A stretch of 64,000 bases of DNA. Source: Isurus oxyrinchus (lineage: Eukaryota). Below, piece by piece: positions 1 through 64,000 of the stretch; the stretch's first letter is position 1; every line of letters begins with the position of its first letter. The notes beneath the pieces were generated by a model. The model did no database searches and was not told the origin of the DNA. It saw only the letters and a program-made list of their open reading frames with translations. Location: positions 80,414,001-80,478,000 of the forward strand of contig JANJGN010000015.1 in the NCBI GenBank assembly GCA_026770705.1. The letters are read 5' to 3'. Made by a program: the position numbers and the translations under genes.

Positions 1-1994
1 ACATATTTATATTACAGAGCAGTACATGCAGTGTCAGAACATTCAGTGTTTAGTAGTTCAAAGCAAAAGATTAGAAGCAGGCCAAGGATAATATCTGGTT
101 AATCCATCACAAAATAAAAAAAAAAAAATCTGCAATCATTGCACAAGGTTTTAGAACCAAAATAAGCTCGAGTGCAATGCGGCTCTATGTCAGTGCGCCT
201 GAACATCTCCAAGCCAAGCCTGTCAGTCCAATTATTCCGCCAAGCGTCAGGGATTTTCTGCTTAATTAAAGTTGGACTCCATTTACCATTTTTCACTTCA
301 AAGGTGGAAATCTCTGCAGGAAACATTACTGTCGATTTCACTTCCCTTTTTTACAATTTTTGTGCTTTATAATGCAAAGCTGACAGAATTTGAGATGCTT
401 GTTGGGAACAAAATCCAGCCCACAAAATGTTTTCTATCTAAACCAGGCCTGTGACAGTACAGAATCAGAAAGGAATGAAACAAAAGGAATGGGATAGAAG
501 GACAGAAAGGACAGACTTTTCCATTTTCACCCTATTAGCATAAGCACAGTTCCACCACCCTTTTCAAATGGTCAATTAAGCTTCTGAATTTACATAAGAT
601 CTGAATTAAAGCTGAAAAATCAGTCCAAATGCTATGGAATAATTTAAAGAGACAATAGTTTCTTTGTAGACCTGTATAGCCATGGGGCTTAAACTGCCAA
701 ATGGCCAAATCCCATAGTGCAGCTTTTGTTTAAATAAAATATTTCATTGCATGTTCTTCAAAATATGTCCTGCATTAATGCTAGATTGAATGCAGATGTC
801 AATGTTGGTGGCATCTTGTACAAAAGGTAAATGAAAATAGTCAAGATCGCTGCAACAATTTTTTACTTCTACTAGATCCAAACAGTCCCAGTATTTGTGA
901 ATTTCATGACTCAACAAAAAAACAAACTGGAAATGTACAGATAATTAAAATCAAACCACAGTGTTTACTGAGTTTTCAATCCGCAAATACCACAGTTGTT
1001 AAAAAAAATGATATATGTCATCAAGATAAACACCAGGAGCTGAATTTTTGCCTGGGTTCAGAAACATGTTTCAGTGCGTGAATGGCCACACTTTGACCCA
1101 AATTTTCACTCCCGGGTTGGGGGCAGAGAGATGGCAGGATTCCCAGGTCCACGAGCCCAACCTTTAAGAACTTCTGACTTTCAGTTGGGGATGGTGGGCT
1201 AAGATTAGGAATTGGGGCGGGCATCCCCAGAAGTAATGACATGTCAGGAGTGGGCCTGGTGTGGGCTGGACAACTCAAGTATAGATGAAAAAGTCAGAAA
1301 GGCATTTTTTGAGAGGGGGCTCGTTAATGCTGAAGTCCCTGAGCCCAGGAAGAGACGTCATTGCCTTGTCAGGTGAATGCCAAAACTGTAAATGTTGTCC
1401 AGCTGTTAGCTGACCTCGGAACGGATGGCCCATCATTGGCTTTCCCTATGGAGGAATTGTCATTGTTGCTGTCTAATCAAAGTGTACTCTACTGAAGGAC
1501 TGAAAGCATGGAGTGCATTCACAAGACATAGCCATGGAGATGGCATTGTCTTGCCACCATTACCTGCTACAGATATTATGCTGCCAAGACTCAGTGGGTG
1601 GACGAATGATGAACAGTGTCATGCTCATTAACCCATCCACTTTTCCTCCTGCCACCCATCTTTCAGCATGTATCCACACTGTTGACTCTTAGCCAGCTGC
1701 ATACCGTCGCAGTGTAACACTGTGACTAAGACGGAGGAAACCCGTCGGGCTGTCAGTGGTCAGGGAGCACAACACACTACCTTGGAGACAAGAGCCACAA
1801 TACACATGGCACCAAACATTCGCGCAGAGCCAGCTTCTCCAACAAACCTCACCAGTAGTCAATGATGAAAATGATTAGTGCATATGAGTGTACAAAAGTG
1901 GATGAGAGCATTGTAATGTGAATGGCTCACTACCCTTTTCACCTCACATTTTTATTGATGGACTGTTACACAGAGATGCAGTGGAATGGATGGG

Positions 1995-2735
1995 TCCAGC
2001 TGTGCCACACTTTTCTGATCAGGACCTTCACGTTTTGGGTGGAAGAAGTGCAGAAGAGGAGACCAGTCCTCTACCCTATTGACTGCCGTAATGTCCCTTC
2101 AGCAATCTTGGGCAGGATTTTCCAGCCCCACTGACCGCTGGGATCATCTGGTCCTGCCGAAGATCAATGGACTTTGGGTTGGGCTGCCAAATCTCCCACA
2201 GTGGGCCCTGCCACAACGGAGCTGGAAATTCCCGGCCCAAGGATAACTGGATTCAAATTGTGGTTGTGGTGAGCACAGCAGGACACCATCAGCCCTCATC
2301 GATTCAGTGCAGGAGAAGGTTCAATGACATGCTGCCTTCCGGCAAGGTGAGTAGCTTGGTGCATCCACACAGAGCTCCAAGGGAAAGGCCATAATTGCAT
2401 GCTGCAGCCAAGGTGCGAGACATGACACATACCTCTGCTTCACTACTAAGGCTTATATGTGCAAGCTGCTCATGTAGCTGTGCATAGAACACATGCAATT
2501 GAGTACGGTGATGCACAGACACAGTGAACAGCAATATCCCTCCATGCACTATATATCAGGCTAACATCAATTTATGTTGTTGTTGAAGTGGAATAGGGTG
2601 AAGAACACTGAGGAGATGGACCAAACTGGGGTTGGCTCAGCCTGGTCGAGACGCATTCATCCCATGGATGGACCTGGAGATTGCCAGGGTGCTGGAGCGG
2701 CTGCCTGTTGGTGATGGTGAATCACCGTTTGCAGG
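1995..2735 (+). pseudogene. Decayed PIF/Harbinger Myb/SANT-like (ORF2) gene remnant, probably two exons, interrupted by a MITE
   Basis: Joining frames gives PHFSDQDLHVL/VEEVQKRRPVLYP...[MITE]...KDNWIQIVVVVSTAG...QCRRRFNDML, followed by a donor AAG|gtgagt at about 2347. A later piece reads NRVKNTEEMDQTGVG...LEIARVLERLPVGDGE. This resembles Harbinger/NAIF1-like Myb-SANT proteins. It is frameshifted. Confidence 0.6.
2110..2238. mobile_element. Short MITE with terminal inverted repeats (Harbinger-type)
   Basis: TIRs gggcaggattttccagc ... gctggaaattcccggccc. It splits the Myb-like frame. No clean TSD. Confidence 0.65.
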
Positions 2736-4419
2736 TGATAAAGGTGGCATTGAAATCAGTGAGCACAAGGGGACACTGGGATGACAGGGAGTGAAAGGAT
2801 GGGATTGCGTCTTAAGGGCAGCACAAGCATGGTTAAGGCAGTCTCGTGCATCGAAGTGTGCTTTCACAATGAGAACGGCTACACCTAAACAACTCCTTTC
2901 GTGCCTCACACAGGTCCCGGCTCAGGCATCAATAGGGGGAAGAGATATCTGAGGAGGCAGCATCACATTATAATAGTCCATTCAGAGTATGAGTGTTGAT
3001 ATCTACAGAGTATATGGGGAGCTGTGTACCCTTAACCAGATAGTCACATTGTTGGCACCGAGGTTGATGGATTGGATGACGGCTGTGCACCACCTCCATC
3101 AACTCCACCTGAAGGCCAACCCAGGATAGTGTAGGTCATCTCCATGGAGGGGCAGGGCAGGGTTGGATAATTGTAATAATGAGAGATAACCATGTTGTTA
3201 GAAAAAGGGATAAAACTAGCATTAAGATGAAAACAGAATCCATCTGGATTGAATCTGGATTGAGAGAAAGGAAAGTGAGGGATCAAACACATTAATGAGC
3301 GTAATCGACAGATTGCCTAATAGTGGAAGAAAAGTAGAGGCAGGAATATGTGAGAAATTCTATGAAATGAGTAACATAATACTAGTAGAGTTCAACCATC
3401 CCAAATGAGCAAGAGTTAGGGAAGGTGAAAAGGGATTAGAGTTTTAGCCATTTGTGTAGGAATTCTACTTGTTCAGTAATAAAAAGAACATAGTATATCA
3501 AAAGGCTAGATAAACACATGAGGGAGAAAGAAATAAATGACTATGCTTATGTGTTTCAATGAAGAAGGGTGGGAGGAGGCTCAGGTGAAACATAAATGCC
3601 TACATAGAATAATTGGGTTGATTAGCCTGTTTCTGTTCTTTGCACTCAATGTAATCCAAATGCATAGCGTTCAGTGTTGACAGAGTTTCTGTGGGATTTG
3701 GGCAGAGTCTTGTTGTCATCAGGTGCCTGATCCAGCACAGCTCTCTCGCCAGGGATTTTTCAAATGTGTGAACAGGTCAAGTAACAGCATGGCTCTCCAA
3801 CCAGAGTTGAAGAATCCTCATTGAAACATGCAAAGCTGAAACCAGTAAGTTTCATGCACAGAAAGCCAAAATAAAGATTGAGAAAGAGAGATGGAATTAG
3901 AGAGAGACAGAAAAAAGGACAAAAAACTAGAAATAAGTGCATTTATTTTTTCAACACGAATGATATTCTGAAGGAATGAGACATCACATTTATAAATTTA
4001 AATTTTCAAGTCCAGAGAGGCTGTTTGGCAGAAATCATCACTTATCACAGTTAAAATTTCACGGTTACCTGAATGCATCAGCCCTAACTTCTGTTGTGTT
4101 TGGTGGCTAAGTAGTTGGTTAAGTGCAATAAGTTCATGCCCTTATGTTGATTTCAGTGCCAAGGCTAGAGGCAAGGTATGATTCTAGCACAGCTTGTGGG
4201 GTAGCAGGGTAACTCTGGATTTCCACATTTAACTGCAGTTGTGTGGACTGTTAGATTCACTCCATAAAGACAATGAGCACCATTAGTTCACCATCAATCT
4301 CAACACAAAAACTACACTTTAAACCAGAGATGATTGATCGGGAGAATACCAAATACACTTGATTTGGAACACAATGTTTAATTTTATTGTCAAAAGGAAA
4401 TACTGTGGATGTTGGAAAC

Positions 4420-5995
4420 CAGACAGTGGAGTTAGTTCAGGCACAGTCAAGGTGCATTCTCACATGAGGAATTGAGAGGACAAACAAAGCCACAGCCCCT
4501 GGATGATAAAAGACATAAAGAGTAAAATGGAGCAGAAAAATGGTGCACGCGACAGATGTCAGGTGGAGAATACAATTCAGAACCAGGCTGAGTATAGGAA
4601 GTTCAGAGAGGAACCAGAAAAAAGAAAAAAAAACAAAGAGACAGTATGAGTAGAGAATGGCAGCTAACATGAAAGGAAATCCTAAAGTCTTCTACAGGCT
4701 TATAAATCGTAAAACAGTGGAAAAAGAAGAAGTGGAGCTGAGTAGGGACCGAAAATAGGAATAATGCATAGAGGCAGAGGGCATGGTTGCGATGCAATCT
4801 GAATAGTTTTCATCTGTCTTTATCAAGGAAGAATATGCCATCCAAGCTATGGTGAAAAAGGAGGTAGTTGAGACACTAGATGGATTCAAAATTGATAAGG
4901 AGGAGGTATAAGGTATGCTGGCTATAATTAAAGCTAATAAGTTGCTGGGACCAGATCAGATGCATCCAAGGATACTGAGGGAAGCGAGGGTAGAAAAATG
5001 CAGAGGTACTGGCCATAATCCTCCAATCCTCCTTAGATAAGGGGGTGGTGCAAGGGGACTGGAGAACAGCAAGTGACACAGTCTTATTCAAAATATGATC
5101 CAAGGATAAGCCCAGCAAACAGAGCCCAGTCAGTTTAACCTCAGTGGTGGGAAAGCATCGGCCTTGTGGGATGACGGTTTGCACCGTGATAATCAACTCT
5201 GTGTTAAACATCACCTGGTGTGGCTCAGGAGCCCTGCTCTGGCATTGCAGTCTCTGCCGCATTTGCTGCAGAGGAAGACAGTGGGCTGAGAAGATGCATG
5301 ACTTGCTGGCCTCTGTTTTCTCTGGGCCCTCCTCTTGGTCAGCTGAGCTTTTTGTTTCTGCTCACCTCTTCCAATATCCCTCCAAACAGTCAGTCTCCAG
5401 CGGTCACAACTGTCAGCAACTGTCTCCCATTTGTCAGTGTCAATGGGAAAGCATTAGAAACAATAATTCAGGACAAAACTAACAGCTAATAAGACAAATG
5501 CAGATTAATTAAGGAAAGCCTGCAGAGAGCTTGGTGAGGGTTATGTGGTTGATGTGGTGTACATCAACTTCCAAAAGGTGTTTGAGAAACTGTCACATAG
5601 CAGGCCTGTCAGCAAACTGAAGCCCACGGAATAAAGAGGACAATGGAAACATGGTTAGAAAGTTGACTGAATGACAGCAGACAGGGGGTAGTGGTGAATG
5701 ATTGTTTTTCAGGCTCTAGGAAGGTCCATAGTGGGATTGTCCTGGGCGGATGATAGGACCCCTGCTCTTCTGGATCTGTAATAATGACCTAGACTTGGGC
5801 ATAGAGGATACAACTTCAAAATTTGCAGATGATACAAAACTTTTGTGGACTGTGAGGGGAATGTTAGAGAGGACTGGAGGACAGATGGAACGGTCCGACA
5901 TGTGGCAGTTGAAATTTAAAGCAGCAAAGCGTGAAGTGATTTATTCAACAGAAACAATGAGGAAAGAAATGTAAAATCATGAACACAACTCTAAA
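4420..5995 (+). mobile_element. CR1 LINE ORF2 (RT) fragment, decayed
   Basis: ORF 5750-5974 has GPLLFWIC.NDLDLG...SKFADDTKL. Upstream are GPDQMHPRIL and PVSLTSVVGK-like motifs. Stops and frameshifts are present. Confidence 0.85.
5159..5443 (-). mobile_element. RTE-clade LINE 3' fragment inserted into CR1
   Basis: Similar to the RTE 3' ends at 20300-20780 and 49250-49600. Flanked by the 11-bp TSD tgggaaagcat (5148-5158, 5444-5454). Confidence 0.8.
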
Positions 5996-6159
5996 GAGAT
6001 CATAAGACCATAAAAAATAGGAGTAGGCCATTTAGTCCCTCTAGCCTGCTCCACTATTCAGTGAGATCATGGCTGATCTGATTGTGGCTTGAAAAACCAC
6101 TTTCCTGTCTGCCACCAAACCCACCCCTGCTGCATAACCGTTGACTCCCTTGTCGATCG

Positions 6160-6920
6160 AACAGCATCTTGATTTTTAAATTCTTGTCCTTGTTTTCAAA
6201 TCCTTCCATGGCCTCACCCCTCCCTATCTCTATAATCTCCCTCATCACACAATCCTTGGTGATAACTGTGCCCCTTTGATTCTAGCCTTGTGAGCATCCC
6301 CAACTTTAATTGTGCCATCATTCGTGGACATGCATTCTGCTGTCTCAGCTCTAAGCTGTGGAATTTTAAAAATTTATTCTTTCATGGGATGTGGGCATCA
6401 CTGGCAAAGGCAGCATTAGTTGCCTATCCATAATTGCCATTGAATTGAGGGGCTTGCTAGGCCATTTCAGAAGGCACTTAAGAGTCAACCACATTGCTGT
6501 GTGTCTCCAGTCACAAGTACAGCAGACCAGGTAAGGACAACAGATTTCCTTCCCTAAAGGGAATTTGTGAATCAGCTGGGTTTTTACAACAATCAGTGAT
6601 ATTTTTGTGGCCATCATTACTGAGGCTAGCTTTCAATTACAGATTTTTTTTTTACTAATTGAATTTAAATTCCACCAGCTGCCATGGTGGGATTTGAACC
6701 ATGCCCCCAGAGCATTAATCTGGGCCTCTGGATTGCTAGACCAGTGATTACCAGTATGTCACTGTCTTCCCTAAATCTTTCCTGCCCACATCTCAGCTCC
6801 AATCTAACTCACCATCCTTCAAACCTACCTCCTTGACGGCTTTTGGCCATCTGTACCAATACTTCCTAATGTTGCTTGGGGTCACATTTTGTTTCATAAT
6901 GCTCCTGTGAAGTGTCTTCA
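6160..6920 (+). mobile_element. L2-type LINE 3' end, split by a SINE
   Basis: Frame KFLSLFSN/..FKSFHGLTPPYL resembles the L2 C-terminus. The sequence resumes after about 6770 with FKPTSLT-like text and an L2-like tail. Confidence 0.6.
6366..6770 (-). mobile_element. tRNA-derived SINE with LINE-derived tail
   Basis: Reverse B-box ggttcaaatcccaccatggcagc at about 6680-6700. The tail (reverse of gggatgtgggcatcactggcaaagg) is shared with LINE 3' ends at about 15890-15940 and 17300-17360. Confidence 0.75.
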
Positions 6921-9330
6921 GAATCACAGAATCACAGAGAGCAGAAGAGGCCCTGCGGCCCATCAAGTCTGCACCAACACGTGAGAAACACCTGACCTAC
7001 CTACCTAATCCCATTTACCAGCACTTGGCCCATAGCCTTGAGTGTTATAATGTGCCAAGTACTCATCCAGGTACTTTTTAGAGGATGTGAGGCAACCCGC
7101 CTCCACCACCCTCCCAGACAGTGCATTCCAGACCGTCACCACCCTCTGAGTAAAAAGGTTTTTCCTCACAACCCCCTAAACCTCCTGCCCCTTACCTTGT
7201 ACTTATGTCCCCTTGTGACTGACCCTTCAAATAAGGGGAACAGCCACTCCCTATCCACCCTGTCCATGCCCCTCATTATCTTGTACACCTTGATCAGGTG
7301 GCCCTCAGTCTTCTCTGCTCCAACGAAAACAACCCAAGTCTTTCCAACTTCTCTTCATAACTTAAATGTTTCATCCTGGTGAATCTCCTCTGCACCCCCT
7401 CCAGTGCCATCACATCCTTCCTATAATGTGGCGATCAGAACTGCACACAGTACTCCACCTGTGGCCTCACCAAGATTCCATATAACTCTAACATGACCTC
7501 CCTACTTTTGTCATCTATGCCTTGATTGATAAAGACAAGTGTCCCATATGCCTTTTTTACCACCCCACTAGCATGTCCCTCCACCTTCAGAAATCTATGA
7601 ACACACATGCCAAGGTCCCTTTGTTCCTCAGAACTTCCTAGTTTCATGCCATTCATTGAACACTTCCTTGTCAAATTACTCCTTCCAAAGTATATCACCT
7701 CACACTTTCCAGGGTTAAATTCCATCTGCCACTTATCTGTCCATTTGACCATCCCGTCTATATCTTCCTGAAGCCCAAGATACTCAACTTCATTGTTAAC
7801 CACCAGCCAATCTTTGTGTCATCCACAAACTTATTAATCCCACCCCCCACATAGTTATCTATGTAATTTATATAAATGACCAATAATAGGGGACCCAGCA
7901 CAGATCCCTGTGGTAGGCCACTGGACACTGGCTTCCAGTCACAAAAGCGTCCTTCTGTCATCACCCTCTGTCTCCTACAACTAAGCCAATTTTGAATCCA
8001 CCTTATCAAATTACCCTCTATCCCATGTGCATTTGCCTTCTTTATAAGTCTCCTATGTGGGCAGAACTCCCAACGTCACCGCGCGCCATTTAAATTTTCA
8101 GGAAGGCGGGGCGCAGCAAAATCAGCTGCACGCCCGTCGACCTGTCAGTGGCCAATTGAGGCCATTGACAGATCAATTAAAGTAATTAGTGGCCCTGCCC
8201 GTCCAACCTTATGATTGCGGAGCAGGCCAGGAGCCCCGGCAGCAACTAGAAAAAACATGAAACCTCATGGTGGGATGAGGTTTTAAGTAGGGTTTTAAAA
8301 ATTTTAATTAAGCTGTTACAGAAATTATGAACATGTCCCAACTCATGTGACATTGCCTATTTTTAATATTGTTGTCAGCTGAGCTGATCTTCCTGAGGCA
8401 GCACCTAGCCTCAGGGAGATGAGTGCGCTCCTTCGTGCGCATGGGCAAAAGAGCACACTCTCGATTTTAGGGATTCCCCCCGCCTGCACAGGGAGCGAAC
8501 AGCACTACCCTGCCGACGTCGCGCTGGGCGGGCCTTAATTGGCTCGCCCACGTCAAATGGCACCACGCCTCCAATCGGGGATGCCGATCGGAAGTGCGGC
8601 TGTACGCACCCGCCCATCAACTTCCCCCCGCAACAGGCGGAAAATTCTAGCCATATAAACTACATCAACTGTACTACCATCATCCAGATACCTGGTCACC
8701 TCCTCAAAAAATTCAATCAAATTTGTTAGGCATGACCTCCCCCTACAAAGCCGTGCTGACTATCCCTGATCAAACCTTGCCTCTCCAAGTGGAGATAGAT
8801 TCTCTCCTTCAAAATTTTCTTCAATAGTTTCTCTACCACTGATGTGAGACTCACTAGCCTGTAGTTCCCTGGCTTTTTTCTACAACCCTTTTTAAATAGC
8901 AGAACCACATTAGCTGTTCTCCAGTCCTCTGGGAACCTCCCCCGTGGCCAGAGTGGAATAAAAAATTTGGGTCAGAACCCCTGCGATCTCCTCCCTTGCC
9001 TCCCTCAGCAGTCTGGGACACAAATCATCCAGACCTGGAGATTTGTTCACTTTTAAGCCTGCCAACACCTCCAATACCTTGATACCCTATATCAATTTGT
9101 TCAAGAACCTCGCAATCCCTCTCCTCGAGTTTGATACCTTCATCCTCATTCTCTTGGGTGAAGACGGATGTGAAGTATTAGTTCAAAACTCTACTGATGT
9201 CCTTTGGCTCCACCCATGGATTGGCCCCATGGTCCCTAATGAGTCCTGTTCTTTCCCTGGTTATCCTCTTCCCATTGATACACTTGTAGAATTTTCCTTA
9301 CTTTTGCCATCTTGGGTTGTTTTGTTATGT
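6921..9330 (-). mobile_element. CR1 LINE ORF2 3' portion (relatively young), interrupted by a MITE
   Basis: ORFs 7435-7803, 7758-8009 and 8726-8908 give PQGSVLGPLL, KFVDDTKIG and NYRLVSLTSVV. It ends in an 8-bp tail repeat (gaatcaca)n at 6921. Confidence 0.92.
8059..8652 (+). mobile_element. GC-rich Harbinger-type MITE inserted in CR1
   Basis: Ends gggcagaact...aaaattctagcc. Internal motifs (ggccaattgaggcc, aaacctcat/atgaggttt, ccctgaggcagc..gcctcaggg) are shared with 16565-17183 and 43713-44233. Confidence 0.75.
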
Positions 9331-11891
9331 TAAAGGAGCTATATAAATGCAGTGTCTGCTGTTGAATAACCAGAATGCCCGCATGAGCATTGGACTTTTT
9401 AAAATACATTTGGATGAAAATTCTGAGGTTCCCCGTCATTAGCAGGGCCAGACAGACAGAAAGAACAAATCAGAAATGTGCAGGAAGAGGTTGGCTGCAT
9501 GTGAGATTATGGCAGCTTGTTTTATCGCTTTGTGTTAGACTGAAGAAAGATATTCATTGACCTCCAATGTGCTCTAGCTTTCTCACCCCAAACTGGTCTT
9601 TCCATCATAGCAGGAAATCCGAGAGGCCGTTTCCAATTCTCCTGCGGAGTGACTGCTACGGTGACACACTGGGTAAGTCACATGTGGTGATTCATTCTAC
9701 TGCTATCTATTCACATTCTTCCAGCATGTGCCACTTCCAACAAAGCGAGTGTGAGTGTGATCAGCCCAGCAAGGAGCACCTGGGATGAAATGAGCACTCT
9801 GGGTGGAATCTTAAGAGGCCTGCAGAAGCAGGTTTGAAGGCAAAGCAGGAGCAGATCAGGGATGAGGGCGTTGAGTTGATGCCCCAACCTTGCAACCTTG
9901 CCAGAAATGGGATCAAAGTGGGAACAGCTATCCACCCGTCAGAGGCTGGAGGCAATTATTCCAATTAAGTATCCAAAGGGAAAAGTATGGGGATTCCATC
10001 AGGATCTTCCCAGCATCAGAGCATACACGCCCTAAGTGCAAAGCCCGACGGTTCTGTAGAGATGGTCCTTTGGCAGCAGGCTGAGGGACATTCGGGACCA
10101 GAGACTCCATGCTCTATTGACAGAGCCATGAGGATGAAAGGCCATTTCCATGGCCGACACCAATCTCCCACAGGGATTTTCTCTCTACTCCGATGCCCTT
10201 ATCAGCCTTAGGCCTCTTTATTTTCGGAACCTAATTCAAACTTCTGCAGGTGCCTTCATATTGATGTTTCCTCCTGGTTTCCTACCTGCCTCAACAGAAC
10301 CCACCTCACTCAGTGGGGCTGCCAGCTATCCAGAGCTGTGGACCTCTCACCTCTGGAACACACCCATGTCCTTTGTTGGACTGCAGAGACAAAGGCTGCC
10401 AATTAGGACACGGTCTCCATGAAGATGGATCTGAAGTTTGCACAGCAGAATCTTAACAGAGTCAGTGGCAGAGAATTGGCCTCAATGCCGGAAAGCAACA
10501 GAAGATTCCACTCTCTATGTTCAGGGTAGTGACACACTCAGTGGTCTGCACTGTTGTATTGACTGAAATATTCTGAACCAGCCTGGTAACTTTACTGTTT
10601 CAGAATAAGACCAGCTCTTGCTGAGATTCCTATTGTGAGATAAGTCACTATTCAGAAATTGGAGCCTGATTGGAGCCTGATAAAGTTAAATGAATAATAC
10701 ACCCCAGCGATTCACAAAATTCTTGTTTTTACTCCAACAGATGAACCATTTCTAATTGTGTTAAGAGCCATTCATAATTCTCAAGCAGTTGTAAGTCCTG
10801 CTCAGATGTGACCAAACATGTGCACTGTGATTGTTTTTACAAGTCATGAACCAAGTTTACAAAGCCCATTGGGCAGAATATTGCCTCCCCTTTTCAAAGC
10901 TAAATATTTTCTGATATCTAAAAGTACAACAAATAAGCAGCGAAGTCAACCTGCTGTTTACATTCAGCGTGAACCTGTCACATTCAAATGTTTCCAACAC
11001 CAGCCTAATGCCCAAGCTGTTCTTTGAATAAACAACACCGGTTTGATGAAAAACAGGGTTGCTTCTCAAACTTGCTAGTCTACAGGAATATGAAAAAGCA
11101 AACCAGTTAAACACAGTTTATGAGGGACATGTCCCATTGCACTGAATCTTTGCTCCTACATATGTCTTTGCACTTGACACAAATATGAGGCAGCGGAAAT
11201 ATCAAAAACACATCACTTCTCAGGTGATGCTCACAGCTGAAACCTTTCTGCAACTAAGCCCCTCAATTCAAAAGCTGCCAGTGCAGCTCCCCAAGTCTTG
11301 TGGCAGCAAAGTGATCTCAAATGTTGCTCTCCTCAAATAGATGCGTTCTTTGAAACACTCGATTGAAACGTTTATGTATTATCACTTTGTAGGACAGCAC
11401 GCAGATACTCTCAGTGATCACGTCGAATTCAGCTGATTGTACGCTGCTCCCATTCAGTGACAGCTGGTGAACTCTTTTAACAGGTGAGACACAAGCTATA
11501 TTTTCCAACTCATGCCTACTAATATGTTACCATGCCAACAAGTCCATGCACATATGCAATACGCTTTATTTTCTTGCTGATGTTGATCTTTCATTTTGAG
11601 AAGACCACAAAGTCAAATAAAAGAGTAAGGGGTTGGGGGGAGAGTCAGTGAAGAGAAGGGAGAAGGGGATGCCAATGTTCATACTATCACAACCAGTTCC
11701 TTTCCTGGAACTTATTCATCCCCATGTTGAAAATGTTGGCCACTGCAAAAAGACTCAGCAGAGGAGAGGGGAAGCTTTTCAATACAATAGCTAATATGCT
11801 GATATAAACATTTCCTGGAATGTGCCAAGTTAACAGGGAATAACTAATCTATCTTGGACAAATTAATAGGGAACTCAGTCACAATCTCCAT

Positions 11892-12677
11892 GGGCTGAAT
11901 TTTATGTTTCCCCACTGGAGGGCTGGGAGGCGCTAAGAAGGCTGGTAAAATTCCTCGGATGGTCTTCCCATCTGTCTCCCACCCCAACCTCTCCGCAATT
12001 TAATGGTGGGATGTGCAAGGGCTAGGCTGGTCCGCCCCTCACCCTAATAAGACTCTTAAGTGGGCAATTAGTGACAATTTAAGGGTTATTTCCAGCCCAG
12101 CCTCAATTTCCAGGCTGATGGGAGGAGTTCAGGAGCAGTGGGAAAGCCCAGAAAGTCATCCTGCTCATACCCCAATGGGAAGTGGGAGTGTTTGGGGGGG
12201 GCGGTCTTCCTTCAAAGGCCTGCCTTCCACATCAAGCATCCTTCCAAAAAAGTCTGCCCCCTGCTTCCCAATCTCCCCCACACTCGCCAACCTTTCCATC
12301 AAGATCCTCACCCACCTCGGGCTTTAACTCCTCTCCCCACAATGAGACCATCCACGCCTTCGACTCTGAGATTTAGAATCTGTGCCACTGCGCTACTGGC
12401 ACCGCTGGCACTTCACAGCTGCCTACCTAAGATAAATTAGGCGACTCCGTCAGAGGATGATGTGATGTTTGGTTTGAGTTTCCTGACTGCAAATCAGATT
12501 GGCCAGCAGCTCCATGGTGTGTGACTTATTCTCACGTAAGGGACAGAAGTCCCATCTCCTGCCAGGTAATGCTTCTCAGAAAGTTAAATATCTGTGGGGT
12601 AACCTGTATTGGTGGGGTTGTGTACCCGCTGACACTTTGGGCAGAGGGAAACCCTTGCCATTCAAAAAATCCCACCC
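11892..12677. mobile_element. Non-autonomous DNA transposon (Harbinger-type)
   Basis: TIRs gggctgaatttt / aaaatcccaccc with 3-bp flanks cat/tat. Confidence 0.6.
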
Positions 12678-13152
12678 TATGAGAATTCTCACTGAAGCCT
12701 TACCATTTTAACAAATCACGCTGCTCCCATTAACAAAGGAAACCAACTCAAGGAGTAATGATCCGCATTCCTGGGTCAGTGACAGAAATTAAAATCAATA
12801 TTTAAAAGAAAGCCAGTTGATAATCCTCTCCTCCATTTTGTCAGAAAGCTGACAAATCCCTGGGCAATTTACTTTGATCATCTGTCAATCCTGCAGACTC
12901 ACACCAATAGGCATCGCAATAAATTGAGACCTTGTTGTCTCATTTCAAACCCTGCTGAATACGTCACAACCAAAATCAGAAAATCACACTCATTTTCTCC
13001 ATTCCCGGTGAGACCTGCAGTAACTTTCACAAATATCAGTGGGACTGAATTAATGTATTAAAGTATTGTTGAACTGATTCACACCACAATGAAACAAAGC
13101 AAAACAGAAAGACAACAATCAACAATCTGAAGCAGCTTTTGAAATTGCAAAG

Positions 13153-14015
13153 TATCTATTATGCACATTGTCATTAGAATCTATTATACAATGTCACTAA
13201 CACCTTGTAGAGTATCTATTACACCTACTGTCATTAACACCTTGTATACTATCTATTATACACACTGTCACTAACACCTTGTACAGTATCTATTACACCT
13301 ACTGTCATTAACACCTTGTATACTATCTATTATACACACTGTCACTAATACCTTGTAGGGTATCTATTATACACACTGTCATTAACACCTTGTATGGCAT
13401 CCATTATACACACTGCTATTAACACCATGTACACTATCTATTATACACACTGTCACTAACACCTTGTAGGGTATCTATTATACACACTGTCACAAACAGC
13501 TTATAGAGTATCCATTATACATACTGTCACTAACACCTTGTAGAGTATCTATTATACATACTGTCATTAACATTATCTATTATAAATTCTATCATTAACA
13601 CCCTGCACCATATCTATTATAGACACTGTCATTAACGCCCTGTACAGTACCGATTATACACACCGTCATTAGCACCCTGTACAGCATCTATTATACACTG
13701 TCATTAACACCCTGTACAGTATGTATTATACACACTGTCATTAACACCCTGTACATTATCTATTATACACAGTGACATTAACACCCTGTACATTATCCAT
13801 TATGCACTGTGTCATTAACACCCTGTGTTGTATCTATTTTACACATTGTCATTAACACCTTTTACAGAATCTATCATGCACACTGACATTAACACCCTGT
13901 ACAGAATCTATTATACATATTATGATTAACACGCTATACAGTATATATTATACACTCTGTCATTAACACCCTGTATCATATCTATTATACACGTTATTAG
14001 TAAGTCTGTACAGTA
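13153..14015. repeat. 37-bp minisatellite, about 23 copies (tatctattatacacactgtcattaacaccYtgtacag)
   Basis: tatctatt recurs at 13213, 13250, 13287 and onward, giving period 37. Confidence 0.95.
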
Positions 14016-14119
14016 TGTCATTTCATGGGTTGTACATCCAGTCTCTGATGGCTTGAAGAATGGAAGGCCTGGCCAATATTTCACAGAGCAAATGTCACCC
14101 GTGTGGCATAAAATAATAG

Positions 14120-14595
14120 ATAGTCATAGAGTCATAGAGGTCTACAGCACAGAATAAGGCCCTTCAGCCCATCGAGTCTGCACCGGTCAAACAAGTACCT
14201 AACTATTCTAATCCCATTTTCCAGCACTAGGCCCATAGCCTTGTATGCCATGGCATCGCAAGTGCACCTCCAAATACTTCTTAAATGTTATGAGGTTTTC
14301 TGCCTCTACCACCCTTTCAGGCAGTGAGTTCCAGATTCCCACCACCCTCTGGGTGAAAGAATTCTTCCTCACATCTCCTCTAAACCTCCTGCCCCTTAAA
14401 TCTATGCCCCCGGTTATTGATCCCTCCACCAAGGGGAAAACTTCATTCCTGTTTACCCTATCTATGCCCCTCATAATTTTATACACCTCAATTATGTCCC
14501 CCCCTCAATCTCCTCTGCACCAGGGAAAATAACTCCAGTCTATCCAATCTCTCCTCATAACAAACTCTCCAGCCCAGACAACATGCTGGTAAATG
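14120..14595 (-). mobile_element. CR1 LINE 3' end
   Basis: ORF 14208-14486 reads YKIMRGIDRV...FTQRVVGIWNSLP. Tail repeat (tctatgac)n. Confidence 0.9.
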
Positions 14596-15256
14596 TACAT
14601 AACTGGACCAGAGAACTTAGCGACACCAAGGAATAATGATTGATTCACCATTTTGAATGTTAAACAGGGTGTTTGATGGGTGAAGCAACAAAAGCCCACA
14701 GAGAATGATGGAATAAAAGCAAGAATAAGTGGGGTATACACGTACATATAGAGCATACATGTAAGATGTTACAATGGACTGTTCCAATCCCACTTGGAAT
14801 ATTTTGTTCAGCCTGAGACAGCACATTACATGAAGGACACTGTGGGGTGGTGGAGAGAAGAGCAACAAGAATGTTTCCATGTGTAATAGGGATGAAATAT
14901 ATAAAGTCTAACTGTACATTTCAGAAGGTTACAAAACTGCAATTGACAAGTAACAGTGCAAAGTTTATACAGGAGAACTAGCTCAGTCCTAATGGGACCA
15001 GTCCTGACAATTTAGAGTAAGCTTTCTGCTTTGGGTGCAAAATTTGGTCGAAAATTTGCATCTGTTTTCAGAAGTATTTTTTTCTTCGGTTTGCCACACG
15101 AACCAAACTGTACCTCACCAAATGTAAAATTTGTCACGAACTGGAGCAATTAAGCATTGTTATAAAGTTTTTAAAATGTTGCTGTAGAAAGTATTTCTTG
15201 ATATATATATAGGGCAACCTCATGAATTGTTTCTTGCCAAAAATAAACGTTTTAAT

Positions 15257-15945
15257 CACCCTACTCTCGATCATCAGTAAAGTGATAGAAGGGGTCATCG
15301 ACAGTGTTATCAAGCAGCACTTGCCGAGCAATAACCTGCTCACTGATGCCGTTTGGGTTCCGCCAGGGCTACTCAGCCCCTGACCTCATTACAGCCTTGA
15401 TTTAAACCTGGCCAAAAGAGCTGAACTCCAGAGGTGCGGTGAGAGTGACTGCCTTGTTATCAAGGCAGCATTTGACCGAGTGTGGCATCAAGGAGCCCTT
15501 GCAAAACTGGAGCCAATGGGAATCAGGGGAAAAACTCTCCGCTGGTTGGAGTCATACCTAGCACAAAAGAAGATGGTTGGTTGTGGTTGTAGGGGATCAA
15601 CCATCTCAGCTCCAGGACATCACTGCAAGAGTTCCTCAGGGTAATTTCCTCAGCCCAACCATCTTCAGCTACTTCATCAATGGCCTTCCTTCCATCATGA
15701 GGTCAGAAGTGGGGACGTTCGCTGATGATTGCACAATGTTCAGCACCATTCGTAACTCCTCAGATACTGACGCAGTCCATGTCCAAATGCAGCAAAATTT
15801 GGTCAACATTCAGGCTTAGGCTGACAAGTGGAAATGTAACATCCACACCATGCTAATGCCAGGCAATGATCATCTCCAATAAAAGAAATGGGCAATAAAA
15901 ATGCTGGCCTAGCTAGCGATGCCCACAGCCCATGAAAGAATTTTA
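15257..15945 (+). mobile_element. CR1-group LINE RT fragment (family distinct from the main CR1s)
   Basis: LLSIISKVIEG, AAFDRVWHQG, VPQGNFLSPTIFS and FADDCT motifs. It ends in an aatgctggcctagctagcgatgcccac tail. Confidence 0.8.
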
Positions 15946-15959
15946 AAAAATAGTATTTC

Positions 15960-16560
15960 TATGCCATCATCTGGGAATAACTCATTTTAAGTAAAACCAT
16001 GGAATCTTATGGCTTTATTCTCTTAATAAGTAACAGGGATATTAAATTTCATCTACTTTAACAAAACAAAGGTCCTTAATCAGATCATAACAAAATTTGG
16101 GGATCTCGTCCGGGATCATACCAAAAGTTTGGGATCAACTGTAAGATCACAACAAATGCAGGTAGCAGGATGGGGTTATGCTAGATTGTTCTAATGATGT
16201 GTGAATCTGGACAGCTAAAAGTGTAGATATTGGGTTGTTCGTGCGCAGTCTGATTCTTACTTCAAAACTATTCAATTTGGGATATAATTTCAAAGATAGA
16301 TTTTGACTCCTAAGCACTAGAAGCATCCTGTGCCAGACTTGGGCATAGGCCAGGCAAGTGAGTTGCCAGTTCTCTGGAGTATTTACTACTGGAGAAATAA
16401 AACAGCAAAATACACTGCTTGTACGCTACATGGTTTAGCAAAATCCAAACATGAAACTGAGAGGATCTCTCTAATTAGGGCAAAGCCTCTGGGCAAAGCA
16501 CAGATTCAACAAGCTGGTTTTTCTCTCTGGCTGGTTCCTTTTCCATTCCATTGTGAAAGT
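15960..16560 (+). mobile_element. LTR retroelement remnant: LTR 3' end, tRNA-Pro-like PBS and decayed internal sequence
   Basis: ...atcataaca is followed by tggggatctcgtccgggat (16098-16116), close to the tRNA-Pro PBS TGGGGGCTCGTCCGGGAT. Confidence 0.6.
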
Positions 16561-16564
16561 GTTA

Positions 16565-17183
16565 AGCCAGAATCTTCCGTTCAACCCGCATGCCGACAAA
16601 TAAAGTGATGCGCAAGTCCCAGCATCACTGCACATAATTCCGATCTTCGGTTCAGCGGACGCAAAGAACTGTCAAAGGCCTATTAAGGCCATTAATTAAC
16701 CAATTAAAGTGATTGTTAGGGCTGCCCCCCCAAATTTAAGGCTGTTGAGCAGGCGAAGAGCCCAGGCGGCCTTCGCATTTTTCATGAAACCTCATCCACG
16801 GATGGGATGAGGTTTCATGAAGTGTTTATTAATTAAATAAAATGTCTTATGAAAATTCATGAACATGTCCCAGCTCATGTGACAATGACACATGAGCTGG
16901 GACATGTCTGAGTAATTTTAGTTTTTCTTTTTTCCAATGTTTCATTATTATATTAATCTCCCTGAGGCAGCTTCGTAGCTCAGGGAGATTTCTGCGCTCT
17001 TCCGCACATATGCATGAAAGAGTGCAAGCCCCGACTCTCTCTCCTCCCTCCACCCGCACAGGTAGTGCTGAACACTTCCGGGTGCATGACACGCTGGGCG
17101 GGCCTTCATTGGCCCGCACACATAAAATGGCAGCCTGGCGCCTGCTCCTGACCGGCCCGCCTGACGGGGAGAAATTTCTCCCC
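16565..17183 (+). mobile_element. Harbinger-type MITE with a central hairpin
   Basis: Degenerate TIRs, flanks tta/ttg, and the hairpin ttcatgaaacctcatcc-acggatg-ggatgaggtttcatgaa at 16781-16821. Confidence 0.75.
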
Positions 17184-17294
17184 TTGGTGTTGATTTCCCA
17201 CTGTGGTATATCTCTCCCAGCACTGGTTACTTCTCAGCGGGATTGCTTATATTTGAACAGCATGTTAAAAGATCTCTCACAGGAGAGGATGTTA

Positions 17295-17700
17295 ATTATT
17301 TCTTGGGGTGTGGGTGTTGCTGGCCATACCAGCATTTATTGCCCATCCTTAATTGCCCTTGAGAAGGTGATGGTGAGCAGCCTTCTTGAACTGCTGCAGT
17401 CCACGTGGTGCAGGTACACCCAGGGTGCTGTTAGGGAGTTCCTTGATTTTGACCCAGCGACAGTGAAGGAACAGCGATATATTTCCAAGCCAGGATGGTG
17501 AGTGGCTTGGAGGGGAACTTTCAGGTGGTAGAGTTTCCGTGTGTCTGCTGCCCTTGTTCTTCTAGATGGTAGAGGTCACACATTTGGAAGGTGCTGTCTC
17601 AGGAGTTTGGAAGGTGCTGTCTCAGGAGTCTTGGTGAGTATCTGTGGTGCATCTTGTGCCGATGGTGGAGGGAGTGAATGCTTAAGATGGTGAATGTCAC
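17295..17700 (-). mobile_element. LINE 3' end (same family as 55785-56240)
   Basis: Reverse complement resembles 55980-56240 and the tail at 15890-15940. Confidence 0.7.
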
Positions 17701-18109
17701 ATTAGAACCCAAACCTGCTCTGACTTCAATGTTCGCATTTGTGCATTTGCTCTAGGGACTCCTGTACACTGATAAGGAGTGTGAATCCTGGATGATTTTC
17801 CCTTCTTTGACCAGGTTGCTCAGAGGCTGTTACAGTTGAACAATTGGACCAGTTAATATTAAACTGTGGTTATTACGTTGTCAGCCACCACTCAATGTTA
17901 ACATCCTCACCTCTGAATTAGAAGTTTTAATCCCAGTCCAGAGACTTGAGCACAAATTCTAGTCTGACCTTCCAGTGTAGGAAGGTGCCTTGTTTCAGAT
18001 GAAATATTAACCAGGGAAAATAGTGACAAAACAAATTGTAAGAGCTGCAAATGGGCGAAAGCAAAGAAACTTGTAAGGGATATCAATATTAACACTAATA
18101 TTTTACAAT

Positions 18110-18715
18110 TGTACTAGGAAAGAGAGTAGTCAGGAGCAATGTAGGCCCCTTAAAAACTGATATGATCAAATGGTCACTGTGATTGAAGAAATGGCCAACA
18201 TGCTGAAGAATTAAAAGCAAAATACTGCAGATGCTGGAAATCTGAAACAAAAACAGAAAATGCTGGAAAACCTCAGCAGGTCTGACAGCATTTGTGAAGA
18301 GGGAAACAGAGTTGACGTTTCGAGTCTATATGACCCTTCTACAGAGCATCTGTGGTTGGAGGATTACTGAAGTCTATAGTTAAGAAGAGGTTTACTGAAC
18401 ACCTAAAAAAAAAACAGCGGATCCAAGAGAGTCAGCATGGGTTTGTAAAGATTAGGTCATGCCTGACAACCTGTCGGAATTTTTGAAGGGATGACTAAAG
18501 TAGTGAACAGGGGAATGTCAAAGGATGTTGTTTGAACTAGCTGAAAACATTTGATGATGTCCTTCTCTGATAGGCGATTAGTTAAATTTGAAGCTGATGG
18601 AACTGAGGGAAAAATTTCCACCCGTTTAGGAAAATGGTTGAATGGTAGGAAACAGATATTGGAGAATGGGTATGCCTTCTAATTGGCAGGACGCGAGGAG
18701 TAGCTCCCCATCAAG
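18110..18715 (+). mobile_element. Old CR1 ORF2 fragment containing a PLE pLTR insertion
   Basis: Motifs NVGPLKT, ESQHGFVK..SCLT and ENGYAF.WQD, all decayed. Confidence 0.65.
18213..18348 (-). mobile_element. Solo Penelope pLTR fragment with minimal hammerhead motif
   Basis: Minus strand reads ctCTGTAGAagggtc-atata-gactcGAAACGTCaactc, followed by the family tail gacctgctgag..tccagcattttctgttttt. Confidence 0.75.
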
Positions 18716-18717
18716 AA

Positions 18718-18985
18718 CAGCAACAGAGTGGTTATGTTTCTGAACTAGTAATCTGAAAGCCCGATCTGGAGACTTGGGTTTGAATCCCACCGCGGCCATG
18801 GGAGAATTTAAATAAATCTGAAATAATAAACTACCAAATTGTTGTAAAAATCGATTTTGTTCACAACGTGCCTTCATTGAAAAAGATCTGTTATCTGACT
18901 CCAGTCCCACACACTGTGATTGCCTCCTGACTGTATTCGGAAATGACCCAGAAAGTGACTCATTTACATCAAGGCCATTCAGAAA
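18718..18985 (+). mobile_element. tRNA-derived SINE, decayed
   Basis: B-box gggtttgaatcccaccgcggc. The body resembles the reverse of 6366-6770. Confidence 0.65.
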
Positions 18986-19029
18986 ATAACAAGGTACCTT
19001 TCAGCTCTTTGCTTACGATTGAGAGTAGC

Positions 19030-19900
19030 TAGATTGGGCTTCTTTTTTTGTGGACAGCTCATACTTGGGCATTTTCCCACATTGTCAGATGAATGCCAGT
19101 GTTGCAGCTGTACTGGAACAGCTTGGTGAGGGCTGCCACTAATTCTAGTCTTCAGAATTATAGCCAGGATGTTGCCAGGGCCCATAGCTTTTGCTGTATA
19201 CAGTGTATTTAGCCATTTCTTGATATCACACCGAGTTGAATGAAGGTTGTATCTAGGAAGGTGTGGACCTCAGAGGAGGAAGTCGTTTTATAATGTTTCA
19301 ACCTTATCTTTTCCCTTCACATGTTGGGCTCTACCATCATTGAGGATGGGGGTATTAATGGAGTCTCTTCCATCTATTGTGTAATTGTCCACCAGCATTC
19401 ATGACAGATGTGGCAGGATTGCAGAGCTTTAAACTGAATGTTGGTACTGTTGCAGCTTTATCAGGTTGACACCTCACTTTTAGTCATGGCTGGTGCTGCT
19501 CCTGGCATGCCCTCCTGTACTCTTCATTGAACCAGAGTTGGTCCCCTGGCCTGATGGTAATGGTGGAGTGTGGGTCACGTTGGGCCATAAGGTTACAGAT
19601 TGTGCTTGAATACAATACTGTTGCTGCTGTTGATGGCCCACAGTGCCTCATGGATACCCAGTTTTGAGCTGTTACATCTGATCTGACTCTATCCCATTGA
19701 GCATAATGGTAATACCACGTAACCCAATGGAGGATATCCTTAGTGTGAAGATATTTTCACAGAGGACTTTACGGTGCTCAATCCTACCAAAACCATCCTG
19801 GACAGATGCAGCTGTGACAGATAGATTGGTGAGGACAAGGTCAAGTCATTTTTTTCTCCTTTGTGTTGATTCCCTCATCTTCTGCCACAGGCCCAGTCTG
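19030..19900 (-). mobile_element. LINE internal fragment (CR1 group), decayed
   Basis: Minus-strand MGPGNILAIILKT...WHSSDNVGKCP matches the pre-RT region. Confidence 0.6.
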
Positions 19901-20299
19901 ATAAGATCTATAATGGTTTTGATGTAAGTGAGTCACTTTCTGGGTCATTTCAGAATACAGTCAGGAGGCAACCACAGTGTGTGGGACTGGAGTCAGACTG
20001 CAGATTTTTTTCAATGAAGGGAAGTTTGGGGCTAAATTTTTTAAAAGAACAACGCTGTATGAATGACACATGTTGTCACTGATAATGAATCAGCCAGCAA
20101 AATGTAATGACGGAACGTTACCCCATGAATTGTGAATCATCACAAGATGCTGGATAATTTGTACATTCCACTGTTTGCTTCACAAAAATGACATAGTTTG
20201 CTTAATTTTGTTCTGATTTCCATGAAGTTGCTGAATTTGTTCATTAAATACCCATTAAACACACCACAGAAAGATGCCAAGTAATTATCAACAAAGTGT

Positions 20300-20780
20300 C
20301 CCTTTTATGGCAGTAGCATTCCATCTCGTAAGTTTGTGCCATGGTGGTCAGCTCTGTGTTGGAGCCCGACTCTAGCATGGCAGTCTTCGCTACATTTTCT
20401 GCAGAGGAAGAGATGGCTGAGAAGGTGTACAATTCGCTAGCCTCTGTTTTCTCTTGGCCCTCTTCTCAGCCAGCTGAATGTTTTGATTCTGCTTTCCCCG
20501 TAGCCTCCAGAGATCATGGCCATCACAACTGTCTCCTAGTTCTCAGTGTCAACGTCTGTGATCTTCATATCTGGCTTTCAGGCATCCTTGTAGCAGAGGT
20601 ATGGATACCTAGGAGGTCATGACCCAGTGGCCCATTCACCGTACCTTGAGTTTATGGCCATCATCCATCCGATTAACATGGCCGAGCCAGCAGAGTCATC
20701 GTTGGTTTAGCAATGAGTGTTTGCTGATGGAATTAGCATGATCCAGGCCCTCTGGGCTGGTGACCTTGCCCTGCCAAATG
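20300..20780 (-). mobile_element. RTE LINE 3' fragment
   Basis: Homologous to 49250-49760 (WQGKVT, RWLGHV.R-like motifs). Confidence 0.7.
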
Positions 20781-21014
20781 TATCTTTTTAACTAAGTAAT
20801 TATTGTTAATGATGGCTAATTAAATTCTCTTAGAGAAAAAGTGAACGACAGTAAGTGTGAAGCATCATTTCTGAGGGATCGAATGTTTTATGAGATTTTA
20901 AAACATGTCAAATTTAAATTAAAATTTTTCTTCTAAATTTTCCTTTCTACCTTCATTTATCTCTCCCTTAATCCAACCTTTCTCTCCCTTTGTTTCTTTC
21001 TTTTTCCGTATCAG

Positions 21015-21320
21015 CGCCAGACAGTGAAGTAAAACCAGGGAGTAATGCAGGAGTCCCCCGAGTGCATCCCACATTCCAAACAGTATTCAGTTTTGATTAC
21101 TAATGAGAGAGATGTTTCATCTGGGGAACGCAGCCAGAGCCAAATCCATGGCATCATGGGTGGCTCAGCTGTACAGAAGGTACAAAGAAGACTGGAAGAG
21201 CAAGTGATAGGTAGTTTGATAGTTCGGGGAATAGATTGACATTTCTGTGGCTGCAGACGTGAACCTAGGATGGTGTGTTGCTTCCCTGGTACCAGGGCCA
21301 AGGACGTTAATTAACAGCTG
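21015..21320 (+). mobile_element. CR1 ORF1 SGNH-esterase fragment
   Basis: VIGSLIVRGID.FCGCRREPRMVCCFPG, homologous to 61721-62113. Confidence 0.75.
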
Positions 21321-21324
21321 TCGC

Positions 21325-21700
21325 AAGCTTTCAGCACCTTGGAAGGGTTCTGGGAGTGGCAGTGTGGTTTCCATGCTTTTACTGAGGCTGACAATAGTTG
21401 CTGCTTCTTAGAGTTTTTTTTTGAGTCACTTACTCACTGCCCACTGCCACCATGTTTTGTTGTGTCTTCAGAATTTAGATGGGGTTCTTTGGGACTTGTC
21501 TACTGTCACCAAGTAAGCAGACTGAGACTGTTGTTTGTTAAAACCATTACTTTTTGTTGACAGGTACTATATGCATATTGGGAACTCTGCACAAGGTTGG
21601 AACTTCTCCCTCCCTTCAGGTCTCTGTTACTTAATCACATGGTGTCACATCATCATTACATCAGCATTATGTGCTTCTGATGTTAACCCTTTACTCCATA
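21325..21700 (-). mobile_element. Gypsy-type LTR with tRNA-Leu-like PBS
   Basis: Minus strand reads ...gacacaACA aaaca TGGTGGCAGTGG (PBS 21441-21452; compare tRNA-Leu PBS TGGTGGCAGCGG). The LTR is about 21458-21700. Confidence 0.55.
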
Positions 21701-22845
21701 GGCAATGCTGTTGATGTGGTGCGCATGAACTTCTAAAAGGCATTTGATATAGTGCCACACAAGAGACTTGTGAGAAAAGTTATAGCTCATGGGATAAGAG
21801 GGATAGTAGTAACATGGATACGAAATTGGCTGGGTGACAAAAAATAATGGTTAATGAATGTTTTTTGGAGTGGAGGAAGGTTTGTGGTGGAGGTCAGTGT
21901 TGGAACCTTTGCTCTTTCTGGATATTTATTAATGATCTAGACCTTGGTGTGCAGGGCACAATTTCAAAATTTAAGCTTAATATGAAACTTAGAAGCACTG
22001 TTAACTATGAGCAGGATGGTGTTAAACTTCAAAAGGACACAGATAAGTTGGTGGAATAGGCAGACAAATGGCAGATGAAGGTCAATGCGGAAAAATACAA
22101 AATGATTCATTTTGGTACGAAGATCACAGACAGACAATATAAAATAAAGGACACAAACTAAAGTGGGTGCAGGAGCAGAGGCACATGGGTGTATACGTGC
22201 ATAAATCACTGAAGGTGGGAGGATATGCTGAGCTAGTTAATATGTCCTTGGCTTTATTAATAGGGGCATAGAGTACAAGAGCAAGAAGCTGTATAAGTCA
22301 CTAGTTAGACCTCAGCTAGATTATTAAGTCCTATTCTGGGCACCGCATTTCAAGAAGGATGTGAAGGCATGGGAGAGAGCGCAGAAAGGGGATTCATAAG
22401 AATGATTCCATGGACGCGGAACTTCAGTTACAAAGACAGATTGGGAGAAGTTCAGATTGTTTTCCTCAGAGAAGGCTGAGAGGAGATTTGATAGAAGTAT
22501 TCAAAATCATTTTGGGTCTGGACGGAGTAGATAGGGAGAAACTATTCCCATTCATGAAAGGATCATGAACAAGAGGGCACAGATTTAAAGTAACTGGCAA
22601 AAGAAGCAGAAGTGGCAGTGAGTGGTTAAGGCTTAGAATGCACTGCTTGAGAGTGTGGTGGAGGCAAGTGCAACTGAAACATTCAAAAGGGAACTAGGCT
22701 GTTATCTGAAAAAGAAGAATGTGCAGGGTCACAGGGAGAGGGTGGGGGAATGGCGCTGGGTGAAAAGCTCATTCAAAGAGCCAGCACAGACATGATGGGC
22801 CGAAAGGCCTCCTCCTGCACTGTAACAATTCTCTGATTCTGTGAT
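21700..22845 (+). mobile_element. CR1 LINE 3' portion, decayed
   Basis: IFINDLDLGVQGTISKF and LVRPQL motifs. Tail attctctgattctgtgatt. Confidence 0.85.
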
Positions 22846-23269
22846 TGGACAATAAAGAAATTACTCTCCTTCTCTGTCCTTCCTCTGTCTATTACTTGCT
22901 CCTTTAATCTCATTGGTTAAGGAGATACACTGTTGTTTACCAAGGCCCCACCCAGATGCCCCTGTTTCCTTCACTGTTATCAGCTCATACTTCCCGCAGC
23001 TTCTTGGGCAGAATATTTGAAAAGTGAGGCATGCACACACAAGTGAAACTAACAGGGTCGACAGTGAGATGTCCTGCTCCAGCAAAATTTGGGTCAATAT
23101 TTAGGATATTTGAACTTGACAATGTACTAAGTCTTTTCATCACCATTTTTGAGTCACGTTTCAGAATTAGGAACATGTTGTGGATAACAATTTATAACTT
23201 GCAAGTAACACAAGGGGTTAGATTTTACTGCATGGGTTGCAATCCCAACATTGGTTGAATTCCAAGTTA

Positions 23270-23887
23270 GGGGCCCAGAAGTCACCGTGGCAGAACGTTG
23301 GGTATGATCTTCTCATCAATTCTGCCTCCAGAATCCTCGTCCAATTAAGGACAGCAGACAGACCAAAGTAGCAGGAGGCCCAGTGACAGGGCCCACAGCA
23401 ATGTCTGGCCGGCAACCCCAAGGGAGAGTTGGATGCTACTGATGAGTTCTCTACTGCATTCTACAAATGTTAGATTGTAGAGGCCCGCAAAAGATGTCAA
23501 GAGGGACCCCTCGACAGGACTGGTTTTGGCCACAGTAGCAGCCTTTTGTCTTGGCAATGCCTTTATTGGAACATGGTGACCCAGCCCATCGACAAGAGGC
23601 TGCTGCTAGAGAGCTGCCAGATTCCACATGTGGTGCGAGGGCAGTAGGGGGCAATCGAACAGCAGGGTGATCCTGTCTCCATTTAGCAAATGACCCATGG
23701 TTGGGCCCTTAAGTAATCCAACTGGCTGCCATCTCATCAGAGCAGCCTCCCACTTTTCTTCCCAGCTCTCCCCTGGGGAGTTCTCCTATAGGCTGGAATG
23801 TATTGGGAAGCTGTCCTGATATCATTCCTCCATTTCTTCCCAATCTTGCCTCCACCCACCTCCATGGGACTGGGAAAAGTCAGCCCT
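23270..23887. mobile_element. Probable Harbinger-type non-autonomous element
   Basis: Ends ggggcccagaag / aaaagtcagccc. GC-rich interior with a gggcccttaagt motif like the other MITEs. Confidence 0.4.
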
Positions 23888-24606
23888 AGGTTTAAGTGGA
23901 TGATGAATGAAAGGAAGGGTCTCTAAATTCAATTATACCCGAACAATAAAATGTCTTCTCAATGTGTGCAGTATTAACGTTGTACAGAATACATAAAATC
24001 AGCTCAACTCTCAATAACCTTCCTTCACGTTCCCTCGTTGGCAGAAGATTACAGCTGTCTTGTAATTGCAGGTCGTAAATGCCATGCTGTTCAGCAGTGT
24101 GCTCACAGTGGGGTTCAGCTAAATCCAAAAAAAGTACTCTCTAGATACGCTGCAAATCACATAAACACCTGCACACAATCTGAGTAAACACACAATGAGA
24201 GATGGCTATCTCTCACAGCATGCAAGTCTCCTCATAAAGCATATTTTCTGCTGACAAGCAGGAAGTCCATTGTCCTCCTTTGTCTAGTAAAGGATCTGCA
24301 TAACCCACTGGGCACAGGAGTAGAGCTCCGAGCACAGTAGGCAACTCGAATTAGATAGAGAGTTTATCTTGGAATGCTATCCTGCCATCAGCCAAACATA
24401 ACATCAGCTAATGTGTTGTCCAAATGTAATGTGAGCTCACTCTTTCTCTAAATTAATAGGGATATGGGTAAATGGCAGGGGAGTGGGACTTGGAATGAGC
24501 GGGTGCAGACTCAATGGGCTGAACAGTCTGCTTCTGTGCTGTGTTATTCCATTTACTCTTGGCTGTACAGCTAAAAGGCTAGAGTACAAGGGGGTATCTT
24601 TCAGTT

Positions 24607-25813
24607 CACAGAATCACAGAGTGCAGAAGAGGCCCTTCGGCCCTTCAAGTCTGCATCGACACATGAGAAACACCTGACCTACCTACCTAATCCCATTTAC
24701 CAGCACTTGGCCCATAGCTTTGAATGATATGATGTGCCAAGTGCTCATCCAGATACTTTTTAAAGGATGTGAGGCAACCTGCCTCCACCACCCTCCCAGG
24801 CAGTGCATTCCAGACCGTCACCACCCTCTGGGTAAAAAAGTTTTTCCTCACATCCCCCCCTAAACCTCCTGCCCCTCACCTTGAACTTATGTCCCCTTGT
24901 GGCTGACCCTTCAACCAAGGGGAAAAGCTGCTCCCTATCCACCCTGTCCATGCCCCTCGTAATCTTGTACACCTTGATCAGGTCGCCCCTCAGTCTTCTC
25001 TGCTCCAACGAAAAGAAACCAAGTCTTTCCAACCTCTCTTCATAACTTAAATGTTTCATCCCAGGCAACATCCTGGTGAATCTCCTCTGCACCCCTTCCA
25101 GTGCAATCACATCCTTCCTATAAAGTGGCAACCAGAACTGCACACAGTACTCCAGCTGTGGCCTCACCAAGGTTCCATACAACTCCAACATGACCTCCCT
25201 ACTTTTGTAATCTATGCCTTGATTGATAAAGGCAAGTGTCCCATATGCCTTTTTCACCACCCCACTAACATGCCCCTCCACCTTCAGAGATTTATGGACA
25301 CACACGCCAAGATCCCTTTGTTCCTCAGAACTTCCTAATGTCATGCTGTTCACTGAATACTTCCTTGTCAAATTACTCCTTCCAAACCTCACACTTTTCA
25401 GTGTTAAATTCCATCTGCCACTTATCTGCCCATTTGATCATCCCGTCTATATCTTCCTATAGCCCAAGACTGTTAACCACCCAGCCAATATTTGTGTCAT
25501 CCGCAAACTTACTAATCCTACCCCCCACATAGTTATCTATGTCGTTCATATAAATGACATATAATAAGGGACCCAGCACAGATCCCTGTGGTATGCCACT
25601 GGACATGGGCTTCCAGTCACTAAAGCATCCGTCTGTCATCACCCTTTGTCTCCTACAACTAAGCCAATTTTGAATCCACCTCATCAAATTACCTTGTATC
25701 CCATGTGCGTTTGCCTTTTTTATAAGTCTTCCATGTGGGACCATGTGGGCTTTGCTGAAATCCATATAAACTATATCAACTACACTACCCTCATCTACAC
25801 ACCTGGTCACCTC
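24607..25813 (-). mobile_element. CR1 LINE 3' portion (young; same subfamily as 6921-9330)
   Basis: ORFs 25457-25810 (YMDFSKA, PQGSVLGPLL, FADDT) and 24760-25392 (LVRPQLEYCVQFW, QRRFTRMLPG). Confidence 0.93.
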
Positions 25814-25829
25814 CTACAGTTATACAAAA

Positions 25830-26360
25830 ACTCCTGGGACAGATCTGGGCACCAAATTTTAGAAAGGATATTGGTCTTGGAGGGAATGCAGCATATTTAC
25901 CAGAATGATGTCTGAATGGAAAGGTTAACTTATGAGGACAGAGTACACAAATTACGGTTGTATTGCCTGGAATTTAAAATATTAAGGGGTGATTAGATCA
26001 GTTTTCAAGATATGATGGGGAACAGCTGGGGTAGATAGAGAAATCCTCTTTCTGCTGGTTGGGACTAGACTCTAAGGGGACATAGGCCAAAAATTAGAGC
26101 CAGGCCTTTCAGGGGTGGAATTTGGAAACACTTGTACACTCAAAGGATGATAGAAATTCAGAACGCTCATAGGCAGCAATTAATGTTCGATCAATTGTAA
26201 ATCAGAGATTGGTAGAGTTTTGTTAACAAAAAGTATTAACTAATATGGAATGAAGATGGGCACATCGTACCAGCACACAGGTCAGCCATGATCTCACTGA
26301 CTAATGGAATAGGCTGATGGGGTTAAACGGCCTCCCCCTGTTCCTGGGCTTGTATGTTCC
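25830..26360 (+). mobile_element. Old CR1 3' end
   Basis: Decayed WAPNFRKDILVLEG...LRGD.I motifs and a CR1-like 3' UTR. Confidence 0.65.
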
Positions 26361-26384
26361 TGAGTGCAGTGCAACTACAGCTTG

Positions 26385-26660
26385 TGCACAGTAAGTTCCC
26401 ACAAGCAGCAATGTGGTAAATGACCAGATAATCTGATTTTGACAATATTGGTTGGAATGGTTGAGTGTGAATATTGGTCAGAACACTTGGAGAACTCTCC
26501 TGCTCTGTTTTGAATATGACCACGGATCCTTTATTTTCTAGGTTTAGCATTTCATCAAAGCATTCTTTCATGGTTGTACTGAAACATTAGGATAGAATCT
26601 GTGCTCAAATTTCTGCAATGAGTTTGAACACAAAACCTTCTGTGGTGATCATGCTCACAC
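26385..26660 (-). mobile_element. DeuSINE-like (SacSINE1-type) SINE, decayed
   Basis: Characteristic aatgaccagataatctg...aatattggtcagaacac..gagaactctcctgctc body. Related pieces occur at about 17885-18015 and 59470-59900. Confidence 0.55.
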
Positions 26661-28629
26661 TAACACCTCATACATTTTTCTAATGGGCAGTGCGATTACA
26701 TCAGACCAGTCAACTGGACCTGCAGTAATCAGAGGTTATTTTCATAGTCGACCATGGGAACATTTTATTGGCTAGCTGCAAACTACAAAGTAGAGTTTTG
26801 TTGCTTTTGTTTCTGGGTAAAACAACAGAAGAAGCAAATCTTGTCTCCACTGTAAGAGCAAACACATCCTATAACCTCCCCACCACCCCCACCCCTCTGC
26901 CGAGTCACAGGAGGTTGAAGATGCCTGAAATCATGTTCCACAATATCTTCCCCTGATGCAATGGGCTTTACCCCTGGAAAAACAGAAAGCTTAACCAATC
27001 AGTGTAACAACACCCATCTGGAGAATTAGAATCAGCCAGTGTTCAACCCAAGCATTCAGTCAGTGGGTTAAAATGGTACAAATTATCCATAAGAATTGAC
27101 TACATGAAAGTGATTGTATGTGCTATCTCACCTGTATGACAAACAGCTACAAAAGCAATCGCAGATTGCTCTGACCTCCAGTTTGCTACAGGCTAATACG
27201 TGGCAAAGATTCAACCAGTCCCTGAGCAAGGATGCATTTTCCGGCTCCCTATCTCAACTGGCAGGAGTGTTCTGCATACAAACACAGTGTCAGCTCTGCT
27301 AGATCCACTGAACAGTATAGAACAGCTCACTCACACCCAGGATCTAAGCTAATTTCTGTTTTTCATAACTTTATTTCCATTTTTATTCCCTTCCTTTCTC
27401 AAAGGAGCTGGCATAATTCAACTGGGAGCCCTGCCTGATCTGGCCCAAGACTCAGCTTCACCCCTGCCCCCCTCTGTCTGCTGCACATGTTGTAGTTAAA
27501 AAGTATGAAAAAGGAGCTGGATGGCCTTGAGTGATCACTAGCCCTGGGTTCAAAGCCCAGTTTATGAGAACACAAGCACTTCCCCTCGCAGGGATGACTC
27601 ATTTGCCATTTAGAAAGTGTGGAATGCTCAATGTACGTTGGATGCATTATATGGGAAAAAATGGCCCTTATTTCAAATACCAGCTAATTAATAACCATGA
27701 ATTGTGAGTGGAAGAACAGATTGAAGAGCTGTCTGAATAACTACAGATACAACACCTGCCTTGACCAATAGTTGCCCCAACAAGTTTCAATGCTATAGGA
27801 ATTAATCTTTCGAAACCCTGGCTAACAATCGAAGCCTTCGAATTCACAAGATGCATGAAACAAATGAAACGAAATTTCAGAATTATTGCTTGATATACAA
27901 ATATTGTAATCTTCACAGGATGAATTCTGTTTATCACTATTTCACAGGTGATTAATAACGCACCATCTAAAGTTCTTACAGTGAAGCATGGTGAAGCAGT
28001 TACCATGCAGTTCCACAAAAAATACTGCCCTCAAGAACACTCTAAAGCTCAGTCTAAAACTGAAACAATCAGCAATATTGGGAGGGAAGCTGTGCAGCAG
28101 ATTAAGAATCTGAGACTGACCCACATTCTGGCAGCACTGTTGTTAAGCTGAAATAAATGTAAAACCTCCTGTTGTGAAGAATTCACTGTTCTTCTGTTTC
28201 AACCATGACTTCTGTGCTTTACCCCTAATTTCTCAATGAAAGACTTCACTTGCTTAAAAGAAAGTAACTAGGATATGTCCCGCAGTGTTGACAGGATGAT
28301 ATCAGGACCAACAACAAGAGGTTGAGAATCCTGACATCACCATTGGTGAGAATGCAGCGCCGTCTCCACATGCAAGGTGGATTTTTCTAGAAATAACTCA
28401 ATGTGTGTCACCTCTCAGCACCACATTCATTTGGAGAAGATTAACAAGCAATCCTGGAATTGCTGAAAAGCTTTGCGAACACATACTGCGAAAAGTGGAC
28501 GGGCCTGGTTCGGTTGTGTTAGTATTCAGCTTTGAAACCTGATGCTAATCTAATAATTGTTGAAACTCATGTTGCTACGAATATGGCTAGTGGTTGTTAC
28601 ACGGCCCCACCAGTATAACTTCTTGTCCT

Positions 28630-28765
28630 TGAGCTCTGAAGAGGTCATACGGACACGAAACATCAACCCTGTTTCAATCTCCACAGATGCTGCCAGACCT
28701 GCTGAGTTATTCCAGCATTTTCTATTTTTACTTCAGATTTCCAGCATCCATTGTATTTTGCCTTT
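28630..28765 (+). mobile_element. Solo Penelope pLTR fragment with hammerhead motif
   Basis: gagctCTGAAGAggtc-atacg-gacacGAAACATCaacc followed by gatgctgccagacctgctgag..tccagcattttct. Confidence 0.75.
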
Positions 28766-28979
28766 AACTTTTTGTCCTTCCCTAGTTTGCAGTTATATAG
28801 CACAAATGTACACATTCAGCTGCCAGCATTCACAGAAATGCAGGATTTGCAACCGCGATTCCCAGGTTCAACCAACGAGGGAGGGGAAGTGGCAGGCATC
28901 ACCCTGGGCTCTCTTAAATCTGCTAACAGTTACAACAGAATCCCATCTGCTTGGAAAGCAGCACTGAAGAAATACAAAG

Positions 28980-31900
28980 TATAGTAATTATCATTTTGAT
29001 AAACGTAGGACTGTAGCTTTAAGACATGTAGCTGCTGCTGCTGTCTTGTAAATAAAGTTAAATATTTCCACCAAGAAAAGTTGCCTGGAAAATCAACTCT
29101 ATAACAAACCGGTAATGAGGATAAATCAGGTCCGGTACTGTCCCTCGCCCAGCAATTGTGAGGGTCTAAGATAATTAAAAAGAAAGGAAGGTATACTCAT
29201 CCAAAATGCCACAGTTTGGCAGAATCAATCCCTTTGAACCAGCCACAGACGACTAGTCCCAATGTATAGAATGTCTTGCATTCTACTTTCAAGCCAATGA
29301 AATCATGGGGGAGGAGAAGAGGAGAGTGATTCTTCTGAGTACCTGTGGAAGCAAAACCTACAGTTTAATTCAAAGCTTGATGGCTCCCAGTGCCCCAGGT
29401 GCAAAGACTTTCAGTGAATTAGTACAGCTCGTTAAGGGACATTTTTAAAACAAGCCCTTAGTCACAATGCAGAGGTTCAGATTCAATTCAGGGAATAGAG
29501 GCCTGGGAGAGACCATTCTACCTATGTGGTGAAATTAAAACAGCTAACAGAATATTGTGATTTTGGTGAAACCCTGAATGACATGTTCAGGGGTCGTTTG
29601 GCATGCAGGCTGCAGGAGGATGCTATTCAGCGAAGGTTACTGGCTAAAGTGGTTCTTAAGAAAGCGTTAGGAGTAGACTTGCGATGGAAAGCGCTGTAAG
29701 GGATTCACAAGCGATCCTAGATGCGCAAAATGGCAGTGTTCTTAGTTGGGCAGGAACAGTCAGCTGAAAAGCTGGGACTCCGCCACGAAGCGGGAAACCG
29801 CCCTCGCTCACCGAAAATTTAGAGGAAACAGCTTAGCAGCAAAGGCGAAAACTAATTTTTTATTGACATGGAAACAATCATACGCCTAATGATTAGCAAT
29901 TTAAAAAGGTGGAGTATTATCTTTGTCACAGAAGTAGACACGTATTGTAACATTGCAAAGCGAGATTTTAACAGGCTTCCGGGCAACAATCAAAGTCCAA
30001 TGAAGTATATAGCGTAGAAGAGCCAGAAACAACCAATTCTGACATTTATTCTTCATTCAACACGAAAGTTGGGAAGACAGAGCCAATTATTGTCACAGTG
30101 CAAGTGAATGGTAAACCCTTAAAAATGGAAGTTTTCACTGGTGTTTCTACCACTGTAAAAGGAGAACACACTTTCAGGTACTTAAATAAAGGTGCTCAAC
30201 AATTAAATTTAGAACAAATCTCTGACAACTTAAAATCATACACAGGCGAAGAAATCCAGGTAAAATGTATCACCAGGGTAACAGTTCATTATAGATACCA
30301 AAAAGCACAACTATCAGTGATGGTATTAGATGGCAGCGGACCAAGCCTTGTAGGTAGAAAGTGGTTGAAGGAAATTAACCTTGATTAGCCAGTGAGATTT
30401 CAAAAGGAAGCAGGAAGAGTTCCTGAGTTGAAAAAGGAACAAGACAAGATACTTCGGGAAAAGTCTGGAGAGTCAAAGGGCCGCAAATGGATGAAAAAGG
30501 AGTGCGTAGCCATTCAGCAACCTGAAGAAATGAAGACTGTCTTAAACAATGACATGGAAGAACAACAGAAGAAACTCAGGGAGACTCTGCTGAATGTCAG
30601 AATTGAAGATGAAGTGAATGAGTTTTGCAAAGAAAAGGAAAACCTATTAAAAGACATTCACACACGACAACGATCCCTCAGGTCAAAGTTTGTACCTCTG
30701 CAAAATTACAAAGAGAAACAGAAAGAATTTAACGTCATTCTGAACAAACTGAGGAACCAGTTGGCAGGGAACATACAGCAATGTTCAAGGTTCCAGGAGG
30801 AAGCCAACAGATACAAGGAGACAGAAGAGCTGAAAATCAGCTAAATTAAACTTTGGAAGTAAAAGTCGTAGAACTTTCCAAGATGCGAGTAGCATCAAGT
30901 CAAGAGTAGCTCAACTACTGAACTAAGACAAGTTGAGATTTCACCTGAGAAAAGTCTGGCCGGCAGTGAAGTCAGAAAGAAGGCCAAGACTAAATTTTGC
31001 AGTAAAAATAAGACACAAAAGAAGAGGATGCAGAATTTTTGATCCAGTGCCGTCTTCGAACAAAACTAAGCCTGGTACTCCCCAATTTGAGAGGGAAGGT
31101 GGAGAAAAGTTAAGAGAACCAAAAAACGACTCATGGTTTGCATAGTCGTGAGAACAACTCGTGTTGGAGAAGCAGAATATGTAAAGAATTTCAGTGGAGG
31201 ACCAAAGTGGTTACCTGGTAAAGTAAGCTCTGTGACCGGACCATTGTCGTACCACGTGGAATTGGAGGGCTGGTTCACCCGTAAACATGTGGATCATTTA
31301 AAATGAGAGATATCCCAATAAAATTATATAACCATTGCTGAACCTGTGGTTCCTGTTAAAGTTACTCAACCAAGGGCAGACATGCCCAAAGTCTCTGTCA
31401 GAGTGGATGACACTGAACTGCCTGTGCCTAATGAGGTACCTGAAGTTAATGCAGTTCCAGAGAACGTGGTTCCTGCCAAAGAATCAGAAGTCATGGAGCG
31501 ACAACGTTCCACACAGATCAGGAAGCCACCCGAAAGACTGAACTTGTAATTTCATGATCTGTGTAGATATTGTAACATCATGAGATAAGTATCATTGTAA
31601 ATTCAAAATGTCCGGAAAAATTAAAGGGGGAGGAATTTAGCAATTACAGTTTTGATGAACATAGTACTGTAGCTTTAAGAATAATCCTGTGTTGTAAGAT
31701 CACATGATCTATGCAAACCAATCAATTAGCAACGTGGGGAACCTCTAGGAGAGAGTTCTTATTTAGTTATAAGGAAACATTCCCCCCCACCCCACCCCCG
31801 GTAGGGGAGGTGTTGTCCAGGGACGAATGCAAACCCAATCGGCGCACCCAATCGGGGCCACGCAGCTATTTTACATGGGCGGGCCAATTAAGGTTGGACA

Positions 31901-32211
31901 GGCAGCTCATTTAATTGCTTTAATTAGTTTTTAACAGGGCTTAATAGGCCTTTCACAGTTTGGCCGGCGCGCAGCCAAGTCGACGGTGCGCCCACCAAAC
32001 TGGAATTCTAAATGAAGCACAGTGACGTCAGGACGCACGTCCGATGTCACCGTGTGTCATTTTACATGTTGGCAAGCCGGCCCCACCCCCACTCGCCAAC
32101 CAAAGAATTCAGCCCATAGAGTTTGATGCATACATGTAGTTGCTGCTGTCTTGTACATGAAGTTAAATGTGCCCACCAAGAAACGTTGCCTGAAAAATCA
32201 GCTCTATAACA
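28980..32211 (+). mobile_element. Internally deleted Gypsy/Ty3 LTR retrotransposon (5' LTR about 28980-29106, 3' LTR about 31636-32211)
   Basis: Both LTRs share ttttgat.aac.tag.actgtagctttaag and ctctataaca ends. A CpG-decayed tRNA-Ser-like PBS follows 29106. Decayed gag starts at about 29206 (MPQFGRINPF). Protease ORF 30098-30388 (VNGKPLKMEVFTG...GPSLVGRKWL). IN C-terminus VKNFSGGPKWLPGKV...HVDHL, ending RKPPERLNL*. PPT aaagggggagg at 31623. Confidence 0.88.
31772..32115 (-). mobile_element. Harbinger-type MITE inserted in the Gypsy 3' LTR
   Basis: 3-bp TSD ata/ata, terminus gaattcagccc, and motifs shared with the 16565 family. Confidence 0.75.
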
Positions 32212-32676
32212 TCGAGAAATCCCACAGAACAGAAAGAAAACAAGGAATGAGAACAGAGATGGCAATTTTAATTGTAAATTTCCAAGCATCCTCTTGCTCT
32301 AACTGCACAGTCTGTTTCGTCCTGCAGGAATCCGCCATTTAAATACATGGGACAATGACAGACACTCTAAGCTCAGTGCTTAAGCTATCTTTATTAGAAT
32401 GTTTAGCATTTCTATTTCAAAACATGGTTGGGATAACTTTTAGATTTAGAAAATATAAAGAAATGTTTTATTCCTCAATGATTCTGCATTCAGATGGATA
32501 AGGTCACAGGAGGGTGCTTGTCAAAACCAGAGCTCACAGAAACCACCCAGTTCTGCTAAAAGAGGAATCCGGGTGAAGCGAAAGTTGGACCAGAAATATG
32601 TATACTTTCCATTTATCTTGGTTAATCTACACAGGAAGCTGAAAATGAGGTTTTCGTAAACAGTAGAATACTTGAA

Positions 32677-35136
32677 ATGGATATTGGTGGACAGTCTATC
32701 ACCAGAAATTGAGACAGAGAGGTCAAGGAAGAGAAGGGAAGTGTCAGAGATGGACCATGTGAAAATGATGGAGGGTGGAGATTGGAAGCAAAATTAATAA
32801 ATTTTTCCAGGTCCCGACGAGAGCATGAAGCAGTACTGAAGTAATCATCGATGTACCAGAGAAAGATTTGGGGGCGGGGCCGGAGTAGGACTGGAACAAG
32901 GAATGTTCCACATACCCCATAAAGAGACAAGCATAGCTGGGGCCCATGCGGGTACCCATAGCCACACTTTTATTTGGAGGAAGTGAGAGGAGTTGAAGGT
33001 GAAATTGTTCAGTGTGAGAACAAGTTCAGCCAGACGGAGGAGAGTAGTGGTGGATGGGGATTGTTTGGGCCTCTGTTCGAGGAAGAAGCTAAGGGTTCTC
33101 AGACTGGTGGAGGATGGAGTTGTAGAGGGATTGGACGTCCATGGTGAAGAGGAGGCGGTTGGGGCCAGGGAACTGGAAATTGTTGATGTGACGTAAGGTG
33201 TTAGAGGAATCACGGATGTAGGTAGGAAGGGACTGGACGAGGGGAGAGAGAAGGGAGTCAAGATAGCGAGAAATGAGTTCCGTGGGGCAGGAACAGGCTG
33301 ACACGATCGGTCTGCCAGGACAGTCCTGTTTGTGGATTTTGGGTAGGAGGTAGAAGCGGGCCGTCTGAGGTTGGGCGACTATCAGGTTGGAAGCTGTGGG
33401 AGGAAGATCTCCAGAGGAGATGAGGTCAGTGACAGTCCTGGAAACAATGGCTTGATGTTCAGTGGTGGGGTCATGGTCCAGGGAGAGGTAGGAGGAAGTG
33501 TCTGCGAGTTGACACTCAGCCTCTGCGAGGTAGAGGTCAGTGTGCCAGACAACAGCACCACCTTTGTCAGCAGGTTTGACCTGAGGGTTAGGGTTGGACC
33601 TGAGAGAACGGAGTGCAGTAAGTTCAGAGAGAGACAGGTTAGAATGGGTGAGAGGAGCAGAGAAATTGAGATGACTAATGTCACGCCGACAGTTCTCAAT
33701 GAAAAGATCAAGAGAAGGTAAGAATCCAGAGGGAGGGGTCCAGGTGGAGGGAGAATATTGGAGGTGGGTAAAAGGATCTGTTGAACTGGGAAAGGATTAC
33801 TGCCCAAAGAAGTGAGCACGGAGATGAAGGCGGCGGAAGAAGAGTTCAGCTTCGTGCCGAGCCCGAAATTCATTGAGATGAGGGCATAAGGGTATGAAAC
33901 TAAGTCCTTTGCTGAGCACTGAACGTTCAGCGTCGGAGAGGGGATGGTCAGGGGGTATAATGAATACACAGCTGGGGCTGGGATTGGAAGATGGGGTGGG
34001 GACCCCACCGGCCTCCGCATTCAAAGGATCATCCTCCGTCATTTCCGCCAACTCCAGCATGATGCCACCACCAAACACATTTTCCTTTCTCCCTCCCTGG
34101 TGGCATTCCGTAGGGATCATTCCCTCCTGGACACCCTGGTCCACTCCTGCATCACCCCGTACTCCTCAACCCCCTCCTATGGCACCTCCCATGCATACGC
34201 AAAAGATGCAACACCTGCCCCTTCACTTCCTCTCTCCTCACCATCCAAGGGCCCAAACACTCCTTTCAAGTGAAGCAGCATTTCACTTGCATTTCCCCCA
34301 ACTTAGTCTACTGCATTCGTTGCTCCCAATGCGGTCTCCTCTACATTGGAGAGACCAAATGCAAACTCGGTGACTGCTATGCAGAACACCTGCGGTCTGT
34401 CCGCAAGAATGACCCAAATCTCCCTGTCGCTTGCCATTTTAACACTCCACCCTGCTCTCTTGCCCACATGTCTGTCCTTGGCTTGCTGCATTGTTCCAGT
34501 GAAGCCCAGCGCAAACTGGAGGAACAGCACCTCATCTTCCGACTAGGCACTTTACGGCCTTCCGGACTGAATATTGAATTCAACAACTTTAGATCTTGAA
34601 CTCCCTCCCCCATCCCCACCCCTTTTCTGTTTCCTCCACCTCCCTTTTGTTTTTTCCAATAATTTATATAGATTTTTCTTTTCCCACCTATTTCCATTAT
34701 TTTTAAATCTATACCTTCTATGCCGTTAGTCTTATTTCACCCCACCCCCACTAGAGCTGTACCTTGAATGTCCTGCCATCCATTCTTAATTAGCACATTC
34801 TCTTAGATAATATTACCACCTTCAACACCTCTTTGTTCTTTTGTCTGTGACATCTTTTGATTATCTGCTCCTTTCACTGCTTGCTTGTCCCTACAACCAC
34901 CCCCCCCACTTCTCTCCCCCCCAACCCCCCACTCCTCACTCCTCACCACCGCCCCCCCACCCCCACCCCCCCCCCCCCCCCCCCCACCCTCCATCTTAAA
35001 CCAGCTTATATTTCACCCCTCTCCTACTTTTACTCAGTTCTGCTGAAGGGTCATGAGGACTCGAAATGTCAACTTTATTCTTCTCCGCCGATGCTGCCAG
35101 ACCCGCTGAGTTTTTCCAGGTAATTCTGTTTTTGTT
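32677..35136. mobile_element. Penelope-like element with 5' inversion: N-terminus and RT on minus (32677-34003), GIY-YIG and pLTR on plus (34004-35136)
   Basis: Minus: LSKGLSFIP, FTMDVQSLY, AMGTRMGPSYA, WYIDD. Plus: NLVYCIRCSQCGLLYIGET...EH...HF...GLNIEF (34270-34599), then a pLTR with a C-rich tract. Confidence 0.92.
35036..35075 (+). ncRNA. Minimal type I hammerhead ribozyme-like motif in PLE pLTR (variant core)
   Basis: agtt-CTGCTGA-a-gggtc/atgag/gactc-GAAA-tGTC-aact. Stems I and II pair. Core position 6 deviates from CUGANGA. PLE pLTRs are known to carry minimal hammerheads. Confidence 0.55.
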
Positions 35137-37144
35137 GTGGTCAAATCTCATGTTGTGAACCTGAATGGAACCTGCAGAATCCACAAACAGGAGGTTCTGA
35201 GCTTTGCAAGTCTCTACAACAGCTATTATACGAGTGCCCTACTACATTATCAGTGAGTTATTCTGAGACACAGGCAAGAAGTTACTGTTGTTGACATCAG
35301 TGGATCCACATCTGTCAAAGAATTGTGAATATGAACAATAACTTGCACTTATATATCTCCTTTAATGTAACCCATGTTAACGGTTTTAAATAGGTGAATC
35401 TCTCCATTAAAATGGCAAAGGAATAGTTCTTTCATACGAAGTAACACATCAGAAAACATTTACATTTAATTAACATGTTACTATGGTTGATAAATCATTA
35501 AAGTACACTGAAAAAAATCATTATTTCTCAGCCATGGCATCAGAACCTCCCAGAAAATACATGTTAAATGTGATGCACAGAATTCCCACTTCTAATCTTA
35601 ACACTGTTTCATAGATTCAGTGACATGCTGGTGTGTTACAGTTCACTCAGGGAGTCTGAGTTGCTGTGGCAACATGCACTTCTACATTCATTGCTGTAGT
35701 CTGAAGCTATGGATACTGATGGTAGAGGCTCCAGCTTCCTTTTGTCACATGGCTGACCAGGAATCGCTTTGAGCACCTGCTAGCAGCACGCATTGGAAGC
35801 GCTTGCAGGTTGATACTCAACCTGTTTGGGCACACTATGAATGCATCTTCCTTGGCCATGAAGCCCTACAGCAGCACTTGAAGCTGAGCTTCTGGCTCAG
35901 AATCAGGGACACTACCCACTGGGCCACATTCAGTGATATAGTTAAAGCTTAATGGTCCCCTTCTATGTTCTATGCCATGAAGAGTCCGTTGACTCTCAAA
36001 CTGGGGCATGATAAGTTGGAGAGAGAAAATGAAAGACACATCAGAAAAAAAAATCCCAAGAAAGGTGAGTTGAGAGAAGTAGAAAGTAGAAGAGACACTC
36101 AGAGAGAGAGAGAAAGATATATATATATATATGCACATTCAAAAAGCGATTTATCTTCCAAATGGAAGAAAGCTTGTCGATTGAAAACATCCAACCAGCC
36201 AGGAGAAAGGTTGATTTTTTTTAGGCCAGGAATATTCATGTCTTCGTTGTTTTTGGATCTGTAAACCCACCGAGCAGCTGGGGCAATCACTGAATTAGGC
36301 TCTTCGGGGATTGCAAATCTCCTCTCAGCAATGAATCTGATTGACAATCAAGATATTATCAACAGGGATGGGATGATGAAGCAAAGAAAATACAGCCATA
36401 TCCCTTCTGTCCCAAGTTATATTAGTACAATCTGCCCAGGCATTGTTCCTGCAACAGATAGTCTCACCCATGTCATAATGAGGAAAAACTGAAAGATCTA
36501 CATCTATCATCTATCAGCTTGTCCCTGTTTTAATTTCCATAGCTCCATACATTTGAAGCAAAGCAAGTGGACCAGGATCCTGAGCTTTGTTCATTTTATT
36601 TAAGTATTTAGGCTGCTTCTCCTACAAATCATGTTGGGTCAAAAAGCTGGAAATGACATACAGCTGAAAAGAGGATTTCCCTCTCTATAACAACCTCAAA
36701 GGTGATTTTTTTCTTACATTTTTAATAAGGATATTTATAAAATAACTGAAGGTACATGGTAATAACTGAAACTCGGACACTTAATTCATAGCAATGATTG
36801 CAATCACTTAAAATGTGTTAATCTGATGCAATCCACAAAGAATAAAACTCAGACCAGTGTCAGCGAGGGTCAGATTAATGATCATCCCTCAATGAAATTC
36901 TTCATCTCCTCTCACTTCCATCTTTTCAAAGGACCTCAAAAGAAGCTGGAGTTTTAATTTGCCATTCACCAAAATTATTTGCATTTTGTATGGAGACATG
37001 AAGAAAGGAGACTGAATACCAATAAACCCCCAACACCAGCAGTATTTACACTCTCAACCTCTTTTGTTAGCTACACATTTCTCTTACTGAGGTAGACAGA
37101 CCAGGTCCACAGATAAAAGCCAGTTATTCTCTCAACAACACAGA

Positions 37145-37765
37145 AGCATCTGGCAGAGGCAGATACATCTAGCCAAGAGAGGTACATCTGGTGGAGGTAG
37201 GTACATCTGACTGGGTCAGATACATCTGGTCAAGGCAGGTACCTCTGATGGAGGCAGGTACTTCTGACCACGGCAGGTACATCTGGCAGAGGCAGGTACC
37301 TCTGACAGAGGAAGATACATTTGGCCAAGACAGGTACATCTGGCAGAGGCAGGTGCATCTGGTCAAGGCAGGTACATCTGGCAGAGTCAGGTACATCTGG
37401 TCAAGGCAGGCACACCTGGCCATGGCAGGTACATCTGGCAGAGGCAGGTACATCTGGCCAAGGAAGGTACCTCTGACGCAGGCAGGTACTTCTGACCATG
37501 GCAGGTACATCTGGCAGAGGCAGGTACATCTGGTCAAGGCAGGTACATCTGGCACAGGCAGGAACATCTGGCAGAGGCAGGTACATCTGACAGAGGCAGA
37601 TACATCAGGTCAAGGCAGGTACATCTGGCAGAGGCAGGTACATCTGGCAGAGGCAGGTGCATCTAGCCAAGGAAGGTACGTTTGAAGGAGGCAGGTACTT
37701 CTGACCACGGCAGGTACACCTGGCCGAGACAGGTACATCTGGCCAAGGCAGATACATCTGACATC
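37145..37765. repeat. 19-bp minisatellite, about 32 copies (gcaggtacatctggcagag variants)
   Basis: catct recurs at 37147, 37166, 37185 and onward. The overlapping ORFs are 19-aa (3x19 nt) repeats. Confidence 0.95.
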
Positions 37766-37846
37766 TGCAAAATAGGCAGCAACAGCAACGCATTCAATTA
37801 TTTTTAAATTAGCTTCTGTCCAGCTCGAAACTGCAACATCATGTGG

Positions 37847-38062
37847 AAGCAAAATACTGCAGATGCTGGAAATCTGAAATAAAATCAGAAAATGCTGAAA
37901 ATATTCAGCAGGTCTGGCACAATGTGCAAAGGAAAATAAAGTTAGCTTTTGGAGTTGAACCTGAACTGAAGAAGACTTATATTGGATTTGAAATGTTAAT
38001 TCTGTTTCTCCCTCCCCAGATGCTGGTAGACCTGCTGAGTATTTCCAGCACTTTCTGTTTTT
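37847..38062. mobile_element. Old inverted pair of Penelope pLTR fragments
   Basis: Left aaatgctgaaaatattcagcaggtctggca is the imperfect reverse complement of right tggtagacctgctgagtatttccagcacttt. A degenerate CTGAAGA...GAAATGTT hammerhead is at about 37966-38000. Confidence 0.75.
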
Positions 38063-38639
38063 ACATCAACCTGGAAACATTGGTAATTTTCAATGAACAC
38101 ATTCAGTGCTTTACTCTGCCTTAACTTAAATATTCATAACTTTCAGTTAGGACTTTTAATGCGAGAGCAGTGAGTATGCCCTCGATCACTGCAGTATTCT
38201 TTCACATAGTAATATGGATGATTAGGGCTGCAGCATGTTGCATGCAAACAAGCCCTCTCTGTGCTGAATTCAGATACCATAGGTTCCACTTTTCTTCATT
38301 CATCTGGTGCTCATTCATCTGTGAACCATGACAGTGAGTTTTGGCAGGATCTTCAACAACAGATGCATCACAACAAGCTCATTCATGATCTCACCTAAAG
38401 CCCACACACAAGCACATACTTCTAACAGGACTTGAACACTGACCAAGAACCAGTCATCCCTGATTGTTTCTCTCTTCCCTACCCAGGAATACTGAAACCA
38501 ATGTTTAATACCCCTTCAGAAAATTCAGTACAGCCCACGGATTAAAGCCAGGAACATGTACACCATTCAGCTCAGCACCCTTATCCACTGAGCCATTGGG
38601 TTGCCACAAGTACAAAATTATTAGTCTTGCTGAAATTAG

Positions 38640-40410
38640 AGATTTGTTGCCAAAGATAATTGTCTCACACTCATCAGGACAAACACAAGAATGTCAAATA
38701 TCAAAGGATTACAGAAGAAAAGGATGCTGATGAATTGGCAAGTTGTCTCTGAATGGATGAGGTGTTGCCGTGGAGAAAGCAAAGGGGAGCTATAGGCTGC
38801 CCAAGCTCCCAGATAATTCAAAGAAGGAGCGAGGCTTGAACATATTCCTTTTGTTTGCACAGAATGGGTCCTTGAGTGTAAATGCATGTCACTTCTAGCA
38901 AGCATAAATGAGCCATGTTATGAGCTCAACTGGTTAGTTTAAATTGGTGTTAGTGTAGCTATTAGCGCACGCGGGATTGTTCAGTCAGTGCTGCCCAATC
39001 ACCGAATCACATCTAACAAGTAGACATTTTGCTTTGTGTTTTGCAATCGCGGCTAGTTGAATACAGTCTGTACTCTGCCTGTTACAAACAACCGAAGGAA
39101 CGTGCTGTTTGATTTAATCAGCCAATCGCTGGGTCGTACAGCTTACGTACCTGGCATCGCACCAGGACTTGAAATTCATACACAATGTTATTCAACTGTG
39201 TAGTATGCAGAACGTCTTTTTGGACTAATGGTGTCATTCTGTTAGTGGAAAACACCATTTGCATTGCCACTGCATTGCAGCAGCATGAAGCGATTTGCTT
39301 AACCTGTTGTTCAAATTTTTGAGGTACTTTGCCTTTCCAGGGTAATCTGAGGTTGACCGGGTACTTTTCAAGTCTGAAAATGTATTAGTTGAAAAATTCA
39401 TTAATGTATTCATATACTATCTGCCACAAGCCTACCCTCACCAGTCAATATACATGTTTGGATTTGAATAGTTCCATGACTATTAGATTGGCCTTATTAG
39501 CAATCCCGTAGAGAGGGCCCTAGCCATTTGCTAAACTTACAAATTTGAAACAGAAATTGAACGCATCAAAGCTATCCTGCAGGACAATGGCTATCCTGAT
39601 CAGATCATTGTTCACGGTGTATCATGCAAATTCGCTAATGGGCCAAAGGCTGCCACTTTCTGATCTAAAAAGTACCCGGTCTACTTCAAATTACCCTGGA
39701 AAGGCAAAATAGCTCAAAAATTTGGACAGCAAGTTAAGCAAGCCATTTTACACTGCCACTATGCAGTGACTACATAAGTGGCATTTTCCACTAACAGGAT
39801 GCTGTCATCAGTCCAAAATGATGACCTATGCACCACACAATTGAGCAATGTTGTGTATAAGTGTCAATGCCAGTGCGATGCCAGGTACATTGGCCATATG
39901 ACCCAGTGATTGGCTGACTGAATCAAACTTCATGTTGCCTCAGTTGCTCGGAATAGACAGAGCTTACTCAACCAACCCACGCATGCAAAACCCAAAACAA
40001 AACGTCTACTGTTAGATGCGATTCTACGATTGTTGAACAATCCTAAATGCCTTAATAATTAAACTAAAAACCAATACAGGAAAATTGGCTGAGTTCTTAA
40101 AGTGGTTCATTTACACTTGCTAGAAGTGACAAACATTCACACACAGGGACCCATTCTCTGCAAACAAAAGGAATACGTTCAAGCCTTGGGCCTTTTTTGA
40201 ATTACCTGGGAGCATGGAGAGACTATAGTTTACTGTTCTGTTCGCCATGGCAATGCCTCGGCCAATCAGAATCAACTTACCAACCAATCAGCACCCTTTT
40301 CTCTTGTGGTATAAATTGTTGTGATCATTTGAAATTTGGCATTCTTGTGTTTGTTCCAATGAGTGCAAGATGAAAACGTTCAGCAACATGTTGATCTTTC
40401 CAGCATTATT
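38640..40410. mobile_element. Second Penelope family: two decayed GIY-YIG+pLTR 3' ends in inverted orientation
   Basis: Plus 39840-39930 reads SNVVYKCQCQCDARYIGH.TQ. The minus copy at about 39120-39200 is homologous. The pLTR hammerhead-like motif is CTGATGAG at about 38670 (minus) and aatgagtgcaagatGAAA at about 40360. Confidence 0.8.
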
Positions 40411-41699
40411 CAAACACCACCTTACCAAGAATGCTATTTTCTTGAGCTGCTTCACAGAGCGAATCCCTGCTAGGTAAAACTGGGGAACACTTGTCCAAAC
40501 CGTTACAACAGAAAAGCTGAAAAAGGCAACACAGCAGAAATAATGGACATCTGACAGTCAGCATTCAGCTGAGATACATAGATAACACCAGCTAATTCAG
40601 AAATAAATGAGCAGGCTGCTGCGTATTAATAAAGAGATCTTACAAGGACCCAAGAATTTACTTAGTTGTGATGGGCTAGGTAAGTATGCAGAAAGCTTTG
40701 TTGACAATTAAAGCATGGAGTGGTGTTGTTGGGAGGGGTGGGTTGGAAGGGTGATGGCAGGAATGGAAAAATTGCTTTGCCTCTGAAAATCTAATCAAAA
40801 ACACATGTCTTGTTGGTGAATATTACCGCAGCACTGCCACTGATTAGAGACAATGATCGTATTTTCCAGAGAGCATTTACTGAGCTTCATGGGAAGAAAT
40901 GAGAAACAGGAATTGAAAGGATGATAGATTAAAAGCAGCAAAGAATGTTAATAGATTTTCCACTGGTTTTGGACAAAACAATTTCATTGCCCGAGATCTT
41001 CAGAGGGTCAAGTTCATTTGCTTGGCCAACACGATCTGATTTGTCTTATTCTTCAATATTAAACCTGTTGCACTTCAGCTGCTCATCAAAGAGAACTATG
41101 ACCCTATAAGGGATGAGGGTCAGCAGGGAGACAACAGCTATTCTCTGTGTGTTTCTGAAGTTTCTCTGAATAGGTCCCAATGGAGCAGGATGCTTTAGTT
41201 AATGGTCAGTCACACCAACTCCTGATTAGATTCAACCATTCATCTGATAATCCTAAACCGCTGGATTTGAGAGTGTGCAGTAAGCTTTCTCTATGCTTTT
41301 AAATATGATGCAGGGGGTGAGATCAGGGAGAAAACCTGGATCATTAGTACTTATTCCAAAAGTCAATTTTACCCAGTTTCTAATATCACATCAAATGAAC
41401 AATGTTGAAGATTTAATCAATACCCAAAAACCTGCTCCACAGAATTGAGATTTTCCACCCACTGAGAAAAAAATCCTTCATGTTCTTAATTCAGAAATTC
41501 CTTTATCTTATTTGTTAGAAAGAGAAACAAGTTTCAGACATGTCACAATTTGAAGACAACACTGAACCTGTTGAATTCTGCTGTTGGTCAGCTTCATCCT
41601 TGAAATATGTTCTTTTAAGCAATTTCACACATGCTTCGTTTGCATAGCAAAAGGATGTGAGGAGCATTGTCACTCAGTTTGATGTTGTCTTTTCAATGA

Positions 41700-42370
41700 A
41701 GTATAATGCCACACCAATCGGCCCATCAGACCTCCATCAGCTCTTTCATAATGCTATTCAATTAATCACATTAATCTTCAAGTATACATCTAATTCTCTT
41801 TTAAAAATTAATATAGAATTTGCTTCCACCACCCTTTCAGGCAGTGCATTCCACTCCAACACAACTCAGTGTGTAAAAAATGTGGTGCCCAGAATTGAAT
41901 GCACAACTTCAAATGAGGCCTAACCAGTATTTTATAAAAGATTAGGGCAGCTTCCTTCCTTCTGTACTCTATTTCCACACAATAAGAGCCAACGATCCCA
42001 TATTGATTTCCCAGCAGGGTCCTCAGTTGTCTGGCCACATTCAAAGATTTGTGTACAAGCACACCCAGATCTCTCTGTTTCTGGACCCATTCTAAAATCG
42101 TACCATTTATTTTATCTTACTATATTATCATTTATTTTATCATTCTTCCTACCAAAATACATCAATTCACACTTCTCTGAGTTACATACGGTTGACAGGT
42201 CTAATGGTCTCCTTCTGTGCTGTTATGACTCTACCTGCACATGTCTGCCCATTTCACCAATCTATATCCTCCTGAAGCTTGCCTCACTGTTTAATATGTT
42301 TCCAAGTTTCGTGTCAATCTAAACATGTTTAAATTATGCCTTGAACGCCCAGGTTGAGGCCATTAATCCA
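41700..42370 (-). mobile_element. CR1 3' fragment, decayed
   Basis: ORF 41808-42062 contains YKILVRPHLKLCIQFWAPHF. Confidence 0.75.
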
Positions 42371-43712
42371 TATTAAAATATATATGACAGACTTGACAGG
42401 TCATCTAGAACTAAATTTAATCCAGTGTCTTGGATAATTCCCTTATCTTGTGAAACTGGATCACAATACGTACTGAAAACCAAATGGAGAAATAATGCTT
42501 TAGTCTCAGCTTGTTCTTCAGACAATAGCAATCCAGAACATCCTGTCTGATTATGACAGTTACCCTTTCATTATGTTATGATCCTCTTGTTAATGTTAAA
42601 AAAAGAAATCCAAACACCCCACCAATTAAACAACTGAACTATGCCACATGGTTACACATTTTTCAACAAAAATAAACTTTACTGTATATCAAAAAGAAGT
42701 AAACAAAGTAATATTAACTTAACACTTTAGTTTGCAACTACATATATTATGAACTGAGTTTTACTTTTTAACTCCAACCAAGAGTTCTCTTATGTTACAA
42801 AACTTGAAGGTTCATTCACCTTTCTTGGGACCAACCCAAAGGTATGTCTTAGCCCTCCAGTACTCATTTTAATTCGTAATATTCCAGCTATTCCTCAAGG
42901 TACAAATTTCATTCTTCATCTCATTTTTGGCTAAGCAAAATTCCAATGTTTTTGAAGTCTCTTGTGCTGGACTCTTCAGTTCCTTATCCTGGCATTGGAC
43001 ATAGACGGACTGCCTTTTCCCAATCCACTCCCACTGCTTCCACACAACTCTTTCCAAGCTAAATATTCAAGCTGACTGCTTTCTGCCACAAGGCTCTGTG
43101 AGGACCACTGTAGATTTCTTTCATTAGCTATAAACTGGAGCAAATCCTCCAAATGGGTTTTCGTCATGAAGCCAAAACTGAACTATTTGCTTTCTGTCAG
43201 CAAACCATAAATTAAACAAAAAAAACTTCTAGCCAAGGCTTCACCCTGAATCACCATGGCAATGGGCCATGCTTTGGTTTGATTCAAATAGAAATGCAAA
43301 CAAATTATTTTACCTTCAACACAACTCTTTGAGTCTGCAACCCATAGGAATAATTTATATTTCTACTGCATGTAATTGACTCTCTCCAGGCTCCTGTGTT
43401 CCATTATAAGCTTAGAGCTGGATCATTTCTTATTTAAGCTTTTTCACTATCACCTCTAGCCTTGAAAGATAAACACGTGTTTAAGTTTAATAAACTCAAA
43501 CTTGTTTGAGTTGCATTTACATCAAAGTATTTGTTTACTAGTTTCTCAACTGGAAGTCCCCATTTTGTACAGTTGCAACTGTTTCCGACAATAATCTATA
43601 GATGTTGGGGGGAGGGGCTGCCACCCTGCCGTATTTACTGAGGGTGGGAACAATGGCAGGAGACAACTGAAATAGGCAGGTACTTCAGCTCAAAGAACAC
43701 CTTTGACACCTA

Positions 43713-44233
43713 AGGCAGGATTTTCGGGTCGTCGGGCAGGCGTGGTAGATGGACCCGGGAGTGGTCGGGAAACGGGCGGCTGCCTGCAATCGGCCGCCAT
43801 CCACAATTTCAGGCGCCCCGAAAGGCCCAGCACTACCAGGGTGGGGGCAGTGCGCAATGAAAGCTTCCTGAAGGCAGAGAGCTGCCTCAGAGAGCTGAAG
43901 AATTTTAAAGCCAAGAATAAACATTATGAAATTCTGAAAAAAAATTCCACCATAAGAATCGCTCATCTAAACATATTAATGATAAAAATTCTCCCCAAAC
44001 ATTTTTTGTTTTTTTACATTAATATCGGAAATCTCATCCCACCCTTGGAAGAGGTTTCCTCAAAAATCCAAAGGCCGCTCTTAATTAATACATTGATGGC
44101 CTTAATAGGTCTCTTCATTGTCAACAGGCACACTGCCAACTCTCGCATGTGCCCACTGCCCAAAATATTGTGCATTACTTCACGCTTGGGCATGTCAGGT
44201 ACACGCCCGTATGCCAAGTGAAAAATCCTGCCC
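43713..44233 (-). mobile_element. Harbinger-type MITE (16565 family)
   Basis: TIRs aggcaggatttt / aaaatcctgccc with flanks cta/ctg. Confidence 0.8.
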
Positions 44234-47200
44234 CTGGGATTGCTAGGCAACAGTGAATATCCTGGAGACTATGGAAAGGATAGAGTCATACAAAAGGAAA
44301 TGGAACCATGCCTTAATTATTTTCTCCCCTTTTATTCTACCAGCACTTAAATTCTCATTAGTCTTAGGGCCAATGAATGTCAATTATTTATTTATGAACT
44401 GCACCATCTGTAGATTTCCCTAATCTAACAGGTTTGGCTAAAGAACACCATCTACAGAGAGCTACCTGGCAGGTTGATGCTCCATACACCCTCAAAAGTG
44501 ATTACCTAGCTGCATCTGTAGACAGTGATGACTTAACTCACCCTGGACAATAAACAGTCCTGGAGAAAGTTCTTCCTTCCAAAGGAGGAGACAGGAGCAG
44601 AGCCCCAGGAGCGTGGCTGGGTTCTGTGGGTTCCTGCAGAAACGGCTGCCTCCTTAGAAGGTCCCCAATCACAGATTTAGTGAGATAGAAGAATTGCCTG
44701 GGTGGCCAAGCTCCAGCATTGCATGATTGGTCACACTTGCCAAGATCCCACCAACCATTGCTGCAGGCATTGGCACTCCAAACTAGCAGTAGACATGAAG
44801 AATGGTCTTTTCAGGGCCAGGGTCAGCAGCAAGGTAGGTGTAGAACTGTGGCATCAGCTGTAAAGAAGTCAATGGTGACCATGTGCCAAAGGGGCAGGCA
44901 AATGGTCAGCAGGACATGAAACTTGGCTCCTCTTACTTGCAGGCATGTTGCCATGCCAACTATTGGGGATTGGACTGTGCAATGGGCCAAGAACATATTT
45001 TTATATGATGCCATTGATGTGGTACAACATCCAAGTTCTTAATGAGCGAGCATCCACCTCAGACAGTACACCCTCCACTTCAGCAATCAGGAAAGCCAGA
45101 AACTGTGGGTGAGTTAAATGTTAGATTAGCCTGTCTCTGGATTGCAGGCTCACAACAATCCTGTGAGTTTCCTTTCCCTTCCCTCGTTCCTGTCTCTTAA
45201 CCCCTCCATCCACAGCAAAGGCTGCTAATGGAATACAATCTGATGCTTTTTCCAAAGGCTTCAGAATGTTTGCCTACCATTACAATAATTTCCTCTTTAA
45301 TTTTGCCCGTTGCGTTAAAGTAGATTGTTACAATCTCCATAGAGGCTGATAACTTTTTTTAAAAATTCAAACTTCCAGGTAATAGCTGAAAGAATGACAT
45401 ATCATGATTTCACATTTTAGACATTTACTGCAACCAGTAGTTGAAAACACTTATAACTAAGCACTATCATTGTAGGAAATTTATACTTTAAGTCACAGAA
45501 TGGAATACTCCATTTCTTATTGTTAACCCAACTGAAAAAACACACTTCCCAGGTGCACATTGTCCTTTAGTAGACAATTTTCCCAGAATCAATCCAAAGT
45601 GATTCTTAGCTCCTGAGGGTTCATTCCTGCTCTTTATTTTTCACAGTCTGGTAACTTGCAATCTTAGAACTGTCTTTCACAGTGAGATTTTCTTTTCCCA
45701 GAGACTTACCCTCTAGCGCAAGCTAGGTGACCTTTCCAGCCTCATTTTAGCTTTCCATGAATTTGGTCTTTTCAATCCAAGTGCGAGCTCCCAGCCACAT
45801 TCCTGTGCGGTGAACCATAGAGGTTTTTTGGTTTCTAACTGCTCCCTCGCTCCCAGATCCAGGCAGACTAAATACACCACGTGTGATATTCAGTGATATT
45901 CTAGCATTGTGAATCACATAGGCCTTGTATCTAGGTAGAAATGCTAATTAGAATATCCTTGAGAGACCAATTCTCTTTCATCTTGGAATTAAATGGACCA
46001 TTTAAAGCACAACTGTTTACAGCCCAATATTCTCAATACTTTTCTGGGACTTTGGGAACACACAGTCTCCACTGTTCACGCACAGGCTGCTGCCATTGTC
46101 TTCAAGCATAAATAACTGGCACCTTGCTCCCAGTAAAACAATCTAAGCTTTCCTTTGATTTCTGACCAATTGATCCCAGGTTTATTGCCTGGTAGACTTC
46201 AGAACATGTCACATGACCCCCTTATTTTATCTTAAATTTAAAGACATGGAGTGGAATTTTCCATGCCCACTGGCGTCGGGCATACTTGGCAGCATGAGTG
46301 GACATATGGTGAGAAGACCAAAAATCAGACGTGAAACCAGTTTGCAATCATCCGCTCAGCCCATAGTTGGTAGGCCGTGTTTCTCACAATTGGATCTCAG
46401 GAACCTCATTATAATATTATAATCTGCATATTGTTACAAGGCTAGCTCGCCGGACTCATTCCCCCATGCTGGATCATGAGCTCACGTCGGCGTTCACAAC
46501 AATCTTTACTTCAGAGCATATTAGGACAGTTCATCCACACAGAATTGGGCATAGCATAATTTTAATGTTAGAATTTCTGGTAGCAGCTCAGCTTTAACAT
46601 CAGTTAGCTTTGATACACCTTTGGGCACATGGTTGCGCATTTCAAATCTCTTGCGTAATTATTAAAGGTCAGTATTAAAGCTGAAGCACAGTGCAGTCAG
46701 GGAAATTCCCCGTGGAAATGTGAATATAGAGTATGTTATTTGGTATTTCATTCTTCATTCAGAGTCAGTAGTGCAGTGATTGAGGTTCAACTGACAACCT
46801 CAGCTCCTGTGACCCCTCGCACCAGTATTAGCTTTCAGGCAGAACAAGTAAAATAAGACTCCAATTAAAACTCCAGTGTGTCACTTTGTCAACAGTCAAT
46901 TATTCTGGTGCAGTGACATTGGCACAATAAACTTGCACTGGTTTAATAGTAGGTCTGTTCAAAAATAACACTGACATGAAATTAATGTCACAGGACAAAG
47001 TGAACGCAAGGAAATTTAAAGACTTAAAAATATATCCTAGTATTGTAAAAGAGATGTGGTGACAGGATTTGTCATAGTCTAATGCTCTTCATTCTGACAG
47101 ACTGCTCTGAAATGTTAATTTTGCAGCCTCGTACAGAGGCTGGGAATTCTGTGACCAAGCGGGGGTTGTTTGCCTTGGAGCAAAGGAAATTGAGGTGTTA

Positions 47201-48234
47201 CAAACTGAGGGGGTTTAATTTAAATAGTCTTGATTTCTCCTCTTGCCACCCAATTGTAAACAGAACGGTGTTTTGATTGGCTTCCCCCTTTGTAAGCTGT
47301 GGCGCATTTCTCAGTTTTGTTGTGATCCTATTTCTATTTATAACCTCACGGCAAACTCGAAAAAGGATGAACTCAAAGGGCTAGTTCATTTGCACACACT
47401 CAAAACATGGCGGGAGAGTCACCACATATAGTAAAGAGGGATAGAGAAAGAAAAAAATTACAGAGCAAAGACTATAGAGAGAAGAAATATTGTTTCACAT
47501 GAGTCCAGAATCCAGAATCAAAGTCCAAAGAGATATTCCTTCACAGAGGTCTGCAGGTTAAAAACTGATGCTGTATGATGCACTTTTTCAGTGGGGTTCA
47601 CTTTACATGATGAGATAGGCACTCAGAGAAGGATCAGTCTTGTAGGCAATGGTACAGAAGTTCCAGCAGAAACAATGTGGATGGGGCCAGGTACTCAAAC
47701 TGGGCAGAGCCCTTTTCTGTGCTGCTGCTAGATAGGTGAAAAAACGGCAGACTGAGGGCTTTTTCAGTACAGCAAAGCAATATTACAGGTTACACAAGCT
47801 AGATGATTCCATGTCACATGACCCCCACCCTTTCATAGCATCTTTGACAAAAGGTGTATATCCCCCATCTGGGTTCCTGAGACAGTTAAATGCTCCACCC
47901 ATTAAGACTTGAAAGGAAGGCTTTTCTTAGCTGATGGATAGGCTCCAGTTGGCCAGGCCTAGCTTATGAAATGCATATATATAGTTCTCTTTGAATTTGG
48001 TCTCTGCAGCCCATAGAAGTCATTTGTTTCTTTTCAGAGATAACAAAGCGCATGTTTCTGTGAACCCGCCATGGTAGCTCCAGTTGTTCAGGGTCACAGA
48101 CACACATTGCTTCAGCTATTTTAAAAGGGTATTTGTCCAGCTTTAGAAATTTTAGAAATTAGCCATGAAGATATCTATATATATGTTTTCTAAAAATATA
48201 GAGTGTGAGACTTAGTACCCTGACAGAGTAGAGA

Positions 48235-48565
48235 TTCGATAAAGGTTGTTTCCATTAGTTCATGGTACAAAGACAAGTGGACACAGATTGAAGATTTTGC
48301 GCAAGAGATGCAGGGGGAATGTGAGGAAGCACTTTTTATGTAGCAAGTGGTAATGACCTGGAACTTGTGGCCCATGAGGGTGGTGGAAGCGGAGACAGTC
48401 AATGATTTCAAAACAAAACTGGATAGGCACTTGTAGGCACTTGAGGGAAATAAAATTGCAGAGCAGGGGAGAGAGCGGGCGGAATAGGACTGACTGGATT
48501 GCGCTACAAAGAGCTTGCATGGACTTGATGGGCTGAATGGCCTCCTTCTGTGCAGTAATGACTTT
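48235..48565 (+). mobile_element. CR1 3' UTR/terminal fragment
   Basis: ggacacagattgaag...gatgggctgaatggcctccttctgtgc, a typical CR1 3' end. Confidence 0.7.
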
Positions 48566-49249
48566 AGGGCTCAGGTTTTCGCCAAGTTGGGCTGACTTGG
48601 GAGCCCATTAAAAAGAGTGGGTTGGGATCTATCCCAAGATTCCCAAACGCATTCCCATTTCTAGCTACTTTTGCCAGCACAGGATAAGGGTGCAGCTAGT
48701 CCACCACACATAGTACTCCATTGCCAGGTGGGCAGCCCAACACACACTACAATTTTGTGCAGTCAGGCCCCTTTGGTTAGACTACATGGTTCATAGCATG
48801 TCCAGGGAGCCATGAACCATGGGGGGAACCACAATCCCAAGTGAGGAACCAAAAGCTAAACAGTCATCTGCTCCTGGAATTCTTTCATTGACAGGCTTTG
48901 AAACACAACAAAAAAAACTTTCTATTTCAAAAGTTCAAATCTGCATTAGATATTGGATGTGTTTTGATAGCAGTGATTGATTATAGGGCTCCATCCTGCA
49001 AAGATAAGTTGATCACTACATTCACAAGCATTGTGCAGGGTTGAGATGTGTTAGAATGCTTTTCCCAATGGAAAAAGTGCTCTTATGCATTTAAACCTGA
49101 AGAAAGCATTGCTTGGGAACGCTAAGAGTCGTCATCTGAAATTATTTAAATAGCCAGCTATTTAAAAGTGAAAATAACTTTCAGCAGCTTTCACTCAGAA
49201 AAAAAACATACACCTATTTCTAGAGTTCACTTATTGACAGGTGATCTGG

Positions 49250-52200
49250 TATGGCACCAGCCTCCTCTCATGTAAGATAATAGTTTGTGTTATGATAGTG
49301 AACTCTGTGTTCAGCATCACCTGGTGTAGCTTGACAGTCCCATTCTGGTATGGCATTTGCTGCAGAGAAAGACAGTAGGTTAAGAAGGTGGACAATTCAC
49401 TGTCCTCTGTTTTCTCTGGGCTGTCTTCTCTTCTCTGAGCTTCTGGTTTCTGCTCACCTCTTGCAATGCCCTTCCAAACAGTCAGCCTCCAGAGGACAGG
49501 GCCGTCAGCGACCGTCTCCCAGTTGTCAGTGTCAATGTCCACAATCTTCATATTTCACTTGGAGGTGTCCTTGAAGGAGGACACCCAGGAGACTGTGACC
49601 CAGCGGCCAGTTCACCAAACAGAAGGTCCTTGGGTACATGAGCATCTGATGAATGTAGCCAAACTAGCACAGACTTGGTTGGTTTAGCAATGAGTACATA
49701 ATTATGGAATTAGCACGATCCAGGACTTCTGAATTGGTGACCTTGTCATGACAAGAGATGCCGAGGATACGTCTGAGGCAGTGAAGGTGGAATCTATTCA
49801 GCCTTTTCTCCTGCCTAGCATTTGTTGTCCAGGTTTCAGCACTGTAGAAGAGTGTGCTGAGGACAGAGGCTTGATAAACTCGCAGTTTGGTGTTCTCAGT
49901 CAGGTTGCTGTTGCTCCACACTCTCTTACTAAGAGTGGACATAACAGCTGCAGCTTTTGCAATCTGTGTGTTAATTTCACCATCAAGTGACAGATTGCTG
50001 GTGATTGTGGAGCCTAGATATGTGAAGCTATCAACAACCTCCAGGGTCATATTGCAATGCTGATTGATGGTGCTGTGGCAACATCCTGAACCATGACATT
50101 TGTCTACTTGATGCTGATGGTCAAACCAAACTCTATACAGGTGTGAGAAAGCAGGTCCAACTGCCCCTGAAAGTGTTCCTCGGTGTGGATTGTTAATGCG
50201 ACATCATCAGCATAGAGCAACTCTCTGGTGAGGACTTGGCATATCCTTGCTTGGAGCTCTGGAGAGCAAGGCTGAACAGCTTTCCGTCAGTTTTCAATGT
50301 GAGTAGACACACTCTGTAGATGGCCTGAAGGCATATGAGAGCAGCAAAGAGAAAAATATGGCAACGACTATGTTGGTGTCATAACACAACCCTGTTTGAC
50401 CTCACTGAGGATCTCAAATGGTTCTGACGTTTCCCCCATCATAGCTGACTTTACCCATCATGTTGTCATGGAAGGAGAAATCACATTGAGCAGCGCCGGC
50501 GAGCAGCCAATTTTCTCCAGCAACATAAATCGATGGCCTCTGCTCACATGGCTGAGTGCATTGGTAAGATCAATGAAGGCGATATGGCAGTCTCCTTTGT
50601 TCATGGCATTTCTCTTGCAAATGCCAGACTGAGATGATCGTGTCAATCAGTCTGAAACTACGCTGGGATTTGGGATACATGAAGCAGATATTCTAGTTGA
50701 AGAGGAGGAGTGTGAAATATTAGACACAATAAGCATACTGAGAGAGGAAGTACTGGAGGGGCTGACATCCTTGAATGTGGATAAGTCACCAGGGCTGGAT
50801 GGAGCCCAGACTGTTAGAGGAAGCCATGGAGGAAATAATGGAGGCTCTGAGGATCATTTTCCAATCCTCACTAGATACAGGCAATATACCAGAGGATGGG
50901 AGGTCTGCAAACATCATACCATTATTTAAAAAGGGTGTGAGGGATAGACCAAATAATTATAGGCCGGTCAGTCTGACTTCTGTGGCAGACAAATTATTAG
51001 AATCAATTCTGAGGGACAGTATAAACTGTCACTTAGAAAGGTATGAATTAATCAGGGACAGTCAGCATGGTTTTAGGGGGAGGTCTTGTCTTACTAATTT
51101 AATCACATTTTTTGAGCAAATAACAAGGAGCAATGGATGTTGTCTACATGCATTTTGGTAAGGCATTTGACAAGGTGCCACATGGCAGACTGGTCAGGAA
51201 AGTAAAAGACTATGCGATACAGGGGAATGTGGTGAGTTGGGTCCAAAATTGACGTAGTAACAGGAAACAAGCGATAATGATTGATGCATACTTTTGCGAA
51301 CATCCACTGAATGTGTTGGGTCCCTTGCTGTTTGTTATATATGTTAATGACCTGGGCTTAAATGTAGGTGGCATGATTGGGGAATTTGCAGATGACACAA
51401 AAATTGGCCGTGTGGTTGAAAGTGATAAGGACACTTGTTGTCTCCAGAATTATATCAATGGTTTGGTTGAATGGGCAGAGAAGAGGCAGATGGAATTCAA
51501 TCCAAAGAAGTGTGAGGTAATGCATTTGGGGAGGGCAAACAAAGCTAGGGGATACACAATAAATTGGAGGATATTGGAGGGGAGCAGAGGAAGTGAAATA
51601 CCTCGGAGTGCATGTCCACAGGTGCCTAAGGTGACAGGACAGGTGGATAAGGTGGCAAAGAAAGCTTATGGAATGCTTTCTTTTATTGGATGAGGTGTAG
51701 AATACAAAAGCAGGGATATAATGATGGACCTGTATAAAATGCTGGTTAGGCCACAGCTGGAATTTTGTGTACAGTTCTCATCGCCATATTACAGGAAGGA
51801 CATAATTGCTCTGGAGACAGTACAGAGGAGATTTACAAGAATGTTGCCGGGGCTTGAAAATTGCGGCTATGAGGAAAGATTGGATAGGCTAGGGTTGTTT
51901 TCCTTGGAACTGAGGAGGCTAAGGGGTGACCTAATTGAGATGTACAAGATTGAGGGGTCTAAATAGAGCAGACAGGGATACTCTGTTTCCTCTAGTGGTG
52001 AGGTCAATTACCAGGGGGCACAGATTTAAGGTGATTGGTAGAAGAGTTAGAGGGGACATGAAGAAAAATTTCTTCAGTCATTGAGTGGCGGGTGTTTGGA
52101 ATTCACTGCTCGGCTTGGTGGTGGAGGCTGAAACAATCAACTCATTTAAAAGGTACCTGGATCTGCACCTGAAATTCTGTAACTTGCAAGACTGCGGACC

Positions 52201-52445
52201 AGGTGCTGGAAGATGGGATTAAAATGGGCAGCTAGTTTCTTTTCTTTATCAGTGGTGCAGACATGATGGGCCGAATTACTTCTTTCTGTGCTATAACTTT
52301 TCTTTGGTTCTGGACGTGTTCAGTGAAGATCTGCAGGCTTTTCCCACAATACTCAGCAGAGAGACACCCCGCTAGTTCTTGCAATCATTGCAGTCGCCCT
52401 TGTTCTTGTACAGGGTAACAATTTCTGCATCACTTATATTCCATG
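49250..52445 (-). mobile_element. RTE-clade LINE RT, split by a nested CR1
   Basis: ORF 49664-50050 has FTYLGS...YSAETWT..LRRIL. YADDVAL lies at about 50200 and FIDLT at about 50570. The element continues after the CR1 at about 52320-52445 (DAEIVTLYKNKGD...GVSLLSIVGK). Confidence 0.88.
50665..52312 (+). mobile_element. CR1 ORF2 RT and 3' end nested in RTE
   Basis: ORFs 50775-51161 (NYRPVSLTS, QHGF), 51277-51693 (FADDTKIG) and 51721-51966. Confidence 0.92.
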
Positions 52446-52482
52446 GAGTCCACTCTCCCTTCAGCACTCAAGGTAGAGCTCA

Positions 52483-53085
52483 TCTTCTGACTAGGCACTT
52501 TACAGCCTTCTGGACTGAATATTGAATTCAACAACTTTAGGTCTTGAGCTCCCTCCTCCATCCCCACCCCCTTTCTGTTTCCCCCTTCCTTTTGTTTTTT
52601 TCAATAAATTATATAGATTTTTCTTTTACAACCTATTTCCATTATTTTTAAATATTTTTAAATCTTATGCTCCCCCCACCCCCACTAGAGCTGTACCTTG
52701 AGTGCCCTACCATCCATTCTTAATTAGCACATTCATTTAGATAATATCACCAACTTTAACACCTATGTGTTCTTTTGTTCTGTTGTTTGTGACATCTTTT
52801 GATGATCTGCTTCTATTATTGCTTGTTTGTCCCTACAACCAGACCAACCCCCTCCACTTCTCTCTCTCTCCCCCCACCCAAACCCCCCCCCACCAACACA
52901 CCTTAAACCAGCTTATATTTTACCCCTTTCTTGGACTCACTCAAGTTCTGTCGAAGGATCATGAGGACTCGAAATGTCAACTCTTTTCTTCTCCGCCGAT
53001 GTTGCCAGACCTGCTGAGTTTTTCCAGGTAATTCTGTTTTTGTTTTGGATTTCCAGCATCCCTAGATTTTTTTGTTTTTATCTCT
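52483..53085 (+). mobile_element. 5'-truncated Penelope element (GIY-YIG C-terminus and pLTR with hammerhead motif at about 52944-52983)
   Basis: Near-identical to 34530-35136. Motif agttCTGTCGAaggatc-atgag-gactcGAAATGTCaactc. Confidence 0.9.
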
Positions 53086-55325
53086 GGGAAGTGAAGTAGT
53101 CCATTCTGAAGCTAGGGTCCTAAATCTAAACAAACGCAACTACAAAGGTACGAGGCATGAGTTGGCTAAGATAGATTGGGGAACTTCATTAAAAGGTAGA
53201 AAGACAATGGCTAATATTTATGAAACGAATGTATGCATTGCAGTAGCTACACATTCCTTTCTGGGGCAAAAACACAACAGGAAAAGTGACCCAACCATGG
53301 CTAACAAAAGAAATTAAGGATAGTATTAGATCCAAAGAGGAGTCATATAAAGTTGCTAGAAAAAATATCAAGCCTGAGGATTGGGAGCAGTTTAGAATTC
53401 AGCAAAGCAGGACCAAGAGATTAATTAAGAGAGGTAAGATAAAGTCTGATAATAAACCTGCTAGGAATATAAAAGCGGACTGTAAAAGCTTTTATAAGCA
53501 TGTAAAAATAAAAATATTAGTGAAGGTAAATGTAGGTCCCTTACAGTCTGAAACAAGAGAATTTATAATAGAGAACAAGGAAATGGCAGAGCAATTCAAC
53601 AACTACTTCAGTTCTGTCTTCATGGGAGAAGTCACAAATGACTTCCCAGAAATGCTAGGAAACCAAGGATCTAATCAGAAGGAGAAATTGAAGGAAATTA
53701 GTATTCCTAAAAACACAGTGCTAGAGAAATTAATGGGACTGAAAGCCAATAAATCCCCAGGGCCCAATAATCTACATCGCAAGGTACTAAAGTAGCCATG
53801 GAAATAGCTGATGCGTTGGTTGTCACCTTCCAAAATTCTGTAGATTCTATAACAGCCCCAGCAAATTGGAGTTTGGCAAATATAACCTTATTATTTAAAA
53901 AAGGAGGGAGGGAGAAAACAGCGAACTACAGCCAGTTAGCCTAACATCAGTAGTAGGAAAATGGCAGAGTCTATTATAATGGATGTAATAACAGGGCACT
54001 TAGAAAATGTTAACAAGGTTAGACAAAGCCAACATGGATTTATGAAAGGGGGACCATGTTTGACAAACCAACTAGAGTTTTTTGAGGACATAACTATTAG
54101 AATAGATAAGGGAGAACCTGTGGATGTGGTGTATTTTTATTTTCAGAAAGCTTTTGATAAAGTCCCACATAATAAGTTAGTGTGTTAAATTAAAGCACAT
54201 GGGTTTGGTGGTAATATATTGGCATAGATTGAGAATTGGTTAGCAGACAGGTAACAGAGAGCAGGAATAAATGGGTCTTTTTCGGAGTGGCAGGTGGTGA
54301 CTATTGGGTACCGCAGGGATCAGTGCTTGCGCCCTAGCTATTCACAATATATAGCAATGATTCGGATGAGGGAACCACATGTAATATTTCCAAGCTTGCT
54401 CATAACACGAAACTTGGTGGGAATGTGAGTGATGAGGAAGGTGTTAAGAGGCAGCAAGGCGATTGAGACAAGATGAGTAAGAGGGCAAATACAAGGCGGA
54501 TGCAATATAAGTTGAATAAGTATGAAGTATTCCACTTTGTTGGAAAAACAGAATGGCTGAGTATTATTTAAATGGTGATAGATTGGGAAATGTTGATGTA
54601 CAAAAGGACCTGGGTGTCCTTGTACATCACTCACTGAAAGCAAGCATGTAGGTGCAGCAAGCAGTTAAGAAGGCAAATGGTATGTTGGCCTTCATTGCGA
54701 GAGGACTTGAGTACAGGACTAAGAATTTCTTATTGCAACTGTACAGGGCCTTGGTGAGACCACATGTGGAGTATTGTATGCAGTTTTGGTCTCCTTACCT
54801 AAGAAAGGATATACTTGCCATTGAGGGAGTGCAGCGAAGGTTCACCAGACTGATTCCTGGGATGGTAGGATTGTCGTATGAGGAGAAATTAGGTCGACTA
54901 GGCCTGTATTCACTGGAGTTTAGAAAAATGAGAGGAGATCTCATTGAAACATATAAAATTCTGACAGAGATGGACAGACTGGATGCAGGGATGATGTTTC
55001 CTCTGGCTGGGGGGTCTAGAACAAGGGATCACAGTCTCAGGATACAGGGTAGGCCATTTAGGACTAAGATGGGGAGAAACTTCTTCACTCAGGTGGTGAT
55101 GACCCCATGGAATTCTCTACCACAGAGGCTGTGGAGGCCAATTCTCTGAATATATTTAAGAAGAAAATAGATAGATTTCTAGACCCTAAAGGCATCAAAG
55201 AGTATGGGGAGAGAATTGGGAGTATGGCGTTGAGATAGAGGATCAGCCATGATCATAATAAATGATACAGCAGATTCGAATGGCTGAATGACCTACTCCT
55301 GCTCCTATTTTCTATGTTTCTATTT
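53086..55325 (+). mobile_element. CR1 ORF2 fragment through 3' end
   Basis: ORFs 53286-53795, 53961-54188 (FQKAFDKVPH) and 54652-55149. Tail (tttctatg)n. Confidence 0.92.
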
Positions 55326-55784
55326 TTCTATTAGATTGTTAAATATTTGTTTCTTTTAAAGTCCATTTCAAAGACATCCTGAGGTCTGCCTATAGTGGAT
55401 ACTGGGTAAGTGGCTATGGAGAATAAATAGCGGGTATAGAGGGTGGATGGGGAAATCATGGGGTATAGAGGGAGCATGGAGAGTATGAGAGGGTATAGAG
55501 GAGGCATGTGGGATGGTGGTAGTGTGAGGAATGATGGTTTGAGGGCCTGATATTCATCATTAAAGCTGGGCTGATTTCCCAGTAAACAGAGGCAGGTGTT
55601 CTAGCCTGCCAGCCTTGCCATTGGTCCACCTTCACTGCCTCCTCTATTGCCTCCAGAGGTGGCAGGCCAATCTCCATCCTACCCATGCCTCTCCAAAATG
55701 AAAATATGGTGGGAAAGGACCCTTTTAAAGGAAACAGGTCTGCCGAGTCGGAAGTTTTCCACCTCCTCTATAAAAATTCAGCCC

Positions 55785-56240
55785 TACAACTCAGTGAGTA
55801 ACTCACCTCCTGACGCCCCAAAGCCTGTCCACCATCTACAAGGTACAAGTCAGGAGTGTGTTAGAATACTCTCCACTTGCCTGTATGAGTGCAGCTCCAA
55901 CAACACTTAAGAAGCTCAACACCATCGATGGAAAAGCAGCCCACTTGATTAACACCACATTCACATTCACTCCCCCCACCACCAACACACAGTAGCAGCA
56001 GTGTGTACCATCTATAAAATGCACTGCAGCAACTCACCAAGGCTCCTTCAACAGCGCCTTCCAAACCTGTGGCCTCTATCACCCAGAAGGACAAGGACAG
56101 TAGATGCATGGGAACACCAGTGCCTGCAAGTTCTGCTCCAAGCCACTCACCATCCTGACTTGGAACTATATCACTGTTCCTTTCACTGTCACTGGGTCAA
56201 AATCCTGTAACTCTCTTTCCTAACAGCACTCTGGGTGTTC
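55785..56240 (+). mobile_element. LINE 3' end (family of 15257-15945)
   Basis: TIYKVQVRSVLEYSPL...KKLNTI motifs. Reverse of 17295-17700. Confidence 0.7.
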
Positions 56241-56439
56241 TTTTCATGTATTTATTTTTCAGATGTGGGTGTCATTGGCAAGGCCAGCATTTATTGGTCA
56301 TAAATAGGTCATGGTGAACCAGCATCTTGAACTTCTACAGTCTATGTATTGTAAGTACCCCCACAAGGACAATAGATGTATGACTGAATGAAATAAAAGA
56401 ATGATGAGTGACACCTTCATACTTGAGCAAGCGATTGAA

Positions 56440-57560
56440 CAGCCATTACCACTATACACCCACTGTCTCCCCGCTTCCACACTACACTTTCCCCTGTACT
56501 CCCCTTGCAATCCCCATGTACTCCCCCGTGGTCCACTGAATTCTCCCACACTCGCCTATAACCCCCTTGTAAGCCTTCTGTAATCTCCTTGTTCTTCACC
56601 TGTATTCCCTCTATACACTCCCTGTTCTTCAGCTGAACTTGCTCAAAATACACCCTCTGTATGCTCTCCACATTCCTCTGTATTCTCCCTATACCATCAC
56701 CACCTCTGCAACCCATGTTCCCCCCGTGCTCCCCCTGTACATTGCCCTGTATCCTTCTGTACTCCAGGTCACACTCTCCCCCTCCACCTCCCTGCACTCT
56801 CCTCTGTACACCTGCCCACACACCCTTCTGTACACTTCCCCTCCCTCGTATTCCCCTTGAAACCTCCATGTACTCCCATGCTCCCCACTGCAGACACTTA
56901 CTGTCCCCTGTACTGCCCCACTGTAAGTCCTCTTCCTCTCTGCACATCTTTTGCATACATCCATAACCCAACTGTATCCCCCTGTATCCTTCAAGCTCCC
57001 ATATCCATCCCATTTGCCTGGCACCACGTATCCCCTTGTACAGGGAGGGCACAGGGGAAAGTATCATGAGGAAGGAGGGAGGCAGTCAGGCAGACAGTAG
57101 TAATGGCTGTTTGATGCCATCTTGTCAGTTCAAGCGCTTGCTCAAGTATGAAGATGTCACTCATCATTCTTTTATTTCATTCGTTCATACAATGTGGGTG
57201 TCACAGATGAGACCAGCATCTATTGTCCAACCCTAATTGCCCTGGAGGAGCTGCTAGTGAGTCCTCTCCATGCACCCCCGATTATCCCTTTACCTACGTC
57301 CTGTATGTAGCCATCAGCATTCCTCCTGCAGTTTGCCCAGACCCTCTGTACCCCTGTACTGCCCCTGCACACACCCTCCCATACTCACCCTTGTTCTCAT
57401 TTCCTCATACTACCCACCCCCATACTCCCCCTGTAATCCACCCCCAACCCGTACACTCCCCCTCCTGTACCCTTCATATCTCCCCATATACCTTGGCACC
57501 TCCCAGTACTCTTCCACCTCCAGAGTCCTTGCTGTACCCTAACACTATTCCTGCTTCTTT
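56440..57560. repeat. Degenerate C-rich cryptic simple repeat (cccctgtaYac-like motif)
   Basis: Recurrent ctgta/ctccc words with strong C/G skew. The ORFs here are low-complexity. Confidence 0.6.
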
Positions 57561-58314
57561 GACTGATAGATGCTGTTGCTTTAACAGAGCCTGTACTGTC
57601 CCACTCAGAGCAAGTTAGGAGAGAGTTTCTTCAAATTGGAAGGATTTTCAGCACAAGCTCAATATAGGACCAAAGCTCGTGGTTTGTGTGGGGCCTAATG
57701 AACACCAAGGTTTCAATTAGAGTCACTGCTGGACATTTAAAATTCACAGAAGCTATACATGCATAGTATATATTTTATGAATAATGCATAATTCATGGTA
57801 TTATGTTTTTAAAAAAACATTCTGTCAGCTATATAGGACTAACTTTAGCAAGGCCATAGGTGGTGGGCTGGGCTCGGAACGGCCTCCATTTCAGAATCTC
57901 ATTTCCTGCCCTGCCCTTTTGTTATCTGCTTGATTGCCTTTGATTTTATTCTATCAGCAGGAACACAGTAGATGATAAGAATAAAGAAGACTTTGTTACT
58001 CTCAGGGAGATAGATTAGCACCATTTATTCACCTCCTTTATAGAAAGGATGGTCTCCGAGGCAGTGAGAATTAAAGTGCTCCTGTGTCAGTTTAACTTGT
58101 TAGGAGCATCCTGCTTTCTATCTCGAAGAGATGCACACTGTTTTTTCCAGACGAGTTTTCCAGAATTCCATCTGCTGTCCTGATCCAATTTCCCCCAACC
58201 TCTTAACCCATTTTGCCTGAACACTACACTTGTGCTTAACTCCCACCTGGCTAGTACATAATAAACATACATAAACAGATACAGTCTGGGAGAGAAAGGA
58301 AAAAGACACATACC

Positions 58315-59445
58315 ATGGAATTACAGAAACTCACAGCACAAAAGGAAGTCATTGAGTCTGTCATGCCTGTGCTGGCTCTTCAAAAGACTATTCAAGCACC
58401 AATCCACGCCCCCAATTCTTACCTCAAGTTTATCCTCATGTATCTGTCCAACTCCTCTTAAAGTTATTTACAGGATCAGCTTCCATCACCTTTTCAGATA
58501 GAGGCTTCCAAGTTCCAACAACTCTCTGTATGAAAAGAATTCTCCTCATTTCCCCTCAAGATCTTTTGCTAACGATGTTTAATCTCTGACCTTTGGTTAT
58601 TGATCCACTCCCCAGAGGGAATCGCTTTTCTCTCTCCACTCTATCAAAAGCTCTCATCATCCTGAAACCTTTATGAGGTCATCTCTCGACCTTCTCTGTT
58701 TCAAGGATAACAGTCCAAATTTGTCCAACCTCTCCTGATAACTGAAGCCCCTGATTCCTGTTAATATCCTGGTAAACCTCCTCTGGAGACTTTCTAAAGC
58801 TTTTACATTTTTTCTGAAGTGTGGTGCCCAGAATTCTCCACAATACTCCAGCTGAGGTTGAGCCAGTGATTTATAAAGTTCTAGCATGATCTCTTTGCTT
58901 TTATATTCGATTCAACAAATGCTGGTGTTGCCAGTGGCACCCATATCCCATGAAATAACTTAAAACATTGTCCTACCACTTGTAAGGATTTGTGCAGATG
59001 GCCACCAAGGTTTCTTTGCTCATCTACACTTTTCAAAATCACAGTTTAGAATATTCTATATTTCCATATTAGTTCTCCAAAAGATCATCACTTCACATTT
59101 CTCCACATTGAATGCCATCTCCCAGGTTTCTGCCCATTTCATCTCCCTGTCTATGTCATCTTGGAATCTCCAACTTTCCTCAAAACTATCTCCTACTTTT
59201 CCAAGTTTCGTATCATCTATAAGCTTTATAAGGCTGTTCTCAACTTCCAAGTCTAAGACATTTATAAAAATTGAAAAGAGTAATGGACCTAAAACTGACC
59301 CTAGGGGAACAGCACTGCAAACCATCACTGAGTCTGAAAAATATCAATCCATCAGCCTTTACTTCCTGCCTCTGAGACAATTTATTTCCCCTCCTGCCAC
59401 TTTCCCATTGATTCCAGGGGTTTCCATCTTCTCAGTAAGACACTT
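58315..59445 (-). mobile_element. CR1 3' portion
   Basis: ORFs 59056-59328 (PLGSVLGPLLF, DDTKLG) and 58657-58887. Confidence 0.88.
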
Positions 59446-59549
59446 ACTCAAATACCTTTCGAAAGAAGGAAAGGCTTGCATTTATTTAATGCCTTTCACA
59501 ACTTCAGGGTGTCACAAGGTTTTTCAAAAGAAAAACTGTATTTGTATAG

Positions 59550-59838
59550 CAAAACAAAAACAGAACTACCTGGAAAAACTCAGCAGGTCCGGCAGCATCG
59601 GCGGAGAAGAAAAGAGCCGACGCCCCGAGTCCTCATGACCCCTCGACAGAACTTGAGTTCGAGTCCAAGAAAGAAAACTCTTTCTTGGACTCGAACTCAA
59701 GTTCTGTCGAGGGGTCATGAGGACTCGGGGCGTCGGCTCTTTTCTTCTCCGCCGATGCTGCCGGACCTGCTGAGTTTTTCCAGGTAGTTCTGTTTTTGTT
59801 TTGGATTTCCAGCATCCGCAGTTTTTTTGTTTTTATCT
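59550..59838. mobile_element. Penelope pLTR fold-back insertion: perfect palindrome (arms 59550-59674 and 59679-59803, loop aaac) plus 3' tail
   Basis: The arms were checked base by base and are exact reverse complements. TSD ctgtatttgtatagc at 59536-59550 and 59839-59853. The right arm is homologous to 52925-53085. Confidence 0.95.
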
Positions 59839-59914
59839 CTGTATTTGTATAGCGTCTATCATGACCTCACAGAATCCCAAATCACTTTACAGCAAATGAA
59901 GTGCTTCTGAAGTG

Positions 59915-60810
59915 TTTTTGTCCTCGGCTGTCCCTTGATTCAAGGATGAGTCTCCTCAGGGTTGTGAGTTCTGCCATGGGTCTTCATGTGACTGAAAATG
60001 CAGGTCAATTCTCAACTCACAGATCTTTGGGCACATTGGATAGGACATCCTGTGAGATGGTGGGATCGAGAGTGCAGGATTTGTTTCCTTTTCTTGCCTT
60101 CTCTGTCGTCGCTCTGCCTCATCATTCAGATGTTGTTACTCAAAGCGTGGTGTAGCTTGATGGACAAGTTCTTGTTTTTTAGAGCAATTAGCACCAAGCC
60201 CCTCCCAGTCATTAACGTCAATGGTGTCGCGCTTCAAGGTGAACTTCAAAGTGTCTTTGAAGCAGTTTATTTGTCCTTCCCTGGAACGCTGGCCATTTGA
60301 GATTTGAGAAAACAGGACCTGGAGGGGAAGACACTTTTCAGCCATCCAGACACAATGTCCAGCCCATCAGAGTTCATTTTGCAGAAGTTTAGCCTGAATG
60401 CTTGGGGAGCTGACTTCAAGAAGGACACGAGCATTTGTTCAATGTTCTTCACATTGAACTGGAGGATGCGGCAGAGGCATTGCTGATGAGATTTCTCTAG
60501 CACTCTCTTGTATCACTGTGGCTGTAAGGTGGTCAGTTTCATTTTGTCATGGAGGCGATCAAGGTTAAAGGGTTTTCCATCTAGATGGTATTTAGTAATC
60601 ATACCAGTGGGAATTTGATCTTTGATAAGGTGAACAGCCACTGTCAGTTATTTGTAAATAATATGAGGGTTATCACACAGCCTTTTTTGACCCCAGTCCA
60701 GATTATGAAAGCGTCTGTTTCAGATCTCCCACTCAAGACAGTTGCAGTCATATCATCGTGAAGCAGTTGCAGGATTGTGATGAAGTTTGTTGGACATCCA
60801 AATAAATCCA
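59915..60810 (-). mobile_element. RTE LINE fragment
   Basis: FGCPTNFITILQLLHDDM...GVKKGCV and LEKSHQQCLCRIL motifs. Confidence 0.8.
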
Positions 60811-60829
60811 CAGAGCCACATAGTAACTG

Positions 60830-62700
60830 CCACATAAAAGGCTCATCTGAATCTCAATAGTATAAATATGAGAGTTAAGTGCACTGGTACTGAGTGCAGT
60901 TGTATCTGAGTTTAGTGAGCAAGGGAGTTCAGTGAGGAGGGGAGAGAGGTGTTCTTTTCTTGATCTTTTCTTTTTCTTTCTCTACATTTGTCAGCCTCCA
61001 GGAGACCAGGAGTTGAAAAGCTGCTTGAAACGGCTGAATATGAAAAAAATCCAAGAGCAACATCACAGGAGAAACATAAAGTTATTGGTTTGTGAGAAAC
61101 TGCTGTTCGGAAGGGTATTTAAGTAGCTGAAAATTAGAAAAACAGATGCTTTTCAAAAGAAGTAGCCATTTAAATTTAAGTAAAAAGCAAAAGCAATAGG
61201 AAAGTAAAGTTAAGTCAAGGCTAGGTAAAATAAAGTAGTATAAGGAAACAAATGTAAAATGAAGTTAACATAAGGGAAGTAAGTTGAAGCTATGGCAGGA
61301 TAGCTCAGTCATGTGGAATGCATAGCCTGTAATATGTGGGAAGTTGTGGGTGCTACCAATGTCCTTGATGACACCATATGCAGGAAGTGTCACCTGCCGC
61401 AGAAACTTGAGCTCTGGCTTGCAGAGGTCGAGCAGTGGCAGGAGTCACTGTGGCGCATCCACAAGGCTGAGAGCTACATGAATAGCACATTCAGAGAGGT
61501 GGTCAAGTGCAGCTAAGGAGCCTGGAGGCAGAAAGGGAATATGTGACCGCCAGGCAGTCCAAGAGAATTAGGCACATAGTGCAGGAGTACCCTGCGGTCC
61601 CACTTGTCAGTTGGTGAGGATGTTGGTTCCTTGGAGGAGTGAAGTCAGAACCAAGTTTATGATGCCACAGGCTGTACATGAGGGGAGAAAGAGAGGGGAG
61701 AAGCTGTAGTAATAGGGGACTTGCTAGTTAGGGGAACTGACAGGCATTTCTGTGGCCATAGATGTGACTCCAGGATGGTATGCTGCCTCCCTGGTGCCAG
61801 GATCAAGGATGTCATGAAGCAGCTTCAGGCCATTCTTCTGGGGGAGGGTGATCAGCCGGAGTTTGTGGTTCGCATTGGTATCAACAACTTAGGTAAGAAA
61901 GGAGATGAGGTCCTGGAAGCAGATTTTAGGGAGCTAAGAAGGAGATTGAAAAGCAGGACCTCTAAAGTAGTAATCTCAGGATTAATCCCAGTCCCACATG
62001 CTAGTGAGTGTAGAAATAGGGGAATAAAACAATTAAACATGTGGCTGGAAAGCTGGTGTAGGAAGGAAGGCATCAGATTTCTGAGGCACTGGGACCGGTT
62101 GTGGGGAAGATAGGACTGTACAAGCCGGATGGACAACACCTGAGCAGGACTGGGATGAACATCCTTGCAGGGAGATGTGCTTGTGCTGCTAAGAGGGTTT
62201 AAATTACATTGGCAGGGGGATGGGAATCTGAGGGCAAATTCAGAGCAGGGAACGGAAGATAAAAAATTAGTAAGTGACTCTGAAAGACAGAAGAAACACA
62301 GGTTAAAAAGTATACAGCACAGGAATTTGGCAGTGTTAAAAGGTATATGTGTAAATGCAAGGAACATAGTAAATAAAGCCAGAGTGCTGAGGGCCCAGAT
62401 TGACACATGGCAGCATGATATCATCGCTATAACAGAAACTTAGCTTAAAGAGGGGCAAAATGGCAGCTCAACATCCTTGGATATAGGGTTTTGAGGCAGG
62501 ATAGGGAGGGGGATAAAAAAGGTGGGGTATTAAAGAATCAATTACAGCTGTGAGGAGGGATGATATACTAAATGAAGGATCAGATTAGGCCACATGGGTT
62601 GAGCTCAGAAATAAAAAAGGGGCAGCCACATTGCTAGGAGAGTACAATAGGCCCCCAAATAGTGGAAGGGAGTTAGATGAGAAATATATATGCAAATTTA
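60830..62700 (+). mobile_element. CR1 5' portion: 5' UTR, ORF1 (zinc-finger and SGNH esterase) and start of ORF2 APE endonuclease
   Basis: ECIACNMWE..CRKC (61313); GDLLVRGTDRHFC..MVCCLPGARIKDV (61721-62113); CVNARNIVNK..DIIAITET. Confidence 0.9.
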
Positions 62701-64000
62701 GACCATAAGACATAGAAGCAGAAGTAGGCCATTCGGCCTATTGAGTCTGCTCCGCCATTCAATGAGATCATGGCTGCTCTAATAATCCTCAATTCCACTT
62801 TCCTGCCTTTTCCCCATACCCCTTGATTCCCTTACTGATTAAAAATCTGTCTATCTCAGCCTTGAATATACTTAACGACCCAGCCTCTACAGCCCTCTGC
62901 AGTAAAGAATTCCACAGATTGACTACATCCTAAAAGAAAAAATTCTTCCTCATCTCTGTTTTAAACGGGTGCCCGCTTACTCTGAGATTATGCCCTCTGG
63001 TCCTAGACTCTCTCAAGAATCTTATATGTTACAATAAGGTCGCCTCTCATTTTTCTAAATTCCAATAAGTACAGGCCCAACCTACTCAACCTCTCCTCAT
63101 AAGAAAATCCCTTCATACCCAGGATCAACCTAGTGAACCTTTTCTGGACTGCCTCCAATGCCAGTATATCTTTCCTTAGATAAGGGGACAAAACTATTCA
63201 TAGTGTACTAGGTGTGGTCGAATTAGTGCCTTGGGTAGTTTTAGCCAGATTTTCTTATTTTTATACTCCATTCCCATTGAAATAAAGGCCAACATTCAAT
63301 TTGCCTTCCCTATTACCTGTTGACTTGTATGCTAGCTTTTTGGGATTCATGCACAAGGACTCCCAAATCCCTTTGTGCTGTAGCTTTCTGCAGTCTTTCA
63401 CCATTTAAATAATATTCAGTTCCTCTATTCTTCTTGCCAAAGTGCACAACTTCACATTTTCTCATGTTATATTCTATCTGCAAAGTTTTTGCCCACTCAC
63501 TTAACCTGTCTATATCCCTCTATAGACTCCTTGTGTCATCCTCACCACTTGCCTTCCCACCTATTTTTGTGTCATCCGCAAACTTGGTGATAGTACATTC
63601 ACTTCCCTCATCTAAGTCATTAATATATTTTGTAAATAATTGTGGCCCCAGCACTCCCTGTGGCACTCCACTAGTTATAGGCTGCCATCTGGAAAATGCC
63701 CCCCACCTCTTATCCCAACTCTCTGTCTTCTATTAGTTAGCCAATCCTCTATCCATACTAATATACTACCACCAACACCATGGGCTCTTATTTTATTAAA
63801 TAGCCTTATGTGCGGTACCTTATAGAATGCCTTTTGAAAATCCAAATATATTACGTCCACTGGTTCCCCTTTATCTATCCTGCTTGTTAGCTCCTCAAAT
63901 AATTCTAATAAATTTGTCAGGCATGATTTCCCCTTCATGAAGCTATGCTGACTCTGTTCGATTAGATTATGTATTCCTAAATGCTCTATTACATCCTTTA
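62700..64000 (-). mobile_element. CR1 3' portion inserted antisense into the preceding CR1; runs off the window
   Basis: ORFs 63003-63191 and 63675-63938 (SCLTNLLE, YLDFQKAF). Tail at 62700-62720. Confidence 0.9.

Follow-up and report, generated by a model that had tools for sequence, protein, structure and literature searches.

The window analysed here is a stretch of 64,000 nucleotides of Isurus oxyrinchus DNA, located on contig C15 of a 4.98 Gb genome. It contains a short palindromic insertion in which eight adenines of a repeat family are replaced by G. The question raised by this locus is whether these changes record the editing of a retroelement RNA by a host enzyme before insertion, or whether they arose in the inserted DNA, were inherited from a variant source element or are errors of the assembly. 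The insertion (59551-59838, Table 1) is composed of an inverted arm without tail, a sense arm and a 35-nt tail. Positions 59550-59674 are the exact reverse complement of 59679-59803, giving perfect 125-bp inverted arms around the loop AAAC, and the 15-bp target-site duplication has no mismatch. Target duplications of 13-16 bp flank most paired insertions of this family. The insertion is young, truncated at its 5' end and non-coding, and derives from a Penelope-like retrotransposon. A read contig (59819-59988) shows no differences and has single-copy depth in run X1, its element side being 20 letters only. Reads from runs X1, X4, X21 and X5 (88% likeness) are swamped by family copies, and the pieces displayed reach the right junction, not the G cluster or the empty allele.

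Table 1. Features of the palindromic insertion and its borders (positions in the window)
Feature	Positions	Strand	Remarks
Target-site duplication, left copy	59536-59550		Identical to 59839-59853
Inverted pLTR arm without tail	59550-59674	-	Mirror C at 59566, 59590, 59617, 59618, 59623-59625 and 59642
4-nt centre	59675-59678		Last three bases are the natural upstream sequence of the right arm; one base is extra
Sense pLTR arm	59679-59803	+	G at 8/22 adenines: 59711, 59728-59730, 59735, 59736, 59763 and 59787
Minimal hammerhead-like motif	59700-59738	+	By-eye comparison with the descriptor of PMC4209133 (available part); fold of unedited copy
Predicted imperfect stem-loop of the element RNA	59754-59817	+	Fold of natural copy L198
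35-nt tail, unedited, on one arm only	59804-59838	+	Such a tail is described for Penelope-like elements in the available parts of PMC8557442 and PMC11167929
Target-site duplication, right copy	59839-59853		Inside read contig 59819-59988

The assignment to a Penelope pLTR made in the preliminary description is supported by the RT and GIY-YIG features of the sibling copies L129 and L198. In L129 an RT followed by a C-terminal GIY-YIG endonuclease lies upstream of the pLTR, an ORF that is absent from the 59551-59838 copy. Pfam profiles RVT_1 (E 3.6e-5) and GIY-YIG (E 2.4e-4) both score just below the Pfam cut-offs, the translation includes YIDD and the GIY-YIG core, and no solved structure matched the ORF piece. 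Both translations carry a DKG motif and a CCHH motif with two Cys inside GIY-YIG, as in the elements treated in the available part of PMC8557442. L129 also has a CX4CXXC linker between RT and endonuclease, within the CX2-5CXXC pattern of Neptune/Nematis. An inverted 5'-truncated copy with a one-ended tail of 30-40 nt, the mark of EN+ Penelope elements, is present at 59551-59838, and the tail is found on one arm only in 33 of the 37 nearest edited arm pairs. The accessible text of PMC8557442 presents an inverted truncated copy with a one-sided tail as typical of Penelope-like elements and calls the origin of inverted structures undefined. Judged by these predicted features, the family is a Penelope-like element (EN+) with features of the Neptune/Nematis type. 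On the minus strand of the window, 33092-34020 is a fragment from the N-terminal part of the same Penelope ORF. Four other loci (L209, L211, L221 and L228) are partial tandems in which both pLTRs start 18-35 nt upstream of the equivalent of 59719, suggesting that the RNA has a fixed 5' end close to hammerhead stem I. A start near this point is also seen in many solo copies.

All eight sites read G in the right arm and C at every mirror position of the left arm, as originally reported. Set against the commonest letter per column in 118 unselected arms of the family, the right arm is different at these eight sites and at 59696 only, the latter being a common family dimorphism (A in 45/72); the 22 arm adenines are thus the 23 majority-A columns minus 59696. 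The tail outside the hairpin keeps its As, again in agreement with the preliminary description, and the length of its T-run is its sole difference from the family consensus. However, the "retained CpG" once listed as a distinguishing difference is simply the usual letter of the family. If each site changes at the background rate of 0.5%, eight changes in 22 adenines have a probability of about 2e-13, or about 1e-8 over 71,097 copies. The 14 other arm adenines are unedited, among them every one upstream of 59711. Seven of the eight Gs coincide with hotspots of other loci. Among the 71,097 family matches, the full GGGG (from GAAA) occurs at this locus only and G at both 59728 and 59729 in two palindromes only. 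Raw Illumina reads from a different sample show the largest share of non-A letters at 59763 (3.6%) and the smallest at 59728 (0.6%); these shares cover seven readable sites and count any letter, so that they are upper bounds, and their ranking is like that of the hotspots. A palindromic insertion on another contig (L083, G000:C3:216880280-216880561) is 98% identical, has six of the eight Gs in common with 59679-59803, a similar 5' extent and later arm-specific changes of its own. The two insertions may derive from a common edited source.

The family was counted with a 34-nt pattern leaving A/G free at five sites (71,097 matches in the genome). AA>GG at the equivalents of 59735-59736 is found in 101 of these matches (0.14%), against 2 for a matched TT>CC control, while single changes number 376 at the A sites and 153 in the T control. 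When 59736 is G, 59735 is also G in about 66/376 (~18%; 66 being the plain-GAAA matches among the 100 GG matches listed, counted by eye), against 2/153 (1.3%) in the T control. Rates were calculated from one arm per locus in 77 loci, 59679-59803 included. The GG set leaves aside two tandem duplicates, one further match and one match from a likeness-selected set; 30 loci picked by likeness to the edited copy are excluded from all rates; and the first 100 unselected matches, which all lie within the initial 5.2 Mb of C1, serve as control. At unselected adenines, G is read in 134/975 positions (13.7%) of edited loci and 7/1491 (0.5%) of controls, on the RNA sense strand only, in line with the ADAR-like clustering first proposed. 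T>C shows a slight rise (11/1569 in the edited set vs 7/2384 in controls, p 0.09). The A>G excess is local, with 2/205 in tails, 5/145 upstream and 0/337 in the ORF of the edited L129. Edited copies are also shorter, starting within 30 nt upstream of 59719 in 63/77 cases (vs 31/69). The two selected Gs are the only ones in 20 of the 77 loci. In 75 loci 27 combinations of G are observed, all four gametes are present for 22/28 site pairs, and the edits occur on three upstream backgrounds. Source-type pLTR-ORF loci, which probably supply the templates, have G at 2/415 adenines (30 of 2,908 junction loci examined). The class consists of about 80 A>G-clustered copies among some 70,000 in the genome, as counted with one two-site probe; at a single hotspot the excess is roughly a thousand arms. 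One edited palindrome is present three times at 5,262-bp spacing (G000:C13:77677719-77688345), the product of a later tandem duplication.

G at the 59763 site is carried by about 1.5% of all arms and creates a CpG. This CpG has decayed by C>T in ~3.9% of cases, about ninefold more than at the unedited site (0.43%); both rates are extrapolated from 12 of the first 100 of 459 matches (denominators 1,406 and 93,217). In fetched arms the figures are 8/67 edited vs 2/156. Such decay is not what a base-caller would produce. The argument applies to the class, the 59679-59803 copy being too young for decay.

ADAR is the known enzyme for A>G changes made on RNA. The strand with the excess is the one in sense with the hammerhead and the ORF, and the changes were therefore likely made on RNA. 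Several multi-exon genes with an adenosine-deaminase domain, candidates for ADAR, ADAD or ADAT, are found on C1, C3, C7, C14, C31, C36 and C713. Sites are edited unequally: G is observed in 61/107 cases at 59763, in 32/109 at both 59729 and 59730 and in 20/105 at 59787, while rates are low at 59711 (10/104), 59728 (2/109) and 59782 (2/106). Adenines with a 5'-G are spared (19/379 vs 116/606 for the others, p 4e-11), which answers the check on ADAR neighbour preference suggested at the outset and agrees with the depletion of G 5' of ADAR-edited A in the available parts of PMC3113232 and PMC5625713. For the other 5' neighbours the values are 61/301 (A), 49/229 (C, driven by one hotspot) and 6/76 (U, a single site). 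However, the ranking of the hotspots departs from the rules for ADAR on a perfect duplex, the one 5'-U adenine being changed in few loci, and two CAG sites, 59763 and 59782, stand at opposite ends of the scale.

Six of the eight changes fall inside 59700-59738. By eye and by fold, unedited copies fit a minimal hammerhead with stems I and II, an unpaired base after A9, G10.1-C11.1, GAAA and a palindromic 15.2-16.2. Predicted stem I (59700-59703/59735-59738) and stem II (59712-59716/59722-59726) are both present in the fold of the unedited copy. The core (59704-59710) has U instead of A at position 6, 59711 is the unpaired base, GAAA occupies 59727-59730 (GGGG in the 59679-59803 copy) and the predicted cut lies after 59734. 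A canonical core with A6 is absent, a pyrimidine being family-wide at position 6 (59707); young copies by the tens of thousands nevertheless keep this motif. Neither the window nor an unedited copy matched a hammerhead family of Rfam, whether at gathering score or with E values up to 10 admitted, and dimer co-folding gave no clean dimeric hammerhead. In the part of PMC11167929 available, hammerhead mutants of the lizard Penelope insert normally in vitro. The preliminary description saw in this locus a record of ribozyme inactivation by the host. This idea is not supported: the edited RNA still inserted, the family core was already without A6, GAAA>GGGG is found at one locus of 71,097 and the copy has no ORF, so that the knock-out appears incidental.

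The second edited region corresponds to the stem-loop at 59754-59817, predicted from L198 with 125-300 nt of context and not stable with longer context. It contains the family hotspot 59763 together with 59787 and places the rarely edited 59782 in its terminal loop, which may account for the inequality of the two CAG sites. However, the monomer RNA is no more stably folded than shuffled sequences (z +1.16), and no long internal inverted repeat was found in the element RNA. An inverted arm lies just upstream in 3/30 source-type loci, that of L211 spanning almost exactly the edited stretch.

Editing had been tied to the palindrome. However, A>G is as frequent in solo copies (69/498) as in copies with an inverted arm (66/487), and special editing of palindromes, considered separately for the short ones, was rejected (32/78 vs 20/69, p 0.17). 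The palindrome of 59551-59838 formed after editing and its own hairpin is not the ADAR substrate. The earlier proposal that the changes precede arm duplication is upheld by the comparison of paired arms: of the unselected A>G changes, 57 are common to both arms and 8 are not (33 tail/no-tail pairs), while the other changes are shared in 8 cases and not in 92 (40 pairs). Since A>G is shared and other changes are not, it is likely that both inverted arms would have been copied from one edited RNA molecule. GG is present in both arms of 29/33 pairs and absent from one arm in 4/33; because only 0.14% of matches are GG, two independent RNAs would almost never agree in this way. Two of the four discordant pairs retain one of the two Gs and fit a later change. 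In two short palindromes (L075:1339-1582 and L110) one arm is fully unedited, which suggests that two different RNAs are sometimes used. Mirrored Gs are common to arms 2.5 kb apart in L129. A further insertion (L072:1416-1950) has three arms with the same GG in each. One of them reads into the beginning of the ORF, after which it switches to a pLTR starting at the equivalent of 59700, as if the RT had hit the RNA 5' end and changed template.

The geometry of the arms bears on their origin. They end at two fixed points, near the equivalents of 59803 and 59838, and target duplications of at least 9 bp surround 29/32 edited pairs. In short palindromes the tail arm is longer in 13 cases, the tail-less arm in 14 and the two are equal in 4 (n=31; alignment ends). 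Simple fold-back of a tailed cDNA, the route originally envisaged for the inverted arm, cannot give a longer tail-less arm (14/31) and was rejected as the only route. Reverse transcription of a whole RNA hairpin was rejected as well, tail-less arms showing no T>C excess (9/1148). According to the available part of PMC11167929, the lizard Penelope protein, a predicted dimer, cuts and extends both strands and starts at two internal sites bounding the tail, a behaviour with which the observed arms agree.

Taken together, a host ADAR probably edited Penelope RNA from A to I, and reverse transcription would have fixed these edits as G in germline DNA. A transcript across the pLTR-ORF junction would be edited over about 80 nt including the hammerhead and the next stem-loop. 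As duplex for ADAR, three candidates may be considered: the element RNA folded on itself, its pairing with an antisense RNA, or a hairpin formed by read-through at the source locus. The element protein would then introduce nicks about 15 bp apart, one in each target strand, and copying of the RNA would begin at two internal points, of which only one includes the tail. The two cDNA ends would join in the middle, either of them possibly reaching further 5'. Alternatively, the second arm might be copied from the new sense strand of the first, which would look identical. The complete scheme, in which ADAR edits recurrently enter the germline through Penelope retrotransposition and barcode one RNA copied twice, from two internal starts, onto two nicked strands, is favoured by somewhat more than an even chance.

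Other explanations account for part of these observations. A different process acting before insertion, either RT misincorporation (for example when dNTP pools are unbalanced) or a deaminase distinct from ADAR1 and ADAR2, would equally leave its changes in both arms. The hotspot order noted above and ordinary T>C changes mirrored in two palindromes could be taken in its favour. It is nevertheless unlikely: errors of a polymerase would be expected to run on beyond the hammerhead region, which the L129 ORF and the tails do not show, and A>G alone rises, on one strand and avoiding a 5'-G. Inheritance of the G alleles from one or few variant source elements is less probable still. The six Gs and unusual 5' extent common to L083 and 59551-59838, the frequency of G at 59763 and the loci with two selected Gs alone are what a subfamily might produce, and the preliminary description had named G alleles in many non-palindromic copies as the sign of one. 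As far as it could be run, this check came out in favour of the preliminary description: the many combinations, the four-gamete pairs and the three upstream backgrounds do not fit common descent, no other substitution class is shared and the source-type loci examined are practically unedited; a rare edited source among the other 2,878 would itself need an origin.

A base-calling or polishing error made symmetrically on hairpin DNA in the long-read assembly, the alternative raised at the outset, has in its favour that the locus is a perfect hairpin without later mutation for dating and that its G cluster is missed by the displayed reads and contigs. It is highly improbable: at least two A>G are seen in 0/20 unselected short palindromes, mirrored Gs in L129 are far apart, seven of the eight Gs lie on hotspots of other loci and the Illumina upper bounds rank likewise. 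Equal editing of solo copies, unedited source-type loci and the decay of new CpGs make both the hairpin artefact and the subfamily unlikely. Just as improbable is an origin of the changes in the inserted DNA, with gene conversion or hairpin repair carrying them from one arm to the other. Homogenisation can occur in perfect palindromes and the arms of 59551-59838 are identical, but across pairs the arms are not being homogenised because their other changes are arm-specific. Moreover, if a hairpin transcript were edited, the left arm would show T>C instead of a mirror, and tail-less arms lack such an excess. With solo copies edited to the same extent, this explanation is largely refuted, and ADAR editing of the RNA before insertion remains the preferred reading.

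If true, A-to-I RNA editing would here have become heritable on a genome scale by way of an endogenous retrotransposon. Such copies would be to ADAR what the footprints in LTR elements are to APOBEC, and would preserve a fossil record of germ-cell editing. The A>G marks also make the formation of Penelope inverted repeats with a one-sided tail testable: they point to two arms of a common template lineage, either of which can be longer. A literature search covering few subscription papers returned no report of genomically fixed ADAR-edited retrotransposon copies, nor of edits tracing both Penelope arms to one template lineage, and novelty is thus unproven. In later genome surveys, APOBEC G-to-A edited retrotransposons have reportedly been found fixed in genomes.

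The present copies can be compared with several known systems. Like the Neptune/Nematis type in the available part of PMC8557442, the family combines RT then GIY-YIG, DKG, a CX4CXXC linker, CXXC in GIY-YIG, a pLTR with hammerhead-like motif, an inverted 5'-truncated copy and a one-ended tail. Unlike the elements described there, about 80 copies here have clustered sense-strand A>G that trace the origin of the inverted structure. Penelope RNA is hyper-edited in lizard brain, and hyper-edited RNA is also present in elephant-shark brain (PMC5625713, in part). The element class, the A>G clusters and the depletion of upstream G are alike, but the lizard case, in the text available, concerns RNA only, whereas here genomic insertions with target duplications are edited over ~80 nt. 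In hyper-edited RAV-1, avian leukosis virus, HTLV-2 and STLV-3 (PMC8586724, in part), ADAR-type edits are likewise reverse-transcribed into DNA. Those retroviruses are exogenous and known from isolated clones or cell culture, while the present element is endogenous, with fixed hotspots at dozens of germline loci. APOBEC editing of retrotransposons (PMC2873906, in part) also leaves a deaminase footprint fixed in copies as clusters of same-type mismatches, but it acts as C>U on cDNA, and here the change would be A>G on RNA. ADAR1 and human LINE-1 provide another encounter of ADAR with a target-primed retrotransposon. There, restriction is reportedly mainly editing-independent and L1 RNA not edited, as far as the accessible part of PMC5224506 goes, whereas here edited RNA was inserted.

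The formation of the two arms can finally be compared with twin priming in LINE-1, in which one RNA is primed from both target nicks and an inversion results. However, LINE-1 twin priming copies non-overlapping parts of the RNA, while both arms of the present insertions cover the same stretch from two fixed starts.
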